Shown: positions 1 to 64,000 of the stretch, piece by piece | Layout of the letters: each line of letters starts with the position of its first letter | Position numbering within the stretch: the stretch's first letter is position 1 | NCBI GenBank assembly: GCA_964547465.1 | Contig: CAZJNI010000004.1 | Span: 19,927 to 83,926 of the forward strand | From: an uncultured Gammaproteobacteria bacterium | Lineage (GTDB): Bacteria; Patescibacteriota; Microgenomatia; Daviesbacterales; UBA10151 | DNA length: 64,000 bases | Direction of reading: 5' to 3' | Notes under the pieces: model-generated | What the model was told of the DNA's origin: nothing | The model's input: the letters and a program-made list of their open reading frames with translations, nothing else | Database searches by the model: none | Translations under genes and position numbers: made by a program

Positions 1-457
1 AAACAATTTTTCCAGCTTTATCTCCAGTAATAAAAGAGAAACTGTTGCTCCGTATAGCAAATTTAGTATTTCTGTCCCCAGATTAAAAATTGATAATTTA
101 TCCGTGGATGTTGATAGTAATGATTTGTCTAATGGTTTAGCACACCTGCCGGGTACTTCTTTACCGGGTGAGAAAGGCAATGTTTTTATTTCAGGACATT
201 CTGCCTTAAGTCCAATATTTAGTTTTAAAACAGCTGCTTTTGCTAAACTGCAAGATTTAAAAAAAGGAGATCAAATCATTTTGCAGGCAGAAGGTACAGA
301 GTTTAGCTACCTTGTGGAGGAACTTAAAGTGGTGGACCCTAAAGATTTGTCTGTGATAAATCCTCCGGATAAAAGAGGCAGGTTTATTACTTTAATGACT
401 TGTGTCCCACCGGGATTAAACTTTAAAAGATTAGTGGTTTTGGGTAAGCTGATATGA
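1..457 (+). CDS. Sortase-family transpeptidase, 5'-truncated by window edge (open frame continues to position 2)
   Basis: C-terminal region with HLPGT-LPGEKGN-ISGH and the TLMTCVP motif resembling the sortase TLxTC catalytic Cys box. Confidence 0.55.
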   Translation, partial: NNFSSFISSNKRETVAPYSKFSISVPRLKIDNLSVDVDSNDLSNGLAHLPGTSLPGEKGNVFISGHSALSPIFSFKTAAFAKLQDLKKGDQIILQAEGTEFSYLVEELKVVDPKDLSVINPPDKRGRFITLMTCVPPGLNFKRLVVLGKLI

Positions 458-831
458 AATATTTAGGTGTAGATTTTGGATTAAGAAGAATCGGACTGGC
501 TACATCAGATGGTATTCTTTCTGCCCCTTTTAAAGTATTAGAAGTTAAGAATTTAAATGATGCTGTTTTAAAAGTTGAGGAAACTATTAGAGACGGATCT
601 TTTGATAAAGTAGTAGTCGGATTACCGGAAGGAAAGATGGGACAGGCTGTTCTCGGATTTATTAATAAATTAAGAAAAAGCGGAATAGATATTATAGAAG
701 TTGATGAAACGCTGTCTTCCAAGAAAGCTTTAGAGCAGATGATAGAATTAAATATTCCTAAGGAGAAAAGGAAAGTTAATGACGATATTGCAGCTGCCAT
801 AATTTTACAAAACTATCTAGATCAATTATGA
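454..831 (+). CDS. ruvX: Holliday junction resolvase-like YqgF/RuvX
   Basis: N-terminal LGVDFGLRRIGLA motif typical of YqgF/RuvX (RNase H-like fold), ~125 aa. Confidence 0.7.
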   Translation: MKYLGVDFGLRRIGLATSDGILSAPFKVLEVKNLNDAVLKVEETIRDGSFDKVVVGLPEGKMGQAVLGFINKLRKSGIDIIEVDETLSSKKALEQMIELNIPKEKRKVNDDIAAAIILQNYLDQL

Positions 832-1784
832 AAAAGATCATAACTTTTATAATTCTCATAATTATTATAATTTTTATATTAAGAGGTTGGTGGCAATCTC
901 AACTTGGTCCAGTTTCTTCTGATAATAAATCAGTAGTATTTGTAATAGATAAAGGTGAGGGATTTTCTCAAGTTACTGATGATTTAAAAAAAGCAAAACT
1001 GATTAAAAACCCTTTAGTTTTTTCTTTGTATGGAAAACAATCCGGATTGGCAGGAAGAATACAAGCCGGAACATTTAGACTATCTCCCTCTGAATCTTCA
1101 CAGCAAATCCTTAAGGTTTTAACTGACAATCCGCTGGATACATGGATAACCTTAATTGAGGGATGGAGAATAGAGGAGATGGCAGATGTTTTAAGTTCAA
1201 AGTTCAAAATTCAAAGTTCAAAGTTTTTAAAAATAGCCAAAGAGGGTTATATGTTTCCGGATACATATCTTTTTTCAAATGATGTGACAGAAGAGCAAAT
1301 AGCAAAAAGATTAAGAGACACTTTTGACTTAAAATTTACTAAAGATTTAAAAGATAAAATTAAAGCCAAAGGTTTAACTGAAAATCAGGGTGTAATTTTA
1401 GCATCAATTGTGGAAAGAGAAGCCAGATCAGATAAGGTAAGGCAGGAGGTAGCCTCTATTTTACTGAAAAGATTTAAAATTGGCATGGGGCTTAATGCTG
1501 ATGCCACAATCCAATATGCGCTGGGATATCAACCCCAAGAAAAAAGTTGGTGGAAAAGGCATTTAAGTCATGAAGATCTGACTATTAATTCTCCCTACAA
1601 TACATATATCCATTCAGGGTTGCCCCCAACCCCGATTTCTAATCCAGGATTATCCTCGCTTCAAGCAGTGGCTAATGCAGATCCCGCCACTCCATATTTA
1701 TATTATTATCATGATTCAAAAGGTAATTCCTATTATGCGAAGTCGCTAGACGAGCATAATGCAAATGTGGCAAATCACCCATAA
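828..1784 (+). CDS. mltG: YceG/MltG-like endolytic murein transglycosylase
   Basis: N-terminal TM helix, 318 aa, YceG-like domain architecture; start overlaps ruvX stop. Confidence 0.65.
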   Translation: MKKIITFIILIIIIIFILRGWWQSQLGPVSSDNKSVVFVIDKGEGFSQVTDDLKKAKLIKNPLVFSLYGKQSGLAGRIQAGTFRLSPSESSQQILKVLTDNPLDTWITLIEGWRIEEMADVLSSKFKIQSSKFLKIAKEGYMFPDTYLFSNDVTEEQIAKRLRDTFDLKFTKDLKDKIKAKGLTENQGVILASIVEREARSDKVRQEVASILLKRFKIGMGLNADATIQYALGYQPQEKSWWKRHLSHEDLTINSPYNTYIHSGLPPTPISNPGLSSLQAVANADPATPYLYYYHDSKGNSYYAKSLDEHNANVANHP

Positions 1785-1790
1785 CTTCAG

Positions 1791-2243
1791 ATGAAAAAGC
1801 ATTTTACTGCAACTGTTTATATTGTCTCCAAAATTGATAATGAATATAAAGTTTTGCTTCATTATCATAAAAAGCTTAAAATCTGGATTGCAATTGGAGG
1901 ACATGTTGAAAAAAATGAAAACCCGATAGAGACTGCTTTAAGAGAAGTTAAAGAAGAAACAAATCTTAAAATTAAAATTTTAAATAATAAAAAGCTTTTA
2001 AAATTAAAAGGAATAAATGAGATTATCTTGCCTGTTGCGGTAGTTGAAGAAGATGTCCCGGAATACTGGGATGAACCTTTCCACCAACATATAGATCTAA
2101 TTTATTTCGCATTTTGTGAAAATCCAAAGAAATTAAAAATGGAAGAAGAATCCAGGTGGTTTTCCAAAAAAGATTTAAAATCAGCTCATTTAAATAAAGA
2201 AGTGCTAATATTGGCGGAAAGAGCACTAGATTCTTATGTTTAA
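1791..2243 (+). CDS. NUDIX hydrolase
   Basis: Nudix box GGHVEKNENPIETALREVKEETNL (GX5EX7REUXEEXGU). Confidence 0.7.
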   Translation: MKKHFTATVYIVSKIDNEYKVLLHYHKKLKIWIAIGGHVEKNENPIETALREVKEETNLKIKILNNKKLLKLKGINEIILPVAVVEEDVPEYWDEPFHQHIDLIYFAFCENPKKLKMEEESRWFSKKDLKSAHLNKEVLILAERALDSYV

Positions 2244-2604
2244 TTTTTGGGGGAAGGTTAGAAAAGCAAATCTTAGGGGAAGAAAATTAGGATTTCCAAC
2301 TGCCAATGTATCTTTGCATAAAAATATTCCAGAAGGAATCTATATTTCTAAAATTACTTTGGATGGGAAGAAGTATCAGTCAGTAACTTTTATTGGGGTA
2401 GCAAAAACTTTTGGAGAGAAAAGATTTCATTCCGAAACTTATATTTTGGATTTTAAGAAAGAAATTTATGGTAAATGGATTTCTGTGGAACTAATTAAAA
2501 AAATCAGAGGAAATATAAAGTTTAATTCGGCAGAAGAGTTAATTAAACAAATGAAGAACGATGAAAAGATAGCAAGAAAATATTTTTACCTCTTGACTAG
2601 GTAG
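2236..2604 (+). CDS. Riboflavin kinase domain protein (RibF C-terminal domain-like, monofunctional)
   Basis: GRKLGFPTANV motif of riboflavin kinase; only ~120 aa, no FAD synthetase domain. Confidence 0.55.
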   Translation: MFNFWGKVRKANLRGRKLGFPTANVSLHKNIPEGIYISKITLDGKKYQSVTFIGVAKTFGEKRFHSETYILDFKKEIYGKWISVELIKKIRGNIKFNSAEELIKQMKNDEKIARKYFYLLTR

Positions 2605-2735
2605 TTTCCTTATGGTAAATTAAGATTAATTAAAGAGAAATTTCGGAGGCGTACGGTAACGTATGCTTCATTTTGTTGACTCGTAGATATAGAAGGATAT
2701 TGACGAGCAAGACTGCCCGGTCTGGCCATCTACTA

Positions 2736-5700
2736 ATGTCTTTACAACTTGTTGATAATAAAACTATACGTAAATCATGGAATAAAGCACCCACTTTAAC
2801 CCCACAGCTAAACTTAATAAAAATTCAACTTGATTCATATAATTGGTTTCTAACAGAAGGTATAAGAGAAGTTTTGGATGAGATTTCCCCGGTTGAGGAT
2901 TTCACCGGCAAAAATTGGTCTTTGGAACTTGGAGGTTTTTCATTTGGTAAACCCAAATATACTCCGGATTTGGCAAAAGAAAAGGGCGTCACATATGACG
3001 CTCCTTTAAAAATTGAGGCTATTTTAGTTAATAAACAAACTGGCGATAGGGGTAAGCAAGAAGTTTTCTTAGGTGATATTCCCCAGATGACCGAGAAAGG
3101 AACCTTCATTATAAATGGGGTAGAAAGAGTCATTATTAATCAATTGGTCCGCTCTCCCGGAGTATTCTTTTCTGCAACTGATGATCCAATTACCGGAAGA
3201 AGGCTTTATTCAGCAGAGGTTAGACCATATAGAGGTTCCTGGTTGGAATTTTCAATTTCCCGAACCGGTGTTTTAACTGCCAAAATAGACAGAAGAAGAA
3301 AATTTGCGGCTACAACCTTACTTCGAGCTTTAGGCTTTTCAGATTCGGAGTCAATAATGCAGCTATTTAGTGATGTGGATACAACTGAAGATAAATATAT
3401 TGAAACAACTTTGAGTAAAGATCCAACCATAAACTCTGATGAAGCTCTTTTGGAAATTTTTAGAAAAATGCGTCCAGGTGATCCGGTTGTTTTGGATAAT
3501 GCCAAAGCTTTACTTGAAGGAATGTTTTTTAACTCCAGACGTTACAATTTAACAAAAGTTGGCAGGTTTAAAATTAACAAAAGACTGGGATTGGATATTG
3601 CAAATACTTTAGAGAATTGGATTTTGACCAATAATGATATTATTGCCACTTTAAAATATTTAATTAAATTAGCAAATGGTGAAGGAAAAGTGGATGATAT
3701 TGACCATTTAGCAAACAGAAGAGTCAGGTGTGCCGGGGAACTGGTACAGCAAAACGCCTTTAGGATCGGAGTTTTGAGACTTGAGAGAATTATTAAAGAG
3801 CGAATGAGCTTAACAACAGCTGATCAAGAACCCACCCCAGGTGGGTTAATTAATGCCAAACCGGTGATTGCTGCTATTAATGAATTTTTCCGCTCATCTC
3901 AACTATCCAGCATTTTGGATCAGGTAAATCCGCTATCTGAATTAGATCATTTAAGAAGATTATCTGTGATGGGTGCAGGTGGGATAACCCGTGATAGGGC
4001 CAGCTTTTCTGTCCGTGATATTAACCATTCTCAATACGGCAGGATTGATCCTATCCGTTCTCCTGAAGGACAAAATATTGGTTTGGTAACCTATTTAGCC
4101 CTTTATGCCAGAATTAATGAGTACGGATTTTTGGAAACTCCATATAGAAGGGTCGTTTTAGAGCGGGGTAAGCCCAGAATGACTGATGATGTAGTGTATA
4201 TTACAGCTGATGATGAAGAAGATTATCATATAACGGAGGCAACAGTTAACACCGATACAAAAGGTAATATTTTAGACGATCGGGTTCCCATCAGATATCA
4301 GGGAAATTTTTTTGAAGGGGAATCTAAACAGGTCTCTTTGATTGATATCTCACCTCAACAAATCTTTGGAACCTCAGCCGCTTTAATTCCATTTTTAGCA
4401 AATGATGATGCAAACAGGGCTTTAATGGGAACTCAAATGCAGTGCCAGGCAGTGCCTCTTCTTAACCCTTCTGCTCCAATTGTTGGAACCGGGATGGAGC
4501 GAATTGTGGCGGATAATATGGGAAGAGTTGTTAGAGCACCTGAAGATGGGGTGATAGTGGCTGTTGATGGTAAAAAACTTATTCTTGAAGGTAGGAAGGA
4601 TGAGTATAAATATGAGATAAAAAAATTTATCCACTCACCTCAAGGAACTTGTTATTCTCAAAAACCGGCTGTAAAGTTAGGACAAAAGATTAAAAAGGGT
4701 GATCTGTTAGTTGATGGTGCAGCTACCCAAAATGGTGAGTTGGCTTTGGGACAAAATCTTCTGATTGCTTACATGAGTTTTGAAGGATTAGGCTATGAAG
4801 ATGCTATTGTAATTTCAGATAGATTGGTTAGGCAGGATCTTTTAACTTCAATCCATATTGAGGAATATGAGGTTGATGTGGTGGAAACAAAGCTTGGACC
4901 GGAAGAACTAACCCGGGATATTCCAAACGTATCTGAAGATGCATTGAGAAACTTAGATGAGCGGGGAATTGTCAGTATTGGTGCTGAAGTTTTGCCAAAT
5001 GATATTTTGGTTGGCAAAGTTCAGCCTAAAGGTGAGACAGAGTTGACTGCCGAAGAAAGGCTGCTTCGTGCAATTTTTGGAGAAAAAGCCAAAGAAGTAA
5101 GAGACACTTCCTTGAGAGTTCCTCATGGAGAAAGAGGTACTGTAATTGGAGTTCAAATTTTATCCAGGGAAGAGGAAGATGAGCTGGATACAGGAACATT
5201 AATGAGAATTAAGGTTAAAGTTGCCCAAATGAGAAAAGTAACTGAAGGAGATAAGCTGGCAGGAAGGCATGGAAATAAAGGGGTTATCTCTCGAATCGTC
5301 CCGGTATCTGACATGCCGCATTTAGAAGATGGAACACCGGTTGATATTATTATTTCTCCCTTGTCTGTTTTATCCCGTATGAATTTAGGACAACTTCTGG
5401 AAACTCATTGGGGTTTTGCTGCAGAAAAATTGGGTTATAAAATTGCCGCCCCGGTTTTTGAGAAAATGCCGGAGGAAATGTTAATTGCCGAGCTTAAAAA
5501 GGCAGGTTTGCCTACTGATGGAAAAGTCAGACTGATCGATGGGAGAACCGGTCAGGCTTTTGATAACACTATTGTGGTTGGTAGAAATTACATCTTAAAA
5601 CTGATCCATATGGTGGAGGAGAAAATTCATGCCCGCTCCACCGGACCATATTCTTTAGTAACTCAACAGCCTTTGGGCGGAAAAGCACAAATGGGAGGAC

Positions 5701-6077
5701 AAAGATTGGGAGAGATGGAAGTTTGGGCGCTGGAGGCTTATGGTGCTGCACATATTTTGCAGGAGATGCTGACCATAAAATCTGATGATGTGGTGGGAAG
5801 GGCTAAAGCTTTTGAGGCAATTGTTAAGGGAATAGATATTCCACAAGCTTTAATCCCTGAATCATTTAAGGTTTTGGTAAAAGAGTTGCAGGCACTAGGT
5901 TTAAATGTTGAGACACTGGGGGCAAAGATAGTTCAGGCACTGGAAGTCGAGGAAAAGAAAGTTGTTTTGGAAGAAGTGGCAGAGCTGGCGCAGGTTTTGG
6001 ATGCGAAAGAGACAGCAACAGATGAAGAACTTAGCGCTGAAGGAAGCAATTTTGAATTAGTGGAGGGGAATAAATGA
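2736..6077 (+). CDS. rpoB: DNA-directed RNA polymerase subunit beta
   Basis: Full-length RpoB homology (fork, rifampicin-region, catalytic motifs); ORF opens at 2673 but conserved N-terminus (LIKIQLDSYNWF) indicates start at MSLQ ~2736. Confidence 0.95.
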   Translation: MSLQLVDNKTIRKSWNKAPTLTPQLNLIKIQLDSYNWFLTEGIREVLDEISPVEDFTGKNWSLELGGFSFGKPKYTPDLAKEKGVTYDAPLKIEAILVNKQTGDRGKQEVFLGDIPQMTEKGTFIINGVERVIINQLVRSPGVFFSATDDPITGRRLYSAEVRPYRGSWLEFSISRTGVLTAKIDRRRKFAATTLLRALGFSDSESIMQLFSDVDTTEDKYIETTLSKDPTINSDEALLEIFRKMRPGDPVVLDNAKALLEGMFFNSRRYNLTKVGRFKINKRLGLDIANTLENWILTNNDIIATLKYLIKLANGEGKVDDIDHLANRRVRCAGELVQQNAFRIGVLRLERIIKERMSLTTADQEPTPGGLINAKPVIAAINEFFRSSQLSSILDQVNPLSELDHLRRLSVMGAGGITRDRASFSVRDINHSQYGRIDPIRSPEGQNIGLVTYLALYARINEYGFLETPYRRVVLERGKPRMTDDVVYITADDEEDYHITEATVNTDTKGNILDDRVPIRYQGNFFEGESKQVSLIDISPQQIFGTSAALIPFLANDDANRALMGTQMQCQAVPLLNPSAPIVGTGMERIVADNMGRVVRAPEDGVIVAVDGKKLILEGRKDEYKYEIKKFIHSPQGTCYSQKPAVKLGQKIKKGDLLVDGAATQNGELALGQNLLIAYMSFEGLGYEDAIVISDRLVRQDLLTSIHIEEYEVDVVETKLGPEELTRDIPNVSEDALRNLDERGIVSIGAEVLPNDILVGKVQPKGETELTAEERLLRAIFGEKAKEVRDTSLRVPHGERGTVIGVQILSREEEDELDTGTLMRIKVKVAQMRKVTEGDKLAGRHGNKGVISRIVPVSDMPHLEDGTPVDIIISPLSVLSRMNLGQLLETHWGFAAEKLGYKIAAPVFEKMPEEMLIAELKKAGLPTDGKVRLIDGRTGQAFDNTIVVGRNYILKLIHMVEEKIHARSTGPYSLVTQQPLGGKAQMGGQRLGEMEVWALEAYGAAHILQEMLTIKSDDVVGRAKAFEAIVKGIDIPQALIPESFKVLVKELQALGLNVETLGAKIVQALEVEEKKVVLEEVAELAQVLDAKETATDEELSAEGSNFELVEGNK

Positions 6078-9000
6078 ACGATCTTTTGGATTTTGAAAGT
6101 TTAAAATTAACAGTTGCTTCAGCTGAACAAATCAGATCATGGTCTTTTGGTGAGGTTACAAAGCCTGAAACTATAAATTACCGGACTTTGAAAGCTGAAA
6201 AAGACGGCCTGTTTTCAGAAAATATCTTTGGTCCTACCAAGGATTATGAGTGTTACTGTGGAAAATATAAAAGGATCAGGTATAGAGGGGTAATTTGTGA
6301 TAAGTGTGGAGTTGAAGTAACCCAATCCAAAGTCAGACGTGAGAGAATGGGCCATATTAATTTAGCCTCACCGGTTGCCCATACCTGGTTTGTTAAAGGT
6401 GCCCCATCAAAGTTGTCTTTGATCCTGGACATATCTCCTAAAAATCTGGAAGCTGTGGTTTATTTTGCTTCATATTTAATTATTGCAGTTGATCCGGAGG
6501 GAAAAGCGCAAGCTTTACAAAAATTGGATAAAGATCTGTCAGCTAAAATGGAAGAGTTTAAAAAAGTGTTAGATAAAAATATTAAGGGTCTGGAAGATTT
6601 GCTGAAAAAAGATCTGTCTGATCTTAAGAAAAAACTTGATAAGCAAAGCTTGCCTTCTAAAGAAGGGAAAGAAAAATTTGAGTTGGAAGCACAAGAGATG
6701 GAGCTTAAAGGCAGGCATGAAATTCAAAAACTACGTGATAATCATATAGTTGAGCTGGGACAGCTGGAAAATATCTATAAAGCGGTTTCGGATTTGGTTA
6801 AAAGTGTTATTCCCTCAAAGCTTTTGTCAGAGGAGGAATATTATAAACTTTCAGAATACGGAGTTTCGGAGTTTTTGAGCGTAGGGATGGGTGCAGAAAG
6901 CTTACTTGAGGTATTAAAAAAACTTGATTTGGATAAGCTTTCTGCTTATCTGCGGGATGAAGTTAGAAAATCAACAGGTCAAAAACATATTAAAGCTACC
7001 AAAAGACTTCGGATTGTTGAAGGTATGCGTTCTGCTTCGATTTTGCCTGAATGGTTAATTATCAAAGTCTTACCAATTTTGCCGCCTGATCTTCGTCCAA
7101 TGGTTCAGCTTCCTGGAGGCAGGTTTGCCACATCTGATCTTAATGATTTATACAGAAGAGTAATTAATAGAAACAACAGACTAAATAGATTAATTAATTT
7201 AGGTGCACCGGAAATTATTTTGCGTAATGAAAAGAGAATGCTTCAGGAGGCAGTCGACTCATTGATTGATGCTTCATCCAGATCATCCAGAAGGGGGGGG
7301 CCGGTACTTGCGCATAATTTAAGATCGCTTTCAGATATGTTAAGAGGCAAACAGGGAAGATTTAGACAGAACCTTTTGGGTAAGCGAGTTGATTATTCCG
7401 GAAGATCAGTGATTGTGGTTGGTCCTAAATTAAAACTGGAACAGGTGGGTTTACCAAAAGAGATGGCTTTGGAGATGTTTAAGCCGTTTGTCTTAAGAGA
7501 AGTTATTGCCAGAGGTTTGGCATCCAATGTAAAGGGAGCAAAAAATGTTTTGGAGGCACGGCTTGCTGAAGTTTGGGATATTTTGGAAGAAATTATCACC
7601 GGGCATCCGATCCTTATAAACCGTGCTCCCACTTTGCATAGATTAGGTATTCAGGCATTTTTCCCTATTTTGGTTGACGGAAATGCCATTCAGATTCATC
7701 CTTGTATTTGTGCCGGATTTAATGCTGATTTTGACGGAGATCAAATGGCAATCCATGTACCGCTGTCACAAAAAGCTCAAGATGAGGCTAAAAGTTTAAT
7801 GATGGCCAGAGAAAATATTTTCGGCCCGGCTCATGGTCAACCGATTACTGTACCGAATAGAGAAATGGCTTTGGGTTGCTATTACCTGACCTATATTTCA
7901 AATGCGGATATGGAAAAAGAAGCAATACCTTTTGTATCTGCTGATGATGCAGTCAGGGCATACAACTTAGGCAAAATCAAAGTGCAGCAGAAAATTAAAG
8001 TTAAGATAAGCGGTCAAGTTTTAGAGACATCTGTGGGGAGAATTCTTTTTAATCAGGTTTTGCCGGAAAGTATGCCTTTTCTAAACTCTGTTGTTAAAGG
8101 AATTACCATCAGAGATATTATTCTTAAAGCCACAGAAACTTTTTCGAAAGAGGAAGTTTCGGAAATTATAGACAAGATTAAAACTGTTGGGTTTATGGGC
8201 GCAACAATAGCCGGGATTTCAATTTCTATTTTTGATGCCAAAGTAGTTCCTGATAAACAAAGATATTTGGATTTGGCAGAGGAAGAAATTGAAAAAATCG
8301 AAGGAAATGTTGCCAAAGGATTAATTACTCCGCAGGAAAAATCACAACTCTCACAGATGGTTTGGATCAAAACTACTGAAGATTTGGCAAATTCAACCTG
8401 GGACTTTTTGGGACCGCAAAATCCAATCAGGATGATGGTTGAGGCAGGAGCCAGAGGCTCAAGAGATCAGGCAAAACAACTCTCTGCCATGAGAGGTTTA
8501 TCTACAGATCCAACAGGTAAAATTGTGGAGCTGCCAACAAAATCAAACTACAGACAAGGCTTATCTGTTTTTGAATACTTTACATCTGCCAGAGGAGCCA
8601 GAAAAGGAGTGGCAGATAAAGCCTTAAAAACAGCTGATGCAGGATATTTAACCAGAAGGCTTGTTGATATTGCCCATGATGTAATTATAAGGAAGGAAGA
8701 TTGCGGAACAAAAGAGGGGCTTTTGTATGATATTTCCAAAAGTTCATTTAATACAGCCAGGGAGAAGCTTTTGGGTAGAATGATTTTGGAAAATGTAACT
8801 GAAGGTAAGAGTCGCAAAGTCTTGTTTAAATCAGGAGTAATTTTAACAGAAGGATTGATACAAACTCTGATAAAATCAGGTGTAACTGAAGTTATGGCAA
8901 GGTCTCCCTTAACTTGTGCTGCAACTTATGGAATTTGTATTGCCTGTTATGGGTTTGATCTAACAACCCGGGAAATGGTTAAGATTGGTACTCCTGTTGG

Positions 9001-9793
9001 AGTTGTAGCTGCACAAGCTATTGGTGAGCCTGGAACACAGCTGACCATGAGGACTTTTCATACAGGAGGAATTGTTGGGTTGGATATTACTCAAGGCCTT
9101 CCCAGGGTTGAAGAACTCTACGAGGCAAGAACTCCTAAGGTGGTGGCCCCGCTCTCTGAAATTGCCGGAAAAGTTTCTATTTTAGAAACTGAATTGGGAG
9201 TTAGAGTTAGGGTTAGAACAACCTCAAAGCCGCACGAGGAAAGAGAATATATTATTCCTGTCACAGCCACACTGTTGGTTGAAGAAGATCAATTAATTGA
9301 TGCAGGTACTATTTTGGCATCTGGTCATATTGATGTCAAAGAAATACTGCGCGTTCAGGGACTGAAAGCAGCTCAAAGATATATTGTAGATGAGGTAAGA
9401 TCTGTTTATGAATCACAAGGAGTGCCAATTAACGAGAAGCATTTTGAAGTTATTGTTAGAAAAATGTCTGATAAGGTTAGGATTGAATCACAAGGAGATA
9501 CTAACCTTTTGCCTGGTGAAATTATAGACCAGATTAAATTTGAGGATGAAAATAAAAGAGTTTTGGCTAGTGGAGGGGAACCTTCCACAGCAGAAGTTGT
9601 AATACTCGGGATAACCAGGGCTTCGCTACAAACAGAAAGCTTCTTATCTGCTGCATCTTTTCAGGAAACAACAACTATTTTATCTGATGCAGCTATTCAG
9701 GGAAAATCTGATAAACTATTAGGCTTGAAGGAAAATGTTATAATTGGACGTCTAATCCCAACCAGTGTTGAAAGAGCTATGTTAGAAAGATAA
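6074..9793 (+). CDS. rpoC: DNA-directed RNA polymerase subunit beta'
   Basis: Zn-finger CX2C...CX2C near N-term, NADFDGD catalytic motif, 1239 aa; overlaps rpoB stop. Confidence 0.95.
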
Positions 9794-9798
9794 GGATC

Positions 9799-10302
9799 AT
9801 GCCAACCATTAATCAATTAGTTAGAAAAGGTAGAAAAGCAATTGTTAAAAAGATTAAAGCCACAGCCCTTCGCCGAAGCTTTAATGCCAAAGATAGAGCC
9901 TACACTCAAAATTTTAATCCGCAAAAGCGGGGGGTAGTTACTTTGGTTAAAACCATGACTCCAAAAAAGCCTAATTCAGCTCTTCGAAAAGTTGCCAGAG
10001 TCAGACTTTCCAACAGGACAGAGGTTACAGCATATATTCAGGGTGAAGGCCACTCGCTGGCAGAGCATGGAATTGTTTTGGTTCGGGGTGGCAGAGTTAA
10101 GGATTTGCCGGGAGTAAAATATCATTTGATTCGTGGAAAATTTGATTTGGCAGGGGTGGTCGGCAGAAAACAAGGCAGATCTATGTATGGCACAAAGAGT
10201 GGTGAAGCAGCAGTTGCGCCCAGATCTGTTGCAGCTCCAATGACAGCAGCACCTGCTGCGCCAGCAACTGGCCCCGCAAGTCCGGCAGGAGAGGCAGCTT
10301 AA
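9799..10302 (+). CDS. rpsL: 30S ribosomal protein S12 with ~35 aa Ala/Pro-rich C-terminal extension
   Basis: [11 protein letters not shown]... KKPNSALRK ... [13 protein letters not shown] motifs; tail [31 protein letters not shown] encoded by unusually GC-rich DNA. Confidence 0.9.
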
Positions 10303-10303
10303 T

Positions 10304-10780
10304 ATGCGTTCTAAAAAGATTGAAAAAAGAATTATTGATGCAGATCCAATTTATAATTCCAGGTTGTTGGCCAAATTTATCAATAAATTGATGAGAGATG
10401 GAAAAAAGAGCATTGCCCAGACAGTTGTCTATAAAGCTTTGGACGTTATCAAAGAAAAATCACAACAAGAGGCCTTAGGTGTTTTTGAGAAAGCGCTGCA
10501 AAATATTTCCCCAAAAATGGAGGTTAAACCAAGAAGAATTGGAGGAGCTTCATATCAGGTACCGATTGAGGTACGGGGGGATAGAAAAGAAGCTTTGTCT
10601 ATCCGCTGGGTATTAGCCGGAGCAAGAGCCAGATCAAATAAGGAGTTTCACACTTTTGCAGAAAAACTAGCAGCAGAACTAATGGACGCTGCGAATAACA
10701 CAGGTTCAGCTATTAAGAAGCGTGATGATATGCAAAAAGTTGCAAATGCCAACCGTGCATTTGCCCACTTCAGATGGTAA
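10304..10780 (+). CDS. rpsG: 30S ribosomal protein S7
   Basis: S7 homology, 158 aa, immediately after rpsL. Confidence 0.9.
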   Translation: MRSKKIEKRIIDADPIYNSRLLAKFINKLMRDGKKSIAQTVVYKALDVIKEKSQQEALGVFEKALQNISPKMEVKPRRIGGASYQVPIEVRGDRKEALSIRWVLAGARARSNKEFHTFAEKLAAELMDAANNTGSAIKKRDDMQKVANANRAFAHFRW

Positions 10781-11314
10781 ATGATTACCATAATTTTTGA
10801 AGTACATTCCACTACTTTTGATAATGAGAAACATCTTTCTTCTGGACATAATGATGTAGGACTTTCTCCACTTGGTGAAAAGCAAGCAAAGGAATTAGGA
10901 CAAAGATACGAGCATGAAACTTTTGATGCTATATTCTGTTCGGATTTACAAAGATCATATAAAACAGCAGAGATAGCTTTCGGAAAAAGATTTTCAATTA
11001 TTAAAGATAAGAAATTAAGAGAATGTGATTATGGAGATTTAACTGGTCATCCATCAGATGAAGTGGATTCAGCTAAAGTGGAACATATAACTGTGCCGTT
11101 TCCTAATGGAGAATCTTATGAAGACTGTTTGAAAAGAATGAAGGAATTTTTAGATGATCTAAGACAAAAATATCACGATCGTAGTACTTTTGTCCTAATT
11201 ATTGGTCATAGAGCTACACAGTATGGATTAGAATATTTGATAAATGGAAAATCTTTAAAGGAATTAGTAACAACTCCCTTTAAATGGCAACCAGGTTTGA
11301 TTTATAGATTTTAA
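10781..11314 (+). CDS. Histidine phosphatase family protein (phosphoglycerate mutase-like), divergent active site
   Basis: Alignment to dPGM/PhoE fold: EVHSTT..DVGLSPLGEKQAKELG in place of RHGES..DVDLSEKG; second His in IIGHRATQ; canonical RHG replaced by VHS. Confidence 0.5.
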   Translation: MITIIFEVHSTTFDNEKHLSSGHNDVGLSPLGEKQAKELGQRYEHETFDAIFCSDLQRSYKTAEIAFGKRFSIIKDKKLRECDYGDLTGHPSDEVDSAKVEHITVPFPNGESYEDCLKRMKEFLDDLRQKYHDRSTFVLIIGHRATQYGLEYLINGKSLKELVTTPFKWQPGLIYRF

Positions 11315-11333
11315 AAAGTGGTAAAATAGGAGT

Positions 11334-11564
11334 ATGTCACGAGTTAATCTAGAACCAAATCCCTTAGAATCTCAATCTAAGGTAGGAGAGGTAATTAAAA
11401 CAGCCGTACATACTTTAGGTAGGCCTTTCAGAGAGGCAATCCAGCGGATATTTCCTCGTAAGAGAAGTACACGTCAGACGATAATTAGAGTTTATGATCC
11501 TCTTAGAACAGTGGGTAATCATCCAGGATCAACTTTTGATTTGCCACAGAAACCAAAAGATTGA
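11334..11564 (+). CDS. Hypothetical small protein
   Basis: 76 aa ORF between phosphatase and GreA-like gene, no recognisable motif. Confidence 0.25.
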   Translation: MSRVNLEPNPLESQSKVGEVIKTAVHTLGRPFREAIQRIFPRKRSTRQTIIRVYDPLRTVGNHPGSTFDLPQKPKD

Positions 11565-11603
11565 CCCGCGCAAATTTCTTTGAAATTTGATCGGGTTGAC
11601 TTT

Positions 11604-11660
11604 TAGGATCAAAATGTTTAGAATTAACTTGTTGCCTCCCGAGAATTGAGGGAGGCTTTT
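11604..11660 (+). promoter_or_regulatory. Sigma70-like promoter (TTGACT-17-TAGAAT) immediately followed by GC hairpin + T-run (GCCTCCC-N9-GGGAGGC-TTTTT)
   Basis: Sequence inspection 11604-11660. Confidence 0.35.
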
Positions 11661-11703
11661 TAAATATTATAAGCAAAGCTTGAAATTTTAGAAGACTAAA
11701 ATT

Positions 11704-11928
11704 ATGGACAGTAAATTAAGACAGGAAAAATTAAAAATGTGGAAAGAAAATCTAGCTAATTTGGAAAAACAACTGGCAGAGATTTTAATTAAAAAAGGCC
11801 AGGCGGCACAGGAGGGCGATTTATCTGAAAACGCAGCCTACAGCATGGCAATTGAAGATTCTGAAACAGCCAGAGTCAGGATTGAAGAAGTTAAAAAAAT
11901 TATTAAAGATTTGGAAGAGAGTAAATAA
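11704..11928 (+). CDS. Stand-alone GreA/GreB N-terminal coiled-coil domain-like protein (74 aa)
   Basis: [17 protein letters not shown] matches Gre-factor NTD signature GDL(K/S)ENAEY with acidic tip residues; no C-terminal FKBP-like domain; stop overlaps fusA start. Confidence 0.5.
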
Positions 11929-14072
11929 TGGCTGTAACTAAGACCAAACGTGATTTTCCACTAGATCGTATACGTAATATTGGTATTATTGCCCATATTG
12001 ATGCCGGGAAAACTACTACCACCGAGCGAATCCTCTTTTATACAGGAAGATCCTACAAAATCGGTAATATTGATGAGGGAACAACTGTAACCGACTGGAT
12101 GGAACAGGAGCGGGAGCGTGGTATAACTATTGTTTCTGCCGCAATTACCACTTTTTGGACAGTCAAAAAAGACCAGGGATTATTTAAAGATTTAGAAACC
12201 AGAATTAACTTAATTGATACTCCGGGACACGTTGATTTTACAGCAGAGGTGGAAAGATCTTTGCGTGTTTTAGATGGAGCGGTGATTGTTTTGGATAGCT
12301 CTTCCGGCGTCCAATCTCAAACAGAGACTGTCTGGAGACAGGCTAATAAATATGGGGTACCCTTGATTGCTTTTGCCAACAAAATGGATGTGGTGGGTGC
12401 GGATTTTATGGCTACAATACAATCTGCCAGGGATAGGCTGGGAGCTAATGCTGTTGCCTATAATTTGCCAATTGGCAAAGAAAATGATTTTAAAGGTGTG
12501 GTAGATTTGCTTACTCAAAAAGCATATGAGTGGATGGGTGATGAAACAGGCGCCATGTTTAATGAGATAGAAATCCCCTCTGATATGGCAGATAGCGTAA
12601 AAATAGCCCGGGAAAAGCTGGTTGAGGAAATTTCCGGTTGCGATGATGTTTTAATGGAAAAATATCTGGGTGGGCAGGAAATGTCTGTGGAAGAGTTAAA
12701 AATAGCCCTAAGGAAAGCGGTGATTGGAAATAAAATTGTGCCTGTTATGGCAGGATCATCTCTGCGGAATAAAGGTGTTCAGCCAATGTTGGATAGTGTG
12801 GTGGAATATCTGCCATCCCCCCAGGATATTATCTCCTTTAAAGGCAAAAATCCAAAAACCGGGGAGGAAGAGGAAAGAAAATCTGATCCGAGTGCTCCTC
12901 TTTCTGCTCTAGCCTTTAAAATTCAGGTTGATCCCCATGTTGGAAAATTAACTTATATTAGAGTTTATTCAGGAACGCTAAAAAGCGGAACATATGTTTA
13001 TAATTCCACCAAACAGATTAAAGAAAGAGTCGGTAGATTGTTGTTAATGCATGCCAATGACCGGGAAGAGATAGACGAGGCATATGCCGGAGAGATTGTG
13101 GCAGCTGTTGGACTTAAAGATACAATTACCGGAGATACGCTTTGTGATGAAAATGCTTTGATCGTCTTAGAATCTATCAATTTCCCTGATCCTGTTATAT
13201 CACTCGCAATTGAGCCAAAGACAAAGTCAGATCAGGAAAAGTTAGGCTATGCCCTAAACCGTCTTGCAGAAGAAGATCCAACATTTAGAGTAAAGTCTGA
13301 CCCTGAAACCGGACAAACAATTATTGCCGGAATGGGTGAGCTGCAGCTGGAAATTTTAGTTGAAAGGATGAAAAGAGAATTTAAGGTGGATGCTAATGTG
13401 GGTCAGCCACAAGTTGCATATAAAGAGACTATTACCAAAGCGGCTGAAGGAGAAGGCAAGTATATCCGTCAAACAGGAGGCAGAGGTCAGTATGGTCATT
13501 GTTTGCTCAAGATTGAACCACTTCCTCGCGGCCTTGGTCGGGAATTTGAATCAGCAGTGGTGGGTGGAGCAATTCCCAGAGAATTTATTCCGCCAATTGA
13601 AAAAGGTGTGATTGAAAAAGAAGACACCGGAATTCTGGCAGGATATCCGCTAACAGATATAAAAGTGACTGTTTATGATGGTTCATTCCATGATGTTGAT
13701 TCCTCTGAAGTTGCATTTAAAATCGCTGCATCTTTGGGTTTATCTGAAGCTGCCAAAAAAGCAGACATGATTTTGCTTGAGCCAATCATGAAGGTGGAAG
13801 TGACCACTCCTGATGAGTTCATGGGAGATGTGATTGGGGATTTATCTTCTAAAAGAGCTCAAATTTTAGGAAGCTATAAAAGAGGAAATTATACTGTGAT
13901 TGATGCGCTGGTGCCTTTGGCAGAAATGCATGGATATGCAACAGCTTTGAGGAGTATGTCTCAAGGCCGGGCCGGATATTACATGGAAGCAGACCACTAT
14001 GACCCGGTGCCCAAAAATATTACGGAGAAAATTGTGGAAACTTCAGGATTTACCGGTCGAGTTGAGCATTAA
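11928..14072 (+). CDS. fusA: Elongation factor G
   Basis: [17 protein letters not shown] GTPase motifs, 714 aa. Confidence 0.95.
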
Positions 14073-14362
14073 TCTTTTTTATGAAGAATAAAATAATGAC
14101 TAAGCTGTTGGTAGGTTTCAGCATTTTTAGCGGTTTTTAACCCGTGGATCATCTGACTCCTGATTCTTTGCTCAACTATTTCTATAGACTCATTAGGCCA
14201 ACCTCCAGCTTTTATACCTAGGGGAATAAATTCTAAATAAGTAAATCTTCCAACAGCTATTTTTAGTTGTGACTGTATTACTGGTATTTCGCAGGTTTGT
14301 ACCCATGTTGTTCCTGTATCAGCTACAGGAATTAAATATTCTCCAAGTTCAATTTTTCCCAT
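14069..14362 (-). CDS. Hypothetical protein
   Basis: 97 aa ORF convergent with fusA; no recognisable family. Confidence 0.2.
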
Positions 14363-14437
14363 CAGAGGATTTTAACAGGAAGAAGCTGGGGAATCAAATA
14401 TTTGACAAAGAAGTAAATTTTATCTAAGCTGGAATTA

Positions 14438-15052
14438 ATGTCTAATTCAAATCAAGACAAAGGCTCGGCTCACCTTGTGGCTATATTATCAGTTGGCCTT
14501 GGAGCTCTTTTAGTTATTTCTTCTGCAATACCAGTTAACAGAAACTACAATGACGGAAAGTCTGATGTAGCCGGAGTATATCTGGCCAAAGGAGATGCCT
14601 CTAAATCCGCAATGATGGAAAAGCAGGATTTTAAGATTGCAACGTCCGGTGGCCAAACAGCTTTGGTGAATAAAAGAGTAGGAGCTTTGTCAAATTTCCC
14701 AATATCTGTTGACCCGGTCACCAAACAGCTAACTGTCACCACCCCGGCAGGATCTAAAATAGTAGCAGTTTTACCACAGCAGGCAATAGATAATATGCTG
14801 GCGTCACATGTAATGACTGATGTGATGGGAGAAAAGGTAAATAGTGAGCTGGCAAGCATTCCCAGTCTGGTAAAATTGGAGGAGAAAAACGGGGTGTTGG
14901 TTTATAAAGTTAAAGGAACAAAAACCCATAAATTGTTAGGTTTTATCCCCATAAAGACCGGAGTTGAGGCTTTTGTTTCAGCTGAAAACGGCCAGGTTGT
15001 TGAAAGCACTGATTCTCTTCTTGGCAGGATCCTCAACAGACTTGCTCCTTAA
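14438..15052 (+). CDS. Hypothetical membrane-anchored (signal/TM N-terminus) protein
   Basis: N-terminal hydrophobic segment AHLVAILSVGLGALLVISSAI then soluble domain; inserted between fusA and tuf. Confidence 0.4.
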   Translation: MSNSNQDKGSAHLVAILSVGLGALLVISSAIPVNRNYNDGKSDVAGVYLAKGDASKSAMMEKQDFKIATSGGQTALVNKRVGALSNFPISVDPVTKQLTVTTPAGSKIVAVLPQQAIDNMLASHVMTDVMGEKVNSELASIPSLVKLEEKNGVLVYKVKGTKTHKLLGFIPIKTGVEAFVSAENGQVVESTDSLLGRILNRLAP

Positions 15053-15099
15053 AGATAACCCTTGCAAAAGTATGCAATTCCCGCTAAAATAACAAGATT

Positions 15100-16284
15100 A
15101 TGGCTGAACAGAAAAAATTTGATAGAAGTAAACCACACGTTAATGTTGGGACCATGGGTCATGTTGACCATGGTAAGACAACTTTAACCGCAGCAATTAC
15201 TAATGTTTTGGCTGCCAAAGGTCTGGCAGAGAAAAGGTCAGTTGATCAAATTGACAATGCTCCAGAGGAAAAAGCCCGCGGTATTACTATTAACATTTCC
15301 CACCAGGAATATGAGACAGAAAAAAGGCATTATGCTCATATAGACATGCCTGGACACGCAGACTATATTAAAAACATGATTACCGGCGCCGCCCAAACAG
15401 ATGGCGCCATTTTAGTGGTTTCTGCTCCTGACGGACCAATGCCACAAACTCGTGAGCATCTTTTGCTTGCCAGACAGGTTGGAGTTCCGGCAATTGTGGT
15501 TTTCTTAAATAAAGTAGACATGGTTGATGATCCGGAATTACTTGATTTGGTGGAAGAAGAAGTTAGAGACTTACTTAAAAAATATGAATACGATCCGCAA
15601 TCTCCCATAATTCGTGGAAGCGCTAAAAAAGCACTTGAAGGTGACGCTGAATCTGTTAAAGCAATTGAAGAATTAATGGCTAAAGTGGATGAGTGGATTC
15701 CAACTCCAGTTCGTGATGTAGAAAAACCATTTTTAATGGCTGTGGAGGATGTTTTCTCAATCAAGGGTCGTGGAACTGTAGTAACTGGCCGTATTGAGCG
15801 AGGTAAGGTTAAAGTTAACGAGGAAATTGAAATTGTGGGTATTAGACCTACAAAGAAGTCTGTTGTAACTGGAATTGAAATGTTTCATAAAATGCTTGAT
15901 GAAGGTCAGGCCGGTGATAATGCCGGAATTTTGCTCCGCGGAATTGAAAAAGATGATGTAGAACGTGGACAAGTTTTAGCCAAACCAGGCTCAATTACCC
16001 CTCATAGCGAGTTTGAAGCAGAAGTTTATATTTTATCCAAAGAAGAAGGGGGACGTCACACTCCATTTTTCAAAGGCTACAGACCACAATTTTATATCAG
16101 GACAACTGATGTGACTGGTGAAGTGACTCTACCTGCAGGCACAGAAATGGCTATGCCGGGAGATACTGTTAAAGTTACCGGAAAATTAATTACACCGGTT
16201 GCTATGGAAGATGGTTTGAGATTTGCCATCCGGGAGGGTGGAAAAACTGTTGGAGCTGGAGTAATAACGAAAATTATTGCTTAG
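15100..16284 (+). CDS. tuf: Elongation factor Tu
   Basis: [22 protein letters not shown] motifs, 394 aa. Confidence 0.95.
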
Positions 16285-16292
16285 CTCAAGTT

Positions 16293-16366
16293 GTCATTGC
16301 GAGCCCGAAGGGCGTGGCAATCTTATTAATAAGATCCTCACGTCGCTTCGCTCCTCAGGATGACAA
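16293..16366. repeat. Palindromic MITE-like element copy A (GTCATTGCGAG...CTCAGGATGAC)
   Basis: Shares termini and central GTGGCAATCTTATT/AATAAGAT core with 6 other copies. Confidence 0.8.
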
Positions 16367-16397
16367 TATAGTATAATTTGCACATTGAAAGGGAAAT

Positions 16398-16706
16398 ATG
16401 CCAAGAGGAAGAATCAGAGTAAAACTGAAAAGTTTTGATCACCGGGTACTAGATCATACCTGTGAATCCCTTTTGGATACAGCCCTTCGAACCGGAGCTA
16501 AAATTGTTGGCCCAGTCCCCTTACCTACAAAAATTGAGCGAATTACAGTTTTAACCTCCCCGCATACAGATAAAGATAGCAGGGAAGCATTTGAAATAAA
16601 AACCCACAAAAGAATGATTGATATAGTTGAGCCTACCCAAAAAACCATAGACTCCCTGATGCATCTTGAAATCCCGGCCGGAGTTGACATAGAAGTAAAA
16701 ATGTAG
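16398..16706 (+). CDS. rpsJ: 30S ribosomal protein S10
   Basis: S10 homology [15 protein letters not shown]..., 102 aa. Confidence 0.9.
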
Positions 16707-16723
16707 TATAAAATGAAGCTAAT

Positions 16724-17287
16724 ATGGTAGAAAAGGGTCCACAGGTTACATGGAAAGAATATAATGAATGGTATCGGGCTACTCGTGATCAAAGGATTGA
16801 AGGGGAGCTAGCATATGGACAATGGCCTGAAGGAACACCACAAATCTTCATTGATTTAGAAAAGAGAATACCTTCTGAAGAAAGGTCAGATTGGCATCTC
16901 TTAGAGCTTTTTGCTGGACGACATCCGCGTAAGTGGAAATTTACAAGACCATCAATTGAAGAAATTTTAGCCAGACCTGCTGATTATGCAGCTATAAAAG
17001 AAGAAGAATCTAGAAAAAGAATAGAGGCAAGGGGAGGAAAATTATTAAAAGAGCAAGTGGAAGAGGTTTTGGATACTTTGACTGATAGAGAAAACAGAGT
17101 AATGAGGTTAAGATTTGGTTTAGAGGATGGTCGCTCTAGAACCTTAAAAGAGGCTGGTATTGAGTTTGGAATGGAAGTTAGAGGACAGGCCTATTCTGGG
17201 GAAAGAATTCGTCAAATAGAGGCTAAAGCTTTGCGGAAACTTAGACGTCCTTCAATAGTACAACCCCTTCAAGACTATTTAGCATAG
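16724..17287 (+). CDS. Sigma-70 region 4 (HTH) domain protein without region 2
   Basis: C-terminus [25 protein letters not shown]...[17 protein letters not shown] nearly identical to RpoD region 4.2; N-terminal ~110 aa unrelated to sigma regions 1-3. Confidence 0.6.
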
Positions 17288-17378
17288 AATTATTCCAGCC
17301 TGCACTTTGCTAATCCCACTTCGGGAGTGTGATTTTCAATTAAAGTGTACGATCGTACAAGTATAAAAACATCCCTTC

Positions 17379-17460
17379 GTCATTGCGAAGCCACGAAGTG
17401 GCTGTGGCAATCTTATTTCAATAAGATTCCCACGACTTACTTCGTAAGTCTCGGGATGAC
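17379..17460. repeat. Palindromic MITE-like element copy B
   Basis: GTCATTGCGAAGCCACGAAGTGGCTGTGGCAATCTTATT...AATAAGATTCCCACGACTTACTTCGTAAGTCTCGGGATGAC. Confidence 0.8.
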
Positions 17461-17746
17461 TAGTTAATATTTTTGTATAGATCCTTGAGGCTTGGATTAA
17501 ATTTACTAATTAATTTTTCTTTTGCTGCTCTATTCCAACTTTTAATCTGTTTTTCTCGCTCAATCGCAGTTTCTGGGTCATAATAAACTTCATAAAATAG
17601 AAGTTCATGAACCTGATATTTTTGGGTGAATCCTTTTACCAGATTATTTTTATGTTGCCAAACTCTTCTTAATAAGTTATTTGTGATTCCTGTGTATAAC
17701 ACTGTTCTAGTGAAGTTACTTAGGATATAGACATAATATTGTTTCA
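17460..17746 (-). CDS. GIY-YIG nuclease family protein (small, UPF0213-like)
   Basis: YYVYILSN...LYTGITNNLLRRVWQH GIY-YIG motif; ORF track extends to 17852 through a MITE copy, true start likely MKQYYVY. Confidence 0.6.
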
Positions 17747-17764
17747 TAAGATTATTATAGATAG

Positions 17765-17840
17765 GATCGCCACGCTTCGCTCGCGATGACGAGATAATAA
17801 GATTCCCACGGTCCGCCTTTGGCGGACCTCGGAATGACAA
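17765..17840. repeat. MITE-like element copy C (rearranged/right-half-rich)
   Basis: CTCGCGATGAC then AATAAGATTCCCACGGTCCGCCTTTGGCGGACCTCGGAATGAC. Confidence 0.7.
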
Positions 17841-17872
17841 TGGTGGGTGCATGCCGGCTATGCATCCTTAGC

Positions 17873-18112
17873 TCATTCAGCCAGATATCCTTTTATTTCT
17901 TCAACTCTTTGCTGAAAGTTTAAAATATCTTCAGGCCAAAGTAGAAATGAATTTCTCCTTCTTTCTCCGTTTTCTCCAACAAAAGCTGATTCTGTTATTT
18001 TTAGATATCTTTTATTATTGGAAGCAACGTAGCAATCAAAGAAGAAAGTTCTTTTACCGCACTTTAACGTAGAAGATTGAACTGGTTTCCTGATCTCTTT
18101 CTGTTTGTCCAT
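17873..18112 (-). CDS. PUR-alpha-like nucleic-acid-binding protein (DUF3276-like)
   Basis: KRTFFFD...NNKRYLKITE resembles PUR repeat/DUF3276 signature; 79 aa. Confidence 0.4.
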   Translation of the reverse strand: MDKQKEIRKPVQSSTLKCGKRTFFFDCYVASNNKRYLKITESAFVGENGERRRNSFLLWPEDILNFQQRVEEIKGYLAE

Positions 18113-18230
18113 GCCTGTATATTCACCCCCTTTCCTAAATCTCTGATTCCATAATTACATTACCCCAATAAAACCCTAATGTCAAGTAGGTCAAAATATA
18201 TCAACCCCGCTGAGCGGGGTCAATTTGCCC

Positions 18231-18259
18231 TTGCATTTGAGCTTAAGTCTTGATACAAT
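18231..18259 (+). promoter_or_regulatory. Sigma70-like promoter TTGCAT-17-TACAAT for the rplC (S10) operon
   Basis: Hexamers at 18231-18236 and 18254-18259. Confidence 0.5.
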
Positions 18260-18353
18260 TGCCTAACATGATAAGGTCAGGTTAATTTTTAACCTTAAAT
18301 TTCAGTAGATCGTGCGTCGGGTTTTTCGATACGACGATTGAAGGCGAGATACT

Positions 18354-18392
18354 GAGTGAGCGCTCCAATAAAATGGGCCTCACTCTTTTTAA
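18354..18392 (+). promoter_or_regulatory. Leader hairpin + T-run (attenuator-like) immediately upstream of rplC start
   Basis: GAGTGAG-N20-CTCACTC followed by TTTTT, 12 nt before rplC ATG; preceded by second hairpin CGTCG-N12-CGACG. Confidence 0.4.
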
Positions 18393-18403
18393 TGGATAAA
18401 TTT

Positions 18404-19210
18404 ATGATAAGTACATTACTCGGTATAAAAAAGAATATGACCAGCACTTATGATTCTCGTGGCAGAAGAGTCGGGGCAACTGTGGTTGAAATTCAGCCAA
18501 ATTTAGTTACCCAAATAAAGACTAAAGAGGGAAAAGACGGCTACGGGGGGATACAGCTCGGGTTTGGAACAAAAAGGTCTGTTAAAAAACCCCAACTCGG
18601 ACTTGGAAAAAAAATAGGGGTAGATCAACCAATCCGCTGGTTTAGGGAAGTTAAAATTGAAGGAGATCCCTCGACTTCGCTCGGGACTATTCAGCCTGGA
18701 CAAGCAATTACACTTGACCAGGTTTTTTCAATAGGAGACGCAATAAAAGTTCAGGGGACTTCCAAAGGTAAGGGTTTTCAAGGCGGAGTCAGAAGACATG
18801 GCTTCCATGGCGGATCAAGAACCCATGGTCAGTCAGATAGAATGAGAGCCCCAGGAGCGATTGGTTCCGGAACAACTCCGGGAAGAGTTTATAAAGGTAA
18901 AAAAATGGCAGGACATATGGGTAATATTTCTGTTAGCACTAAAAATTTGGAAGTTGTAGGACTGGATAAAGAGAAGAATTTATTGGTTATTAAAGGTGCA
19001 GTTCCCGGAGCAACAGGGGGACTTGTAACATTAACAAAACTTGGTCGGGTTAAAGGTTATACTCCTCCGCCGGAAGAAAAGCCGGATGAAGAAGGTGAAG
19101 GGGAAAGCGTAAAGGGTGAAGAAAAGATAGAAGGTCCACAAGAAACAGTAGCACAGCAACCAGCTGAAGAAGTAAAAACTGAGGAGGTAAAGACAGATGC
19201 CAAGAGTTAA
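18404..19210 (+). CDS. rplC: 50S ribosomal protein L3 with ~55 aa acidic/Lys C-terminal extension
   Basis: MISTLLGIKKNMTS... aligns to L3 N-terminus; ORF opens earlier at 18356 in leader; tail PPPEEKPDEEGEGES...EEVKTEEVKTDAKS. Confidence 0.9.
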   Translation: MISTLLGIKKNMTSTYDSRGRRVGATVVEIQPNLVTQIKTKEGKDGYGGIQLGFGTKRSVKKPQLGLGKKIGVDQPIRWFREVKIEGDPSTSLGTIQPGQAITLDQVFSIGDAIKVQGTSKGKGFQGGVRRHGFHGGSRTHGQSDRMRAPGAIGSGTTPGRVYKGKKMAGHMGNISVSTKNLEVVGLDKEKNLLVIKGAVPGATGGLVTLTKLGRVKGYTPPPEEKPDEEGEGESVKGEEKIEGPQETVAQQPAEEVKTEEVKTDAKS

Positions 19211-20006
19211 AAAAAATTCAAATACTACGTCATTGCGAGCCCGCGAAGCGAGGCGTGGCAATCTCATTAAAAAGATTGCTTTGTCGTCAAAGACTCCTCG
19301 CAATGACAGGAGGATTTCTACCCGAGTCAGTTTATCTGTACCAGTGTGTTCATTAGCAGGTAGAGCTGCTGGAAATTTATCACTCCCTAAAGAATTTTTT
19401 GGAGCAGAGGTTAACAAAAAACTTTTAGCTCAAGCGCTAAGAGTTTATACAACTAATCAAAAAAGTTTAACCGGTAATACTAAAACCCGAGGTGAGGTTG
19501 AAGGGTCAACTGCCAAAATTTACAGACAAAAAGGGACAGGTCGGGCCAGGCATGGTGCAATCAGGGCTCCAATATTTGTTGGAGGAGGAATTACTTTTGG
19601 TCCTAAGGAGAGGAAAGTAAGATTAGATCTCCCCCAAAAAATGAAAAAATCTGCGCTAAAGTCTGCGCTGTCCTCTAAAGTAATAGATAAATCTGTAATG
19701 GGATTGTCTGGAATCGAGAAAGCATCAGGTAAGACAAAAGAAATAGCGAAATTAATGTATCAAGTATCAAGTATCAGGTATCAAGGGAAAGATAAAAAAT
19801 CTAAGAAGATTACCAGTACATTAATTGTAACAGGAGATAAGGTAGATAATATACTTCGTGGAGCTAGAAATATTCCAGGGGTTGATATTTTAACAGTTAA
19901 TTTAATTAATGCTTATGAGGTAGCAAGACATGATTTGCTACTTATTACCAAAGAAGCTGTAGATGTTTTAAGCGGAAAGGGTAAAGCGGAAAGGGTAAAG
20001 TTATGA
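19197..20006 (+). CDS. rplD: 50S ribosomal protein L4 (true start possibly in-frame GTG ~19344 downstream of MITE copy)
   Basis: QKGTGRARHGAIRAPIFVGGGITFGP L4 core; first ~50 codons of ORF are encoded by the MITE copy. Confidence 0.85.
   Translation: MPRVKKNSNTTSLRAREARRGNLIKKIALSSKTPRNDRRISTRVSLSVPVCSLAGRAAGNLSLPKEFFGAEVNKKLLAQALRVYTTNQKSLTGNTKTRGEVEGSTAKIYRQKGTGRARHGAIRAPIFVGGGITFGPKERKVRLDLPQKMKKSALKSALSSKVIDKSVMGLSGIEKASGKTKEIAKLMYQVSSIRYQGKDKKSKKITSTLIVTGDKVDNILRGARNIPGVDILTVNLINAYEVARHDLLLITKEAVDVLSGKGKAERVKL
19229..19307. repeat. MITE-like element copy D (inside annotated 5' end of rplD ORF)
   Basis: GTCATTGCGAGCCCGCGAAGCGAGGCGTGGCAATCTCATT...CTCCTCGCAATGAC. Confidence 0.8.
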
Positions 20007-20434
20007 TAATTTTGAAAAGACCAATAATTTCTGAAAAATCTATGAGACTTGCCAAGAGTGGTTTATATACTTTTGAAGTAGATAAAAAAGCCACCAAAGA
20101 CTTAATCTCTAAAGTTGTTGCCCAAACTTTCAATGTTAAAGTTTTAGGGGTTAAAGTAGCTAATGTTAAAGGGAAAATTAAGATGCAAAAGTCGGTAAGA
20201 AAATATTTTAAAACATCCACCATAAAAAAAGCTTTTGTACAAGTTAAAAAAGGTGAGAAAATTGCCATTTTTGAAACACCAAAAGATGAGGAAGCAGTGG
20301 TGACTACAGCTGAAGGTGAACCTCAAATTATGAGGGAGAAAAAAGATTTATTGGGTAGAACAAAGGTGAGAATTGAAAAGCGCGCAGTAGGTGCTGCACC
20401 AACAACCCAGAGGAAAGTGATAACAGGCAAGTAG
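20003..20434 (+). CDS. rplW: 50S ribosomal protein L23 with ~40 aa C-terminal extension
   Basis: L23 homology in first ~95 aa. Confidence 0.85.
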   Translation: MIILKRPIISEKSMRLAKSGLYTFEVDKKATKDLISKVVAQTFNVKVLGVKVANVKGKIKMQKSVRKYFKTSTIKKAFVQVKKGEKIAIFETPKDEEAVVTTAEGEPQIMREKKDLLGRTKVRIEKRAVGAAPTTQRKVITGK

Positions 20435-20452
20435 ATTTATGATTTAGGATTT

Positions 20453-21214
20453 ATGAATATGAAAAAAATAGAAACAAAGAAAAACTTAAAAAAAATATTA
20501 AAAAAACATTCAGGTAGATCATCTGGTGGTATGGTTACTGTCCGGGGTCAGGGCGGCAGACACAAAAGATACTTTAGACAAATAGATTTTAAAAGAGAAA
20601 AATTTGGAGTTGAGGGTTTGGTTGCCGGCATTGAATATGACCCGAATAGAAATGTTGATATTGCTTTAGTTAAATATTCAGATGGTGAATATAGATATAT
20701 TCTTTCCCCAAAAGATCTAAAAGTGGGAGATAAGATTAAATCTGATCAAAAGGTTGAAGCCAAAGTAGGCAATGCTATGAAACTTAAAAATATCACAGTC
20801 GGCGCATTTTTACACAATGTTGAGTTAATGCCTGGTAGAGGTGGACAAATGGGTAGATCTGCGGGTACTGTGATACAACTTTTAGCCAAAGAAGCAGGAT
20901 TTGCGCATTTGAAATTGCCATCTGGTGAAATTAGAATGGTTCCCCTGGAATCAATGGCCACGATCGGCATGTTGGGAAATGAGGAAATGAGAGCCAGAGT
21001 AATAGGCAAAGCCGGAAGATCCCGCCATATGGGGATCAAGCCAACTGTTCGGGGTATTGCCCAGGATCCTGATTCACATCCACACGGTGGGGGCGAGGGA
21101 AGATCTGGAATAGGACGAAAGCGGCCAATGACCAAATATGGTCGTCCTGCTGTTGGTAAAACCAGGAATAAAAAGAAATGGACAAATAAGTATATTATAA
21201 AGAGGATAAATTAA
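20453..21214 (+). CDS. rplB: 50S ribosomal protein L2
   Basis: GRNxxG...HPHGGGEGR motifs. Confidence 0.9.
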
Positions 21215-21215
21215 T

Positions 21216-21521
21216 ATGAGCAGATCAACTAAAAAAGGACCATATATTGACGAAAAGTTACTTAAGAAAGTAATGGCTCAAAAAGGAGCTGCCGGTAAAG
21301 GGGGCGCCTCCGGCACTAAAGACCCTATAAAGACTTGGGCCAGAAGATCACAAATTTCACCTGAATTTGTGGGCCACAGCTTTTTAGTTCACCAGGGGAA
21401 AAATTTTGTGACGGTTTTTGTATCAGAATCTATGGTGGGACATAGGTTAGGTGAGTTTGCACCAACCAGAATATTTAGAACACATGGAACAGTTACCAAA
21501 AGAACATTGGAGAAAACATAG
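21216..21521 (+). CDS. rpsS: 30S ribosomal protein S19
   Basis: KKGPYID...[13 protein letters not shown]. Confidence 0.9.
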
Positions 21522-21914
21522 ATGGAAGTTGTAACAATACAAAAATATATGCATACTACCCCCAGAAAGTTAAGACTTGTGGCAGATATGGTTCGTAAGA
21601 TGGCACCCACTCAAGCTTTAGATATTTTAAGGATTACCCCGAAGATGGCAGCTAAAGATTTAAGCAAGGCTTTGGAAACTGTATTGGCAAATGCAAAACA
21701 ACTTGGACTGGATACACAAAATATTTCTCTTAAGTCAATTGAAATAAACGAGAGTACAAAAATGAAAAGATATAGAGCTGGCACAAGAGGCAGGGCAAAG
21801 CCTTTTAAAAGAAGAATGGCACATATTAAAATCGTCGTTACCGACGATTTAAATGTCAAAAGTCAAATGTCAAAAGTCAAAACTGAAAAAGTAGAAGAAA
21901 TGGAGAAGAAATAG
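21522..21914 (+). CDS. rplV: 50S ribosomal protein L22 with repeat-encoded C-terminal tail
   Basis: L22 homology; last 22 aa encoded by 7-nt tandem repeat. Confidence 0.9.
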   Translation: MEVVTIQKYMHTTPRKLRLVADMVRKMAPTQALDILRITPKMAAKDLSKALETVLANAKQLGLDTQNISLKSIEINESTKMKRYRAGTRGRAKPFKRRMAHIKIVVTDDLNVKSQMSKVKTEKVEEMEKK

Positions 21915-22552
21915 TGGGACAAAAGATTAATCCGGTCGGTTTCAGGATGGGTATTTCAACCAGTTGGAGATCCCGTTGGTATGCTGCGGGTGGGAAATAC
22001 AAACAGTTTGTTTTAGAAGATTTAAAGATTAGAGGGATACTTATGAAAAAATTAAAACCTGCAGGTATACAAAATGTGGAAATTGAAAGGGCTGTTAATA
22101 AATTAAAAGTGATCATTTTTGTTTCCCGTCCGGGAATTTTAATAGGCAGAGGTGGGTCAGGACTCACAGAATTGAAGAAGTTTTTACTTAGAGAACTACA
22201 GCTTAAGGATGAAGCTTTAGAGATTGTGCCAATGGAACTTAAAGCCGCGGATCTGACAGCTTATTTGGTAGCGCAATCAATTGCAGAACAGCTGATTAAA
22301 AGATTACCGGCACAAAGAGTGATGAATCAGGCTATAGATAGAGTGATGAGGTCTGGTGCCAAGGGAGTCAGGGTTGTATTGTCTGGTAGGATTGGCGGAG
22401 CAGAGATTGCCAGAAGAGAATGGAAAGCATCAGGTACAATGCCGCTGCATACATTACGTGCAGATATAGACTTTACTTCCTACCCTGCTTTGACAAAATC
22501 CGGGTTTGTTGGGGTAAAAGTTTGGATTAACAGAGGAGAAGTGGAGATTTAA
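21914..22552 (+). CDS. rpsC: 30S ribosomal protein S3 (GTG start overlapping rplV stop)
   Basis: KH domain + S3 C-terminal domain homology. Confidence 0.9.
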
Positions 22553-22553
22553 T

Positions 22554-22964
22554 ATGGCGCTGCTACAACCAAAAAGAACAAAATATAGAAAAGTTTTTAA
22601 AGGCCAAAGAGGTGGAGTTGCGACTCGGGGAAACAGTTTATCTTTTGGCACTTTTGGAATAAAGGCAATGGAGGCAGGTTGGATTAGTGCAAGACAACTT
22701 GAGGCAGCGAGACGTGCCATGGCTCATTACACCCAAAGAGGTGGACGTATTTGGATCAGGATTTTTCCTGATAAACCAATTACCAAACACCCGGCAGAGT
22801 CCCGGATGGGTTCTGGCAAGGGGGACGTGGAAGGATATGTGGCAGTTGTGAAACCCGGACAGTTAATTTTTGAAATGGGGGCTGTATCTCGTGAAATTGC
22901 AGATGAAGCATTAAGGTTGGCTTCTCATAAATTGCCAATTGATACAAGATTTGTGGAGAAGTAA
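22554..22964 (+). CDS. rplP: 50S ribosomal protein L16
   Basis: L16 homology, 136 aa. Confidence 0.9.
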
Positions 22965-22966
22965 TT

Positions 22967-23314
22967 ATGAAAAAACAAGAATTTGTACAAATTAAAGGAT
23001 TAGATATTAAAGAGTTAAAAGCCAAGGTAGTAGCGCTAAAGGATGAAATTGCCAAACTGACAATGGAAAAAAATAGAAAGATATTAAAAGATCTAAAAAG
23101 TATCTTTAAGAAAAGAAAAGATTTAGCTCAAGTTCTAACTGTTTTAAAACAGAAAGAATTATTGGGACAGTTAGAGTCAAGAGTCAAGAATCAAGAGTCA
23201 AGTGAAGAAGTAAAAAGTCAAAATAATACACCCTCCACTAAAGTGGGGCCAAAAGTTAAAGGTATAAGTAAAAAGGAAAAAGTAAAAAAAGGAAAGGAGA
23301 AATCTAGTCCCTAG
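22967..23314 (+). CDS. rpmC: 50S ribosomal protein L29 with 46 aa C-terminal extension identical to the S17 tail
   Basis: L29 core first ~65 aa; extension encoded by 163 bp direct repeat. Confidence 0.8.
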   Translation: MKKQEFVQIKGLDIKELKAKVVALKDEIAKLTMEKNRKILKDLKSIFKKRKDLAQVLTVLKQKELLGQLESRVKNQESSEEVKSQNNTPSTKVGPKVKGISKKEKVKKGKEKSSP

Positions 23315-23335
23315 ACTCTAGTAACTAGTCACTAA
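23173..23335. repeat. 163 bp perfect direct repeat, copy 1 (3' end of rpmC + junction)
   Basis: Identical to 23648-23810. Confidence 0.9.
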
Positions 23336-23338
23336 CTT

Positions 23339-23779
23339 ATGATAGGTCGTGTTACATCAACAAAAATGCAAAAAACAGCGGTTGTTTTAATAGAAAGAAT
23401 AGCAATGCATCCTTTGTATAAAAAAACTTATAAAAGATCTAAAAAGTATTTAGTGGATGATCCAATAGGAGTTAAAGACGGGGATTTGGTGGAGATTATA
23501 AAAGTTAGCCCTATATCTAGAAATAAACATTGGAGGATTATTAAAGTTGTAGGTAAGAATCTGGCCGAGATTGCGGAAGAGAAGCTAAAGGCTCAAGCTG
23601 AAAAGGTGATTTCAGAAGTAATGCCGGAAGAGAAAGTAGAGTCAAGAGTCAAGAATCAAGAGTCAAGTGAAGAAGTAAAAAGTCAAAATAATACACCCTC
23701 CACTAAAGTGGGGCCAAAAGTTAAAGGTATAAGTAAAAAGGAAAAAGTAAAAAAAGGAAAGGAGAAATCTAGTCCCTAG
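23339..23779 (+). CDS. rpsQ: 30S ribosomal protein S17 with long C-terminal extension
   Basis: S17 core (TKMQKTAVV...HWRIIKVV) then extension whose last 46 aa equal the L29 tail. Confidence 0.85.
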   Translation: MIGRVTSTKMQKTAVVLIERIAMHPLYKKTYKRSKKYLVDDPIGVKDGDLVEIIKVSPISRNKHWRIIKVVGKNLAEIAEEKLKAQAEKVISEVMPEEKVESRVKNQESSEEVKSQNNTPSTKVGPKVKGISKKEKVKKGKEKSSP

Positions 23780-23810
23780 ACTCTAGTAACTAGTCACTAA
23801 TTATATGGTT
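23648..23810. repeat. 163 bp perfect direct repeat, copy 2 (3' end of rpsQ + junction)
   Basis: Identical to 23173-23335. Confidence 0.9.
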
Positions 23811-24173
23811 CAGCATAGAACAAGATTAAATGTGGCAGATAATAGCGGTGCAAAAGCTCTGCAGGTTATTCAGCCTCTTGGTGGATCTGGTAAAAGAAAA
23901 GCCACAATTGGCGAGATTGTGGTAGCAGTTGTAAAAGGGGCAGATCCTAATGGTCAAGTAAAAAATCATGAGGTGGTAAGAACTGTGATAGTTAGAACTA
24001 AAAAAGAGATAAGACGTGATGATGGTTCCTATATCAAATTTGACGACAACGCAGGGGTAGTGATAGATAATGATGGTAATTTACGCTCAAGCAGAATTTT
24101 TGGACCAATTGCCAGAGAAATCAGGGATAAAGGTTTTACAAAAATTGTTTCACTTGCCCAGGAGGTATGGTAG
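23805..24173 (+). CDS. rplN: 50S ribosomal protein L14
   Basis: L14 homology, 122 aa. Confidence 0.9.
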
Positions 24174-24508
24174 TGAAAAAATTAAAAATTAAAAATTTAA
24201 AATTAAAAATTAAGAAAGGAGATAAGGTCAAAATTTTGCTTGGTAAAGATAGAGGTAAGGAAGGATCAGTCGCTTATGTTTTAGGGAAAAGTAGAAAGGT
24301 ATTTGTTGAAGGAGCAAATCTTTACAAAAGACATGTCAAAAAAATGCAAGAGGTTAAAGGAAGAATTATTGATATACCAAAACCAATGAGTATCTCTAAT
24401 GTTGCTCTGATATGTCCTAATTGCAAAAAGATCACAAGGATAGGATACAAAAAGCTAGGAAATGATAAGGTAAGAATCTGTAAAAAGTGTAAGAAGGAGA
24501 TTAAATGA
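24167..24508 (+). CDS. rplX: 50S ribosomal protein L24 with C-terminal CxxC...CxxC zinc-ribbon extension
   Basis: KOW motif [16 protein letters not shown]; tail CPNCKK...CKKCKK; N-terminus encoded by (AAAAATT)x5 repeat. Confidence 0.85.
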
Positions 24509-24514
24509 AATAAG

Positions 24515-24563
24515 CGGACGATCTGAAGGAGATCCTTCGTCGCTAATTGCTCCTCGGGATGAC
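24515..24563. repeat. MITE-like element, right-half copy E
   Basis: ...CCTTCGTCGCTAATTGCTCCTCGGGATGAC. Confidence 0.6.
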
Positions 24564-24594
24564 AAACAAATTTAAGAAATTGTAATTTGTTTGT
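24562..24594 (+). promoter_or_regulatory. Perfect 11-bp-stem hairpin (ACAAACAAATT-N11-AATTTGTTTGT) ending 3 nt before rplE ATG
   Basis: Sequence inspection. Confidence 0.4.
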
Positions 24595-24597
24595 CAA

Positions 24598-25164
24598 ATG
24601 ACTATGGATAGACTTAAGGAAAAATATTTAAAAGAAATAAGAGCTAAACTGCAACAGGAGCTGGGTATTAAAAATGCACTGGCTGTTCCACAGGTGGAAA
24701 AAGTGGTTATCAGTATTGGTTTAGGTGAGGCAAAAGAGAATAAGGATGTATTAGAAAAAGCTAAGGTTTATTTAACAGCTTTGGCTGGACAAACACCGGT
24801 TGTGACTCTGGCCAAAAAATCAATTGCATCTTTTAAGGTATCAGTCGGTCAACCAATTGGGATGATGGTTACATTAAGAGGGACAAGAATGTATGCCTTT
24901 TTGGATAAATTGATAAATATAGTTTTACCAAAGGTAAGAGATTTTAAAGGAATTTCTCAAAGCTCTTTTGATAGCATGGGAAATTTAAATATTGGTTTGC
25001 GGGAACAGACTGTTTTCCCGGAAGTTGATTATAAAACAGTTGATAAAGTTAGAGGGTTAGCAGTTACTATTACAACAACAAGCAAAAATCAAGAGCAAGG
25101 CAAAAAGCTTTTAGAGCTTTTAGGAATGCCTTTTAGAAAGGACAGTCAAGTCGCTAGAGTCTAG
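24598..25164 (+). CDS. rplE: 50S ribosomal protein L5
   Basis: L5 homology, 188 aa. Confidence 0.9.
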   Translation: MTMDRLKEKYLKEIRAKLQQELGIKNALAVPQVEKVVISIGLGEAKENKDVLEKAKVYLTALAGQTPVVTLAKKSIASFKVSVGQPIGMMVTLRGTRMYAFLDKLINIVLPKVRDFKGISQSSFDSMGNLNIGLREQTVFPEVDYKTVDKVRGLAVTITTTSKNQEQGKKLLELLGMPFRKDSQVARV

Positions 25165-25183
25165 GTTCTAGTCACTATAATTT

Positions 25184-25363
25184 ATGGCAAAGGTGAGCAA
25201 TATTGTTAAAAAGAAATTTAAATACGAAGTACAAAAACACAGCCGGTGTTCACGTTGTGGTAGAGCTCGTTCGTATCTTCGAAAATTTGGACTTTGCAGA
25301 TTATGCTTTAGAGAACTTGCTCATTTAGGGCAATTGCCCGGAGTAAAGAAAGCGAGTTGGTAA
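25184..25363 (+). CDS. rpsZ: 30S ribosomal protein S14 type Z (zinc-binding), 59 aa; absent from ORF track
   Basis: [59 protein letters not shown] with CxxC...CxxC, in canonical rplE-rpsH position. Confidence 0.85.
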
Positions 25364-25367
25364 GACT

Positions 25368-25742
25368 ATGGATCCAATATCAGATGCGCTAATTAGAATA
25401 AAAAACGGTTATTTATCCGCAAGCCAGAAGGTGGATGTGAGATATTCAAAACTTACTTTACAAATTATCAAATTACTTGAGAAAGAAGGATTTGTAGAAA
25501 AAGTTTCCCAAAAAGATCATGCAATAGAAGTAATACTTAAATATACAAACAGACAGCCTGCATTAACTGATGTAAAAAGAGTTTCTAAACCGTCCTTGAG
25601 AGTTTATAAAGGTGTAAAGCAGCTGCCAAGAGTTTTAAATGGCCTGGGATTTGCAATAATCTCTACACCTAAAGGCATAATGAGCGAAAAAGAGGCAAAA
25701 AAACAAAATGTAGGAGGAGAAGTATTAGCACTTATCTGGTAA
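25368..25742 (+). CDS. rpsH: 30S ribosomal protein S8
   Basis: S8 homology, 124 aa. Confidence 0.9.
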   Translation: MDPISDALIRIKNGYLSASQKVDVRYSKLTLQIIKLLEKEGFVEKVSQKDHAIEVILKYTNRQPALTDVKRVSKPSLRVYKGVKQLPRVLNGLGFAIISTPKGIMSEKEAKKQNVGGEVLALIW

Positions 25743-25746
25743 TTTT

Positions 25747-26328
25747 ATGAGTAGAATTGGAAATGCACCTATTTTAATAGTTTCCGGGGTAACAGTTGAA
25801 AAGACCGGGAAAACTGTGTTGGTTAGTGGACCAAAGGGAAGCCTAAAAATTGATGTACATCCGTCAATCACTGTTGAGATTGAGAAGGATAATGTGATTA
25901 TAAAAAGAAAAGGTGAGCAAAAAAATATTAAGGCTCTGCATGGTTTGGTTAGAAGTTTAATTGCGAATATGATCGTCGGTGTGACTGAAGGATGGACTAA
26001 AAATTTGGAGCTGGTGGGTGTAGGTTTTAGGGCACAGACTGCTGGAAACAAATTGGTATTAAACGTAGGTTACTCACACCCGGTAGAAATCGATAGCCCT
26101 GAAGGTATTAGTTTTGAAGTAGCGGATAATATCAAAATCAAAGTAACTGGAATTGATAAACAGTTAGTAGGTCAGATTTCTGCAAATATTAAAAAGGTTA
26201 GAATACCAGATGTTTATAAAGGTAAGGGTATAAGATATGAGGGCGAATATATCAGAAAGAAGTTAGGAAAAACCGGTAAGATAGGAGCAGCTGGTGTTGG
26301 GGCGGGAGGGGCAGCTGGAGGCAAATGA
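25747..26328 (+). CDS. rplF: 50S ribosomal protein L6 (Gly/Ala-rich C-terminal tail)
   Basis: L6 homology; tail [15 protein letters not shown]. Confidence 0.9.
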
Positions 26329-26329
26329 T

Positions 26330-26662
26330 ATGAACAGAGTGCATAGAATAAAGCGACATAAAAGAATACGTAAATATCTTGCTGGAACAGCTAGCTTTCC
26401 CCGTCTGGCAATTTTTAGATCCAGCAAACATATTTTTGCTCAAGTAATTGATGATGGCAGTGGAAGAACTTTAATCGCTCTATCTGATGATAAGGAAACT
26501 GGTACCAAGGTTGAGAAAGCTTATAAAGTGGGAAAGAAATTAGCAGAAAAAGCATTAGAGAATAAAATTACATCTGTTGTATTTGATAGAGGTGGATTTT
26601 TGTATCATGGTAGAGTGGAGATGATTGCAAAAGGCGCCAGAGAAGGAGGACTGAAGTTTTAG
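26330..26662 (+). CDS. rplR: 50S ribosomal protein L18
   Basis: L18 homology beginning [15 protein letters not shown]; ORF track start 26294 overlaps rplF. Confidence 0.85.
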
Positions 26663-26691
26663 CGCAAAGCGCCCCTCGCGCAAAGCGCCCC
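26656..26691. repeat. Tandem GC-rich 15-mer (GCGCAAAGCGCCCC)x2 between rplR and rpsE
   Basis: Each unit can form GCGC-AAA-GCGC mini-hairpin. Confidence 0.6.
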
Positions 26692-26694
26692 AAA

Positions 26695-27213
26695 ATGGAT
26701 AATAATAGAAATAATTTTAATCAAAGAAATAGAGGTGGAAATAGAGGGTTTCAATCCCCCCAGCTGGATAGTGAGTATTTTGAAAGGGTAGTGCAGGTAA
26801 ATCGTGTATCCAAAAAAACTAAAGGTGGAGATAAAAGGTCTTTATCGGTTTTGGTGGTTGTTGGTGATAAAAAAGGCAAAGTAGGTGTTGGACTGGGAAA
26901 AGCTCAAGAGGTTCAATCAGCAGTTAGGAAAGCTACCACATATGCAAAAAAACATATGATAGAAGTGCCTTTAAAAGGAAGGACGATTCCACATCAAATT
27001 TTAATTAAAAAAGGAGCGGCACAAGTTCTTTTGAAACCAGCCCCGGTTGGAACTGGTGTGATAGCAGGAGGGGCAGTCAGGGTGGTTGTTGAGGCAGCAG
27101 GGATTCATGATATAGTTTCTAAGGCTTTAGGTACAGAAAATAAAGCTTCAAATGTCTATGCAACAATGGAGGCCTTAAGCAAGCTAAGATCAGTAAAGGA
27201 TATTAAGAGATGA
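26695..27213 (+). CDS. rpsE: 30S ribosomal protein S5
   Basis: S5 homology, 172 aa. Confidence 0.9.
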
Positions 27214-27644
27214 AACTACACCAGTTAATAAAAGTTATACATAAATCCAAAAAAAGAATAGGTCGGGGGTTGGGATCTGGTAGAGGTAAAACTTCAGGTA
27301 GAGGCACAAAGGGTCAAAAAGCCAGAGGAAAAATCCCGGTAGGATTTTCTGGAGATTTATCTTTATATAAAAAACTGCCTTTGAAAAAAGGTCAGGGAAA
27401 CCCTAAAATTTCACAAAAACCAAATGTTATAAATTTATCTGCTCTTAATATTTTTAAATCAAAAACAGTTGTCACTTTAGAGGAGTTGATTAATGCAAAA
27501 ATTTTGACGGAGAAAAACAGCAAAAAGGGGGTAAAGATTTTGGGTAATGGTGAGATTAATGTTGCATTAATAATTAAAATTCCTGTATCCAAAACTGCCC
27601 AACAAAAGATAGAGAAAAAAGGTGGAAAGGTGGAGAATGTCTAA
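27210..27644 (+). CDS. rplO: 50S ribosomal protein L15 (directly follows rpsE; no rpmD/L30 gene)
   Basis: L15 homology [21 protein letters not shown]. Confidence 0.85.
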
Positions 27645-28932
27645 TTTATTATCTCCAATAATATCTGCTTTTAAAATTGCTGAACTTCGAAGAAAAATTA
27701 TAATTACTACGATTATAGTAATAATTTTTAGACTTGTTGCGCATATTCCGGTTTCAGGAGTTGATCTGGTAGGTTTGCAACAATTATTTTCCTCAAATCA
27801 ACTTTTAGGATTATTGGATATTTTCTCCGGTGGGACTTTGGCAAATTTTTCCATAATTTCCCTGGGTTTAAATCCTTATATTAATGCCTCAATTATTTTC
27901 CAGCTATTAACTATGATTATTCCCTCCCTCGAAACTTTATCCAAGGAAGGGGAATATGGTAGACAGATGATTAATCAGTATACAAGATATCTGACAATTC
28001 CCTTAGCTATTGTTCAATCAGTTGGGATGTTTGCTTTACTGAAAAATCAAGGAGTAATTAGCAACATTGCTCCAATACAGATTGCATCAATAATCGTTGG
28101 AATGACTGCCGGGACTATTTTTTTGATGTGGTTGGGGGAATTGATTACAGAGTATGGAATCGGTAATGGAATATCTCTTTTAATTTTTGCCGGAATAGTT
28201 TCCAGGATGCCGGTGGTTTTTACACAAACTGCTTCAGTTTTTGACCAATTGCAAACCTTGAATGTGTTAATTTTTGGGGCTTTAACAGTTTTAGTTATTG
28301 GAGCTGTGGTGTTTATGAATGAAGGTAGAAGACAAATACAGGTTCATTATGCCAGAAGATTTGTTGGTGGGCGACAGGGAGAAAGCGGTGCTCAAACTTA
28401 CCTTCCTTTAAGGGTTAATCAGGCAGGAGTTATCCCGATTATTTTTGCAGTTTCTCTGGTTTTGGTTCCTTCTTTTGCCGGCCAGTATTTATCTAATGTA
28501 GATCAGAGGCAACTTGCTTTTTTGGGCAGATGGTTGGCCGGCAATTTTGGCCCCACTAATCTTATTTATAATTTAGTTTATTTCTTATTGGTGGTTGGTT
28601 TTACCTTTTTCTATACAGCAGTTATTTTTAATCCGGTTAAAGTGTCTGATGAAATAAAAAAATATAATGGATTTATCCCCGGGATCAGACCGGGGGTTGC
28701 CACTGCCGCATACCTTAATTACATTATGGTGCGAGTAACTTTGGCAGGAGCTATCTTTTTGGGAACGGTGGCCATATTGCCATCAATCGCCACTCAAGTT
28801 ACCGGCATTACCACCTTAGTTTTAGGAGGAACAGGGCTTTTGATTGTGGTATCGGTGATTATGGATACAGCCAAACAATTTGAATCAAAACTTATTGAGA
28901 GAAGCTATGAGGTATTTGCAAAAAGATCATGA
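27622..28932 (+). CDS. secY: Preprotein translocase subunit SecY
   Basis: 10 TM topology, SecY homology, 436 aa. Confidence 0.9.
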
Positions 28933-29441
28933 AAATATTATTAATTGGCCTGCAGGGTAGTGGAAAATCCACTCAAGCTAAATTGTTATCTGAATATTTA
29001 AATCTTCCTGTTATATCAACTGGTGATATTTTTAGAAAACAGGCATCAATCAATGAAATCATCAGAACTACTTTGCAGGAGGGCAAGTTGGTGGATGATA
29101 CAACAACCAGTAAAGTTGTTAAAGATAGATTAAATGAAAAAGATTGCCAAAATGGTTTTATTATGGATGGATATCCCCGGACTGTAGAGCAAATGAAGAT
29201 TTTTGATCCGGGCTTTGATAAAGTCTTTTATTTAGATGTTCCACAGGATATGGTAATTAAGAGACTAAGCCAAAGGGGGAGAGAAGATGACACAAATGAA
29301 CTGATTAGACGCAGATTGGATCTATATTACAAACAAACGCAACCTTTATTGGATTATTATAAAAGTTTGGGTAAATTAGTGGAAGTGGATGGATCAGGAG
29401 ATATACAAACAATTCAAGATGAAATCAAGAAATCGTTATGA
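28929..29441 (+). CDS. adk: Adenylate kinase (short form, no zinc lid)
   Basis: P-loop [11 protein letters not shown], 170 aa. Confidence 0.85.
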
Positions 29442-30180
29442 GCTGGAGTTGATGAGAAAGTCTGGCAAGATTGCCTCATCTGCTCTGAAAAAAGCCACAG
29501 AGGCAATCAAGACGGGTGTAACTGAATTGGAAGTGGATAAAGTAGCGCAGGATGAGATTTATAAATTGGGTGGAAATTTGTCTTATAAGACTGTACCTGG
29601 GTACAACTATGCTACCTGTATAACCGTTAATGAACAGGTGGTGCATGGAATACCAACAGAGCGAAAGTTTAAGAGTGGAGATTTGGTAAGTATAGATTTG
29701 GCAGTTGAGTATAAGGGTTGGCATACAGATTGTGCATGGTCAGTGTTAGTGGGTCATGAGTCAAGTGTCAAGGGTCATGAAGAGAAAAAAAAATTTTTAA
29801 GCGTTGGAGAGCAGGCTCTTTGGGAAGGAATTGATAAAGCAATTGAAGGAAATAGCATTGGAGATATTTCAAATACTATTCAAAGTAGAGTTGAGGGTGC
29901 AGGCTACAGCGTAGTCAGGAGTTTGGTAGGTCACGGGGTTGGGAAAAGCCTGCATGAAGAACCGGAAATACCAGGGTTTGGAAAAGCGGGAGTTGGGGTA
30001 AGGTTAAAAGAAGGTATGACTTTGGCACTGGAGGTAATTTACACAAGCGGAAATCCGGAAGTGGTTTTAGAAGAAGATGGATGGACATTTTCCACATCAG
30101 ATGGTTCCTGGGGGGGTTTATTTGAAATGACAATAATTGTAGGAAAAAAGGAAGCTAAAGTATTAACCCGCCTTCGTTGA
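29419..30180 (+). CDS. map: Methionine aminopeptidase type I
   Basis: MAP pita-bread fold metal ligands (D..D..H..E..E pattern), ORF opens at 29389; start likely internal Met overlapping adk end. Confidence 0.85.
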   Translation: MKSRNRYELELMRKSGKIASSALKKATEAIKTGVTELEVDKVAQDEIYKLGGNLSYKTVPGYNYATCITVNEQVVHGIPTERKFKSGDLVSIDLAVEYKGWHTDCAWSVLVGHESSVKGHEEKKKFLSVGEQALWEGIDKAIEGNSIGDISNTIQSRVEGAGYSVVRSLVGHGVGKSLHEEPEIPGFGKAGVGVRLKEGMTLALEVIYTSGNPEVVLEEDGWTFSTSDGSWGGLFEMTIIVGKKEAKVLTRLR

Positions 30181-30263
30181 AACTACGGCGGGCAAGCAGA
30201 TTGGCGTAATTCTATGGGTTGTATCTTGAAGCTAAATTTGTTAAAATACTTTGACCTTAAAAG

Positions 30264-30503
30264 ATGAATGATGTAATAGAGGTAGAAGGTAAGATTAAAG
30301 AGGTTTTGCCCAACACTCTGTTTAGAGTGGAAATAGAAAGAAGTGCGGATGTGCCTGAACTTATTGGACGGATAATATTGTGTCATATTTCGGGAAAGAT
30401 GAGAATGCACTATATCAGGCTTTTGGAAGGGGATAGAGTCAGGATACAAATGAGTCCAAAATATGATTTGGACAAAGGGAGAATTACCTTTAGGTTAAAA
30501 TAA
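30264..30503 (+). CDS. infA: Translation initiation factor IF-1
   Basis: S1-like OB fold, IF-1 homology 79 aa. Confidence 0.9.
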
Positions 30504-30504
30504 T

Positions 30505-30621
30505 ATGAAAGTAGCAGCCAGTATTAAAAAAAGATGTAAAGCGTGTAAAATAGTCAAGAGAAGTGGCATTTTGTATGTCATTTGCCCTCGTGATCCAAGA
30601 CACAAACAGAGGCAAGGATAA
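30505..30621 (+). CDS. rpmJ: 50S ribosomal protein L36 (38 aa); absent from ORF track
   Basis: [38 protein letters not shown]; C..C...C..H zinc ribbon. Confidence 0.85.
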
Positions 30622-30627
30622 TTATGA

Positions 30628-30658
30628 ATTTACAATTTACAATTTACAATTTACAATT
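30628..30658. repeat. (ATTTACA)x4 tandem heptamer in rpmJ-rpsM intergenic region
   Basis: Direct inspection. Confidence 0.8.
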
Positions 30659-30673
30659 CGGAGGTAATTATTA

Positions 30674-31099
30674 ATGGCTCGTATAGCTGGTGTGGATCTT
30701 CCTGAAAATAAAAGATTGGATATTGGTTTAACCTATATATTTGGGATAGGCCCGTCAAACGTAAAATTAGTCTTAAAAGAGACTGGGGTTGATCCGGCAA
30801 AAAGAATAAAAGATTTAACAGAAGATGAAGTTGGGAAGCTGCAAAAGGGAGTTGAGAAATTTAAAGTAGAGGGAGACCTGCACCAGGAAGTTTCTCAAAA
30901 TATCAAAAGACTGGAAGATATCGGCAGTTACAGGGGACTGCGACACAGGAAAAATTTACCATCCAGAGGTCAAAGAACCAGATCTAATGCCAGAACAAAA
31001 AGAGGAAAGAGAAAAACAATTGGTGCAATGAAAAAAGTTGAACAGGCAACACGCCCCTCCGATGGAGGTAAAACAGAAGGAGTCAAACCAAATGCCTAA
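30674..31099 (+). CDS. rpsM: 30S ribosomal protein S13
   Basis: S13 homology, 141 aa. Confidence 0.9.
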
Positions 31100-31484
31100 A
31101 AAAATAAGGAAAATTAAAAAAGCAACATCTGATCGAAAATACGGTAATGGTAGAGTATATGTGACAGCAACTTTCAACAATACTTTAGTTACCTTAACCG
31201 ATTCATCAGGTAATGCCCTGGCCTGGGGTAGCTCTGGTGGGGCTGGTTTTAAGGGAGCAAGAAAAGCAACACCATTTGCGGCAATTTCTGCTATGGAACA
31301 AGTTTCTCAAAAGGCCAAGGCTTTGGGTATAAATTCAGTTGAACTTTATATTAAAGGACCAGGACCAGGCAGGGATGCCACGGTTAAGGCTTTAAGAGGT
31401 GGTGGTATAAATATTACCATGATTGCAGATGTGACACCTATTCCACATAATGGCCCAAGGCCAAAAAAGAGGAGAAGGGTCTAA
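31092..31484 (+). CDS. rpsK: 30S ribosomal protein S11
   Basis: S11 homology from [10 protein letters not shown]; ORF track opens at 31038. Confidence 0.9.
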
Positions 31485-32086
31485 TGGCAAGATATACTGG
31501 TCCAAAGAGAAGATTATCAAGAAGAGAAGGTCTAGCCCTTTTTGGAAAAGATGCAAAGGCCTTGGAGCGAAAAGGAGCAATCCCACCTGGAATGCATGCA
31601 GGCAGAGGAAGAAGAAGAGTATCAGAATATGGCATACAACTTCGGGAGAAACAAAAAGCTAAAAGAATTTATGGATTGCTTGAGCGACAGTTTAAAAATT
31701 ACATTGAAAAGGCCAGTAAAGTCAAAGGTGCAACCGGATTGGCTTTGTTGGAGCTTTTAGAAACCAGACTTGATAATATAGTATACAGGTTAGCTTTTTC
31801 CAAAAGCAGGGCTGGAGCAAGACAATTGGTTTCTCATGGCCATATCAAAATTGATGGGAGAAAAATGGCAATACCTTCCTACAGCGTTAAAGTAGGTCAG
31901 ACTATTGCATTATCGCAGCAATTATCAGATAATACACAGGTTAAAAAGAGTCTGGAGGATATGGAGACCTTGCCGGAGTGGCTTGAAAGACAGGCTACAG
32001 TAGGCAAGGTTTTAAGAAAGCCGAGCAGGGATGAGATGGAACAATCAGTTGACGAGCAGTTAATTGTTGAGTTCTACAGTCGATAA
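31484..32086 (+). CDS. rpsD: 30S ribosomal protein S4
   Basis: S4 homology, 200 aa. Confidence 0.9.
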   Translation: MARYTGPKRRLSRREGLALFGKDAKALERKGAIPPGMHAGRGRRRVSEYGIQLREKQKAKRIYGLLERQFKNYIEKASKVKGATGLALLELLETRLDNIVYRLAFSKSRAGARQLVSHGHIKIDGRKMAIPSYSVKVGQTIALSQQLSDNTQVKKSLEDMETLPEWLERQATVGKVLRKPSRDEMEQSVDEQLIVEFYSR

Positions 32087-32094
32087 TAAAATAT

Positions 32095-33006
32095 ATGGTT
32101 AAGTTTAAGATAAAAACAGAAAAAGAGTCAGATAATTTTGCCCAAATTGCAATTGAACCTCTAGAGGTTGGTTTTGGTCATACCTTGGGGAATTCTTTGC
32201 GAAGAGTACTCTCAACATCTTTAGATGGTGCTGCAATTACATCTGTTAAGATAGATGGAGTTTCGCATCAGTTTTCAACAATTGATGGAGTTTTGGAGGA
32301 TGTAATTGAAATATTACTTAATGTTAAAAAGATTCGTCTAAAAATAGATTCAGAAGGTAAGGTTAAACTATCCCTTAAAGTATCTGGAAAGAAAGAAGTT
32401 AAAGCTGGTGATTTTGAGATTGAAGGCGCAGCAGAAGTTATCAATTCCGAGCAACACATCGCCACCCTAACAGATGCAAAATCAAAACTAAATATGGAGA
32501 TGGTAGGTGAAGCGGGAAAAGGTTATTCTTTAGCTGAAGAGAGAAAAAGTAATGAAATAGGGGTTATTGCAGTAGATGCCTTATTTACTCCAGTTGTGGC
32601 GGTTAATTATTCGGTTGATCCAACCCGTGTTGGAAGAAGGACAGACTTTGATAAACTAACTTTAGATGTTACAACTGATGGTTCACTTACCCCACAGGAA
32701 GCTGTAAATGAGGCAGCTAAGATATTGTCAGAGACATTTAAAAAAATCTATGAACCGGATCTAGAAGAGGAAATAGAAGAAACCTCCCCTGCCATATCAG
32801 AGGAAGTCTTAAAGATGACTATTGAGGAGTTGGATTTGCCAGTTAGAATTACAAATGCACTAAAGGCAATAGAAATAAATGTATTGGAAGATTTGATAAA
32901 TATTCCAAGGGCACAGCTTTTAAAAGCCAAAAATTTGGGTACAAAATCCATCAGCCTTATTTCTGAGAAATTAGTCGAGAGGGGGCTGACGCTTCGTGAG
33001 GCATAG
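32095..33006 (+). CDS. rpoA: DNA-directed RNA polymerase subunit alpha
   Basis: Alpha NTD + CTD homology, 303 aa. Confidence 0.9.
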   Translation: MVKFKIKTEKESDNFAQIAIEPLEVGFGHTLGNSLRRVLSTSLDGAAITSVKIDGVSHQFSTIDGVLEDVIEILLNVKKIRLKIDSEGKVKLSLKVSGKKEVKAGDFEIEGAAEVINSEQHIATLTDAKSKLNMEMVGEAGKGYSLAEERKSNEIGVIAVDALFTPVVAVNYSVDPTRVGRRTDFDKLTLDVTTDGSLTPQEAVNEAAKILSETFKKIYEPDLEEEIEETSPAISEEVLKMTIEELDLPVRITNALKAIEINVLEDLINIPRAQLLKAKNLGTKSISLISEKLVERGLTLREA

Positions 33007-33526
33007 AGTCTATGGTAAAAAACTTGGAAGAAATAAAAATGAACGAACTGCACTATTTAAAAGTTTAGTACAGTCACTTTTTACATACGGAACCATTGAA
33101 ACTTCTGAACAAAAAGCCAAAGCAGTTAAGGGTTTAGTTGATAAGGTTATAAACCTTGCTAAAAGTAAAAACACACAAAGATTACTCCAGAGCTATCTCA
33201 TTAATAAAAATTTACAGGAGAGATTAATTAAAGAAATTGCCCCAAAATTAGATGATCGAATTTCAGGATATACCACAATGCTTCGATTAGGTGAAAGAGC
33301 GGGAGATAGATCAACTAGAGTGAAAATTAGTCTTATTCACAGTGAAGAGTTAAAGCCATTAGAAAAGGGTACAGGTAGTAGGGTACAGGGTATAGTTAAA
33401 AAAACAAACGAAAAAGGAAAAGTGATTTCGGATAAAAAGGACGAGGAAAAAGGTAGAACTGGACAATCTGTTAGAAAAACTTCAACAATAAGGAAAGGGA
33501 TTTCAAGATTGTCCAAAACAAAATGA
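32996..33526 (+). CDS. rplQ: 50S ribosomal protein L17 with ~55 aa C-terminal extension
   Basis: L17 core; extension contains (GGGTACA)-type heptamer repeat. Confidence 0.85.
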   Translation: MRHRVYGKKLGRNKNERTALFKSLVQSLFTYGTIETSEQKAKAVKGLVDKVINLAKSKNTQRLLQSYLINKNLQERLIKEIAPKLDDRISGYTTMLRLGERAGDRSTRVKISLIHSEELKPLEKGTGSRVQGIVKKTNEKGKVISDKKDEEKGRTGQSVRKTSTIRKGISRLSKTK

Positions 33527-33948
33527 GTACAAATTCATTGTCAGCTAAAAAAATCATAAGGAAATGGCATTTAATTGATGCAAAGGATAAAGTATTGGGA
33601 AGATTGTCAACTGAAATTGCAAAAATTTTAATGGGGAAAAACAAACCTTCTTTTGTTCAATATTTAGATACTGGGGATTTTGTGGTAGTTACAAATGCGG
33701 AACTAGTTAAAGTGTCCGGTAAAAAATCCCAAACTAAAAGATATGTAAATCATTCAGGGTTTCCAGGAGGACTCCGGGTTGAGATATTTGATAAATTGAT
33801 AAAAAGACGGCCGGAGTACGTAATAGAACATGCGGTTTCAGGAATGCTTCCCCATACAAAATTGGGTAAACAAATGATAAAAAAATTAAAAGTTTTTGCA
33901 GGAGATGTTCACCCATATACAAAACAGGTGGAAGGAGTAGTTAAATAA
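33523..33948 (+). CDS. rplM: 50S ribosomal protein L13
   Basis: L13 homology, 141 aa. Confidence 0.9.
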   Translation: MSTNSLSAKKIIRKWHLIDAKDKVLGRLSTEIAKILMGKNKPSFVQYLDTGDFVVVTNAELVKVSGKKSQTKRYVNHSGFPGGLRVEIFDKLIKRRPEYVIEHAVSGMLPHTKLGKQMIKKLKVFAGDVHPYTKQVEGVVK

Positions 33949-34343
33949 TGGAAACCAAATTCATTTCAGCAGTTGGAAGAAGAAAAGAAGCAATTGCTAG
34001 AGTAAGATTAACAGAGGGTAAAGGTCAGATAGTTGTTAACGGAAAACCGATTGTTGAATATTTTTCAGGTGCGGTTTTTCAAAAACTTTATCAAAAACCC
34101 CAGGATATAACAAAAACTTCAGCCAAATATAACATGTCTGTAAAAGTAGCAGGTGGAGGGAGAGTTTCACAGCTTGATGCTGTTATACACGGAATTGCCA
34201 GGGTTTTATCCAAAGCAGACCCGGCCTTGCGAACAACATTAAAAAGAGAAGGTTTACTAACCAGAGATGCCAGAGTTAAAGAGAGAAGAAAATTTGGTTT
34301 AGCAGGTAAAGCCAGGGCCAAAAAACAATCCCCAAAACGGTAG
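33948..34343 (+). CDS. rpsI: 30S ribosomal protein S9
   Basis: S9 homology ending ...KKQSPKR. Confidence 0.9.
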   Translation: METKFISAVGRRKEAIARVRLTEGKGQIVVNGKPIVEYFSGAVFQKLYQKPQDITKTSAKYNMSVKVAGGGRVSQLDAVIHGIARVLSKADPALRTTLKREGLLTRDARVKERRKFGLAGKARAKKQSPKR

Positions 34344-34541
34344 TTAGAAATCCGCTCTATGAGGTCCGAGATCTTTAAGAACACTATTTAAAAACCAACA
34401 TTCTTGGGAAGGATGATTTCCTACTCCGACAGGATGATCTCCATTGGAGCATGGACAGTTCCACCAGGTTACATGCGTACTGCGCTTGCCTTCCTTATAT
34501 CTAATCTTCTTAAGCCGTCTTATTATTTCACTATTTTTCAT
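34344..34541 (-). CDS. hicA: HicA-like toxin (mRNA interferase)
   Basis: MKNSEIIRRLKK...GKRSTHV...GNHPSQE...LNSVLKDLG matches HicA pattern (GSHH...HP..E...LR.ILKQ.G). Confidence 0.55.
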   Translation of the reverse strand: MKNSEIIRRLKKIRYKEGKRSTHVTWWNCPCSNGDHPVGVGNHPSQECWFLNSVLKDLGPHRADF

Positions 34542-34552
34542 CTGGAATAAGC

Positions 34553-34948
34553 TTAGGAGTTTATGAAAGCACCATTTCTATAATTTTGATTGAATAATAA
34601 GAATGCAGGCAGATTAATCTTAGAGATAAGTGGGGTTAAAGGTCTTGACCGTTCGGATTGTAATTTTGCTAAAGTTTGTTCTTTATGAATAATTTCCGCA
34701 TAGATCTTCCAGTATTTTTTAGGAGCTGGTCTATTCAGTAATTTTACAGATAATTTGTTTTCTAAAACATTACTAAGATAAGACTGTGTTACATCTTGAA
34801 TGCACTCTCTGGCTTTTTCTAATGTCTTGGCACTGATAATAAGGCCGAACTCTAAGCATACGGCAATATATTTTCCTTTATCTTCGTATATAAATACGCG
34901 AGCTCTACCAGATACAAAAGTATTATTAAAAATTAATTGATTTTTCAT
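34553..34948 (-). CDS. hicB: HicB-like antitoxin (UPF0150/RNase H-like fold N-domain)
   Basis: FIYEDKGKYIAVCLEFGLIISAKTLEKARECIQD resembles HicB N-domain; immediately upstream of hicA on same strand. Confidence 0.5.
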   Translation of the reverse strand: MKNQLIFNNTFVSGRARVFIYEDKGKYIAVCLEFGLIISAKTLEKARECIQDVTQSYLSNVLENKLSVKLLNRPAPKKYWKIYAEIIHKEQTLAKLQSERSRPLTPLISKINLPAFLLFNQNYRNGAFINS

Positions 34949-35027
34949 ATTTATCCCCTAGTCACCGAAGTATATCACAAACGAATCAAAAATAATTCCT
35001 TCATTCACTCAACCGCTTATCCCATAG

Positions 35028-35055
35028 TTGACAAGAGAAAATTTTCTGTTATAAT
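35028..35055 (+). promoter_or_regulatory. Near-consensus sigma70 promoter TTGACA-16-TATAAT driving the T-box operon
   Basis: TTGACA 35028-35033, TATAAT 35050-35055. Confidence 0.6.
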
Positions 35056-35062
35056 AAAGTTA

Positions 35063-35389
35063 CAACTGAATATTAAAAAACTGAGATAGAGAAATAGTAG
35101 ATTAAGTTAGGGTCATTTGAGAGTAGACGGTTGGAGCAAGTCTACCAAGTAACTTAATTGAATTACCCTCTGGAGTTGTAAGCCAAAAGCTTTGCCGGGT
35201 GCGAACCGTAATATTGCATGAGTGTGTCGAAGAAATCGGAGCACTCGAGAAGAAGCATTTTTGCTAAAATTTCGAGTCCCGCCACACAGCGGGATTTTTA
35301 AATGGCAATAATGGAAACAAGGTGGTACCGCGAGAAACCTCGCCCTTGTCTATCTAAGAAATTAGGTGGACATAGGCGAGGTTTTTTTT
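35063..35389 (+). ncRNA. T-box riboswitch leader (tRNA-sensing) with terminator/antiterminator
   Basis: Canonical T-box sequence AACAAGGTGGTACCGCGAG with 7-nt UGGUACC bulge flanked by helices CAAGG/CCTTG and GCGAG/CTCGC; mutually exclusive terminator AAACCTCGCC-N30-GGCGAGGTTTTTTTTT ending at CDS start. Confidence 0.7.
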
Positions 35390-36325
35390 ATGGAAAAAAA
35401 TATGGAAATATTTAAACCTAAAAATATTAAAGATTTAATAAAGAGATTTGGTCTAAGAGCTACAGCAAAGCTCGAACATTCTAATGCAAAAGAACTTCCA
35501 GGTTTCGACATAGAGATTGGAGAAGAACTAAGTAAAAATGTAATTGATACATCAAAACTCTTACACCCTAGGTGGAAAATCTCGCAAGAAACCCGAGAAA
35601 TATTTATAGAAACATTTAGAAGATTAGATATCCAAAAAGTTCATTCAGAATGGCTACTAGATGTAAAAGAGACGACAAATCCTTTAAGAGTTATTAGAAA
35701 TTATCATTCGCCGCACTTTTTACCCAGAGGTAATGGATATCATTTTCCTTCATTAGCAAATGTTTGGATTAATTCCAGATTTATATTATTAAGACATTAT
35801 GGAGAAGGTCCTGATGATTATTCAGGGTTGGATTCTTACTTTGAAGAGCAGCTAAATCAAACAAATTGCTGGGCTAGAATTAACGGTAGAGAATTAGAAG
35901 TTACGTTTAATGAAACTGGTGCAATTTCACAGATTATTATTGGTAATAAACCGAAGAACTTCAGCATTATTGACAAAGATAAAATACAGTTGCTTTGCCA
36001 AAGAGGCACATTATCTTTAAAAGGAACACAGGATTATTTTTCTAGAATTGTTAGTACAGATAATATTCTGCTTATAGTTGAGGATGGAAGAATAATTCTG
36101 GAAAGATTCAAGAGGGATGATCTAGAGCATCCGATAGATAAAGTAGTTATGCCTATACAAATAGATCGTAAGGGAATTCTCTCTATACTTTTCGACCCAA
36201 GAACTCTAAAAGATCCGATCAATGCGCCACCTGAACTGGATCGTTGGTACCTTATGAACTCTTTTGAAGTTTGTGGGATAACATGGGGACAAAAACCAGA
36301 AGGAAATAAAAGGAAAAAAATATGA
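35390..36325 (+). CDS. Hypothetical protein (no recognisable family), first gene of T-box operon
   Basis: ~312 aa; ORF track start 35366 lies within terminator stem, so start placed at MEKNMEIF. Confidence 0.4.
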   Translation: MEKNMEIFKPKNIKDLIKRFGLRATAKLEHSNAKELPGFDIEIGEELSKNVIDTSKLLHPRWKISQETREIFIETFRRLDIQKVHSEWLLDVKETTNPLRVIRNYHSPHFLPRGNGYHFPSLANVWINSRFILLRHYGEGPDDYSGLDSYFEEQLNQTNCWARINGRELEVTFNETGAISQIIIGNKPKNFSIIDKDKIQLLCQRGTLSLKGTQDYFSRIVSTDNILLIVEDGRIILERFKRDDLEHPIDKVVMPIQIDRKGILSILFDPRTLKDPINAPPELDRWYLMNSFEVCGITWGQKPEGNKRKKI

Positions 36326-37149
36326 AAAAAGAAAATTTAGAAAAACAAAATGGTTCTGATCCATTTGGCCTTAGGGGTTTTGATTTTAATGGTCGGGTTC
36401 CTGAGAAGTCAGAGATGTTTGATGTGGAAGAAGCCAAGACCTACATAGAGGGTTGTGATTACCCAGAGTCGGTAGATGATTTACTATTGGCTTTAGAGAT
36501 GCAGAGATTATTTGGCCCGGTGGGTATTCGTACTATGAGAACATTAGATGCAATGTGCGGCCCGGGAAGACTAGGCAGAGAGCTTTTGAATTTGGGTGCC
36601 CAACATGTGATATTTCATGATGGAGACGAAACAATGATTACACATGCCAGAACTCAAGCCTTTAATGTTATGGAGTCTGGACAAAGCATAGGTTTTGTTA
36701 CATCAGATGTAGATAATATACCACTTCAAGATAATCTGTTTGATTTGGTTATTTGCCACAATGCTACTCACCAGCTCTCAAACTTAGACAGGTTAGGTAC
36801 AGTTATGAAAGAATTTTTGCGTATAACTGCACCTTTAGGACATATAGTTATAGCTGATTACCAGAGAGCAACAACATCTGAATTTTTTAAAGCATTAGAA
36901 GAGCGTTTACAATGGACTAAACCGGAAATAGTGCCACTTCTAATTCCGTCATTCACAGCTGCTTTTTCAAAGGAAGAATTCAGTAATACTCTAAGATCAA
37001 TATCCGGCATAAAGCGTTGGTCGGTAACCGATGCTCAACCCCCAGTTTTAAATCGTAAGTGGCGAGAACGAGTAGATGCAGATTTTGTTAAGGGACATTT
37101 AATGGATTTTAGTCCAATATCACAAAGAGTTATTGTTCAAAAGGAGTAA
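36322..37149 (+). CDS. Class I SAM-dependent methyltransferase
   Basis: Motif I LDAMCGPGRLGRELL, motif FDLVICHNATHQL; start overlaps upstream stop. Confidence 0.6.
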   Translation: MKKENLEKQNGSDPFGLRGFDFNGRVPEKSEMFDVEEAKTYIEGCDYPESVDDLLLALEMQRLFGPVGIRTMRTLDAMCGPGRLGRELLNLGAQHVIFHDGDETMITHARTQAFNVMESGQSIGFVTSDVDNIPLQDNLFDLVICHNATHQLSNLDRLGTVMKEFLRITAPLGHIVIADYQRATTSEFFKALEERLQWTKPEIVPLLIPSFTAAFSKEEFSNTLRSISGIKRWSVTDAQPPVLNRKWRERVDADFVKGHLMDFSPISQRVIVQKE

Positions 37150-37151
37150 AT

Positions 37152-38255
37152 ATGAAACAAAACAAATCAAAAATTATAAGGGCAGAAGTGATTGGAAGTA
37201 TGTTAAGACCTAAATTTTTATTAGATGCTCAAAGTCTAATAAAAAAAGGTAAAATCACGCTTGCAGAATTTGTCAGCTTAGAGGATAAAGCAGTCAAACA
37301 AGCTGTTGCTATCCAGAAAAAATCAGGGGTTGATGTGGTGACAGACGGAGAAATGCGAAGGCCGGTATTTTGCCATAATTTTGTAAAAGCTGTTGATGGA
37401 TTTGAATGGAATATCAAAGGCAACACAGTTATTTGGTTTGATATGCAGGGAAATAAAATAATAGATCCGGTCACAGTTGGGGTAGTAAAAAAATTGCAGA
37501 AAAAACATGACATCTCTGTTGATGAATTTTCTTTTCTTAGAGCTATCACAGATAAATCTACTAAAGTAACTATCCCAAGTCCAACTATGATGAGTTATTA
37601 TTTTGTACCAGGGATTTCTGACAAAATTTATCCATCTCCCTTAGAGTATCTAAAAGAAGTTACGCAGATATTAAAAGAGGGTGTAGCTGAATTGGAACGG
37701 ATTGGTGTTACCTACATACAAATAGATGCACCGGAGTTTGGTATGTTACTGGATCCGATTCAACAGGAATGGTTTAAGGCCAAAGGATTAAATCCAGATA
37801 CATTAGTAAATGATGGCATTGAAATGATAAATAAAGTGTTAGAAGATTTTTCTGGAACAAAAGGTCTTCATATATGCAGGGGTAATGATAAAAATCGTTT
37901 CATGGCCAGAGGTGGGTATGAAAAAATAGCTAAGATAGTTTTCAAAAAAGCTAAAGTGGATAGGTTATTACTTGAATTTGATAGTGATAGAGCTGGTGAT
38001 TTTTCTCCGCTACGTCATGTGCCAAAAGACAAAATAGTAGTATTGGGTCTAATATCTACAAAAACACCAAAGCTAGAAAAGATGCAAGAGATTATAAGAA
38101 GAATGGATGAGGCAGCTAAATTCGTACCAAAAGAACGGTTGGCAATAAGTACTCAATGTGGATTTGCCTCTGTAGCCAAGGGAAATAATTTGTCATTTAA
38201 GGACCAAGAAAATAAATTGAGACTTGTATCGAAAGTAGCTAGGCAAATATGGTAA
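37152..38255 (+). CDS. Cobalamin-independent methionine synthase C-terminal-domain-like (core-MetE/UroD-fold) protein
   Basis: VIGSMLRP...VVTDGE N-terminal signature and putative Zn ligands in LHICRGN and STQCGF. Confidence 0.6.
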   Translation: MKQNKSKIIRAEVIGSMLRPKFLLDAQSLIKKGKITLAEFVSLEDKAVKQAVAIQKKSGVDVVTDGEMRRPVFCHNFVKAVDGFEWNIKGNTVIWFDMQGNKIIDPVTVGVVKKLQKKHDISVDEFSFLRAITDKSTKVTIPSPTMMSYYFVPGISDKIYPSPLEYLKEVTQILKEGVAELERIGVTYIQIDAPEFGMLLDPIQQEWFKAKGLNPDTLVNDGIEMINKVLEDFSGTKGLHICRGNDKNRFMARGGYEKIAKIVFKKAKVDRLLLEFDSDRAGDFSPLRHVPKDKIVVLGLISTKTPKLEKMQEIIRRMDEAAKFVPKERLAISTQCGFASVAKGNNLSFKDQENKLRLVSKVARQIW

Positions 38256-38306
38256 GGGTAAGCTAAGAACCCCTCATTTAAAATGATATGAATCATTAGA
38301 GTAATT

Positions 38307-38738
38307 TTACTTTTTAAAATAAACTGTTATAAATATTCCAACAATTGACATGATCATGCCAATTATTTGGAACAAATTTAGCTTTTCATGCCAGATTAAA
38401 AATCCAAATAAAATTCCATAAATTATTAGCGTGACATAAAAAAGTATAGTGAATAAAGATTGTGGAGCACCCAGAGTATAGGCTTTGATAATTCCATAAT
38501 TTCCAATTCCTATTAACGCTCCAATACCAAAAGCAATCGGCAAATATTTCGCTCCTAAAATTAAAGATTTATTAGAGGAAGTTAAAAGATGAAGGGCCAA
38601 CATAATTAAAAATCCAATAAATGAAGCATATGCATTTACTAAAAATACAGATACGTCTTTAGGCAAAAACTTGGAAAGAGTTTGATAAGTTACAAATAAA
38701 AGTGGTGTAGCAATTGCCAAAATCTTCCAGTCAAACAT
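38307..38738 (-). CDS. Small 4-TM membrane protein (DMT/EamA-half, ArnE/ArnF-like)
   Basis: 143 aa, four predicted TM helices. Confidence 0.35.
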   Translation of the reverse strand: MFDWKILAIATPLLFVTYQTLSKFLPKDVSVFLVNAYASFIGFLIMLALHLLTSSNKSLILGAKYLPIAFGIGALIGIGNYGIIKAYTLGAPQSLFTILFYVTLIIYGILFGFLIWHEKLNLFQIIGMIMSIVGIFITVYFKK

Positions 38739-38794
38739 AAAGTGATTATATCACTTGGCAGTAGTTGATCTATCGTGGTATATTAGAACACATG

Positions 38795-40213
38795 GCAAAG
38801 GTTACAATTAATGATCATATATTTAGAGGTTATGATTTGCGGGGAGTTTCGGGAGTAGATTTATCTGAAGAATTAATGGAACTTTTGGGTAGGGCGTATG
38901 CAACCTTTCTATACCAGCGAAGAATTTGGGAAGTAGTAGTGGGAAGGGATAATAGGACTACCAGCGAAGCATACACAAAAGCGTTTGTGAAGGGTTTACT
39001 GGACAGCGGTATAGATGTAGTAGATATAGGTTTGGCTTTAGCCCAAATTGTTTATTTTGCTCAATACCCTCTTAGGTTTAAAGGAGCAGCTATGATTACA
39101 GCTTCTCATAACCCTGCAGAGTATAACGGTATAAAAATGGCTGTGGGATTTTCTGATACTATGACTGGTAAGGAGATTCAACAGCTAAAAGAGATTGCAA
39201 AAGGTGGACAATTTAAAGCATTTAACCGTAAACCAAAATATATTAGACAAAATATTTTTCCAGAGTATAAAAAAGATATTTTAAGAAGAGCTGGAAAAAT
39301 TGGTAAATTTAAAATAGTAGTTGATACCATCTATGGTACTGCCGGAATGTTTTTACCTGAAATTTTAAGAGAGGCTGGATGTGAAGTTATTGAGCAGCAT
39401 ACAGAACTTGACGGTACTTTTCCCTTGGGTACTGCAGATCCAACAGAGCGGGAAGTACAAGAAAGAGTTGCAGAACGGGTTAAAAAAGAAAAAGCAGATA
39501 TTGGATTTTCTTATGATACAGATGGGGACAGGATGGGAATTGTAGATTCTGCAGGAAGACTTATTTGGAATGATACTTTAGTTTCCATATTTGCCATGGA
39601 TGTTTTAGATTTTATGCCCGGTGCAAAAATTGTTTTTAATGTTCTATGTTCTAAGCAAACTAGGGATGTGATAGAAGCACATGGTGGCCAACCAATAATT
39701 TGGGTTACAGGGCATTCATTTATTAAGGCCAAACTAAAAGAAGAAAGAGCGCCCTTTGCAGGAGAATTATCAGGTCACATGTTTTTTGCAGATAATTTTT
39801 ATGGACATGATGATGAAGCATATGCAACACTGCGACTTTTAGCTTATCTGACAAGAGTAGGAAAAACACTAGATCAAGTTGTGGATGAGCTACCAAAATA
39901 TCATTCAAGTCCTGAAATTAAAGTTGGTTGTCCGGACGCTATTAAATTTAAGCTTGTCTCTGATGGAATTGCTAAAGATATTAAGGCCGCTTATCCAACA
40001 GCCTCTTATGTTGAGATAGATGGTGTTAGATTTGATACAGAAGATTTGATGGCAGTAATTCGCGCTTCTCAAAATGGGCCATATTTAACAGTTAAATATG
40101 AGGCGAAAGAAGCAGAGGAGTTTATAAAATTAAAGAAAGTTTTATCTGAAATTTTACATAAATATCCGGAAATTGATTTTAAAGATGGTGTTAATACAGA
40201 CGCCTTGCAATAA
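38795..40213 (+). CDS. Phosphomannomutase/phosphoglucomutase (alpha-D-phosphohexomutase)
   Basis: Active-site TASHNPAEYNGIKM; ORF opens at 38765. Confidence 0.75.
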   Translation, partial: AKVTINDHIFRGYDLRGVSGVDLSEELMELLGRAYATFLYQRRIWEVVVGRDNRTTSEAYTKAFVKGLLDSGIDVVDIGLALAQIVYFAQYPLRFKGAAMITASHNPAEYNGIKMAVGFSDTMTGKEIQQLKEIAKGGQFKAFNRKPKYIRQNIFPEYKKDILRRAGKIGKFKIVVDTIYGTAGMFLPEILREAGCEVIEQHTELDGTFPLGTADPTEREVQERVAERVKKEKADIGFSYDTDGDRMGIVDSAGRLIWNDTLVSIFAMDVLDFMPGAKIVFNVLCSKQTRDVIEAHGGQPIIWVTGHSFIKAKLKEERAPFAGELSGHMFFADNFYGHDDEAYATLRLLAYLTRVGKTLDQVVDELPKYHSSPEIKVGCPDAIKFKLVSDGIAKDIKAAYPTASYVEIDGVRFDTEDLMAVIRASQNGPYLTVKYEAKEAEEFIKLKKVLSEILHKYPEIDFKDGVNTDALQ

Positions 40214-40237
40214 TAGGAATAGTATGGTTTAATAATA

Positions 40238-40380
40238 TTTGCATCAAGAGACCGTGTACTCGAACGTAAGTGAGTAGTACATGGCGGCAACCGGAAAGAA
40301 ACGGTGCCAAGATCCTAAAATGGATAGATGTGCTTTGCCCTAGGCGAGAAACTTAAAACCTCTCGCTGGAGAGGTTTTTT
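40238..40380 (+). ncRNA. SAM-I (S-box)-like riboswitch with intrinsic terminator abutting metK start
   Basis: GCATCAAGAGA...GGCGGCAACC-GGAAAGAAAC-GGTGCCAAGATCC...GGATAGATGTGC resemble S-box P1/P3/P4 conserved blocks; terminator AACCTCTC-GCTGG-AGAGGTTTTTT. Confidence 0.5.
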
Positions 40381-41493
40381 ATGGCTAAGAATGGTATAAC
40401 AACATTTACATCTGAATCAGTTTGTAGCGGTCATCCGGATAAGATTTGTGACCAAATCTCCGATGCAATTTTGGATGCAGTATTAGCCCAGGATCCCCAG
40501 GGCAGAACTGCCATTGAATGTCTGGCAGGAAACGACAGATTAATTATTGCCGGGGAAATAGGAGCCAAAGCTAAGATAGATTTTAAAAAAATTGCCAGAG
40601 AGCAAATAAAAAGATTAGGCTACACTGACTCTAAATTTAATTTTTCAGATAAGTCTCCAATTGAAGTATTTGTTCATGAACAATCCCCGGAAATTGCAGT
40701 AGGGGTAAAGAAAAAAGGTGCCGGTGATCAGGGAATGATGTTTGGGTATGCCTGTCGGGAAACAGCTGCTTTAATGCCCTTGCCGATAATGATGGCACAT
40801 GCCCTAACTAAAAGAATGGATATTGTAAGGGAGGAAAATATTATTAAATATTTAAGGCCTGATGGAAAGTCTCAAGTGACTATAGAATACAAAGACGGAA
40901 AACCCAGTAAAGTTACCCAAGTTGTTATAGCAGTACCACATAAAGAATCTATAAATTTGACCCAAGTTAAAGATGATGTATATAATTTTATAGTTATACC
41001 TGTTTTAGAAATGTTTGGTTACACCCTTAAAAAGGGTGATTTAGTTGTTAATGGAACCGGGATTTGGCATCATGGAGGACCGGCATCTGATTGCGGATTA
41101 ACCGGCAGAAAGATTGTAGTTGATACGTATGGCGGATATGCCAGAGTTGGAGGAGGTTGTTTTTCCGGTAAAGAGCCATCAAAAGTAGATAGGGGAGGAG
41201 CATATGCCGCCAGGTTTTTGGCCAAAAATATTGTAGCTCATAAGTTGGCAGATAGAGCAGAGGTGAGACTGGCATATTTTATTGGGGCCAAAAAACCAAC
41301 TATGGAAGATGTGGAAACTTTTGGCACAAATAAAAAATCTCATAAAGTCATAATTTCTTTCATGAATAAAATTTTGGATACGTCAGTTTCAGGAATATTA
41401 GAAGGTTTAGATTTGCAGCGCCCAATATATTTACCAACAGCCGCTTATGGTCACTTTGGCCGTGAAGAATTCCCCTGGGAAAGAATAGTTTAA
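40381..41493 (+). CDS. metK: S-adenosylmethionine synthetase
   Basis: GHPDKICDQISDA, GAGDQGMMFGYA, DCGLTGRKIVVDTYGG, GGGCFSGKEPSKVDRGGAYAAR motifs. Confidence 0.9.
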   Translation: MAKNGITTFTSESVCSGHPDKICDQISDAILDAVLAQDPQGRTAIECLAGNDRLIIAGEIGAKAKIDFKKIAREQIKRLGYTDSKFNFSDKSPIEVFVHEQSPEIAVGVKKKGAGDQGMMFGYACRETAALMPLPIMMAHALTKRMDIVREENIIKYLRPDGKSQVTIEYKDGKPSKVTQVVIAVPHKESINLTQVKDDVYNFIVIPVLEMFGYTLKKGDLVVNGTGIWHHGGPASDCGLTGRKIVVDTYGGYARVGGGCFSGKEPSKVDRGGAYAARFLAKNIVAHKLADRAEVRLAYFIGAKKPTMEDVETFGTNKKSHKVIISFMNKILDTSVSGILEGLDLQRPIYLPTAAYGHFGREEFPWERIV

Positions 41494-42266
41494 GAAAATT
41501 GTAAAATCATTGGTAAGTGATCTGAAATCTTTACATTTGGTACCTTAAAATCCTTTACTAAAATATCTGGGCTAACAAAAGTGTAATCAGCAAATTTTTC
41601 ATGACCTGGGAAAAAACTACTTCTGGTCGTAGAGATTTTGTATTCCTTGATTAAGTTAGTCATATTTTTCTCTAAAAGTTTTATACTTTGAGTATTCATA
41701 TCTAGATTTAAATCACCACAGAAAATTTTTTCTCCAGGCCTTTTATCTAAAAAATCATTAATCTGATCTGATTGGGAAATTCTGGAAGGAGTATCTCCCT
41801 TACCTTCTTTAGTCCAGATACCATGAAGATTACAAATAGTGAGTAAATTATTTTTTACTTTTATAGTTACATAAAGAATTGCTCTAGGAAAGCTATTCCA
41901 ATCCTTAGGATTAAAGGTTTCTTTTCTGCCGAAAACAAAGAAATGACCACTTGAATCTACTGTTATTTTTTTATTTACAAAAATAGCTTGTCCCCAAGAA
42001 AGATCAAAGTTTATAAAATTTGGTTGAAAACTTCCAGATATATAATTATCTATTGTTGAGACAAAATACACATTGTAATCTTTTAAAACCTTAGAGATCT
42101 CTGCATATAAATTAATTCTATATCCAAAAGAATTAATCTTACTAGAATTTGTCTTAAATACTTCTTGAAAGGAAAATACATCAGTATCTTCAGAGTTTTG
42201 TTTAATAAATTTTATTAGAGGCTTGAATTGTTTGCCACCCCAAGTATTTAAAGAGATTAATTTCAT
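41490..42266 (-). CDS. Endonuclease/exonuclease/phosphatase (EEP) family protein
   Basis: EEP fold motifs (SLNTWGG...FQEV...); ORF track N-terminus to 42365 overlaps tRNA gene, start placed at MKLISLNTW. Confidence 0.55.
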   Translation of the reverse strand: MKLISLNTWGGKQFKPLIKFIKQNSEDTDVFSFQEVFKTNSSKINSFGYRINLYAEISKVLKDYNVYFVSTIDNYISGSFQPNFINFDLSWGQAIFVNKKITVDSSGHFFVFGRKETFNPKDWNSFPRAILYVTIKVKNNLLTICNLHGIWTKEGKGDTPSRISQSDQINDFLDKRPGEKIFCGDLNLDMNTQSIKLLEKNMTNLIKEYKISTTRSSFFPGHEKFADYTFVSPDILVKDFKVPNVKISDHLPMILQFS

Positions 42267-42286
42267 GTTAAAATTATACGATATAT

Positions 42287-42357
42287 CGGGGAGTAGTATA
42301 GTGGTAACACGCCGCGCTGGGGGTGCGGCATCGGGAGTCCGATTCTCCCCTCCCCGA
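42287..42357 (+). tRNA. tRNA-Pro (anticodon GGG), atypical T-loop TCCGATT
   Basis: Hand-folded cloverleaf: acceptor CGGGGAG/CTCCCCG, D-arm AGTGGTA loop, anticodon stem CCGCG/TGCGG loop CTGGGGG, T-stem GGGAG/CTCCC, discriminator A. Confidence 0.55.
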
Positions 42358-42443
42358 CACAACATGCTATGTATCCATACGTAAGTACGCTAAATAATTT
42401 TGGGGTATTGACACCTTTGGGATATATTTGGTAATTTAAATTT

Positions 42444-43511
42444 ATGGCACAAACTACAGATAATAACGAAGCCAAAAAAGCAGCCATTTCTGCTGCCATG
42501 GCTCAAATCCAAAAAACTTACGGAACCGGTTCTATTATGAGGCTTGGGGAAAGGGCAGAGAAAATGACTACCCAGGTTATCCCCACAGGTTCTATTGCAG
42601 TTGATTTAGCTTTGGGGGTTGGTGGTTTGCCAAAGGGTAGAATTGTAGAAATATATGGTCCGGAGGCCGGTGGAAAAACTACCCTATGTTTACATGTTAT
42701 AGCAGAGGCACAGAAAAAAGGCGGTGTGGCAGCGTTTATAGATGCGGAGCATGCCCTGGATCCTCAAAGAGCTCAAAAAATTGGTGTTAATTTGGATGAT
42801 CTTTTAATTTCCCAACCGGACACTGGCGAGCAGGCTTTAGAGATTGCAGAGTCTTTAATAAGATCCGGAGGGATAGATGTGTTGGTGATAGATTCTGTGG
42901 CAGCCCTGGTTCCCAGGGCAGAATTAGAAGGCGAAATGGGAGATGCGGTGATGGGAATGCAGGCAAGATTAATGTCACAAGCGCTTCGTAAGCTAACCGG
43001 TGCAGTTTCCAATACTAACACTATTATAATTTTTACAAATCAACTAAGACAAAAAATTGGAGTAATGTTTGGAAATCCTGAAACAACCACAGGTGGTTTG
43101 GCACTTAAGTTTTATTCATCAATAAGACTGGACGTAAGGAAAATTGAAAATATTAAAGTGGGAGATATGGTAGTTGGTTCAAGACACAGAGTAAAGGTTG
43201 TAAAAAATAAGGTTGCTCCCCCATTTAGAATTGCAGAGTTTGATATGGATGATAATGGTATTTCTCATGAAGGGGAGCTTTTAGATGTAGGGATAGAGTT
43301 GGGAATTTTACAAAAATCTGGAGCATTTATAAAATGGGAAGAGTTAATGTTGGGACAGGGACGAGCGGCGGCAATAGATTTTCTTAAAACTAACAAAAAG
43401 GAAGCAGAAAAATTAGAAAAAGAAATAAGAGAAACATGGGGAAAGGAAAAAAAGAGTGATTTGGTGGTTGGTCAGGAAGAAGAAGGATCCGCTATAATTG
43501 AAGAATCCTGA
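42444..43511 (+). CDS. recA: Recombinase RecA
   Basis: Walker [10 protein letters not shown], RecA core homology, 355 aa. Confidence 0.95.
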
Positions 43512-44002
43512 TGGATTCCCTGGCATTTAAATTACTTCTGAATAAACTCTACAGACTTATCTCTATCAGAGCTAGATCGGAAAAAGAAATCAGAGATTAT
43601 TTAAGGGTAAAGGGTAAAGGGTTAAGGGGAAAGAAAATAGAGATAAATGATAAGATGATTGAGTATCTAATAGATACCCTAAAGCAGCAAAATCTTATTA
43701 ATGATTTAGGGTTTGCTAAAGCTTGGGTGGAATCAAGGAGCAGGAAAAAAGGGATGAGAGTTATCCGGCAGGAGTTATTTCAAAAAGGAATTGACAGGGA
43801 AATTGTGTCAAGTATCATGGGTCAAGTGTCAAGTATAGAAGAACAGAAAACAGCAGAAAAATTGCTTGAAAAAAAATTAAGAGTTTGGAAAAATTTACCC
43901 AATTTAGAATTTAAGAAAAAGGCATATGATTTCTTACTAAGAAGAGGATTTGAATATGGAATAGTGAAAGATGCCATTGAAAATATTATAAAAAAGATGT
44001 AA
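43511..44002 (+). CDS. recX: Regulatory protein RecX
   Basis: Helical repeat protein directly downstream of recA, RecX-like 163 aa. Confidence 0.65.
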   Translation: MDSLAFKLLLNKLYRLISIRARSEKEIRDYLRVKGKGLRGKKIEINDKMIEYLIDTLKQQNLINDLGFAKAWVESRSRKKGMRVIRQELFQKGIDREIVSSIMGQVSSIEEQKTAEKLLEKKLRVWKNLPNLEFKKKAYDFLLRRGFEYGIVKDAIENIIKKM

Positions 44003-44115
44003 AATACCATCAGAGAATCAGATAAGAGTGAGCAAAATATGAAGAAATTAATTCTCAATTTTTTAACTCCTCAAAACTTCGAGTAATCGAAGGGTATTTC
44101 CTGGTTCTCAGTGTT

Positions 44116-44200
44116 GTCATTCCGAGCGAATGAAGTTCGCGTGGGAATCTTGATTAATAGGGATTGCCACGTCGCTCGAGGACTCGCTCCTTGCAATGAC
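44116..44200. repeat. MITE-like element copy F (immediately upstream of rny)
   Basis: GTCATTCCGAGCGAATGAAGTTCGCGTGGGAATCTTGATT...CTCGCTCCTTGCAATGAC. Confidence 0.8.
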
Positions 44201-44211
44201 AGAGAGGAAGT

Positions 44212-45561
44212 ATGCAGCGATCATTTGGTCCTAAAAATTTTAGTCCACAGACTAATCCATCTTCTGGTGGAAACTTCTCAAGCAGAGAGGCAGATTTAGC
44301 CAAAAGAGAAGGAATTTTAGAAGAACGGGAAAGACAGATTTCCCAAAAAGATAAAAATTTGGATGAAAAATTAGACCAGATTGAGAAAGTAAGGATAGAT
44401 CTTTTAGAAAAATTAGAGAAAGCTTCCAAAATGTCTTTAGAGGAAGCGAAAAAAATTCTTTTAGAACAAGTGGATAAAGATTTGGCAGTTGAAATTTCCA
44501 AACGGGTTAAAGAAGCAGAAGAAGAAATAAAATTATCTGCGGATGAAAAATCAAAAGAGATATTGGCCGAGGCAATGCAGCATGGTTTTACAGATGTAAT
44601 TTCTGAATTTACCACCTCAAGAGTTAACCTTCCCGATGAAGAAGTTAAGGGTAGAATTATTGGTAAAGAGGGTAGAAATATCAGGACTTTTGAACAAGCA
44701 ACCGGAGTTGATGTAATTATGGATGATGAGACGCCAAATACGTTAATCATTTCCTCCTTTGATTCTGTTAGGCGGGAGATTGCCAAGGTTGCGCTGGAGC
44801 GACTAATTGCAGATGGAAGGATACAGCCGCAAAGAATTGAGGAGATTGTAGCGAAAACAAAAGAGGATTTTGAAAAAATTATGCTCCAGGCCGGAGAAAA
44901 ACTTTGCGGCGACGCCGGTGTTTATAATCTACCGGTAGATTTGGTGAAAGTTTTGGGAAGGTTTAAATATAGATTTTCGTTTGGACAAAATTTAATACAA
45001 CATACCTTGGAAGAAACCAGAATTGGTGTAGCTTTAGCGCAAATGATTGGAGCGGACGCTAATGTAGTACGTCTTGGTTGTTTACTGCATGATATAGGAA
45101 AAGTTGTGACCGAGGGAGATGAAGGAACACACGTTGATAAAGGAGTACAGATTGCCAAAAAATTCGAAATGCCGGAGGCAGTTGTCAATTGTATTGCAGA
45201 GCATCATGAAGATAAACCATTCTCATCAATAGAATCAATTTTAGTTTATATCGCTGATGCGATATCCGGTGGAAGACCGGGAGCCAGACATGAAAATGTT
45301 GAGGATTATATAAAGCGAATGGATGATATAGAAAAGATTGCCACTTCATTTGAAGGAGTAGACAGGGCATTTGCGCTGCAAGCCGGGCGTGAGGTTAGAG
45401 TTATCGTTATGCCGGATAGAATCTCGGATGATGAATTGCCAAAACTGGTACACGATATTGCGACGAGGATTGCCAAAGAAGTTATGGTACCTGGAGCAGT
45501 TAAAATAACTGCCATAAGAGAAATAAGAGCAACAGAAACAACAATGACTTCACCCCAGTGA
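44212..45561 (+). CDS. rny: Ribonuclease Y (KH + HD domains) lacking the usual N-terminal membrane anchor
   Basis: KH motif IIGKEGRNIR, HD motif LLHDIGK; no TM helix at N-terminus. Confidence 0.8.
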   Translation: MQRSFGPKNFSPQTNPSSGGNFSSREADLAKREGILEERERQISQKDKNLDEKLDQIEKVRIDLLEKLEKASKMSLEEAKKILLEQVDKDLAVEISKRVKEAEEEIKLSADEKSKEILAEAMQHGFTDVISEFTTSRVNLPDEEVKGRIIGKEGRNIRTFEQATGVDVIMDDETPNTLIISSFDSVRREIAKVALERLIADGRIQPQRIEEIVAKTKEDFEKIMLQAGEKLCGDAGVYNLPVDLVKVLGRFKYRFSFGQNLIQHTLEETRIGVALAQMIGADANVVRLGCLLHDIGKVVTEGDEGTHVDKGVQIAKKFEMPEAVVNCIAEHHEDKPFSSIESILVYIADAISGGRPGARHENVEDYIKRMDDIEKIATSFEGVDRAFALQAGREVRVIVMPDRISDDELPKLVHDIATRIAKEVMVPGAVKITAIREIRATETTMTSPQ

Positions 45562-45579
45562 AAATTGTAAAATGAGTTA

Positions 45580-46677
45580 ATGCGTGCAATTTTTACCAAA
45601 GACCTTTCCTACCCTGCTTTAGTTTTTTTGATTTGGCGACTAATAATTCTAGGATTTCAAATTTTTATCCAGCCTTTTTATAAAATAACTCCTGACTCAT
45701 TGTCTTTATGGGATAGATTGTTTACCTCATGGACTATGTATTGGGATGCTGGGCATTACTTAGGTATTGCCGTCTCAGGTTATCAATTTCCTCAACAAGC
45801 CTTCTTTCCTTTGTGGCCCCTACTAATTAAGTCATTCACCATGTTGGGATTATCCCATCATTGGGTAAGCTATCTGTTAACTTTTATTTTAGGTCTTGCT
45901 AATTTTATCCTACTTTATTTATTGGCTGGGAAATTAATTGATAGGCAAAAAGCCAAGTGGGCTCTAATTATTTTTGCCTGTTACCCTGCAACTATTTTTT
46001 TGCATGCTGGCTATAGTGAAAATTTATTTTTATTTTTAACAATGTCTTCCTTTCTATTCTTTGAAAATAAAAAATACTGGCTTTCTGCGATAATGGCAGG
46101 ATTAAGTGGTTCTAGCAGAATGGTCGGTATAGCTATAAGTGTATCCTTCTGGTTTACTGGGATAATTTTTACAAAAAAGCTGTTGATGAGTTTAACGGGA
46201 TTATTTGGTCTAATAGCTTATATGAGCTATTTATATTTTAATCATGGAGATTTCTTATTTTTTATCAAAGGACAACAAGCTTGGTGTGAGGCAGCCGGTC
46301 GTTGCCAATTCACTTTCCCTTTAATGCCACTATTACAATATGGCTGGTTATTATTTTCTGGGGCTATCAGAGTTAATCTTTTATCATTTAGATTTATTGA
46401 TTGGTTTAGTAGCGTGGTATTTTTAGGCTCCCTATTTTTAGTTTGGAAAAAATTACCTATCCGCTACTTTGTTTATTCTTTAGTGGTGTTGTTAATGCCT
46501 CTTTTATCAGGGACTACTACCTCAATGGTCAGAATGACTTTGGTTGCTTTTCCAATTTTTTTAGTTTTACCATATTTATTAAAAAATAAAAAAGTAATAA
46601 TTGGAGTAGCTCTATTACTGTTGCTTCTAGAGTTAAGATTTGTAGCCCTTTTCACCGGTCGGATTTGGGTAGCCTAG
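45580..46677 (+). CDS. Polytopic membrane glycosyltransferase, PIG-V/Mannos_trans_2-like (GT-C fold)
   Basis: WDAGHYLGIAVSGY motif, ~10 TM segments. Confidence 0.45.
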   Translation: MRAIFTKDLSYPALVFLIWRLIILGFQIFIQPFYKITPDSLSLWDRLFTSWTMYWDAGHYLGIAVSGYQFPQQAFFPLWPLLIKSFTMLGLSHHWVSYLLTFILGLANFILLYLLAGKLIDRQKAKWALIIFACYPATIFLHAGYSENLFLFLTMSSFLFFENKKYWLSAIMAGLSGSSRMVGIAISVSFWFTGIIFTKKLLMSLTGLFGLIAYMSYLYFNHGDFLFFIKGQQAWCEAAGRCQFTFPLMPLLQYGWLLFSGAIRVNLLSFRFIDWFSSVVFLGSLFLVWKKLPIRYFVYSLVVLLMPLLSGTTTSMVRMTLVAFPIFLVLPYLLKNKKVIIGVALLLLLLELRFVALFTGRIWVA

Positions 46678-46741
46678 GTTGGTAGACAATAAAGGATAAG
46701 TAGACCTTTACAAAGTTCCAAACATCTGCTAATTTAGTGCT

Positions 46742-47014
46742 ATGACTAAAAATCAACTTATAGAAAAAGTTGCCAAAAAAGCAAATCTTACTAAAGGTGC
46801 ATCAGCAGATGCAGTCAATTCTACATTTAATTTAATTAAAGATGGTTTGGTGAGAGGAGAGAAAGTTGTCATTACCGGATTTGGCACTTTTCTAATTAGA
46901 TCCAGAGCAGCTCGTCGTGGACGCAATCCTCAAACCGGAGAAACAATTCAAATCCCCAACAAAAAGACCCCGGGTTTCACTGCAGGAAAAACCCTTAAAA
47001 GATTAATTAAATGA
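46742..47014 (+). CDS. hup: DNA-binding protein HU
   Basis: HU/IHF signature GFGTF...RSRAARRGRNPQTGETIQIP. Confidence 0.85.
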   Translation: MTKNQLIEKVAKKANLTKGASADAVNSTFNLIKDGLVRGEKVVITGFGTFLIRSRAARRGRNPQTGETIQIPNKKTPGFTAGKTLKRLIK

Positions 47015-47496
47015 TAGCTCGCCAGCTAAAGCTTAAAGCCGTAATCTTTGATTACGCCGGTACTATTTATAATCCATTTACGAAGCAACTGTATCCTCAA
47101 ACTATAAACGTTTTAGAGTCTTTAACCAAAAAAGGTATAAAGTTGGCATTAGTGAGCAGATCTTCTGACTTAGAAGAAAGGTTATCAGAATTTAAGCATC
47201 TAAATTTAAAAAGATATTTTAAGGTTTTGGAAGCAGTTCCAGTAGAAAACGAGAAAGAATTTACTCACTTATTAAAAGAATTACATGTGAAAGCTGAAGA
47301 ATGTTTAGTTGTTGGAGATAGGGTTAAAAGTGAGATTCTGGAGGGAAATAAAATTGGAGCAATAACAGTTTGGGTACTTCAAGGAGAATTTCTGGATGAG
47401 AAGCCTGAATCTGAATTAGAAAAGCCAGACTATACAATTTCTTCGTTGAACGAGTTACCTAAAATACTAGCTAGTTGTATGGATACATATGAGTAA
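47011..47496 (+). CDS. HAD-like hydrolase (divergent motif I DYAGT)
   Basis: FDYAGTI and VVGDRVKSE motifs. Confidence 0.4.
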   Translation: MIARQLKLKAVIFDYAGTIYNPFTKQLYPQTINVLESLTKKGIKLALVSRSSDLEERLSEFKHLNLKRYFKVLEAVPVENEKEFTHLLKELHVKAEECLVVGDRVKSEILEGNKIGAITVWVLQGEFLDEKPESELEKPDYTISSLNELPKILASCMDTYE

Positions 47497-47773
47497 ACCG
47501 TTAAGTGATAAAAATATTCAAATACCCAATGATATTTTAAAAAAACTCCTTACTCCTTCAGAAACTCGTATGTTGAAAAATCGCTTTTTAATAAAAAATC
47601 TTTTGGAAGAAGGTTTATCAATCAGAAGAATTGCCGAGAAAGTTAAAGTAGGAACAGATACGGTAGTTCGGGTGGCCAGAATAATTGAGAGGGGTAATTT
47701 GAAAGTTTCAAAGAAAGCAAAAAAATCGTCATTTAAAACCTCAACCCCATGGATTTTTGGAAAAAATGAGTAA
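47489..47773 (+). CDS. TrpR-like YerC/YecD family DNA-binding protein
   Basis: LLTPSETRMLKNRFLI...EGLSIRRIAEKVKVGTDTVVRVARIIERG. Confidence 0.5.
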   Translation: MSKPLSDKNIQIPNDILKKLLTPSETRMLKNRFLIKNLLEEGLSIRRIAEKVKVGTDTVVRVARIIERGNLKVSKKAKKSSFKTSTPWIFGKNE

Positions 47774-47778
47774 ACTTA

Positions 47779-48582
47779 ATGGATCCTAAAAATATTATTA
47801 AACAATTGGTACGACAGTTGAACCAAAACCCTTTAGTATCTGGATTTGTGCTAGTTGGTTCGCAAGCAAGAGAAGAAACTTATGTTGCTGATCAATATTC
47901 AGATTTGGAAGCTTATATTATAGTGAAAGATGAAAATGTTGAAGATTTCCAAAAACAATTACCGGATTTAGTTAGTAAATCAGGCCAGGTTATCTTTTCG
48001 TATAAAAATAGATGGGCCGGCTTTTCTACCGTTTTTGAAGATTTATTTAGATTAGAACTTCCAATAGCAAAACAATCTGAACTTATCCTTATATTTTCCA
48101 GGCCAAAGGCTCAAATTGTGAAGATTTTAATCGATAAAACAAATGGTCAATTAAAGAAAACGCTTAATGATCGTCCCCAAACTATAGATTATCAACAACT
48201 ATTTCAAGATCAGGTTGAAGATTTTTGGTATATGGTAATTGTAGCAGTACAATACTTTAAAAAGGGAGAAGTATATAACAGTAGAAGCGCTCTTCAAATA
48301 CTAATATCCTCTTTAATTAAATTATTAGAGCTCCTACAAGATCCTAAAATAGTCCTGTTAGAAACTAATAAACGTATTGAACAATTTTTATCAGTTGAAC
48401 AAATTGCCCTTCTCAAAGAAGTTAGCCCGGCTTATGATAGTGACCAAATAAAGCAATCATTAAAAATGATCATTAATGCTTTTTCGAATCTTTCAAAAGA
48501 AGTAGCTGATAAATATAATTATCAGTATAGAAAAGATATCGAAGATAAGATTAAATCTAAACTCCTGGACTCATTAAGTTAA
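47779..48582 (+). CDS. Nucleotidyltransferase (Pol-beta superfamily; ANT(6)/AadK-like)
   Basis: VGSQAREETYVADQYSDLEAY NTase GS...D.D-like motif, 267 aa. Confidence 0.35.
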   Translation: MDPKNIIKQLVRQLNQNPLVSGFVLVGSQAREETYVADQYSDLEAYIIVKDENVEDFQKQLPDLVSKSGQVIFSYKNRWAGFSTVFEDLFRLELPIAKQSELILIFSRPKAQIVKILIDKTNGQLKKTLNDRPQTIDYQQLFQDQVEDFWYMVIVAVQYFKKGEVYNSRSALQILISSLIKLLELLQDPKIVLLETNKRIEQFLSVEQIALLKEVSPAYDSDQIKQSLKMIINAFSNLSKEVADKYNYQYRKDIEDKIKSKLLDSLS

Positions 48583-49793
48583 AAAGGATTTTTGGATAAA
48601 TTTGTATTAAAAAATAAATTGACTAAATTTTTTGGCAGATGTATTCCTGTCAAAAACGGATAAATTAATAGGAATCCAAACCCCATTAGAAAAAGTAAAA
48701 TAAAGATTAATTTTCTCCTTTTTTTATCATAAAAATCTTGACCTAGCTGATATCCTAAGCTAAGGCATAAAAATGGAACCGAAGGAGAGAAATGATATAA
48801 AAACATAATACGGGGAGATAATGCCCAGGGAAGCCAGAAAACTAGAAAACCGGAAATAATCAATATCAAAGCAAAAGATTTTTTTTTAATTGCTTCATAT
48901 GCAGTTAAAATTGTAGCAATTGATCCCACCCAAAAAACAACAGGATTACCAGAGGCAAAAATATTGGCAATATAATTTTTGTAATAATCAACAAAATACC
49001 AAACAGGATATAAATTTAGCGGCCATGACCACCATGATGAGGAATAGCTGTGGGTTGCCTTAAGATGAGTTTGATACCACCAGATTTGCCGATGAAGCTC
49101 TACAAAATCACTCCATTTATAGCCTATTAGGAAATATGGCGTATAGCTTAAGAGATAAATAATTGGGGGAATTAAAATAAAATAAATTAAATTCTTAAAT
49201 TGGCGCTGATAAATGAGAACTGGGGAATACATTAATAATAAGAAGATCCCCGGCCATTTAGTAGCAAAAGCAACTCCCAAAAATAAGGCCGAAAGGATAT
49301 ACCTTTTTTGAACAAAAAAGATAACGCTTATTAAAATAAAAGCTACTAAATATGCATCATTCATTCCTGTTCTGGATTGGACAAAAACTAATCCATCAAT
49401 TGAAAAAGCAAAAGAAGAAATAAGTGCTGCCTCTTCAGTTTTAAAAAGAAGCAATGCTAATTTATAAACTAAAAATACCGATAAAATACCAAGTAAAGTT
49501 CCAGGTAGTCTCCAGGCCCAGGCATCGGTAGTATGTAGTACAAACATTGAGATAGTCATTAACTCCTTTTCAATTGGAGGATGTAGCCATTCAAAAGCAA
49601 CTCCCGGGTCAGATTTCCCCCAGGGACTCCAAGCATCTTTATTTCCCTTTAAATATTCTTTGGCAGTGTAAGCATGGTAGACTTCATCAAAAACGTAATT
49701 TTTGGGATAATCAAGACGAAATAATCGTAAAAAGGCTGTTAATATTAAGATAGCAATCAAAATATTTTTTGGTTTAAGAAATTTCTTTAGCAT
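48579..49793 (-). CDS. GT39/PMT-family phospholipid-carrier-dependent glycosyltransferase (GT-C)
   Basis: Loop-1 DE motif FDEVYH, >10 TM helices. Confidence 0.65.
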   Translation of the reverse strand: MLKKFLKPKNILIAILILTAFLRLFRLDYPKNYVFDEVYHAYTAKEYLKGNKDAWSPWGKSDPGVAFEWLHPPIEKELMTISMFVLHTTDAWAWRLPGTLLGILSVFLVYKLALLLFKTEEAALISSFAFSIDGLVFVQSRTGMNDAYLVAFILISVIFFVQKRYILSALFLGVAFATKWPGIFLLLMYSPVLIYQRQFKNLIYFILIPPIIYLLSYTPYFLIGYKWSDFVELHRQIWWYQTHLKATHSYSSSWWSWPLNLYPVWYFVDYYKNYIANIFASGNPVVFWVGSIATILTAYEAIKKKSFALILIISGFLVFWLPWALSPRIMFLYHFSPSVPFLCLSLGYQLGQDFYDKKRRKLIFILLFLMGFGFLLIYPFLTGIHLPKNLVNLFFNTNLSKNPF

Positions 49794-50997
49794 AATTTTT
49801 TAGAAAAGAGCTTTTGTAATATATCAGAATTAAGAAAGTAAAACCAACCAAGTTAATGATTGTAAATAAATTATAGTTTGCTGCCAAGAATTTGAATACG
49901 GGAGATGGAGAAAAGGTCGGATTAGGATAGACGAAATTATAATAATAGTATACATACCAAAGATTAATAAAATGGACTAGAGATAATAATATATAAATAG
50001 CAATTAGTTTTATTGAATTTTTAATTGAGGCAGCAATTAATAAAAAGGCGAAAAAAGGGAATAAATATCTTTGGTGAATACGTGTTAAAAACAAGAAAAA
50101 GGCCATAGAAGATAATGCAATTGCCAGGTAATAAATTTTATTTTGATTAATTGAAACTTTTTTAAGCGGTAGAATAATTATCAGTAATGCTACACTAAAT
50201 AATATTAATCCCCAGATTTGGTAAGTTATTCCCAGAAAAATAGTAGAGTCTGGCACCCAAAATCCAGCAAAAGACCAGAAATTATACGAAAACATTGAAG
50301 TATAAGGGTAAGTGCTGGCACTTTTTTGTAAAAGGTGATAAAGGCCTAAGATAGGATCTTTAAGAAAAAAGGGAACGGATGATAAAATCATTAAGATTGG
50401 AATTACTAAAATTGAGAAAGATTGTTGTTTCGGGAAATTTTTAATAAGATAGATTAATGATACTGGAAAAATTGCCAATCCTTGTGGTTTAATTAAGGCA
50501 GAAAAGGCCAAAAAAATACTAAAACGATAGGGTTGTTTTAACTCTAACAAAGGATAGACGGAATAAACTAAGAAAAATGCCAAGATTCCATCCACTTGTC
50601 CCCAAACAGAGGAATTAAAAATTAAAGCAGGGTTTAATAAGTATAAGATTACAGCCATAAAAGCTGCCTTCTTTTGATAATTGGAGACAATTTTGTAAAT
50701 ATAATAAGCGGTTGCCAGGTCAAATATATTAGTAAAAAGCTTCAGATAAAATTCAAAACTTAAACTAAATATTGATATATGAGGGAATAATACAGTAAAC
50801 GATTTACCCAAAAACCAAAGCATATAAAGATATCCTGGAAAATAATCAGCAAAATAATTTGGAGCATAAAAATGGATAGGAGTAACTTCGACTAATCTTG
50901 CGCTCCAAGCCTGCCAACTATTCATATCAATTTTAAAACTGGGAAGGAAAATTAAAGTTATTCTAACTAAGAATATTAAAATTAAAATTCTAATCAT
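49774..50997 (-). CDS. Polytopic membrane protein, GT-C-like glycosyltransferase
   Basis: ~11 TM helices, overlapping start with downstream GT39 gene. Confidence 0.4.
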   Translation of the reverse strand: MIRILILIFLVRITLIFLPSFKIDMNSWQAWSARLVEVTPIHFYAPNYFADYFPGYLYMLWFLGKSFTVLFPHISIFSLSFEFYLKLFTNIFDLATAYYIYKIVSNYQKKAAFMAVILYLLNPALIFNSSVWGQVDGILAFFLVYSVYPLLELKQPYRFSIFLAFSALIKPQGLAIFPVSLIYLIKNFPKQQSFSILVIPILMILSSVPFFLKDPILGLYHLLQKSASTYPYTSMFSYNFWSFAGFWVPDSTIFLGITYQIWGLILFSVALLIIILPLKKVSINQNKIYYLAIALSSMAFFLFLTRIHQRYLFPFFAFLLIAASIKNSIKLIAIYILLSLVHFINLWYVYYYYNFVYPNPTFSPSPVFKFLAANYNLFTIINLVGFTFLILIYYKSSFLKNYAKEIS

Positions 50998-51012
50998 GCT
51001 ATTTATATATAC

Positions 51013-52263
51013 TTAAATATGCAAAAACCATAAAGTTCCTAACAGATTAATTATTACTGATAAGATAAATAATATTATAACTAAGAAAGGAGGGAAATCA
51101 CGCATGACGATAGCTAAAAGTATGATTAATCCCGGAATAATATCTAATATATATCTATAACCAAATTGCACCCAACCTGTACTAAAATAGTTTAACAGAA
51201 AGATAATTATAGATAGAGAACTAATAATTACTGATCCGTTAATTAATCTACTCTTGATAGAATGCCAATATTTCTTTCTAACAATAGCTATAGTTAAAAT
51301 AAGAAGTGGCGACGTAAATAGGATACTATCTCCTTCTTTATTAAAAATAAAATAAGGGAACCTGTTAAAGACAGAAGGGATGTTAATAAACATGTAATAA
51401 AAATTTTTTGGGATATAAATTGGGTTAAATGTACCAAATTTTTCTCTGTCTGCGGCAAAATGTAGAGCAATTTTATGTAGTGAGTGTCCATTATCAAAGT
51501 AGGAACCAAACCTTAGGTAGTTATAGTATGAGTTTAATCCAAAAATAAAAATAAAGACTAAAGTGAAAATAGATAGATTCTGAATAAGATAAATTTTATT
51601 TTTATTTTGAAGATAGGATATGAAGATAAAAGTCAAAAATATTGGAATATTAAACATGAGTAACTCTCTGCTTATAACAGCAAATCCAAAAAATACTGAA
51701 GCTAAAATTAATTTTGTTATGCTTGTAGAGTGTACGAAAAAAGTTATGAAATAAAGTGAAAGTAGAAAAAAGAGAATTGAAATAACTTGAGAAGTAAACC
51801 AGACAGAACCATTTGTAGATAAATAAAAATGTACGGTACCAAAAGCAAAAAATAAAGAAAGAAAAATTTTTTGATGGTTTGATAATATAACAAGTTTCAA
51901 TTTATTCAGTTGTTCAAGTACAAGAAATAAAATAAGGGGATTAAATGATGCAATAATTGCAGTATATAAAACATCACTTATGTTTTTACCAAACAAAGTT
52001 ACAAATGGTAAGATAGGTAATACAGTACTCGGACCCCAGTACATATAAACCTTTCCATTAAATACTGTTAAATCATTCAAATAAGGGGGAGAAGATACAA
52101 AAGAAAGGCTTCCGTGTAAAAATGCTTCAGCAAGATAGCTAAAATAATTGTAGATAGTAACAGGAAATTTGAATTGAAATCTACCTGCAAATAACAAATA
52201 AACAAACAAAACAAATGCGAAAATAAGCAAAGGATATGGTAATTTGAATTGATTTAACTTCAT
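51013..52263 (-). CDS. Polytopic membrane protein, GT-C-like glycosyltransferase (paralog of 52260-53456)
   Basis: Shared N-terminal block YLAEAFLHGSL...VYMYWGPSTVLPILPFVTLFG. Confidence 0.4.
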   Translation of the reverse strand: MKLNQFKLPYPLLIFAFVLFVYLLFAGRFQFKFPVTIYNYFSYLAEAFLHGSLSFVSSPPYLNDLTVFNGKVYMYWGPSTVLPILPFVTLFGKNISDVLYTAIIASFNPLILFLVLEQLNKLKLVILSNHQKIFLSLFFAFGTVHFYLSTNGSVWFTSQVISILFFLLSLYFITFFVHSTSITKLILASVFFGFAVISRELLMFNIPIFLTFIFISYLQNKNKIYLIQNLSIFTLVFIFIFGLNSYYNYLRFGSYFDNGHSLHKIALHFAADREKFGTFNPIYIPKNFYYMFINIPSVFNRFPYFIFNKEGDSILFTSPLLILTIAIVRKKYWHSIKSRLINGSVIISSLSIIIFLLNYFSTGWVQFGYRYILDIIPGLIILLAIVMRDFPPFLVIILFILSVIINLLGTLWFLHI

Positions 52264-53456
52264 TTTGAGTAAAATACCATATTAATGAAATATAAATTGA
52301 TTAAAAATCCAGCTATAGCCAAAGTTAAGAATTTATAAGAAACATTTTTTTTGAATGAATAAAGTAATGCTATAAATAGCATTGGATAAAAATCGATGGC
52401 ATAGCGGTACCCGTATTGCCAGCCGCCATTGGTAAAACTTCCAAAGATAGCAAACATCATAAGTAAAGTTGTAATTCCAGCAAATTTAACCCTTTTATCT
52501 TTCCAGTTACTAAATAAAATCCAGATAAAAATTGAAGAGGTAAATAAGATGCTTAGTCCTGAACCGTCAACTCTTAAATATGGAAATTGCATTATATGTG
52601 TTCCTGGAATAAAAATAGGTTCAGGCATTTTCAAGAACATAGTATAAAGATTTGCCGGAATATGAATTAAACTCCACACACCCAACGTCCTATTGGCAAC
52701 AACTGGTCCACTATTCCATTCCTGCATAGAATAACCAGTTTCTAAAAAATTCCCAAATCGAGCAGAATTATAAATTCCTATTAAGATAAGAGATATAATT
52801 ATAGGTAAAAGTAATAAAGTGAGGTTTTTAAATTTTATTTTTTTAGATAAATCGCAGTAGGATAAGTTTAGTATAAAAAATATTACTGTAAAGATTAAGG
52901 AGATCCTTGTGATGAAAGCTAGCGCTAGATAGATACCGATAATTAGCCATGATCTATTAAAAAAATAAGCCTCTAGACTTAAAAGAGTTAGGGTAAAACC
53001 AACAATTTGTGCAAAGTACCAGGACCATGGTATTAAAGCAATCCCTAAGTATGCAGTAGAAAATAAAATTGCAAAACTTATTATAATAGATTTAGTTAAA
53101 TTACCACTTATTTTTTTAGCAATTCTGATAAGCAATAATACATTCAGTAGGTTTAAAAAAAATAACAAATATCCCTGTCTTATATGATCACCAAATATAT
53201 AAACAAACGGCATGAGTAAAATTGCAGGAAAAGGACCCAATGGCCAGTATTGACGATTTTTGTATAAGGCAGCATCAAAAGTATTTGAGAGAAAATAAAG
53301 CTTGCCTTGAAGGAAAGAAGAAGCGAGGCTTACAAATTGTTCTTGTTGGGGTGAAGTAAAAAGGTCGTAATAAACAAATAATAGAACCCCCAAAATACAG
53401 AAGAATAATATTATAATTCTCTTCATGAATAAAGTATTAGTTATTTTAGGTCCCAC
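52260..53456 (-). CDS. Polytopic membrane protein, GT-C-like glycosyltransferase (paralog)
   Basis: SLASSFLQGKLYF...QYWPLGPFPAILLMPFVYIFG parallels upstream paralog; 5' end overlaps miaA 5' end divergently. Confidence 0.4.
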   Translation of the reverse strand: MGPKITNTLFMKRIIILFFCILGVLLFVYYDLFTSPQQEQFVSLASSFLQGKLYFLSNTFDAALYKNRQYWPLGPFPAILLMPFVYIFGDHIRQGYLLFFLNLLNVLLLIRIAKKISGNLTKSIIISFAILFSTAYLGIALIPWSWYFAQIVGFTLTLLSLEAYFFNRSWLIIGIYLALAFITRISLIFTVIFFILNLSYCDLSKKIKFKNLTLLLLPIIISLILIGIYNSARFGNFLETGYSMQEWNSGPVVANRTLGVWSLIHIPANLYTMFLKMPEPIFIPGTHIMQFPYLRVDGSGLSILFTSSIFIWILFSNWKDKRVKFAGITTLLMMFAIFGSFTNGGWQYGYRYAIDFYPMLFIALLYSFKKNVSYKFLTLAIAGFLINLYFINMVFYSK

Positions 53457-54432
53457 TTCAACAGGGAAAACAGACTTGGCATTAACTTTGGCTAAAAAAT
53501 TTAATGGGGAGTTAGTATCGTGTGATTCCAGACAAGTATATGTGGGACTTGATATAGGGACCGGGAAGATGCCTGGAGTAGATTTAAGATTTAAGAATAA
53601 GGATTTAAGAATAAAAAAGGGAAATAATTGGTGGGAAATAGGTGGAATAAAAATCTGGATGTATGATGTAATATCCCCAAAAAGGCAGTATACAGTTTTT
53701 GATTATGTAAAAGATGCAAATAAGGCAATAGATAAGATTATAAAAAAAGGAAAGCAACCTATTATAGTTGGGGGAACTGGTTTGTATCTGAAGGGGTTGC
53801 TATATGGTTTTCCTAATTTAGGAATTCCGGTAGATAAAAAGTTAAGAAATAACTTAGAAGAGTTAACTTTAGAAGAACTTCAAAAAAACCTTCAAGGATT
53901 TTCTATTCAAAGATGGGAAAAGATGAATAGTTCAGATAGGCAAAATCCCAGAAGATTAGTTAGGGCGATAGAGCTAACTATTTCGTCATTGCGAGGAGCA
54001 AGGCGACGAAGCAATCCATTAAACATATTGCCACGGCCCTTCGGGCCTCGCAATGACATATTAAAAATTGGATTAACTACCTCAAGGGAGATTTTATACA
54101 AAAGAATTGATGAAAGAGTAGTATCTAGAATAAATGAAGGAATGATTGATGAGGCAATAAGACTATATAAAGATGGATTAAGTCTGAAAAGAATGAGACA
54201 GTTAGGGCTTGAGTATGGAGTAATGGCGGATTTTCTGGAAATCAAAATAAGCAGAGATCAATTAATTGAAACTCTGAAGGTAAAAATTCATCACTTTGCC
54301 AAACGTCAAGAAACATGGTTTAAAAAAGAAAAAGATATTAATTGGTTTGATATAGCTAAAAAAAATTATATAAATAAAGTGGAAAATTTGGTGGCTAAAT
54401 GGTATTATCAGGCAAATGCCACGCAAGATTGA
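53425..54432 (+). CDS. miaA: tRNA dimethylallyltransferase with in-frame MITE-derived insertion
   Basis: P-loop GPTSTGKTDLAL, DSRQVY motif; 335 aa. Confidence 0.85.
   Translation: MNKVLVILGPTSTGKTDLALTLAKKFNGELVSCDSRQVYVGLDIGTGKMPGVDLRFKNKDLRIKKGNNWWEIGGIKIWMYDVISPKRQYTVFDYVKDANKAIDKIIKKGKQPIIVGGTGLYLKGLLYGFPNLGIPVDKKLRNNLEELTLEELQKNLQGFSIQRWEKMNSSDRQNPRRLVRAIELTISSLRGARRRSNPLNILPRPFGPRNDILKIGLTTSREILYKRIDERVVSRINEGMIDEAIRLYKDGLSLKRMRQLGLEYGVMADFLEIKISRDQLIETLKVKIHHFAKRQETWFKKEKDINWFDIAKKNYINKVENLVAKWYYQANATQD
53985..54057. repeat. MITE-like element copy G located in-frame inside miaA
   Basis: GTCATTGCGAGGAGCAAGGCGACGAAGCAATCCATT...GCCACGGCCCTTCGGGCCTCGCAATGAC. Confidence 0.8.
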
Positions 54433-55384
54433 TATTTCACACAAGACTGTAATATTTATTACAGTTTTCATTTTGGGTCTTTGGATAATCTATTTAATTA
54501 AAGATTTGCTTGTTATTCTTTTTGTGGCAATTATTTTGATGTCTGCCCTGGAGCCTCTAGTGAATTTTTTTACCAAACTTAAACTTCCCAGGGCATTGGG
54601 TATTGCAATAACCTACATTATTATAATAACAATACTAGCGGGGATATTAGCAGTCATATTACCGCCTTTAATTGAGCAAAGCAGTAAATTAATTGTGACA
54701 CTACCTCCTCTTTTGGGACAAGTTTTTAATATTACCAATATAGATAAATCAGTATTTCAATCGGAATTAACCTCACTTTCAAAAAATGCATTTTCAATTA
54801 CTCTTTCAGTATTTGATAATTTTCTAACAATAATATTTCTCCTGGTTATAACTTTTTATCTTCTGCTGGAACATAATAATTTAGAAAATAGAATTGCTGC
54901 TTTATTTATAGGTCAGGAAGAAAAAATAAGAAGTTTAACTATCCAGATTCAGGAAAAATTAGGATCCTGGCTTAGAGGACAGTTAGTTTTAAGTTTAATA
55001 ATTGGAACCTTCTCCTATATAGGGCTTATTATTTTGAATGTTCCTTATGCCTTGCCTTTATCATTAATGGCAGCGATTATGGAGGTTATCCCGGTTATCG
55101 GACCGATAATCTCATCAGTTCCGGCAATACTGGTTGCATTGACTATTTCTCCCCTGTTGGGTTTGGGAGTTACCGTTATGTATTTTGTAATACAGCAATT
55201 AGAAAATAATTTGATAGTACCCCAGGTGATGAAAAAGGCAGTTGGTTTGAATCCCCTAGTAGTTATTTTAACTATTGCGGTGGGAGGTAGGCTTTTAGGA
55301 TTTGCCGGAGCTTTACTTGCAGTGCCGATTGCTGTTGTTTTGCAAATTATTGCAACCGAAGTAATTAAAGCTAGAAAAAGTTAA
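54416..55384 (+). CDS. AI-2E family transporter (PerM/UPF0118)
   Basis: 8-TM AI-2E architecture, 322 aa. Confidence 0.7.
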   Translation: MPRKIDISHKTVIFITVFILGLWIIYLIKDLLVILFVAIILMSALEPLVNFFTKLKLPRALGIAITYIIIITILAGILAVILPPLIEQSSKLIVTLPPLLGQVFNITNIDKSVFQSELTSLSKNAFSITLSVFDNFLTIIFLLVITFYLLLEHNNLENRIAALFIGQEEKIRSLTIQIQEKLGSWLRGQLVLSLIIGTFSYIGLIILNVPYALPLSLMAAIMEVIPVIGPIISSVPAILVALTISPLLGLGVTVMYFVIQQLENNLIVPQVMKKAVGLNPLVVILTIAVGGRLLGFAGALLAVPIAVVLQIIATEVIKARKS

Positions 55385-55391
55385 ATTTTTT

Positions 55392-55715
55392 GCCTAGGAA
55401 GAGGGTAAGCCAGATTCTGTTTCAAGATGATCATTTATCTAGACTGTGATTTTTAATGTCACATCTTCCGCCAGTCGGCGGATGCTCCTTATTTAAACTA
55501 TTAAGCGAGCAGCTTAGTTTTTTCTAGGATTGCAGCGGGGAGGATTGCCACGTTTCACCCGAGCTTGACCCCGGTTCGTCACTGTTGCTCTATACTCTGT
55601 CTTACGACCGTCCGACTTACGCCGGACACCCTGCTCTATGCTGTCTGGACTTTCCTCCCGTTCAAATTTCTTTTAGAAATTTGCGCGGGCGATCATCCTT
55701 CTTCCTAGGCCGATA
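55392..55715 (-). ncRNA. rnpB: RNase P RNA (bacterial type A-like, compact)
   Basis: Minus strand contains GGAGGAAAGTCCAGAC...CATAGAGCAGGGTG (CR-I/P4), GGGTGAAACGTGG (CR-II-like), AACAGAATCTGGCTTA (CR-V/P4 3' strand); P1 GGCCTAGGAAGAAGG/CCTCTTCCTAGGC; upstream TTGAAT-17-TAAAAT promoter at 55722-55751 on minus strand. Confidence 0.75.
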
Positions 55716-55745
55716 CATTTTACTATATAATCAAGCTAGATTCAA

Positions 55746-57296
55746 ATGCTTTCACAAATTTTATCTGGTGCAAATATTGGATTAGATGCTGTTTTAATAA
55801 CTGTGGAAGTTGATGTTTCTTCAAGCGGCCTGCCACATTTTATTATGGTGGGACTTGCTGATAGAGCTGTTGAGGAGAGTAAAGAAAGAGTTAGATCAGC
55901 CATTAGAAATTCCGGTTCAAAGTTCCCAGATCATAAAATTACTGTAAATTTAGCACCAGCTGATTTACCAAAGATGGGTCCTCATTATGATTTACCGATT
56001 GCTTTAGGTGTGCTTTTAGCATCAGGTCAAATCCCCCAAAAAAGTATTTTTAACATTGAGGAAACTTTAGTTCTAGGGGAACTGTCGCTAGATGGAAGCC
56101 TGCGTTATACACACGGGATTTTACCAATTGCGCTTCTTGCAAAAAAAATGGGGTTTAATACAATTTTTGTTCCAAAAGATAATGCAAAGGAAGCATCAGT
56201 GGTTGAAGGGTTGAGAGTCTTTGCTTTTGATTCACTGGCACAACTAATGAAAGTGTTTTTATCTCAAGAGGAAATAAAACCTACGTCTCCGGAAAAATTA
56301 AATTTAGATGACGATTTGATATTTGACTACGATTTTTCACAGGTTAAAGGTCAAGAACAATCGAAACGAGCGCTAGAGGTTGCAGCAGCAGGCGGACATA
56401 ATATTTTACTTAAAGGTCCTCCTGGTGCCGGAAAAACCATGTTGGCTAGAGCTTTTAGCTCCATTTTGCCTCCCCTGGATTTTGAAGAGGCACTCGAGGT
56501 TACAAAAATATATTCAATCGCAGGGCTTATGGAGGGCGGAAAGTCTCTAGTGACTAGACGCCCCTTTCGGTCTCCACATCACACAGCTTCATATATAGGT
56601 TTAATTGGAGGGGGGAATAATATAAGACCTGGTGAAATTTCACTCGCTCATAGAGGAGTCTTATTTTTGGATGAGATACCAGAATTCCCCAGACATGTTT
56701 TGGAAGTTTTACGCCAACCACTGGAAGATCATAAAGTGACAATCTCCAGAGCATCAGGTTCGCTTACCTTTCCTGCAAAATTTATTTTACTGGCTGCACA
56801 AAATCCCTGTCCATGCGGATTTTTAGGAGATTTAAAAAAAAGTTGTATTTGTATGCCGGGACAGATTGCTAAATATAAGAAAAGAATTTCAGGACCACTG
56901 CTGGATAGGATTGATATTTATTTGGAAGTACCTGCAGTTGAGGTAGAAAAACTCTCGTCAATAAATTTGTCAGAAGACTCGAAAACTATCAGGGATAGGG
57001 TAACCAAGGCAAGAGGAGTACAAAAACAAAGGTATAAAGGCCCGCCTGGCGGTGAGGCAAGTAGAATTTTAACTAATTCTGAAATGACAAATCAGGATAT
57101 AAAGGAGTTTTGTACATTAACTGCTGATTCGCTGGATTTGTTGAAAAAAGCAATTTCATCGCTTAATCTTTCTGCCAGAGGTTATCACAGAGTTTTAAAA
57201 CTCGCCAGGACTATTGCGGATTTGGCTCTATCTGAAAATATTTTGACAGAGCATATAGCAGAAGCACTTCAGTATAGATCTAGAGAAGAATTTTAA
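55746..57296 (+). CDS. comM: YifB/ComM family Mg-chelatase-like AAA+ ATPase
   Basis: Walker A GPPGAGKTM, ChlI-like domain, 516 aa. Confidence 0.8.
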   Translation: MLSQILSGANIGLDAVLITVEVDVSSSGLPHFIMVGLADRAVEESKERVRSAIRNSGSKFPDHKITVNLAPADLPKMGPHYDLPIALGVLLASGQIPQKSIFNIEETLVLGELSLDGSLRYTHGILPIALLAKKMGFNTIFVPKDNAKEASVVEGLRVFAFDSLAQLMKVFLSQEEIKPTSPEKLNLDDDLIFDYDFSQVKGQEQSKRALEVAAAGGHNILLKGPPGAGKTMLARAFSSILPPLDFEEALEVTKIYSIAGLMEGGKSLVTRRPFRSPHHTASYIGLIGGGNNIRPGEISLAHRGVLFLDEIPEFPRHVLEVLRQPLEDHKVTISRASGSLTFPAKFILLAAQNPCPCGFLGDLKKSCICMPGQIAKYKKRISGPLLDRIDIYLEVPAVEVEKLSSINLSEDSKTIRDRVTKARGVQKQRYKGPPGGEASRILTNSEMTNQDIKEFCTLTADSLDLLKKAISSLNLSARGYHRVLKLARTIADLALSENILTEHIAEALQYRSREEF

Positions 57297-57356
57297 ATTT
57301 TTAACCCACGAGAAATCCGGCCCAAAGGCCGGATCTTTCGTGATGGTGAACGCGTT

Positions 57357-57506
57357 CACCAGACAATTCTACCCACCAATTCTAAACATTGAGGTGCCAC
57401 AAACTGGGCATTTACCTTTTGAGGCTTTTTTACCATTTTTCATGGTAACTCCTTGTACATCTTGCGCATCCCTTTTGGTGCGGCATTTGACGCAATACAT
57501 TTGCAT
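57357..57506 (-). CDS. Small Cys-containing protein (49 aa), not in ORF track
   Basis: Strong SD GGGAGGTG 8 nt upstream of ATG; MQMYCVKCRTKRDAQDV...APQC; followed by GC hairpin ATCCGGCC-CAAA-GGCCGGAT. Confidence 0.3.
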
Positions 57507-57524
57507 AACTTGATTCACCTCCCT

Positions 57525-57827
57525 TCAAAAAAAATTTAGATTCACAATATGATTATTTATTAAAAAATATAGAATAATTTGTGCTCCAATTGCAGCTCCT
57601 GAAAAAGTTAATATCTTTAAAAGATCTTGATGAAGATAGATTACATCGGTAGCTGGCTCGCTTCGCGAAGTGGGTAGCTGGCTCGCTTCGCGAAGTGGGT
57701 AGTCGGTAGTATGGGTAGCTACAGACTGCTTGCTACTAGCTACTGATTCCCGACCATAAAATTGCTGACGGAGAATTTTCAGGCGTTTTTCTAAATCTGA
57801 CTGTTTTTTAGTTTGTTGAATAGCCAT
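57525..57827 (-). CDS. Small single-pass membrane protein containing frame-shifting 25-nt tandem repeat
   Basis: C-terminal TM ILTFSGAAIGAQIILYFLI; repeat 57649-57698. Confidence 0.3.
   Translation of the reverse strand: MAIQQTKKQSDLEKRLKILRQQFYGRESVASSKQSVATHTTDYPLREASQLPTSRSEPATDVIYLHQDLLKILTFSGAAIGAQIILYFLINNHIVNLNFF
57649..57698. repeat. 25-nt direct tandem repeat x2 (GGTAGCTGGCTCGCTTCGCGAAGTG) containing palindrome CTTCGCGAAG
   Basis: Direct inspection. Confidence 0.85.
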
Positions 57828-58014
57828 ACTAGTTTTCCCGCAGGATCAAATCGATTAGATTTGAGCCTAACACGCACAAACATGCTTGTCAAGCACCAAT
57901 TGAACCTAAAACTATGAGATAATCGTTTTATAATTAAATACCTGCCTAACGGTGCACTACTGTTGCACAATACATTTATCATACGGTCGTAGCATAAATG
58001 TATTAAGAGCAAGG

Positions 58015-59874
58015 CTATTGATATCCTTTTGCTTGTAGATTAAATAAGGTAGCATATTGGCCATTTAGTTTCATTAACTGCTGATGAGAACCTGATTCTA
58101 CAATTTGTCCGTTATCAATTACATAAATCTTATCTGCATTCCTGACTGTAGAGAATCTGTGAGAAATAATAATTACTGTCCTATCTTTAGATAGTTTCTC
58201 AACCCTATTGAAAATTTCCGCTTCTGCTTTAGCGTCAATTGCTGCAGTTGGTTCATCTAATATTAAAATTGGAGCATTTCTAAAAAATCCTCTTGCTAAG
58301 GCAATCTTTTGCCACTGACCAATTGATAACTCCACGCCTCCTTTAAAAGTCCTACCCAGCATTTGCTCATATCCTTGTTCTAATTTCCTGATCATTGGAT
58401 CTGCGCCTGAAGAAACTGCAGCCTCTACCACTTTTTTAATGTCTTCCTTCGCTTGAGTTTTACCAAAGTGAATATTTTCCCGAGCTTTATATTCATATTT
58501 AACAAAATCTTGGAATAGTACCCCTAAAGCTTTATACCAGTCTTTCAAATCAAGTTTTTTTAGATCTATACCATTTATTAATATTTCACCCTGGTCTACG
58601 TCATAAAAACGACAAAGTAGTTTAATAATTGTAGTCTTACCAGACCCATTTTCACCTACTAATGCTATCTTTTCTTTAGGATTAATAGTTAAGTTGAAAT
58701 TCTTAAGTATAGTTTTTTTACTACCAGGATAAGCAAAAGAGACATTTTTGAATTCAATTATGGGAGACTTATAGATATTAATTTTAATTGGTTTCTCGAA
58801 CTGTTTAATTTTGGGAGGAGCATCTAAAACTTCAAATATGGAAGAGGTATATAAACTTTCACTAAAAAGTCTGACTAAGTTTCTAAAAAGTCCACCAATG
58901 CCATTTTGTAAGTTAGTTATAACAGTTGTATAGTAGCTGATGTCGCCTACACTAATTCTTCTGGCTACGGCTTCCAAGACTATAAAAAGCAAAATGCCAA
59001 TAAAAGTAATGCCACTCAAAATATTAAATAAAGAATTAATTCCTAAATATTTAGTTGCTAAGTTTTTATTCTCTTTATACATATCCTCTTGGATATTTTT
59101 TATATCCAGCAAAAATTTCTTTGGTAGTTGAAACAGCCGCATTTCTTTAACATAATCTCTTTCTTGTAGTAAAGAAGATACATACCAGAACTTTTTTCTA
59201 TGAGGACTTTGAGCATCCCAAATACCCCAGGATAACTGCGATTCCTTAATCCTACTTATAAGTTCTGGTATGGCAACAATCAGAACGACTACTATTAAAA
59301 TAGGCGCGAGTGTGGCTAGTATTACTATTGCACCAATAACTTGTATCAACCCCTGAAAAGAAAAAAGCAAATAATCCATTAAATTTAGAGGTCGCCAACT
59401 GTATGCATCCCTTACTTTTTCTAAAGTATTTTTAAATTCACTGTCTTCAAAATAGGCAACATCAAGATTAGATATTTTTGATAAAACTATCTGATATAGA
59501 GAGATTGGAATTTTGGTATATAACAGTCTATGTAGGTAATCCTGTGTTGAAAAAGCCAATGATTGGACTGTATATACTAAAAATGCCACCGCAAAAAGCA
59601 GAATAAACTTACTGAAGTCTATACTACCTTGCGAAATAGATGAAACTACCTGATCGATTACTAATTTGAAAATATAAGCAAAGGCAAACGGTACTAAGGC
59701 AGGGATAGTAACGGCTATGGCATTTGATATGAGAAGCCATTTATCTATAGACCATAGAAGTCCGAGTAGTCTCCAAGATGTAGCTACTGTTTCTCTGAAT
59801 CTGCCTATTTTTTTTAAATAATTGAACTTGAAACTCACAAACTGATGGTAGCACAAATAGCCTCGTTGTAACAT
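58015..59874 (-). CDS. ABC transporter permease/ATP-binding fusion (exporter, MsbA-like)
   Basis: 6-TM domain + NBD with Walker A GENGSGKTT and signature LSIGQ. Confidence 0.8.
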   Translation of the reverse strand: MLQRGYLCYHQFVSFKFNYLKKIGRFRETVATSWRLLGLLWSIDKWLLISNAIAVTIPALVPFAFAYIFKLVIDQVVSSISQGSIDFSKFILLFAVAFLVYTVQSLAFSTQDYLHRLLYTKIPISLYQIVLSKISNLDVAYFEDSEFKNTLEKVRDAYSWRPLNLMDYLLFSFQGLIQVIGAIVILATLAPILIVVVLIVAIPELISRIKESQLSWGIWDAQSPHRKKFWYVSSLLQERDYVKEMRLFQLPKKFLLDIKNIQEDMYKENKNLATKYLGINSLFNILSGITFIGILLFIVLEAVARRISVGDISYYTTVITNLQNGIGGLFRNLVRLFSESLYTSSIFEVLDAPPKIKQFEKPIKINIYKSPIIEFKNVSFAYPGSKKTILKNFNLTINPKEKIALVGENGSGKTTIIKLLCRFYDVDQGEILINGIDLKKLDLKDWYKALGVLFQDFVKYEYKARENIHFGKTQAKEDIKKVVEAAVSSGADPMIRKLEQGYEQMLGRTFKGGVELSIGQWQKIALARGFFRNAPILILDEPTAAIDAKAEAEIFNRVEKLSKDRTVIIISHRFSTVRNADKIYVIDNGQIVESGSHQQLMKLNGQYATLFNLQAKGYQ

Positions 59875-59932
59875 CTTTAGGTATCCTCATTGACAATTTA
59901 TTTATTCATAGGGTATATTAAAAGAGTAACTT

Positions 59933-60400
59933 ATGTATTCGGATTGGGTTGGTCCGGCTATTGCCGGATTATTGGTACTTTGGTTGGGGGTCTTGACTTA
60001 TTTTATTTGGAAACAGGGAAATTTTTTAAAATCTCTTTTTCCAAAGAGTGGAGAAAGAGACATCAGAAAAAAGTTTGAAGAGGTTTTGAAGGTAATTGAT
60101 GGCTTTGATAAAAAGCTTGGAGAAACGAAGATAGAATTATCTGATTTAAGGAAAGAAGGTTTTTCGCACATTAGCCATTTTTGGCTCTTGCGGTATAATC
60201 CTTATGAGGATACAGGAGGAGATCAAAGTTTTTCTGCTGCTTTACTTGATAGGGAGGGTAACGGATTTGTTTTAACAAGCTTGCATGCCAGGTCTGCGAC
60301 GCGGGTTTTTGCAAAAGGAATTGAGAAAGGTAAAGCGCTTAAGTATCAACTGTCAAAAGAGGAAGAAGAAGTTGTAAGAAAAGCGATGGAAGAAAAATGA
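59933..60400 (+). CDS. DUF4446 family protein
   Basis: N-terminal TM then RYNPYEDTGGDQSFSAALLD..GNGFVLTSLH..R..AK block characteristic of DUF4446. Confidence 0.5.
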   Translation: MYSDWVGPAIAGLLVLWLGVLTYFIWKQGNFLKSLFPKSGERDIRKKFEEVLKVIDGFDKKLGETKIELSDLRKEGFSHISHFWLLRYNPYEDTGGDQSFSAALLDREGNGFVLTSLHARSATRVFAKGIEKGKALKYQLSKEEEEVVRKAMEEK

Positions 60401-61578
60401 GTAATATTTTACAAACATTTCAAAAATTAACTAATATACAAAAGACTTTAACGCTAATAATTTTCGCAACAGTTTTGTATAGCGCTTCAACTACACTATC
60501 ACTGTCTCTTTTTAGTAAGTTGATTAAAAACCCAACACCAAAAACTGTAGAGGTAACATCGAAAGTCCCCGGCCCGGCAAATGCAATGGTGGAAGATCCA
60601 AATGAACCAAAGACGGAAATTTGTCCTCTAAATGGTAGTATGCATACCCAAAAAGCTAAAGATTCTTGGAGCAAAAGAAGACCTTTGGCAGTGATGGTTG
60701 AAAATCATTCCGAAGCCAGGCCACAATCAGGTTTATCTTCTGCGGATGTGGTATATGAGGCTGTGGCAGAAGGTGGGATAACCAGGTTTATGGCTTTATT
60801 TTATTGTAATCTTTCTGATGTCCAAGTTGGACCGGTTAGGTCTGCCAGGACTTATTATTTGGATTGGCTGTCTGAATACGATGCTTTATATGCCCATGTT
60901 GGTGGTGCTAATACTCCTGGTCCTGCTGATGCGTTGTCGCAGATCATTAAATATGACATTAAGGATTTGAACCAATTCTCAATTGGCTTTCCGGTTTTTT
61001 GGAGAGATTATCAGAGGTTAGGTCATAGCGTTGCAACAGAGCACACGATGTATTCCACCACTCAAAAACTTTGGGAGGTGGGAGCAAAAAGAGGATGGAC
61101 AAATGTGGATCAGGATAAAGTTTCCTGGGATAAAAACTTCGTTCTTTGGAAATTTAAAGAGGATAAGAGTGGTGGTAATACAAGCAAAATAACAGTTAAC
61201 TTTTGGGAGAGTCAGCCTAGTTATACAGTTGAGTGGGATTATGATGTTTTAACTAACACTTATAAAAGGAAAAATGGAGAGCCTCATATGGATTTGAATA
61301 ACAAAAAACAACTTGAGGCAAAAGTAATTATTATTCAGTTTGAAAAGGAATCTAATGCAAATGATGGTTATCCTGGAAATGTTCATCTGCTCTATGGCAC
61401 AATCGGTTCAGGTAAAGTTTTAGTTTTCCAGGATGGTAATGTTGTGGAAGGAAAATGGACTAAATCGTCTAGGAAGGGAAGAAGCAAATATATTGATTCA
61501 GTCGGAAAAGAGGTTGAACTTAATAGAGGTCAAATTTGGATCCAAACTGTCCCGGAGGGATCAGAGCTAACTTATTGA
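60397..61578 (+). CDS. DUF3048 domain protein (secreted/lipoprotein-like)
   Basis: PLAVMVENHSEARPQSGLSSADVVYEAVAEGGITRFMALF matches DUF3048 N-domain. Confidence 0.5.
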   Translation: MSNILQTFQKLTNIQKTLTLIIFATVLYSASTTLSLSLFSKLIKNPTPKTVEVTSKVPGPANAMVEDPNEPKTEICPLNGSMHTQKAKDSWSKRRPLAVMVENHSEARPQSGLSSADVVYEAVAEGGITRFMALFYCNLSDVQVGPVRSARTYYLDWLSEYDALYAHVGGANTPGPADALSQIIKYDIKDLNQFSIGFPVFWRDYQRLGHSVATEHTMYSTTQKLWEVGAKRGWTNVDQDKVSWDKNFVLWKFKEDKSGGNTSKITVNFWESQPSYTVEWDYDVLTNTYKRKNGEPHMDLNNKKQLEAKVIIIQFEKESNANDGYPGNVHLLYGTIGSGKVLVFQDGNVVEGKWTKSSRKGRSKYIDSVGKEVELNRGQIWIQTVPEGSELTY

Positions 61579-61632
61579 TGAAATCATAACTGCCTAGAAA
61601 GGTGGTGACAGAATAGATCTGTCCAAAATATT

Positions 61633-62223
61633 ATGCTTGAGGAATTATTTGTCTCAAGAGTCCGGGTAAAAATATTGCAGCTTTTTTTAACCAATCCAGC
61701 GGATTCTCTTTTTCATGTCCGGGAGATTGTCAGAAGAGTATCTGAAGAGATTAATGCAGTCAGACGTGAATTGGCAAGAATGGAGAAGTTTGGAATGGTT
61801 TCATCTGAATGGAGAGCTAATAGAAGGCTTTATAAATTCAGAAGAGACTATATTTTTTACAAGGAACTTCTTTCCCTGGTCGCGAAAACTTCTGGACTCG
61901 GAGGCAATTTAGTAAAAAATAAAGGAAAACTTGGTAAAATTAAATTTTCATTTATTTCAACAAGATTTTTGAAAGGTACTCAATCTAGCTCAGAAGATGT
62001 GGATCTTTTAGTTGTCGGGAATATTGTTTTACCTGAACTTCAATCAATAATTGCAGATGAACAAGCAAAAAGGGAAGCTGAAATTAATTATTCATTTATG
62101 GATGAGGCGGAGTTTAAGTTTAGGGTGAAAAGACGTGACCCGTTTATTTTAAGAGTTTTGCTTCAACCAAAAGTGATGCTTTTGGGGGACGAAGACGAAC
62201 TGTTAGAAGGGGTAGCAATATAA
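61633..62223 (+). CDS. Hypothetical protein with N-terminal winged-helix-like region
   Basis: 196 aa; VRVKILQLFL..EIVRRVSEEINAVRRELARMEKFGMV resembles wHTH. Confidence 0.3.
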   Translation: MLEELFVSRVRVKILQLFLTNPADSLFHVREIVRRVSEEINAVRRELARMEKFGMVSSEWRANRRLYKFRRDYIFYKELLSLVAKTSGLGGNLVKNKGKLGKIKFSFISTRFLKGTQSSSEDVDLLVVGNIVLPELQSIIADEQAKREAEINYSFMDEAEFKFRVKRRDPFILRVLLQPKVMLLGDEDELLEGVAI

Positions 62224-62243
62224 TTTTTAGCTAAACTATAGTT

Positions 62244-63536
62244 ATGGCTTCCAGGAAACTTTTGTGGTTCATTGTTTTTATTATTCTGTTTTCAATTTTT
62301 TTTGATCTTCCTAAACTTCCGGAATTAAAAATACTTGATAAAAAAATAAGCCTTGATTTTCCTTTAAAATTAGGGCTTGATCTGCAAGGTGGGACACAGC
62401 TTATTTTGCAAGCTAAGATGGATAAGATAAATCCGCTAGATCGGGATAGTGCCTTGGAATCTGCTAAAAATATTATTGAAAGAAGAGTTAATTTATATGG
62501 CTTATCCGAGACAGTAATTCAAACATCTAAATTAGGAGAAGAGAGAAGAATATTAGTAGAACTTCCAGGATTAAAAAATGCATCTTCTGCTGCAGAGTTG
62601 GTTGGCCAAACAGCACTGTTGGATTTTCGTGAGGTAGATAAGGATGCTTCTCCTTCCAGTATATTAACTTTGGATAATACCAAGGATAGTGGTTTGACTG
62701 GTAAAGATCTTAAAAAAGCTGAAGTTACTTTTGGCTCGTCAGGTCAAAGGACCGGACCACAGGTAGCGTTATCATTTACAGATAATGGAGCAAAAAAATT
62801 TGCTGATATTACCAAAAGAAATATTGGAAAACCTCTGGCTATTTTTTTGGATGATTTATCTATTTATCCTTTTGTTGGAACAGCTCCCATTGTTCAGCAA
62901 GAGATTTTGGGAGGGAATGCAGTAATAACTGGTGATTTTACAACCGCTCAAGCTAAAAATTTGGCAATTCAACTTAATGCAGGAGCCCTGCCTGTGCCAA
63001 TTTTAGTTTTGGAACAAAGATCCATTGGCCCAACTCTTGGGCAAGAGTCTGTTGAGAAAAGTTTAATAGCCGGAGCAATTGGTATTTTAATTGTTATGCT
63101 TTATATGGGCTTTTATTATGGATTTTTAGGTCTTATTGCCGATCTTGCCTTAGTTGTCTATGCTTTGATTGTTTTAGCAATTTTTAAAACCGGGCTTTTC
63201 ATATTGCCACCTGTTACCTTAACCTTGGCCGGAATTGCCGGATTTATATTATCGGTCGGGATGGCAGTGGATGCAAATATTTTAATATTTGAAAGAATGA
63301 AAGAAGAAATCCGCTGGGGGAAAGGTAAAACTTTGGCTTTGGAGCTGGGTTTTAAAAGAGCCTGGTCATCTATTTGGGCTTCAAATGTTTCGTCATTAAT
63401 GACTGCAGCAATTTTGTATGGAATGGGTACTACATTGATTAAAGGTTTTGCCATAACTTTGGCAATTGGAGTTTTGGTATCCATGTTTACAAGCTATGTG
63501 GTAACAAGAACATTTTTAAGATTACTCGTTAAATAA
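62244..63536 (+). CDS. secD: Protein translocase subunit SecD
   Basis: LGLDLQGGTQLILQA motif, 6-TM C-terminal domain. Confidence 0.85.
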   Translation: MASRKLLWFIVFIILFSIFFDLPKLPELKILDKKISLDFPLKLGLDLQGGTQLILQAKMDKINPLDRDSALESAKNIIERRVNLYGLSETVIQTSKLGEERRILVELPGLKNASSAAELVGQTALLDFREVDKDASPSSILTLDNTKDSGLTGKDLKKAEVTFGSSGQRTGPQVALSFTDNGAKKFADITKRNIGKPLAIFLDDLSIYPFVGTAPIVQQEILGGNAVITGDFTTAQAKNLAIQLNAGALPVPILVLEQRSIGPTLGQESVEKSLIAGAIGILIVMLYMGFYYGFLGLIADLALVVYALIVLAIFKTGLFILPPVTLTLAGIAGFILSVGMAVDANILIFERMKEEIRWGKGKTLALELGFKRAWSSIWASNVSSLMTAAILYGMGTTLIKGFAITLAIGVLVSMFTSYVVTRTFLRLLVK

Positions 63537-63537
63537 T

Positions 63538-64000
63538 ATGGCTAAACAATTTAAATCCAGCAAACCTCATTTTGAATATTTAAGGAAAAAATTTGGTCAA
63601 AGGCACAGAAATTTACAAGATAAATTTTGGGATAAACACGGACAGGCCCTAAAACATTTAGCACTAGGTTCATTGGGAGGATTAATATTATTATCTCCCC
63701 CGCAACCTAATTTACCTGCCCCTAATTTAGTTGCCAGTAAAGAAGGCATTTTAGAAGGCTTTGATGAAAATGTTTTACTTGCCTCACAACTTGAAGGTGT
63801 TGTACCTCCTAAGGTACAACCTTTGAGTGACGACGAAGAAAAGAAAGTAATTGAAATATTGTCAAAAAATTTCAATATGAAGGTTTTATCTCAACTTGAG
63901 GGTATAAGATTAAATAGAAATTATGGTTTAATTGGAGGAGAGCAACATTTATATAGATATGCTGGGGATAATTTGTATGCACATGCAGAAACTACAGTTG
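63538..64000 (+). CDS. Hypothetical membrane-anchored protein, 3'-truncated by window end
   Basis: Open frame from ATG 63538 to window end without stops; TM LALGSLGGLILL; not SecF-like. Confidence 0.3.
   Translation, partial: MAKQFKSSKPHFEYLRKKFGQRHRNLQDKFWDKHGQALKHLALGSLGGLILLSPPQPNLPAPNLVASKEGILEGFDENVLLASQLEGVVPPKVQPLSDDEEKKVIEILSKNFNMKVLSQLEGIRLNRNYGLIGGEQHLYRYAGDNLYAHAETTV

Follow-up and report, generated by a model that had tools for sequence, protein, structure and literature searches.

The window (the whole stretch of DNA analysed here, 64,000 nucleotides; 29-41% GC), which comes from an uncultured, Daviesbacteria-like CPR bacterium, contains a ribosomal protein operon and further genes in which short tandem arrays of 7-nt units are embedded. 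Pfam assigned the host genes as YceG/MltG, L4, L22, L29, S17, L24, Map, L17, and RecX, in agreement with the original prediction, which had listed twelve array positions. TRF returned a period-7 array at all twelve, including the one placed between genes, which is truly intergenic; the array given for the S17 tail at 23648-23675 was present, but its position was about 10 nt off, the true coordinates being 23638-23667. The arrays at 20434-20456, 23258-23288/23723-23753, 23304-23334/23769-23799, and 53580-53614 had been missed. Outside the L29-S17 region and a cassette at the L5-S14 junction, the arrays are:

1193-1225, + strand: AAGTTCA x4.7, encoding residues 122-133 of YceG/MltG (LSSKFKIQSSKF); found by TRF and by our own scan; strong
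19757-19785, + strand: GTATCAA x4.1, internal loop of L4, residues 187-197; strong
19970-20000, + strand: 14-nt super-unit AAGCGGA AAGGGTA (AAGCGGAAAGGGTA) x2.2, 100%, C-terminal tail of L4; strong
20434-20456, + strand: junction array GATTTAT x3.3, from the L23 stop to the L2 start
21851-21889, + strand: AAATGTC/AAAAGTC, perfect at period 14, start of the C-terminal tail of L22; strong
24177-24213, + strand: AAAAATT x5.3, encoding an N-terminal extension of L24; strong
29751-29777, + strand: degenerate GGGTCAA-type array (superperiod 21 nt), at an indel hotspot in a loop of Map; weak alone
30627-30658, + strand: intergenic AATTTAC x4.6, 100%, filling the rpmJ-rpsM spacer; strong
33366-33392, + strand: AGGGTAC x3.9, containing an indel, C-terminal extension of L17; weak
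43603-43633, + strand: AAGGGTA x4.4, a GGG-N4 x4 motif, RecX between HTH1 and HTH2; clear
43805-43834, + strand: GTGTCAA x4.3, 73% matches, HTH2-HTH3 linker of RecX; weak
53580-53614, + strand: AGATTTA x4.4, with a 14-mer x1.9 at 100%, near the N-terminus of ORF 53425..54432

The three weak arrays (29751-29777, 33366-33392, and 43805-43834) had TRF scores of 31-39 and 72-80% matches. The array in the L4 tail ends 6 nt ahead of the stop codon and the start of L23, and the sole variant base of the L24 array, T24198, abolishes an in-frame TAA. The GATTTAT unit also occupies the L23-L2 junction in locus L101. The L22 tail array is common to the window and locus L007, and loci L008, L020, and L101 carry different units at the same site. 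Eleven of the 15 window arrays lie inside the r-protein operon (p = 7e-5).

The arrays in the L29 and S17 tails proved to be two copies, 100% identical, of a single 164-nt segment, which also contains a cassette with stop codons in every frame; a diverged relative of this cassette lies downstream:

23172-23335, + strand: 164-nt segment, copy 1, comprising the L29 C-terminal tail, stop, and spacer
23637-23800, + strand: 164-nt segment, copy 2, comprising the S17 C-terminal tail, stop, and spacer ahead of L14
23173-23202 (copy 2: 23638-23667), + strand: AGAGTCA x4.3 within the segment; strong in copy 1
23258-23288 and 23723-23753, + strand: AAAGGAA/AAAGTAA array within the segment
23304-23334 and 23769-23799, + strand: CTAGnnn x4 cassette within the segment, with stops in all frames
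25154-25183, + strand: third, diverged CTAG cassette (CTAGAGT CTAGGTT CTAGTCA CTA...), holding the L5 stop, with the S14 start at 25184 immediately after

The cassette CTAGTYC-CTAGACT-CTAGYRA-CTAGTCA keeps the order of its variant units at the three window junctions and at other junctions in loci L006, L011, and L032, and a sister family built on CTGA was found in loci L001, L008, and L020; neither family occurred in the control loci. Each of the 12 CTAG and CTGA cassettes carries stops in all frames and ends 5-12 nt ahead of the following ATG. Even where two genomes have only about 80% protein identity, the junction cassettes remain strongly conserved. A role in RNA structure was considered and is unsupported, the 164-nt segment giving no significant signal (z = -0.57) and the hairpin of the CTAG cassette no covariation.

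In the window, TRF gave 19 period-7 rows with at least three copies. Among 100 shuffles that kept the dinucleotide composition, the average was 0.33 rows and the highest count 2, which makes the excess about 60-fold. Period 7 alone was enriched, the remaining periods in the 4-15 range being at expectation. Over 770 kb of Microgenomates loci, long exact runs were found at period 7 only and in Microgenomates only. The period-7 excess was present in most of about 40 Microgenomates loci, each assembled independently; array density reached 7.2 per 10 kb in Daviesbacteria and other Microgenomates, over loci drawn from a wide range of projects and assemblers, and assemblies from SPAdes, MEGAHIT, and still other pipelines contained arrays. 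Among about 40 non-CPR copies of this operon, three loci had one or two arrays and the rest none, and the controls of similar GC had zero. The claim that the arrays are pervasive and above chance is thereby upheld. As tandem 7-nt units beyond chance with an excess specific to period 7, they match the heptanucleotide long simple sequence repeats (LSSRs) of prokaryotes. Exact-protein look-ups with L29, L14, InfA, and the source L4 found no other assembly of the window genome, and a metagenome scan with S8 gave distant relatives only (at most 56% identity). Rfam matched nothing at the arrays, RNase P and one tRNA being its only matches.

With respect to location, 43 of 69 arrays lay within ORFs, 16 straddled ORF ends, and 10 were intergenic. 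Arrays comprised 3-5 units, and the length of the intergenic ones peaked at 30-33 nt, as in the coding ones. Dozens of distinct canonical heptamers were found among 67 arrays, GGG being present in 7% of units, and similar unit types (AAGGGTA-like, AAAACTY-like) reappeared in unrelated genes. Intergenic arrays were T-rich on the + strand, without the A-rich bias. The ORFs remained open across the arrays and, as foreseen from the fact that 7 is not a multiple of 3, the encoded peptides were non-repetitive and of low complexity (25% Lys, 15% Ser). Selection for heptads or coiled coils at the protein level was rejected, because identity recurs at 7 nt rather than at 21 nt.

Alignments of orthologues placed the arrays in the variable tails of L22, L29, and S17, at the N-terminus, loop, and C-terminus of L4, at the N-terminus of L24, and in the Map loop, confirming that many of them occupy lineage-specific extensions or insertions. 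An AlphaFold2 model of L4 (mean pLDDT 64, pTM 0.46) was too poor to lend this more than weak support. In the Map loop, array-free orthologues read GGY AAA GAY, whereas loci L004 and L008 have (AGGGGAA)x4, a gain of exactly 21 nt. In L24, the ancestral sequence TAATGAAAATTAAAAAGGG stands against (AAAAATT)n in the array. The rpmJ-rpsM spacer measures 2 nt in most relatives; the window retains TAATTATG, followed by (AATTTAC)x4.6, and locus L001 has (AAATATC)x4 at the same site. Five arrays of ABAB arrangement were perfect at period 14, compared with 0.13 expected from point mutation. After the arrays were masked, the tails still showed a residual lag-7 excess (0.339 vs 0.310, z ~5.6), and the conserved cores showed none.

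No common flanks were seen among the arrays. A reverse-complement partner array lay within 120 nt for 21 of the 69, and locus L116 has the inverted pair AATCGTT/AACGATA; none of the window arrays had an inverted partner. A nested-hairpin element that was recently mobile is also present in the window genome, L4 being one of its sites; within the window, no hairpin element was seen in physical association with an array. In cyanobacteria, the STRR heptamers likewise occur in a genome with small dispersed hairpin elements and are reported (Elhai and co-workers, 2008) to be associated with them.

Copy number differed in one event. When L105, L106, and L103 were compared with L107, 15,772 aligned nt contained four substitutions and one indel, which was exactly one GTATCAA unit. 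The affected array, seen in relatives of the window genome, is the orthologue of the window L4 array at 19757-19785; the L107 allele is off-frame, and the one-unit change breaks L4. In two further populations (sets A and B; 7 and 11 arrays across 7 and 8 assemblies), copy number was invariant. Likewise, the L4 loop array is orthologous in the window and in L101, an independent Logan assembly with 80% L4 identity, and the two differ by substitutions only, at equal copy number. Length differences within 90% L4 clusters were discarded as a measure of array variation, being mostly alternative start calls.

The one-unit polymorphism between near-identical assemblies and the ABAB arrays directly support slipped-strand expansion, which the original prediction had placed first among the candidates for a common generating mechanism; its option of mini-insertion footprints is disfavoured. 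On balance, we think that the arrays are heptanucleotide microsatellites, gained and lost by slippage-type steps of 7 nt and then filtered by selection. Such a process, unusually active in Microgenomates (CPR), would duplicate and delete in situ and in register, in steps of 7 nt and sometimes 14 nt, and would amplify a local heptamer to about 4-5 copies. Within a gene, an array would survive if the frame is restored (net +21 nt, 1+3 copies), if no stop occurs in the three frames read, and if the resulting Lys/Ser-rich peptide is tolerable; the permissive places would be termini, surface loops, and inter-domain linkers. Stop-bearing arrays would survive at gene ends only, where they would terminate translation in every frame and space formerly overlapping genes. 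Survivors would then decay by point substitution, leaving the hypervariable low-complexity tails of the r-proteins. The underlying event is presumably replication or repair slippage, and peptide-level selection would account for the A-rich composition and for the clustering of arrays in r-protein genes.

The distribution of stop codons bears on this filter. Stop-containing units were found in 14 of 42 coding arrays and in 14 of 16 arrays at ORF edges (Fisher p = 3e-4; composition-matched expectation 0.62); their depletion in genes and enrichment at gene ends indicate that selection filters the arrays, as does the L24 array, which is rescued by the one substitution that abolishes its in-frame TAA. 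The TCAA/GTCA core that had been taken as a shared feature was indeed in excess, TCAA being observed 18 times, but stop avoidance lifts the expectation from 3.1 to 7.2, and the core is partly a by-product of A-richness and stop-codon avoidance in coding arrays. The expectation that non-coding arrays should be purer than coding ones was unsupported (p = 0.15).

Several observations sit uneasily with simple slippage. Generic slippage predicts no exact 7-nt step, and periods 5, 6, 8, and 9 showed no excess. The frame filter alone cannot explain the 4-5 copies, because the intergenic arrays peak at the same length. Internal coding arrays need +21 nt without a viable +7 or +14 intermediate, which calls for multi-unit events or transiently tolerated frameshifts. 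The perfect (AGGGGAA)x4 Map array is 100% identical in three non-sister genomes with diverged flanks, so that parallel birth, homogenisation, or constraint is needed. Reverse-complement partners are not produced by simple slippage, and the conservation of the CTAG/CTGA cassettes across junctions and genomes points to whole-cassette copying or selection. A broader proposal, which we hold only tentatively and consider rather doubtful, is that Microgenomates possess a dedicated process, independent of sequence, in which a local heptamer of any kind is amplified to about four copies per event; an enzyme or some peculiarity of the reduced replication/repair machinery, and not ordinary slippage, would set the 7-nt step. 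It would be one of the chief sources of de novo protein sequence in CPR, would also make conserved, possibly mobile stop-in-all-frames cassettes that rebuild translational coupling where operon genes meet, and would underlie the four-heptamer elements of Geobacter, Xanthomonas, Nostoc, and Beggiatoaceae. If true, it would generate the lineage-specific tails and insertions found in about half of CPR ribosomal proteins.

Some of these difficulties would be relieved if the arrays had been left behind by repair synthesis with repeated template switching or fold-back. In this scheme a broken or stalled 3' end anneals at microhomology, is extended by a few bases, comes off, and re-anneals, over and over; several tandem copies are laid down per event, and the opposite strand is sometimes copied, which gives an inverted partner array. 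Multi-unit birth in one step, required by the coding arrays since +7 and +14 intermediates would be lethal, follows directly, as do the similar array length, about 30 nt, inside and between genes, the partners of 21 of 69 arrays, and the L116 pair. However, the sole polymorphism is a clean one-unit change in an existing array and the ABAB arrays are in-register duplications of existing units, both classic signatures of slippage; the window arrays have no inverted partners, and template switching likewise gives no reason for a 7-nt step. We regard this origin as unlikely.

Dispersal of small cassettes by gene conversion, ectopic recombination, or mobile elements, including the accumulation of 7-bp target-site duplications, is confronted by the diversity of the arrays: the 67 arrays contain dozens of different units, these match the local ancestral sequence, related genomes carry different units at the same site, and shared flanks were not seen. 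Accumulated target-site duplications should not yield ABAB arrays, and the deletion of a unit also argues against them. Dispersal does fit the 164-nt array-bearing segment that forms both the L29 and S17 tails and the CTAG cassette with its ordered variant units at several junctions and genomes, together with its CTGA sister family and the clean controls; similar unit types in unrelated genes and a recently mobile hairpin element, present within L4 as well, are also in its favour. As a general explanation we find it quite unlikely; its probable scope is limited to the 164-nt segment and the junction cassettes, where it would be a secondary process.

The junction cassettes also speak for arrays kept as nucleic-acid elements, whether as translational coupling or spacer modules, as G-quadruplexes, or as protein-binding sites with heptamer spacing, a function that would explain both period and copy number. 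They are conserved, lie directly upstream of the next ATG, and hold stops in three frames, and TAACTGA repeats placed alike in Beggiatoaceae have been proposed to act in translation (PMC4679880). In addition, (AGGGGAA)x4 and (TAAAGGG)x4 are G4 motifs, a four-unit preference has been tied to G4 in Xanthomonas and Nostoc (PMC4692102), non-sister genomes share an identical perfect array, and 11 of the 15 window arrays are in the r-protein operon. Nevertheless, no single binding protein could plausibly read units so diverse, and GGG occurs in only 7%; RNA structure (z = -0.57), covariation, and Rfam gave nothing at the arrays; most arrays are decaying; and the one-unit loss that breaks L4 looks like a mutational liability, not design. 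For the arrays at large, such a function is very unlikely. An assembly artefact, or low-complexity sequence arisen by chance at high AT content, suggested by a GC content of 29-41%, three individually weak arrays, and a source genome with no second assembly, is refuted by the excess over shuffles, the clean controls of similar GC, the open ORFs, the use of several assemblers, and the orthologous array with point differences in L101, and its probability is negligible.

Selectively filtered slippage, our preferred reading, places the arrays in a class that is already known. According to the summaries of Mrazek et al. (2007) in PMC4679880 and PMC4692102, heptanucleotide SSRs occur in excess and outnumber all other long SSRs in many prokaryotes, and polymerase-contact slippage has been proposed for them. 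As described there, 7-nt tandems exceed the other units of 5-11 nt in a scattered phylogeny, and the preference for 7 is left unexplained. That survey, as summarised, predates CPR genomes and its coding-region units are multiples of three; in the window and its relatives, in contrast, most heptamer arrays (59 of 69) fall within genes or straddle their ends, essential r-protein genes included. Novel aspects here are the host, a CPR bacterium; the variety of the units; their placement within the coding sequence of essential r-protein genes; and the conserved junction cassettes with stops in every frame. The literature searched gave no such report for r-protein genes, as had been anticipated.

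Four-unit heptamer elements are known from other bacteria. Geobacter metallireducens has four tandem GGACCGG units (49 copies, within and between genes) and five MTYCTGA heptamers, a set that contains CTGA as some do here (PMC2700814), but one or two fixed units per genome, read as regulatory, contrast with the dozens of unrelated units here, most of which match local sequence. The GGGNATC and GGGGAYT G-quadruplex repeats of Xanthomonas and Nostoc share the 7-nt period and the four-unit preference, and many lie within 50 nt of ORF ends, some overlapping stop codons; they form, however, a single G-rich family that is rarer in coding regions (PMC4692102). With GGG in so few units, G4 formation cannot explain the four-unit preference here: most arrays lack a tract of at least three G per unit, the exceptions being the RecX array at 43603-43633 and the Map arrays of L001, L004, and L008. 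The STRR of Calothrix and Nostoc, cited in PMC4692102, are also tandem heptamers, but they comprise few fixed sequences in long, mostly intergenic arrays, whereas 43 of our 69 lie in ORFs.

The (AAGACTC)n array of NeuO in the E. coli K1 prophage CUS-3 is a coding heptamer array read in three frames, with frame-dependent full length, one-unit slippage, and a unit resembling AAGAGTC and AAAACTC here (PMC13001214). It differs in its 3-53 copies, hypervariable between strains, and in switching a non-essential surface-modifying enzyme; the present arrays have 3-5 copies, lie in essential genes, and are stable over long divergence, and their off-frame alleles are presumably deleterious. Phase variation does not fit them, with 15 further assembly comparisons invariant, one off-frame allele, and hosts (L4, L22, L24, L29, S17, L17, Map, RecX, and YceG) that are not dispensable.

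The TAACTGA repeats of Beggiatoaceae, cyanobacteria, and Bacteroidetes consist of 2-6 heptamers directly upstream of starts, with stops in every frame (PMC4679880), a placement shared here by the junction cassettes only. The CTGA unit TAGCTGA is one mismatch from TAACTGA, but the dominant units here are CTAGnnn and nAGCTGA, in a fixed variant-unit order at r-protein operon junctions. Identity with the TAACTGA repeats was rejected, since only scattered TAACTGA doublets at no more than one mismatch were found. Borg tandem repeats create intrinsically disordered protein regions (PMC9879509); their in-ORF units are always divisible by three and give amino-acid repeats, unlike the 7-nt units here, which encode non-repetitive peptides and keep the frame only in sets of three.

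CPR ribosomal proteins have been reported, without explanation, to contain lineage-specific extra regions (PMC9297842). If heptamer arrays arise, pass a filter for frame and stop codons, and then decay, these regions would have a concrete and testable origin, the arrays being a source from which new tails and loops of proteins, and new spacers between genes, can form. The arrays offer a natural experiment in which non-triplet microsatellites create coding sequence in essential genes, three units adding seven non-repeated residues. The many unrelated units make the 7-nt step and the four-unit preference separable from any particular sequence, G-quadruplex, or binding site, which the single-family cases of Geobacter, Xanthomonas, Nostoc, and Beggiatoaceae could not do, and this narrows the question of why prokaryotic SSRs favour heptamers. 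The arrays are also frameshift hotspots able to break essential genes in assemblies and annotations, as in the L4 gene of L107.

On the + strand of the window (29-41% GC) lie rpoB-rpoC, fusA, and tuf, together with the S10-spc-alpha ribosomal operon. The L30 gene is absent between S5 and L15, as expected for CPR, and S14 (25184-25363, + strand) is of the short Zn-ribbon type (59 aa). The only Rfam matches were an RNase P RNA (class A; 55390-55708, - strand) and one tRNA (42287-42357, + strand). S3 is at most 85% identical to its counterparts in Daviesbacteria and other Microgenomates MAGs, and the closest relative of the source (single NCBI contig) shares only 80% L4 identity. Using Tandem Repeats Finder (TRF; period 7, at least 3 copies, score at least 30), the enrichment check proposed with the original prediction gave 19 period-7 rows compared to an average of 0.33 and at most 2 in 100 dinucleotide-preserving shuffles, and all other periods were at expectation. 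Period-7 arrays were found at all twelve predicted positions, one coordinate being ~10 nt off, and at several more; three of the predicted arrays (29751, 33366, and 43805) were weak individually. Pfam confirmed the predicted gene names, and the array at 30627-30658 was indeed intergenic, between rpmJ (30505..30621) and rpsM. The 15-kb r-protein operon holds 11 of the 15 window arrays (p=7e-5), and the array-encoded peptides contain 25% Lys and 15% Ser.

A TRF survey of 80 loci carrying the same operon, about 40 of them non-CPR controls, detected arrays in the majority of Daviesbacteria loci, at densities of up to 5.5 per 10 kb, as well as in several other Microgenomates loci (maximum 7.2 per 10 kb). 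The ~40 control loci, including those with 37-42% GC, lacked them, except for three loci with one or two arrays; long exact runs were confined to period 7 and to the Microgenomates set. Array-bearing loci came from many projects and assemblers, and the independent Logan assembly of the relative L101 contains the orthologous L4 array with point differences and equal copy number. Together with the excess over shuffled sequence and the array-poor controls, these observations exclude chance and assembly artefact.

Alignment of each protein with 23 Daviesbacteria orthologues, with array-encoded residues marked, placed the arrays in length-variable segments, in agreement with the proposal that many of them occupy lineage-specific extensions or insertions. 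They were located in the C-terminal tails of L22 (whole protein 112-163 aa), L29 (72-115 aa), and S17 (105-153 aa), at three places in L4 (N-terminus, internal loop, and C-terminus), in the N-terminus of L24, and in a loop of Map; those of RecX lie between HTH domains. In the same alignments, S3, L14, L2, S4, and InfA had fixed lengths and no arrays. The unit differs among genomes at identical sites: at the start of the L22 tail, it is AAATGTC in the window and L007, AGTCGTC in L008, and AAGAAAC/AACAAGT in L020 and L101. Separately, S19 (21216-21521) is 101 aa long in the window and 93-95 aa in all other Daviesbacteria, with a six-residue insertion (GAAGKG) relative to L101, the closest relative, that is not a heptamer array.

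At three sites, a local seed is seen, the amplified unit resembling pre-existing sequence. The rpmJ stop is separated from the rpsM start by 2 nt in most relatives (caaggaTAAttATG); the window keeps TAATTATG, which is followed by (AATTTAC)x4.6 and then by a Shine-Dalgarno sequence and an ATG that are both new, while at the same point L001 has (AAATATC)x4 and L010 a short form. The Map loop reads GGY AAA GAY in array-free orthologues and contains (AGGGGAA)x4, exactly +21 nt, in L004 and L008. The L24 start is TAATGAAAATTAAAAAGGG in orthologues compared to (AAAAATT)x5.3 in the window. Five arrays of two alternating heptamers, perfect at period 14 and not at period 7, were observed compared to 0.13 expected from independent point mutation, which shows that existing units are duplicated in register. 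Neither a single insertion nor accumulated 7-bp target-site duplications would produce this alternating pattern.

A change by one unit was observed directly. One member of a 90% L4 cluster is frameshifted immediately after the array peptide MYQVSSI, and the DNA of three assemblies, L105 (GCA_001776905.1), L106, and L103, was compared with that of L107 (ERZ4903072), with the L4 regions at these positions:
L107 5157-5965, L4 region of assembly ERZ4903072
L105 5253-5927, L4 region of assembly GCA_001776905.1
Across 15,772 aligned positions, L105 and L107 differ by four substitutions and one indel, which is exactly one GTATCAA unit in the L4 array orthologous to window 19757-19785; its loss in the L107 assembly breaks the essential L4 gene into two ORFs (217 and 45 aa). 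Judged from the assembly, repeat collapse is an unlikely cause, because the assembler k of 141 exceeds the 25-nt array. The copy-number variation suggested as a check was thus found in one population, while no array change was detected in two others (~7 arrays over 7 assemblies; ~11 over 8 assemblies). The arrays are mutable in unit steps, not hypervariable. Within the S3 gene, three of the four substitutions are spaced by exactly 6 nt (L105 8052, 8058, and 8064), possibly reflecting a short conversion tract or a single multi-nucleotide change.

Units bearing stop codons were found in 14 of 42 arrays inside ORFs compared to 14 of 16 straddling ORF ends (Fisher p=3e-4; composition-matched expectation 0.62). 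In the L24 array, the sole variant base, T24198, is the one that changes an in-frame TAA to TTA. On the coding strand, the A content of coding arrays is 48%, while intergenic arrays are T-rich (A 31%, T 43%, + strand); therefore, the A-richness of coding arrays reflects coding and not the mechanism. The predicted shared TCAA core is present in 18 of 36 stop-free units but is partly accounted for by stop avoidance, which raises the expectation from 3.1 to 7.2; the remaining ~2.5-fold bias is without explanation. With arrays masked, the tails of L22, L29, S17, and L23 retained a lag-7 match of 0.339 compared to 0.310 at other lags not divisible by three (z ~5.6), an excess not seen in the conserved cores; the tails are therefore in part decayed arrays.

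The adjacent L29 and S17 genes share a 100% identical direct repeat of 164 nt, covering the C-terminal tail, stop codon, and downstream spacer, which implies recent duplication or gene conversion between the gene ends. Its 3' end, CTAGTCC CTAGACT CTAGTAA CTAGTCA CTA, places TAG in all three frames, and the L5-S14 junction carries a third such cassette with variant units in the same order. The unit order is also kept in L006, L011, and L032, at L29-S17, L22-S3, or other junctions, and L001, L008, and L020 contain a sister family, CTGAnAG CTGAnAG CTGAAGA CTGAYRn.
Window 23172-23335, 164-nt segment, L29 copy
Window 23637-23800, 164-nt segment, S17 copy
Window 23304-23334, 23769-23799, and 25154-25183, CTAG cassettes
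L006 9966 and 11280, L011 11380, L032 1944 and 9435, CTAG cassettes
L001 3163, L008 8377 and 10062, L020 11687, CTGA cassettes
Neither family was found in controls, and members of both supply stop codons in all three frames. The host genomes of the CTAG (CTAGnnn x4) and CTGA (CTGAnnn x4) cassettes are non-sister, and the operon junctions differ. An AAAGGAG motif lies upstream of the cassette and the ATG of the next gene directly downstream; at cassette-free junctions, stop and start codons overlap. The CTAG palindromes are the conserved columns, and no significant RNA structure or covariation was found for the 164-nt segment or the CTAG cassette. The cassettes seem to have been copied or conserved as whole units, so array birth is overlaid by a secondary process, be it gene conversion, mobility, or selection.

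Five points are not explained by plain slippage and keep alive two rival models, one of template-switch repair and one of function or constraint. The 7-nt step has no explanation in these data. Array length has its mode at 30-33 nt in intergenic DNA and genes alike, so the '4-5 copies' cannot be due to the frame rule (1+3 copies) alone. Internal coding arrays need +21 nt without a viable intermediate. L001, L004, and L008 share, at 100% identity, a perfect (AGGGGAA)x4 array in the Map loop that is a canonical quadruplex motif (G4-N3), yet these genomes do not form a clade (star-like NJ tree) and the flanks of the array have diverged. Finally, 21 of 69 arrays (~30%), mostly from non-Daviesbacteria Microgenomates, have a reverse-complement partner array at most 120 nt away, forming hairpins with heptamer-periodic stems; no window array has one within this distance.
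L033, L035, L036, and L037, several sites, reverse-complement partner arrays
L021 8685, reverse-complement partner arrays
L116 10014-10095, reverse-complement partner arrays
Some post-stop spacers are likewise reverse complements of the array carried by the upstream tail (for example, L22-S3 in L001; S17-L14 in L005, L012, and L018).

Slipped-strand microsatellite expansion, the leading interpretation of the original prediction, is supported overall, and the phenomenon belongs to a known prokaryotic class of heptanucleotide SSRs. According to Mrazek (2007), as relayed in PMC4679880 and PMC4692102, long SSRs in many prokaryotes are most often built of heptanucleotide units, and a speculative explanation based on polymerase contacts was offered. 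In Geobacter metallireducens, four GGACCGG heptamers make up an element that is present 49 times, both inside genes and between them (PMC2700814); in Xanthomonas and Nostoc, the four-unit preference of G-rich heptamers was attributed to G-quadruplexes (PMC4692102); Beggiatoaceae carry TAACTGA repeats just 5' of start codons (PMC4679880); and NeuO, whose coding sequence contains a slippage-prone (AAGACTC)n array, is full-length only if n is divisible by three (PMC13001214). Borg repeats yield disordered protein regions, but their unit lengths are always divisible by three (PMC9879509), unlike the 7-nt units. CPR-specific extra regions are documented in r-proteins, with repeats unmentioned (PMC9297842), and a literature search of incomplete coverage yielded no description of heptamer arrays in CPR or r-protein genes. 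Distinct here are the CPR host, the unit diversity, the location in essential coding sequences, where protein tails and loops are built, and the conserved junction cassettes with stops in all frames.

The window also contains a family of nested-hairpin elements of ~80 nt, with outer arms GTCATTGCGAG/CTCGCAATGAC and inner arms GTGGCAATCTT/AAGATTGCCAC (10 arm matches compared to 0.34 expected).
19229-19307, nested-hairpin element in L4
44116-44200, nested-hairpin element
53985-54057, nested-hairpin element in ORF 53425..54432
17780-17838, 16293-16303, and 17379-17389, further sites of the family
One element forms an in-frame insertion at the N-terminus of L4 (+25 aa relative to L101). The corresponding peptide is present in one and absent from the other of two near-identical strains (P0005 and P0121, 93% identical), so the element has been mobile recently, even within an essential gene. 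Two small - strand ORFs between S10 and L3 (rpsJ-rplC; 17460-18112) interrupt the S10 operon, and the equivalent genes in the relative L105 (3320-4032) match GIY-YIG and DUF3276. A perfect 25-nt tandem repeat (GGTAGCTGGCTCGCTTCGCGAAGTG x2.2) lies at 57648-57702 within the - strand ORF 57525..57827 and is followed by a related degenerate copy.

Follow-up and report, generated by a model that had tools for sequence, protein, structure and literature searches.

The stretch of DNA analysed here (the window, 64 kb) carries, on its forward (+) strand and in the conserved operon order L16-L29-S17-L14, an rpmC gene for uL29 (22967-23314, 115 aa) followed by an rpsQ gene for uS17 (23339-23779, 146 aa). 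The identity of both proteins is confirmed by this operon position and by the Pfam domains PF00831 and PF00366, respectively, which were assigned as precomputed matches on identical database proteins (P0121 for L29 and P0001 for S17). L29 consists of a core of approximately residues 1-69 and a 46-aa C-terminal tail, and S17 of an OB-fold core (residues 1-72), a helix conserved in the clade (75-94) and the same 46-aa tail. The tails are encoded by two identical copies of a cassette, the first (23172-23335) spanning the end of L29, its stop codon and the spacer up to the rpsQ ATG, and the second (23637-23800) spanning the end of S17, its stop codon and the spacer before the rplN ATG (23805). The copies are 100% identical over 164 nt with a start-to-start spacing of 465, and the identity does not extend beyond either edge. 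The original prediction of a perfect direct repeat was correct as to identity and, to within 1 nt, as to the first interval (23173-23335); its length of 163 bp has to be replaced by the measured 164 nt, and the interval it gave for the partner (23648-23810) is about 10 nt off and is not the repeat. The 164-nt pair is the sole long repeat within the window, which excludes a chance origin.

As predicted, the two copies agree in tail, stop and junction: both encode ESRVKNQESSEEVKSQNNTPSTKVGPKVKGISKKEKVKKGKEKSSP followed by TAG (stops at 23312-23314 for L29 and 23777-23779 for S17), and both carry the same 21 nt 3′ of the stop, ACTCTAGTAACTAGTCACTAA. The junction also lies just before the next start codon in each case, with gaps of 3 nt from the copy end to the rpsQ ATG (23339) and 4 nt to the rplN ATG, giving stop-to-ATG spacings of 24 and 25 nt, respectively. 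The protein lengths of 115 and 146 aa match the open reading frames, but the contrast drawn with the much shorter proteins of other bacteria has to be qualified, as S17 of this clade ranges from approximately 100 to 160 aa (mostly 125-150) and L29 from 71 to 116 aa.

The cassette is built from arrays of 7-base units, located by TRF and, at the 5′ end, also by a period-7 scan. In both copies the order is (AGAGTCA)n, a variable A-rich stretch, a Shine-Dalgarno (SD)-like AGAAAGGAG, (CTAGnnn)n with stops in all frames, CTAAnTT and then the ATG (all + strand). The 5′ array (AGAGTCA, 4.3 units; 23173-23202 and 23638-23667) encodes ESRVKNQESS, and arrays of this type are found in relatives at the start of L22, L29, S17, L17 and GrpE tails. 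The middle A-rich array (AAAGGAA, 4.4 units; 23258-23288 and 23723-23753) encodes the Lys/Glu stretch. An extended SD-like sequence, AGGAAAGGAG, follows at 23290-23299 and 23755-23764; in the first copy it stands 39 nt ahead of the rpsQ start codon. In the relatives, a conserved AGAAAGGAG comes before the array at practically all array-type junctions. The 3′ array (CTAGTCC CTAGACT CTAGTAA CTAGTCA CTAA; period 7, 4.4 copies; 23304-23334 and 23769-23799) presents TAG in all three frames and holds the stop codons of both L29 and S17. The window has nine period-7 arrays where 0.17 would be expected, and none of period 6 or 8-12; across Daviesbacteria loci 55 were counted in 277 kb, compared with 2 in 130 kb from other phyla, and many different unit sequences occur side by side in the clade.

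Sequences related to the cassette occur at two further sites in the window. A third, partial junction element (GAAAGGACAGTCAAGTCGCTAGAGTCTAGGTTCTAGTCACTATAATTT, 25136-25183, + strand) between rplE and rpsN matches cassette positions 121-163 at 79%, and L5 runs into it, adding DSQVARV after its native ...PFRK end. The C-terminal tail of L22 contains an array of 4.6 AAAAGTC units (21851-21882, + strand, TRF) that shows a weak relationship to the cassette (75% over 56 nt, up to 21912).

Comparison of approximately 60 Candidatus Daviesbacteria loci showed that tail-plus-junction cassettes of 60-160 nt, 73-97% identical to each other, are common to the ends of L22, L29, S17 and other genes. Dispersed cassette repeats were present in about 19 of 62 Daviesbacteria loci but in a single one of the 26 loci taken from other phyla, and those in the 19 or so loci belong to at least five sequence families. 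In the nearest relative, whose S17 core is 90% identical and which is represented by two independent ENA assemblies (L083 and L084), L29 (115 aa) and S17 (149 aa) have a cassette in common, approximately 82% identical over 157 nt up to the next ATG, and the cassette type in L083 is unrelated to that of the window. Cassette pairs link L22 and S17 in L033 (134 nt, 91%), L020, L024, L002, L004 and L065, and L22 and L29 in L082 and L037; in L010 cassettes are shared by all of L22, L29 and S17. Matches between different genes of different genomes rival those between orthologues, as with L010 and L002, where the L29 junction of the former and the S17 junction of the latter are 94% identical over 65 nt. 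The sharing of cassettes between gene ends is clade-wide and not an isolated oddity.

The perfect pair in the window is probably the newest copy in a family of tail-plus-junction modules, built on 7-base repeats, that have repeatedly been copied between gene ends in the ribosomal operons of this group. It probably arose when a modular intercistronic cassette was recently duplicated, or ectopically converted, within the operon, with copying from the rpsQ-rplN to the rpmC-rpsQ junction as the likeliest route. Gene conversion is indicated by an identity within the genome (100%) that exceeds the full-length identity to any orthologous or other copy in relatives (at most 74%), and by the recurrence of the same arrangement in related genomes, where the sequence types are independent. 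The recent segmental duplication of a tail-and-junction cassette put forward as one option in the original prediction is favoured by the comparative data, with the L29, S17 and L22 cassettes of relatives being 73-97% identical. The transfer was probably from S17 to L29, judging from which relatives match at full length: the best such matches to the window cassette are S17 copies (L108, L085/86 and L109), and L29 of L108 has a short tail only. The heptad arrays at both ends may have provided homology for template switching or recombination, which would account for the repeated exchange of cassettes among the ends of L22, L29, S17, L5, L17 and GrpE. The upstream gene would then be translated on into the cassette until the first in-frame stop, and for this reason L29 and S17 would carry the same disordered Lys/Glu tail. 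The perfect identity could in part be an assembler consensus of near-identical copies.

Selection on the proteins themselves, with L29 of the 50S and S17 of the 30S subunit both retaining the same cationic disordered tail for rRNA binding, a common partner or assembly, is an unlikely explanation. The tail is Lys-rich with a net charge of approximately +7, which is typical of rRNA-binding extensions, both genes switched cassette type together in two close lineages (the window and L083), and CPR ribosomal proteins are known to have lineage-specific added regions (Tsurumaki et al. 2022, 10.1101/2022.01.07.475337). However, the L29 and S17 tails are unrelated in approximately 47 of 51 species-level relatives and tails are wholly different between close relatives. 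A single cassette can also be translated in different frames, with L22 of L020 ending ..KGEKSDS* and S17 of the same locus ending ..RKSLIADS*, and L29 of L093 using another frame of the CTAG array and ending ..RRIVPRL* at the next unit. The common tail is predicted to be disordered: in the AlphaFold model of S17 the core has a pLDDT of 83-95, and tail residues 100-146 have a pLDDT of approximately 40-52 and are without secondary structure. Conservation peaks in the arrays and in the spacer, which is non-coding, and not in the middle of the peptide, and pN/pS is 0.68 in the tail versus 0.30 in the core, from pairs picked by tail similarity and so biased. In the same biased pairs, synonymous divergence is lower in the tail (0.33) than in the core (0.73), indicating constraint at the nucleotide rather than the protein level. 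The same junction element is moreover found ahead of genes without an upstream ORF (L095 and L102). The peptide tail is probably in large part a by-product of reading into the intercistronic module. A word-indexed search returned no candidates for other proteins with the 46-aa tail, and exhaustive phmmer gave nothing at E ≤ 0.001; with so short and low-complexity a query, the carriers of the tail had to be traced through DNA loci.

A MITE- or RPE-like selfish element of approximately 100-165 bp, with inverted heptad arrays as its ends and inserted independently at both gene ends, is improbable. Its size is typical of MITEs, cassettes are present at many unrelated junctions, and several cassette families have 5′ and 3′ arrays that are reverse complements of each other (four independent families reach z values between -3.7 and -8), with a mean duplex energy of -21.1 kcal/mol for matched and -15.4 kcal/mol for mismatched arrays (permutation P < 2e-4). 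In the window cassette itself this complementarity is weak (z = -0.5 and -1.5). The mismatches look DNA-like, G-U (14) not being in excess over A-C (25). For a hairpin between the two arrays in the sense RNA, the CTGA-family consensus helix has 19 pairs and no compensatory change, so an RNA-specific stem is not established. Folding likewise gave no significant RNA structure in the window cassette (repeat z = -0.59, junction z = +0.37), and Rfam returned nothing at the repeat. Elsewhere in the window, a sub-threshold Rfam match to Alpha_RBS was seen at 30618-30706. Several findings speak against the insertion of a mobile element. The flanks of the two copies differ and show no target-site duplication, the 64 kb contain just two complete copies and a single partial one, all within one operon, and no transposase was seen in the window. 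Subtypes are instead kept by junction across genomes, as with the L22 subtype, and all copies end a few nucleotides before a start codon.

An assembly artefact, in which a single copy, or strain variants with the tail on different genes, was threaded twice through a repeat or strain bubble, is very improbable. The contig is metagenome-assembled, an exact-protein look-up found the L29 and S17 proteins on this single NCBI contig and no second one, and perfect identity over 164 nt is the expected outcome of bubble-popping. An artefact would nevertheless need four distinct false junctions that left both ORFs in frame and the correct ATG spacing (24 and 25 nt), and the same architecture occurs with diverged copies, which a collapse is unable to yield, in L083 and L084 (two independent assemblies), L010, L109, L033, L082 and others. 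A DGR TR/VR pair was rejected, as the copies are identical, a Pfam scan of 20 ORFs of the window gave no RT domain, and there is no RT-sized unexplained ORF near the repeat.

Copying of an intercistronic cassette is also consistent with the position of the arrays, which suggests that they may serve the downstream gene. The CTAG array stops short of the rpsQ ATG by 4 nt and of the rplN ATG by 5 nt; cassette arrays generally end 3-6 nt before the next ATG, and the exact CTAG array occurs on metagenome contigs 1-6 nt before the ATG of dnaK, L13, S3, S17, L14, a Lon-like gene and others, as well as before S14. Across 36 spacers, identity at lag 7 was 0.50 versus 0.22-0.29 at other lags, and stops in all frames were found in 24 of the 36 compared with 6.7 ± 2.1 in shuffles, both window spacers being of this type. 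Only 1 of the 36 has an SD in the 18 nt ahead of the ATG, and GGAG, GAGG and AGGA are missing from the same interval before the S17, L14 and S14 starts. As SD-like 4-mers occur at positions -18 to -4 in only about a third of the window's genes, the missing nearby SD at array-fronted genes is not in itself exceptional. The 3′ array may act in translation termination and in re-initiation of the downstream gene, by coupling or insulation, serving that gene and not the protein upstream. More generally, it can be suggested tentatively, from sequence, that the sequence-conserved heptad arrays of Daviesbacteria (for example CTAGACTCTAGCGACTAGTCACTAA), and perhaps those of other CPR, are a distinct class of intercistronic or leader elements that provide a stop in any frame and SD-independent (re)initiation at an ATG 3-6 nt on, and that move as cassettes, leaving disordered tails on proteins of both subunits as a side effect. 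The sequence ..CTAACTTTATG may resemble the T7 'epsilon' enhancer, UUAACUUUA. A promoter reading of the arrays, based on TTGACT-like motifs and a leaderless -10, was rejected by eye on the grounds of unfit spacing and hexamers. The window contains no rRNA genes.

These data indicate that ribosomal proteins, although essential and highly conserved, can acquire C-terminal extensions and exchange them through movable, frame-tolerant intercistronic DNA modules and not through innovation at the protein level, and extensions of CPR ribosomal proteins should not readily be taken as adaptive features of the ribosome. Dispersed repeats of 100-160 bp in the ribosomal protein block can also mislead assembly, binning and ribosomal-protein phylogenies. 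The 3′ CTAG arrays and junction elements are 75-94% conserved across species and junctions while synonymous sites of the neighbouring genes are saturated, and the many sequence families suit comparative analysis. The arrays occupy defined positions before essential genes that have no nearby SD, which makes the role of such repeats directly testable.

Nothing specific was found in the literature on heptad repeats in CPR/Patescibacteria, and several systems from other lineages offer partial parallels. Rickettsia palindromic elements (RPE), reportedly described by Ogata and colleagues in 2000, are inserted in frame in protein-coding genes. They resemble the cassettes in being repeated DNA of approximately 100-150 bp inside ORFs, with an inverted-repeat character, that adds a peptide to conserved and even essential proteins, and they differ in having many dispersed copies anywhere in ORFs, without heptad arrays and not tied to junctions or start codons; unlike such mobile elements, the Daviesbacteria cassettes showed no signs of transposition here. 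The STRR heptanucleotide repeats of heterocystous cyanobacteria, reportedly described by Mazel and colleagues in 1990, are likewise tandemly amplified, lineage-typical 7-nt units, intergenic and containing G/C (for example CCCCAGT), and are not known to be linked to start codons or protein tails. The tandem repeats of Borgs are described as pervasive and of recent formation, with selection favouring the new disordered protein regions that they create (PMC9879509). Fast-evolving nucleotide tandem repeats giving disordered protein regions are common to both systems, whereas the Daviesbacteria unit, at 7 nt, is not divisible by 3 and lies at gene ends and junctions, with the peptide seemingly secondary. 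Added terminal regions have been surveyed in many CPR ribosomal proteins, including the enlarged L22 and L23 and S19 with its Ala/Lys-rich tail (Tsurumaki et al. 2022, 10.1101/2022.01.07.475337), but that survey reports neither heptad arrays nor junction cassettes, nor any tail that different ribosomal proteins have in common, and does not list L29 and S17 as larger.

By analogy, the closest precedent is provided by the TAACTGA heptamer direct repeats found upstream of start codons in Beggiatoaceae, Cyanobacteria and Bacteroidetes, for which a translational role has been proposed and whose reverse orientation is translatable (LSVISYQ) (MacGregor 2015, Front Microbiol, PMC4679880). Both systems have 7-nt units in 2-6 tandem copies a few nucleotides before the start codon, forward stops in all frames, so that any overlap with the upstream ORF is confined to its extreme end, a canonical SD that is mostly missing, and locations inside ribosomal protein operons. 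The L29/S17 cassette of L083 fits a 5′ (TCAGTTA)4 and a 3′ (TAACTGA)4 at 23-24 of 28 positions (shuffle maximum 19), whereas the window units, CTAGnnn and AGAGTCA, fit TAACTGA at the chance level of 16 of 28; exact TAACTGA tandems are absent from every Daviesbacteria locus, and L083 is the only relative that comes near. Unlike the TAACTGA repeats as described, the Daviesbacteria arrays are joined to AGAAAGGAG and a coding tail and are copied as 60-164-nt cassettes that give different proteins common tails. CPR are a new lineage for pre-start heptamer repeats, and the arrays, if they are indeed translational elements, would provide a functional context for the TAACTGA-type repeats of Beggiatoaceae and cyanobacteria.

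A single perfect direct repeat of its size was found within the 64 kb, in which positions 23172-23335 are identical to 23637-23800 (164 nt, 100% identity, start-to-start distance 465 nt); identity stops at both edges, with no further extension on either side. Each copy ends a ribosomal protein gene on the forward strand. The last 141 nt of rpmC (L29; 22967-23314, 115 aa) form copy 1 together with a 21 nt spacer, and the last 141 nt of rpsQ (S17; 23339-23779, 146 aa) form copy 2 with an identical 21 nt spacer, making ESRVKNQESSEEVKSQNNTPSTKVGPKVKGISKKEKVKKGKEKSSP the C-terminus of both proteins. The next start codons lie 24 nt past the L29 stop (rpsQ, 23339) and 25 nt past the S17 stop (rplN, 23805). 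The original prediction had the existence of the repeat and, to within 1 nt, its first interval right, whereas its second interval, 23648-23810, was displaced by about 10 nt. The lengths of 115 and 146 aa, which it regarded as unusual, were confirmed; however, S17 is usually ~100-160 aa and L29 71-116 aa in this clade, so the long S17 is normal here and an L29 of 115 aa is near the top of its range.

The 164-nt unit of tail code, stop and spacer (the cassette) holds three tandem arrays of period 7, namely (AGAGTCA) x4.3 at the 5′ edge, the Lys/Glu-coding (AAAGGAA) x4.4 in the middle and (CTAGnnn) x4.4 at the 3′ edge, and the outer arrays coincide with the repeat boundaries. As 7 cannot be divided by 3, TAG occurs in all three frames of the CTAG array. 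This array is directly preceded by AGGAAAGGAG, an extended Shine-Dalgarno (SD)-like sequence 39 nt 5′ of the next ATG, which itself has no SD nearby. The 3′ element recurs as a third, partial copy between rplE and rpsN (25136-25183), where L5 runs into it for 7 residues past its native ...PFRK end, and a related array is present in the L22 tail.

The junction element formed by this 3′ array was aligned over the 62 nt 5′ of the downstream ATG at 16 junctions (L22>S3, L29>S17, S17>L14 and L5>S14) of eleven genomes, that of the window among them, giving the consensus AGAAAGGAGAAA(A/T)CTAGTCnCTAGACTCTAGCGACTAGTCACTAAnTT-ATG. Identity was typically 75-94%, even across genes and species (94% for S17 of L002 versus L29 of L010; three-digit L numbers denote loci of relatives or metagenome contigs), in contrast to the adjacent S17 core, where synonymous sites are saturated (pS 0.73). 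A metagenome scan with CTAGACTCTAGNNACTAGTCACTA returned 20 loci in which the array ends 1-6 nt before an ATG. The array precedes S3, S17, L14, L13 (after L17), dnaK (after grpE, whose tail likewise begins with an AGAGTC array), a Lon-like gene (3′ of a promoter-like sequence, without an upstream ORF), a thiolase-like gene and a small membrane protein, indicating that this pre-start element is general in the clade and not a ribosomal protein feature. In the Daviesbacteria-like metagenome contigs L088, L089, L090, L097, L102 and L106, the CTAG array lies between a gene ending ..VLSGLLKST* and a ~105-115-aa hydrophobic protein, with 70 nt upstream nearly identical between the contigs. Both this ..VLSGLLKST* gene and the gene 5′ of the small membrane protein resemble, by eye, the 23S-rRNA-intervening-sequence four-helix-bundle family.

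Among 36 spacers of 12 nt or more at the L29>S17 and S17>L14 junctions, identity was 0.50 at lag 7 and 0.22-0.29 at all other lags, stops in all three frames were present in 24 (6.7 ± 2.1 in shuffles), and only one had an SD-like motif 18 nt or less from the ATG. In place of such a spacer, most genomes have a compact stop/start overlap, ATGA, and the K/E-rich end of the tail encodes the SD. The tail ends KEKSSP*, KEKTSH*, KSLKADS* and KEKSES* are in-frame readings of AGAAAGGAG and the first part of the array that follows; in L020 one cassette DNA is read in two frames, giving ..KGEKSDS* in L22 and ..RKSLIADS* in S17, and in L093 L29 terminates at ..RRIVPRL*, one unit beyond the usual stop. From these sequence features we tentatively suggest that the 3′ array might act in termination-reinitiation or SD-independent initiation.

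The window contains nine period-7 arrays with four or more units, seven of them in the ribosomal operon, compared with 0.17 in shuffles; the same scan found zero arrays with periods of 6 or 8-12. Daviesbacteria loci contain 55 period-7 arrays per 277 kb, whereas loci of other phyla have 2 per 130 kb. Period-7 arrays of ~4 units (~30 nt) were observed at 1186-1227, 19752-19787, 19970-20000, 20434-20456, 21849-21890, 24174-24217, 29750-29777, 30619-30663, 43599-43634 and 43805-43834. The arrays of the window have many different unit sequences; some belong to ribosomal protein tails or to the N-terminus of L24, some precede the starts of L23, L2 and S13, and others lie within the coding regions of L4, map, recX and yceG. 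A perfect (AATTTAC) x4.6 array immediately 5′ of the S13 SD overlaps a sub-threshold Rfam Alpha_RBS match (30618-30706; 30.3 bits, gathering score 38), and arrays like AATTTAC/AATGTAC are present in L012, L018 and L033.

Relatives comprised 54 Daviesbacteria-like S17 loci from a genome-collection scan and nine from targeted look-up, compared over 5-kb neighbourhoods, and dispersed cassettes were sought by self-comparison within each genome's locus. Such cassettes were present in ~19/62 loci, versus 1/26 controls from other phyla. L29 and S17 have a common cassette in the window, L083/L084 (~82% over 157 nt), L010 (89% over 65 nt), L025 and L109; L22 and S17 in L033 (91% over 134 nt), L020, L024, L002, L004 and L065; L22 and L29 in L082 (80% over 100 nt) and L037; and other junctions in L008, L045, L048, L049, L051 and L052. 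The tail types ESRVESQESS...KEKTSP, VVVDNSTKKP...GRTELSK and LSVLGGQLS...NRKTGGKK each occur on either S17 or L29, depending on the genome, and DNA likeness across genes and genomes is as high as between orthologues. At the rplQ end (33278-33526), and in loci L001, L049, L065 and L016, the L17 tail ..RKGISRLSKTK is encoded on ...GATTGTCCAAAACAAAATGA. A 'TTGTCCAAAA + ATGA' end is common to L17 and to the GRTELSKTK tail type that other genomes have on L29 or S17. It looks like a second junction-module family, with a GGACA...TGTCC hairpin beside the SD in some copies.

The relatives with the same kind of common cassettes bear out the segmental duplication offered as one option in the original prediction, and an origin of the repeat by duplication or conversion is likely. 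The simplest account would be that two neighbouring junctions, already homologous in their arrays, underwent ectopic gene conversion or template switching. Close L29 relatives, even the short-tailed L081 and L108, end in LESRVKNQESS, which corresponds to the 5′ array. Over its full length (~166 nt) the window cassette is matched best, at 68-74%, by copies on S17 (L108, L085/86 and L109), and the cassette is absent from L29 of L108, pointing to S17 as the probable donor and L29 as the recipient. Were the direct copies to recombine with each other, the S17 core would be lost, a product that selection would purge. A cassette ending at the downstream ATG with stops in all frames could be pasted behind any ORF without gene fusion, so that transfers would be tolerated even in essential operons.

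AlphaFold (19-sequence alignment) gave a pLDDT of 83-95 for the S17 OB core, with a clade-specific helix at 75-94, and of ~40-52 for residues 100-146, which lack secondary structure. Protein searches with the tail alone retrieved nothing. For 14 genome pairs with alignable S17 tails, chosen by tail similarity so that the tail/core contrast is biased, pN/pS was 0.68 in tails versus 0.30 in cores, and synonymous divergence in tails (0.33) was far under that in cores (0.73); the contrast points to nucleotide- over peptide-level constraint, or to a more recent common ancestry of tails. Cassette conservation peaks in the outer arrays and spacer and is lowest in the peptide-coding middle. That selection keeps the L29 and S17 protein tails identical is unlikely, as the predicted disorder of the tail, the unrelated L29 and S17 tails in ~47/51 species-level relatives and the frame switching of the cassette all speak against it.

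In several cassette families the 5′ tail array and the 3′ junction array are reverse complements. Mean duplex energy was -21.1 kcal/mol for matched versus -15.4 kcal/mol for mismatched pairs (permutation P < 2e-4), with z of -3.7 to -8 in families CTGA, TAnACCC, CACTnAG and CTTnnCC, and the 5′ arm preferred its own 3′ arm in 5/6 cases in one representative set and 2/6 in a second. RNAalifold of eight CTGA-family S17 cassettes gave a 19-pair long-range helix with no compensatory changes among the eight, and array mismatches showed no excess of G-U over A-C (14 vs 25). The complementarity is thus real but looks DNA-like, and does not prove an RNA stem. The CTAG cassette of the window has weak 5′/3′ complementarity (z -0.5 and -1.5), its folding showed no significant structure, and Rfam gave no match at the repeat. 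Although inverted arrays and occurrence at many junctions would suit a MITE-like element inserted twice, this is quite improbable given the lack of target duplications, the low copy number, the junction-specific subtypes and the placement strictly before start codons. A DGR was rejected, as the copies are identical and the 20 window ORFs scanned against Pfam showed no RT domain.

The best matches of both L29 and S17 are from Candidatus Daviesbacteria (Patescibacteria/CPR). The exact proteins are on record from one NCBI contig only (89,850 bp), and exact-match look-ups gave no further contig. The nearest relatives of the window are L083 and L084 (S17 core 90% identical), two independent assemblies in which L29 (115 aa) and S17 (149 aa) have a common cassette that differs from that of the window and has already diverged, so the architecture is real in kind and not assembler-made. 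An assembly artefact would require four false in-frame junctions, is contradicted by these diverged copies and is very improbable.

The gene context is a classical rpoBC-str-S10-spc-alpha region without L30. The rpsJ (S10)-rplC (L3) gap houses three inserted genes, unusual inside an S10 operon: a 187-aa protein with a Sigma-70 region 4 domain (16724-17287), and GIY-YIG nuclease-domain (17460-17852) and DUF3276 (17873-18112) ORFs on the minus strand. A histidine-phosphatase (His_Phos_1) gene (10781-11314) and a 74-aa GreA-N-terminal-like ORF (11704-11928) are inserted between rpsG (S7) and fusA. A perfect 25-nt tandem repeat, GGTAGCTGGCTCGCTTCGCGAAGTG x2.2 (57648-57702), inside a minus-strand ORF region, is G+C-rich while the genome is A+T-rich. 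The only RNAs of the window at Rfam gathering level are class A RNase P RNA (55390-55708, minus strand; 123 bits) and one tRNA (42287-42357, plus strand).

Among known systems, the TAACTGA heptamer direct repeats (PMC4679880) of Beggiatoaceae, cyanobacteria and Bacteroidetes come closest. Features in common are a copy number of 2-6, an array end beside start codons, three-frame stops, a mostly missing SD, occurrence in ribosomal operons and a translatable reverse orientation; the window array agrees in every positional and structural feature but differs in the unit sequence. Near-TAACTGA arrays are present in L083 in both orientations, providing a direct link between Daviesbacteria and the Beggiatoaceae/cyanobacteria heptamer. 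In L083 (231-387 and 683-832), and also in L015 and L018, the LSVLGGQLS... tails of L29/S17 are encoded by reverse TAACTGA-like heptads (TCAGTTA; 23/28), and forward AAACTGA/TAACAGA heptads lie near the 3′ end. A survey of CPR ribosomal proteins (10.1101/2022.01.07.475337) describes frequent added regions, with no copied tail-plus-junction cassettes. New here are the lineage (CPR), the diverse unit families, the conserved AGAAAGGAG-plus-array module and the pairing of inverted arrays; the chief novelty is that tail-plus-junction cassettes are copied whole from one ribosomal protein gene to another, leaving proteins of both subunits with identical tails.

Follow-up and report, generated by a model that had tools for sequence, protein, structure and literature searches.

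The T-box mechanism is well established, and the closest described counterpart of the leader reported here is the tyrS T-box of Bacillus subtilis and other Firmicutes, which belongs to the transcriptional class I (RF00230). Both have a UAC specifier codon one base before a helix, the distal motifs of the tRNA-elbow platform, a UGGN bulge fitting a tRNA with the discriminator A73, and an antiterminator and a terminator that are mutually exclusive; most relatives of the leader likewise precede tyrS. In contrast to the Firmicutes system, the leader and its orthologs were found in CPR bacteria, and a literature search retrieved no paper joining T-boxes with CPR or Patescibacteria. In addition, any of C, U, A and G was found after the codon, where a purine is usual, and relatives carry a tRNA-Tyr gene directly behind the terminator. 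The leader in the window (the whole stretch of 64,000 nucleotides that was analysed) controls no synthetase, only the genes for a 311-aa protein, a methyltransferase (MTase) and a protein of the core-MetE type.

For the latter protein, several described core methionine synthases can be compared, namely MesA, MesB, MesC and MesD/MesX (PMC7857596) and the core-MetE of Dehalococcoides (PMC7005905). The Mes enzymes and the window protein consist of only one C-terminal MetE domain (about 370 aa) with the zinc ligands His/Cys/Glu/Cys and the homocysteine-site residues Ser/Glu/Asp, and because they have no folate-binding domain, they require a different donor of the methyl group. With MesD, the window protein also has in common an obligate partner encoded next to it. 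However, the score against the MesD structure 3RPD was 74 bits, and the partner is a class I SAM-dependent MTase and not DUF1852, which was found nowhere in the window operon. MesD/MesX is defined by at least about 55% identity to the ACIAD3523-type MesD and an adjacent DUF1852 gene (MesX), and a MesD/MesX two-component synthase was therefore rejected. The pair also differs from the Mes enzymes in that it has no corrinoid protein or Wood-Ljungdahl context, and by its distribution among CPR bacteria and DPANN archaea and its place within a tyrS operon.

The closest relatives in sequence are the YxjG/YxjH-type "methionine synthase II" proteins (PRK06233/PRK06520, Listeria structure 1YPX), with 186 bits to 1YPX and 232-270 bits to the NCBIfam models. 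They have the same length and catalytic residues and are also controlled by riboswitches in Firmicutes; Lactobacillus homologs are under the control of Met T-boxes, and other short MetE-like genes lie behind Met T-boxes or S-boxes (PMC2494555). In contrast to these genes, which have no MTase partner, the CPR/DPANN clade is under Tyr control and much more conserved (72% mean identity).

Promoter, leader and specifier codon

The promoter, the leader elements and the three genes of the operon lie on the forward strand. A sigma-70-type promoter with an extended TG, TTGACA-16-(TG)TATAAT, was located at positions 35028..35055. It had been called near-consensus in a preliminary description of this DNA; its hexamers scored 12/12, and it was the only such site within 34500-38800. 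The leader has a length of about 330 nt (whole-leader folding z = -5.5), and its part from Stem I to the antiterminator (35074..35350) was matched by the RF00230 covariance model from end to end (model positions 1-219) with 89.9 bits and E-values of 2.3e-20 for the leader alone and 2.9e-18 for the whole window. The score is 3 bits below the Rfam gathering score of 93 bits, and therefore the default scan missed this leader, which was the sole riboswitch-like match within the window.

Stem I (35088..35171), with the specifier internal loop and the base helix AGAG/CUCU, was delineated with RNAalifold using orthologous leaders. With 11 such leaders, 19 of 21 pairs were preserved through two-sided changes, and the distal motifs AGAGA and GGUUGG were conserved as well. 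The antiterminator helix with its 7-nt T-box bulge (35318..35348) could be read directly from the sequence as CAAGG-UGGUACC-GCGAG-AAAC-CUCGC-CCUUG. Within it, AAGGUGGUACCGCG at 35319-35332 agrees with the Rfam T-box consensus, and UGGU at 35323-35326 is the predicted partner of the tRNA 3′ end ACCA. On its own, the antiterminator folds only weakly (-8.3 kcal/mol). Folding also revealed an intrinsic terminator (35332..35389), which consists of a 24-bp interrupted hairpin (35332-35387) and U8 and has a stability of -36 kcal/mol (z = -8.6; 0 of 200 shuffled sequences were equally stable). In its 3′ half, the antiterminator overlaps with the 5′ strand of this terminator, whose 3′ strand contains the only Shine-Dalgarno-like sequence, GAGG (35378-35381), and whose U-run directly abuts the ATG at 35390, as had been noted before. 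The earlier proposal of an attenuator with a competing antiterminator and terminator was supported.

The specifier codon at the canonical codon position of the covariance model is UAC (Tyr; 35164..35166, loop GAAU-UAC-C). It was unchanged in 13 of 13 aligned leaders and in 17 of 17 T-box leaders, while the base on its 5′ side was either U or A, and it is the complement of the anticodon GUA in the tRNA-Tyr genes beside orthologous leaders. As the specifier is UAC, the switch would read tRNA-Tyr. The candidate loop proposed previously, UAACUUAAUUGAAUU, falls mostly on the 3′ strand of the helix in upper Stem I, and the true specifier lies 2 nt farther 3′; the Leu and Ile codons that had been considered, with the inducer left uncertain, are thus replaced by an invariant codon at the canonical position. 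The prediction that the UGGU bulge implies the discriminator A73 agreed with the co-located tRNA-Tyr genes, which carry A73.

The tyrS operon of related loci

Orthologous leaders were present in at least 16 related loci (designated by L numbers). With RF00230, 93.8-106.2 bits were obtained in L009, L010, L013, L017 and L100, and 61-90 bits in ten further loci. The usual operon in these relatives consists of the Tyr T-box, often a tRNA-Tyr(GUA) gene, and then the genes for the MTase, the MetE-like protein and the tyrosyl-tRNA synthetase (TyrRS, tyrS). A tRNA-Tyr gene (GUA, A73) was located between leader and MTase gene in L004, L009, L012, L013, L014, L017 and L100-102, and in L016 it directly follows the leader. 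The distance from the terminator U-run to the start of this gene is 4 nt in L012, 13 nt in L004 and 16 nt in L014. TyrRS was adjoining in 16 of the 20 loci of the first set and also in L020, L100-102 and L107-109. In DPANN archaea the pair adjoins an archaeal-type tyrS and tRNA-Tyr, so that it is found beside bacterial- and archaeal-type tyrS alike, and the accompanying tRNA-Tyr is either bacterial-type (85 nt, G1-C72) or archaeal-type (73 nt, C1-G72). In one case, L008, the MTase gene is flanked by the archaeal tRNA-Tyr and tyrS, and the MetE-like gene is 2 kb off.

Neither tRNA-Tyr nor tyrS was found within the window. The operons of the window and of L001, L002 and L003 are devoid of tyrS, and all four have kept strong terminators that overlap the antiterminator (-34 to -41 kcal/mol in the latter three) and differ in their stem sequences, indicating continued selection on the switch in the absence of tyrS. 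Tyr control is not obligatory, because L018 has the pair and tyrS and no T-box, and the leader of L020 has lost the antiterminator. Furthermore, much of the bacterial tyrS linkage falls within a single conserved syntenic block (pheST-PBP-...-tyrS-recG), and therefore part of it may reflect inheritance and not function. The window operon is derived from a widespread CPR tyrS operon and is not a free-standing methionine regulon. The link of the pair to this operon seems to be undescribed.

The three genes of the operon

Three tightly packed genes were confirmed (35390-36325, 36322-37149 and 37152-38255), which form a small and self-contained cassette. The first (35390..36325) encodes a protein of 311 aa, and not of 312 aa as stated before, which had rightly been described as belonging to no recognisable family: no match to Pfam or NCBIfam was obtained. 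A word search of 5.8 billion clusters returned only the protein itself, and 26 weak relatives were retrieved among 1.84 billion representatives, the best with 35% identity. The AF2 model (pLDDT 79) is mainly β, and structure comparison gave no informative fold match. The closest relative, P0122, is likewise encoded directly upstream of an MTase of the same family. This was the only other MTase-linked locus in which the family was seen, which argues against a conserved third component; the protein belongs to a rare, fast-evolving, β-rich family and represents lineage-specific cargo.

The second gene (36322..37149) overlaps the first by 4 nt and encodes a class I SAM-dependent MTase of 275 aa (Methyltransf_25/11/31). 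The assignment as a Rossmann MTase held, with 53.5 bits for Methyltransf_25, and the AF2 model (pLDDT 92) matched class I MTases at E-values of 1e-11 to 1e-13. Residues G80-P-G82 and D100 (GxGxG motif and the acidic residue closing strand 2) are invariant in the family, which also has its own invariant residues R25, E28, E31, Y41, C45-D46, H150-Q151 and H259. The nearest structures are those of the small-molecule MTases NovO/CouO, AtmM and ArsM, and the cut-offs for UbiE/MenG, BioC, ArsM and CpaM were missed by a wide margin (best 43 bits versus a cut-off of 158). Only 132 homologs were found, all of this CPR type, and the family occurs only beside this MetE-like clade.

The third gene (37152..38255) starts after a 2-nt gap and encodes a Zn-dependent homocysteine methyltransferase-like protein of 367 aa, which is of the core-MetE type and has the C-terminal domain only. 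PF01717 (Meth_synt_2) matched residues 14-341 with 73.3 bits (cut-off 21), and neither Meth_synt_1 nor any other Pfam domain was detected, in accord with the claimed lack of the folate-binding half. The alignment showed that the complete zinc site is kept: the ligands H240, C242, E275 and C336 and the homocysteine-site residues S16, E67 and D192 are invariant in the CPR and DPANN sequences and 1YPX. The corresponding residues of E. coli MetE are H641, C643, E665 and C726 for zinc and S433, E484 and D599 for homocysteine (PMC7857596). The best NCBIfam scores remained below the respective cut-offs (PRK06520, 270.5 bits versus 313; PRK06233, 232.5 bits versus 576), and the protein is related to these families but forms a separate branch. 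Homologs were 69-90% identical across CPR and DPANN, and the mean identity was 72% versus 46% for TyrRS. In addition, 77 metagenomic relatives with 40-55% identity had neither the MTase nor TyrRS as neighbours.

The MTase and MetE-like genes were together in every related locus that covered the upstream region, with stop and start codons that often overlap, so that the co-location of these two was verified. Independent support for a role in the methionine/SAM cycle came from L021, in which the pair lies behind a SAM-I riboswitch (49.5 bits versus a gathering score of 44.4) and is flanked by genes for a PF02574 homocysteine S-methyltransferase, AdoHcyase and a PfkB kinase, without tyrS. Furthermore, the window, L001 and L002 each encode MetK 2 kb farther downstream. 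From these sequence features, the pair most likely turns homocysteine into methionine, closing the SAM cycle without the folate half. Net methyl groups for methionine cannot come from an MTase that itself consumes SAM, and the earlier suggestion that the MTase may provide the methyl group is stoichiometrically circular. Of the undescribed route that had been postulated, only the MTase-partnered, Tyr-linked branch is new, because core-MetE is an already described class (PMC7005905, PMC7857596). It is a tempting but rather doubtful speculation that the pair represents a fifth two-component methionine synthase that is CPR/DPANN-specific, independent of folate and cobalamin, and involved in a real physiological coupling of tyrosine decoding and methyl metabolism. 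In that case the pair would provide the step so far lacking in the SAM cycle of these reduced symbionts, the T-box(Tyr), the co-transcribed tRNA-Tyr and a tyrS of either domain type would reflect the coupling, and the relatives would also be the first tRNA genes under the control of a T-box that senses the same tRNA.

Proposed mechanism and alternative readings

Taken as one reading, it is probable that the leader is a genuine, transcription-attenuating T-box riboswitch, that its effector is tRNA-Tyr and neither Met, Leu nor Ile, and that it controls a three-gene operon of a Microgenomates-like CPR bacterium with a payload that likely serves homocysteine methylation. We infer its mode of action from the structure of the leader. 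Transcription would begin at the consensus promoter, and Stem I would offer UAC to the GUA anticodon of tRNA-Tyr. With uncharged tRNA-Tyr, the free ACCA end would pair with UGGU in the T-box bulge and stabilise the weak antiterminator against the far stronger terminator, enabling readthrough by RNA polymerase. With charged tRNA-Tyr, the terminator would form, the transcript would stop one base before the ATG, and the only Shine-Dalgarno-like GAGG would be hidden as well. The leader presumably descends from the CPR leader of a T-box(Tyr)-(tRNA-Tyr)-MTase-core-MetE-tyrS operon; in the window lineage tyrS and tRNA-Tyr would have disappeared from the operon, and a fast-evolving gene would fill the variable slot behind the leader. 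The conserved payload would be an obligate pair of a dedicated class I SAM-MTase and a core-MetE with a complete zinc/homocysteine site.

It is hard to see a physiological reason for controlling a Met-type enzyme through Tyr. This would be different if the pair were a tyrosine-related system and not a methionine synthase, acting in tyrosine salvage or synthesis, or on tRNA-Tyr or TyrRS. If, for example, an O-alkyl-tyrosine were demethylated onto homocysteine, control by tRNA-Tyr would be the natural logic. Such a system is considered unlikely, as is this example. It would follow the annotation rule that the identity of the specifier indicates the pathway (PMC2494555), and the T-box(Tyr) is intact in the four operons without tyrS; however, the pair of L021 is under the control of a SAM riboswitch in a SAM-cycle cluster without tyrS, and MetK is encoded near the pair in the window. 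The neighbourhood to tyrS and tRNA-Tyr of both types, including the MTase gene inserted between them in L008, would also fit. NovO and CouO C-methylate a phenolic ring, but the Foldseek similarity to them (TM 0.62-0.66) is of a kind common to class I MTases. Moreover, the positions of the three homocysteine residues and the zinc ligands agree exactly with those in MetE and 1YPX, an arrangement that fits homocysteine but not tyrosine with its longer side chain.

It is still less probable that the MetE-like protein is a Zn-thiol alkyltransferase for another thiol or alkyl group, with the MTase acting earlier or later in a small-molecule pathway. Epoxyalkane:CoM transferase is a MetE homolog with a different thiol-alkyl reaction. 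The failure to reach the cut-off of any NCBIfam methionine-synthase model, the identity of less than 30% to the characterised MesD, the conservation, which is unusually high for a methionine synthase, and the obligate small-molecule-type MTase with its family-specific invariant residues would be compatible with such a function. It is difficult to reconcile, however, with the retention of the residues that bind homocysteine's amino and carboxyl groups, and with the S-box control and SAM-cycle neighbours in L021.

Very improbable is a decaying remnant of a tyrS T-box that has stopped switching, so that the operon is constitutive or damped by the terminator. Such leaders can decay (L020) or be dispensed with (L018), tyrS is absent from the window operon, and the Rfam score is slightly below the cut-off. 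Nevertheless, the specifier, the distal Stem I motifs, the UGGUACC bulge and the overlapping antiterminator and terminator are all intact, the inner helix of the antiterminator and the stem of the terminator vary in sequence compared to L001-L003 with preserved pairing, and a terminator of -36 kcal/mol with U8 would silence the operon without a working antiterminator. The initial idea of a T-box that responds to Met, Leu or Ile and controls a novel methionine pathway has a negligible probability and was ruled out by the comparison of orthologous leaders: the window loop GAAUUACC contains UUA and AUU triplets, but no AUG, the orthologous loops read GAAAUACC, GAGAUACC or GAAUUAUACG and have neither triplet in the canonical frame, while UAC is always one base before the helix, and the tRNA and synthetase genes adjoining these leaders are those for Tyr.

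A large part of microbial diversity is accounted for by CPR bacteria and DPANN archaea, whose core metabolism is mostly deduced from gaps. The locus shows that T-boxes occur in CPR, here with a specifier at odds with what the regulated enzymes apparently produce. This mismatch and the position, in relatives, of a T-box directly in front of the tRNA gene that it senses challenge the annotation of T-box-regulated genes by the specifier alone. If the pair remethylates homocysteine without the folate half of MetE, this would explain how SAM-dependent methylation is sustained in CPR and DPANN. The pair, which is highly conserved and found across both groups, would then also add to the known core methionine synthases and partner proteins.

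The T-box leader and its specifier

The operon starts with a promoter that shows a 12/12 match (TTGACA-16-(TG)TATAAT, 35028-35055, forward strand). The search with the Rfam T-box family RF00230 that the preliminary description had proposed was performed as a permissive scan of the leader, and it gave a full-length match from 35074 to 35350 (89.9 bits, E 2.3e-20). The curated cut-off of the family is 93 bits, and because the score lies 3 bits lower, the T-box was overlooked when the window was scanned with Rfam under default settings; an RNase P RNA and a tRNA-Pro alone were reported. The antiterminator CAAGG-UGGUACC-GCGAG-AAAC-CUCGC-CCUUG could be read from the sequence (35318-35348, forward strand), and on its own it folds weakly (-8.3 kcal/mol). 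It is overlapped by the terminator, an interrupted hairpin of 24 bp (35332-35387, forward strand, -36 kcal/mol, z -8.6) with a run of eight U residues, which ends one base 5′ of the ATG at 35390. Three genes follow, the first two overlapping by 4 nt and the last two separated by 2 nt. Sequence, RF00230 scan and folding thus confirmed the observation of a T-box leader with promoter, antiterminator and terminator in front of three genes.

The covariance model alignment revealed that the 3′ side of the specifier loop reads GAA-U-UAC-C and is followed by the CUCU helix strand. This places UAC (Tyr, 35164-35166, forward strand) at the canonical specifier position, one base before the helix. Leaders were also taken from loci with closely related MetE-like genes. 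UAC was invariant in 13 aligned leaders, where the preceding base is U or A, and the loop has the form GA(A/G)-N-UAC-N in the 17 T-box leaders found (GAAUUA-UAC-G in the related locus L011). An RNAalifold analysis of 11 sequences predicted 21 pairs in Stem I, of which 19 retain pairing although both partner bases have changed. In the TBDB database (PMC7778990), too, UAC is the specifier preferred for Tyr. The effector candidates named earlier, Leu (UUA) and Ile (AUU), were wrong, since the orthologous loops alter these triplets and never UAC.

Taken together, it was shown that every structural part of a class I transcriptional T-box is present, together with a Tyr specifier and the operon structure. 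The leader would work like a classical tyrS T-box, and it has all of the structural features, with the Rfam score alone falling 3 bits short. By established T-box biology, uncharged tRNA-Tyr would pair with UAC and UGGU and stabilise the antiterminator, which would lead to readthrough, and the terminator would form in the presence of charged tRNA-Tyr. As the sole SD-like sequence (GAGG, 8 nt before the ATG) is located in the 3′ strand of the terminator, this fold would be expected to mask translation as well.

No riboswitch-like element besides the T-box leader was found in the window. The only other structured RNAs detected are a bacterial class A RNase P RNA with shortened helices (55390-55708, reverse strand, 123 bits) and a tRNA-Pro(GGG) (42287-42358, forward strand). 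Two back-to-back ORFs of 65 and 131 aa lie in the interval from rpsI to the T-box promoter (34344-34948, reverse strand); they are missing from the syntenic loci L001 and L002; the 131-aa ORF has no Pfam match.

The MetE-like protein and its methyltransferase partner

The third gene (37152-38255) encodes a protein of 367 aa that consists of the MetE catalytic domain only (PF01717). Its closest matches comprise two short "methionine synthase II" models of the YxjG type, PRK06520 and PRK06233, whose cut-offs are not reached, and the uncharacterised Listeria structure 1YPX (186 bits, versus 74 bits with MesD, 3RPD). It fits the core-MetE concept of PMC7005905 and PMC7857596. The residues that PMC7857596 defines for MetE as zinc ligands (four) and as homocysteine-binding (three) are all invariant. 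Membership in MesD/MesX was ruled out by the Pfam search and the low score to the MesD structure.

The mean pairwise identity across 12 loci is 72% for the MetE-like protein, 46% for the tyrosyl-tRNA synthetase (TyrRS) and 43% for the class I SAM-dependent methyltransferase (MTase). Among L001-L019 the 72% identity of the MetE-like protein spans CPR classes and DPANN archaea, an unusual degree of conservation for a metabolic enzyme. The neighbourhoods of 77 relatives with 40-55% identity contained neither the MTase nor tyrS, and thus the MTase-partnered, Tyr-linked form is a distinct clade. These 77 neighbourhoods yielded no conserved partner gene and no functional clue.

At one related locus (L021) a SAM-I riboswitch (454-555; RF00162, 49.5 bits, gathering score 44.4) takes the place of the T-box in front of the MTase/MetE-like pair (617-2604, 81% identity). 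The flanking genes encode a PF02574 homocysteine S-methyltransferase, a RelB/YafQ toxin-antitoxin pair, an SAH hydrolase and a PfkB kinase (105-434 and 3269-5517). No SAH hydrolase, PF02574 methyltransferase or PfkB kinase was found in the window; it encodes a SAM synthetase, MetK, with all three Pfam domains about 2 kb downstream of the operon (40381-41493, forward strand). A phosphoglucomutase-family gene lies between the operon and metK, and the order is identical in L001 and L002. Because of the intact homocysteine site, the SAM-cycle context of L021 and the nearby MetK, homocysteine remethylation is the most likely reaction predicted for the pair. Methylation of homocysteine would not account for the MTase, and SAM as methyl source for methionine is circular.

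The MTase (36322-37149) has a normal SAM-binding core and the family-specific invariant residues R25, E28, E31, Y41, C45-D46, H150-Q151 and H259. Only 132 homologs are detectable, all of the same type, and comparison with PDB sequences gave weak generic matches only. The nearest structures to its model (pLDDT 92) are the small-molecule MTases NovO/CouO, AtmM, ArsM and MitM, and from family models and structure matches no specific MTase family could be assigned.

A half-size EamA-family transporter gene (143 aa, 38307-38738, reverse strand) converges on the operon, 51 nt from the stop codon of the MetE-like gene. Some EamA/DMT proteins transport SAM or amino-acid derivatives.

Gene order in related loci

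The preliminary description had correctly recognised the switch and the class of enzyme; its reading of the effector was incorrect or uncertain, and the tyrS ancestry of the operon had been missed. The latter became apparent from the related loci. In 18 genome loci, 3 metagenome loci and 8 further contigs, the MTase and MetE-like genes are adjacent wherever the upstream region is included, frequently with overlapping stop and start codons. The third conserved neighbour is tyrS (16 of the 20 loci of the first set). In L004, L009, L012, L013, L014, L017 and L100-102 a tRNA-Tyr(GUA) with discriminator A73 is located between T-box and MTase, and in L016 such a tRNA directly follows the leader. The common architecture therefore is T-box(Tyr), in many cases tRNA-Tyr, MTase, MetE-like and tyrS, and it is usually embedded in a pheST-PBP-...-recG-nusB-rnc block.

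The tRNA-Tyr(GUA) comes directly behind the T-box(Tyr) terminator in L012 (3734-4169), L004 (3685-4159) and L014 (about 3695-4124), as well as in L009, L013, L016, L017 and L100. The terminator U-run and the tRNA start are only 4 nt (L012), 13 nt (L004) and 16 nt (L014) apart, so that there is no room for a separate tRNA-Tyr promoter. In these loci the riboswitch appears to govern the transcription of the very tRNA that it senses. A limited literature search, in which absence is not a proof of novelty, revealed no description of T-boxes in CPR bacteria, of a core-MetE with an MTase partner or an operon link to tyrS, or of a tRNA gene placed immediately behind a T-box.

The space that separates the leader from the MTase has a variable cargo, including tRNA-Tyr, small ORFs (L002, L009, L022) and a 292-aa gene with tyrS (L016). 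In the window it is occupied by the 311-aa gene (35390-36325), the product of which could not be assigned to any family. In a word-indexed search of 5.8 billion clusters this protein matched itself alone, and 1.84 billion representatives searched exhaustively with HMMER yielded 26 weak relatives (best 35% identity) that share the C-terminal motif LFDPxTLxDPINAPPELDxSW. The model is mostly β (pLDDT 79) and had no informative structural match. The gene for the closest relative, P0122, is directly followed by an MTase of the same family with a 4-nt overlap. The 311-aa/MTase adjacency therefore recurs, and none of the other loci encodes the 311-aa protein. A conserved hairpin (GACCTCGCAGG...CCTGCGAGGT in L022), followed by AAAAGTTTTTGAAAGGAGAAAA-ATG, precedes the MTase in L022 (360-460) and the 311-aa homolog in L103 (20-100). 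This suggests that insertion of a 311-aa-type gene took place immediately after a translation-initiation region common to both loci.

Exchange and loss of tyrS

In two DPANN contigs the pair adjoins archaeal-type components. The TyrRS of L008 scored 264 bits with Pyrococcus 2CYC versus 43 bits with bacterial-type 1H3E, the TyrRS fragment of L007 is 53% identical to the L008 enzyme, and the tRNA-Tyr of L008 (73 nt) has a C1-G72 pair. In L005 (3759-7258) a bacterial-style T-box(Tyr), the MTase, the MetE-like gene and an archaeal-type TyrRS gene follow one another, and this TyrRS is 45% identical to the DPANN enzyme versus 27% to the bacterial type. This suggests either an in-place replacement of the synthetase or a cassette transfer between CPR and DPANN. 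The linkage thus outlives an exchange of the synthetase type, which points to something beyond an inherited order of genes, although a large part of the bacterial evidence is derived from a single syntenic block.

Two loci depart from the common leader. In L018 (2270-2760) the order is tyrS, MTase and MetE-like behind a plain TTGACA-type promoter region, and no T-box is detectable. The leader of L020 (176-420) retains Stem I and UAC and has lost the T-box antiterminator and the terminator core; a Stem III-like hairpin with a U-run directly abuts the MTase start, and tyrS is still downstream. It looks like a decaying T-box.

The window was assigned to a Microgenomates-like bacterium on the basis of 90% identity and common synteny with L001. 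In the window, in L001, in L002 and in the Saccharibacteria-type loci L003, L105 and L106 tyrS is missing from the operon, and neither tyrS nor tRNA-Tyr was found anywhere within the 64-kb window. Leaders of four such operons were folded (window, L001, L002, L003), and all have retained an intact switch. Their terminators (-34 to -41 kcal/mol) overlap the antiterminator and differ in stem sequence, indicating continued selection for Tyr-responsive control of the MTase/MetE-like pair itself.
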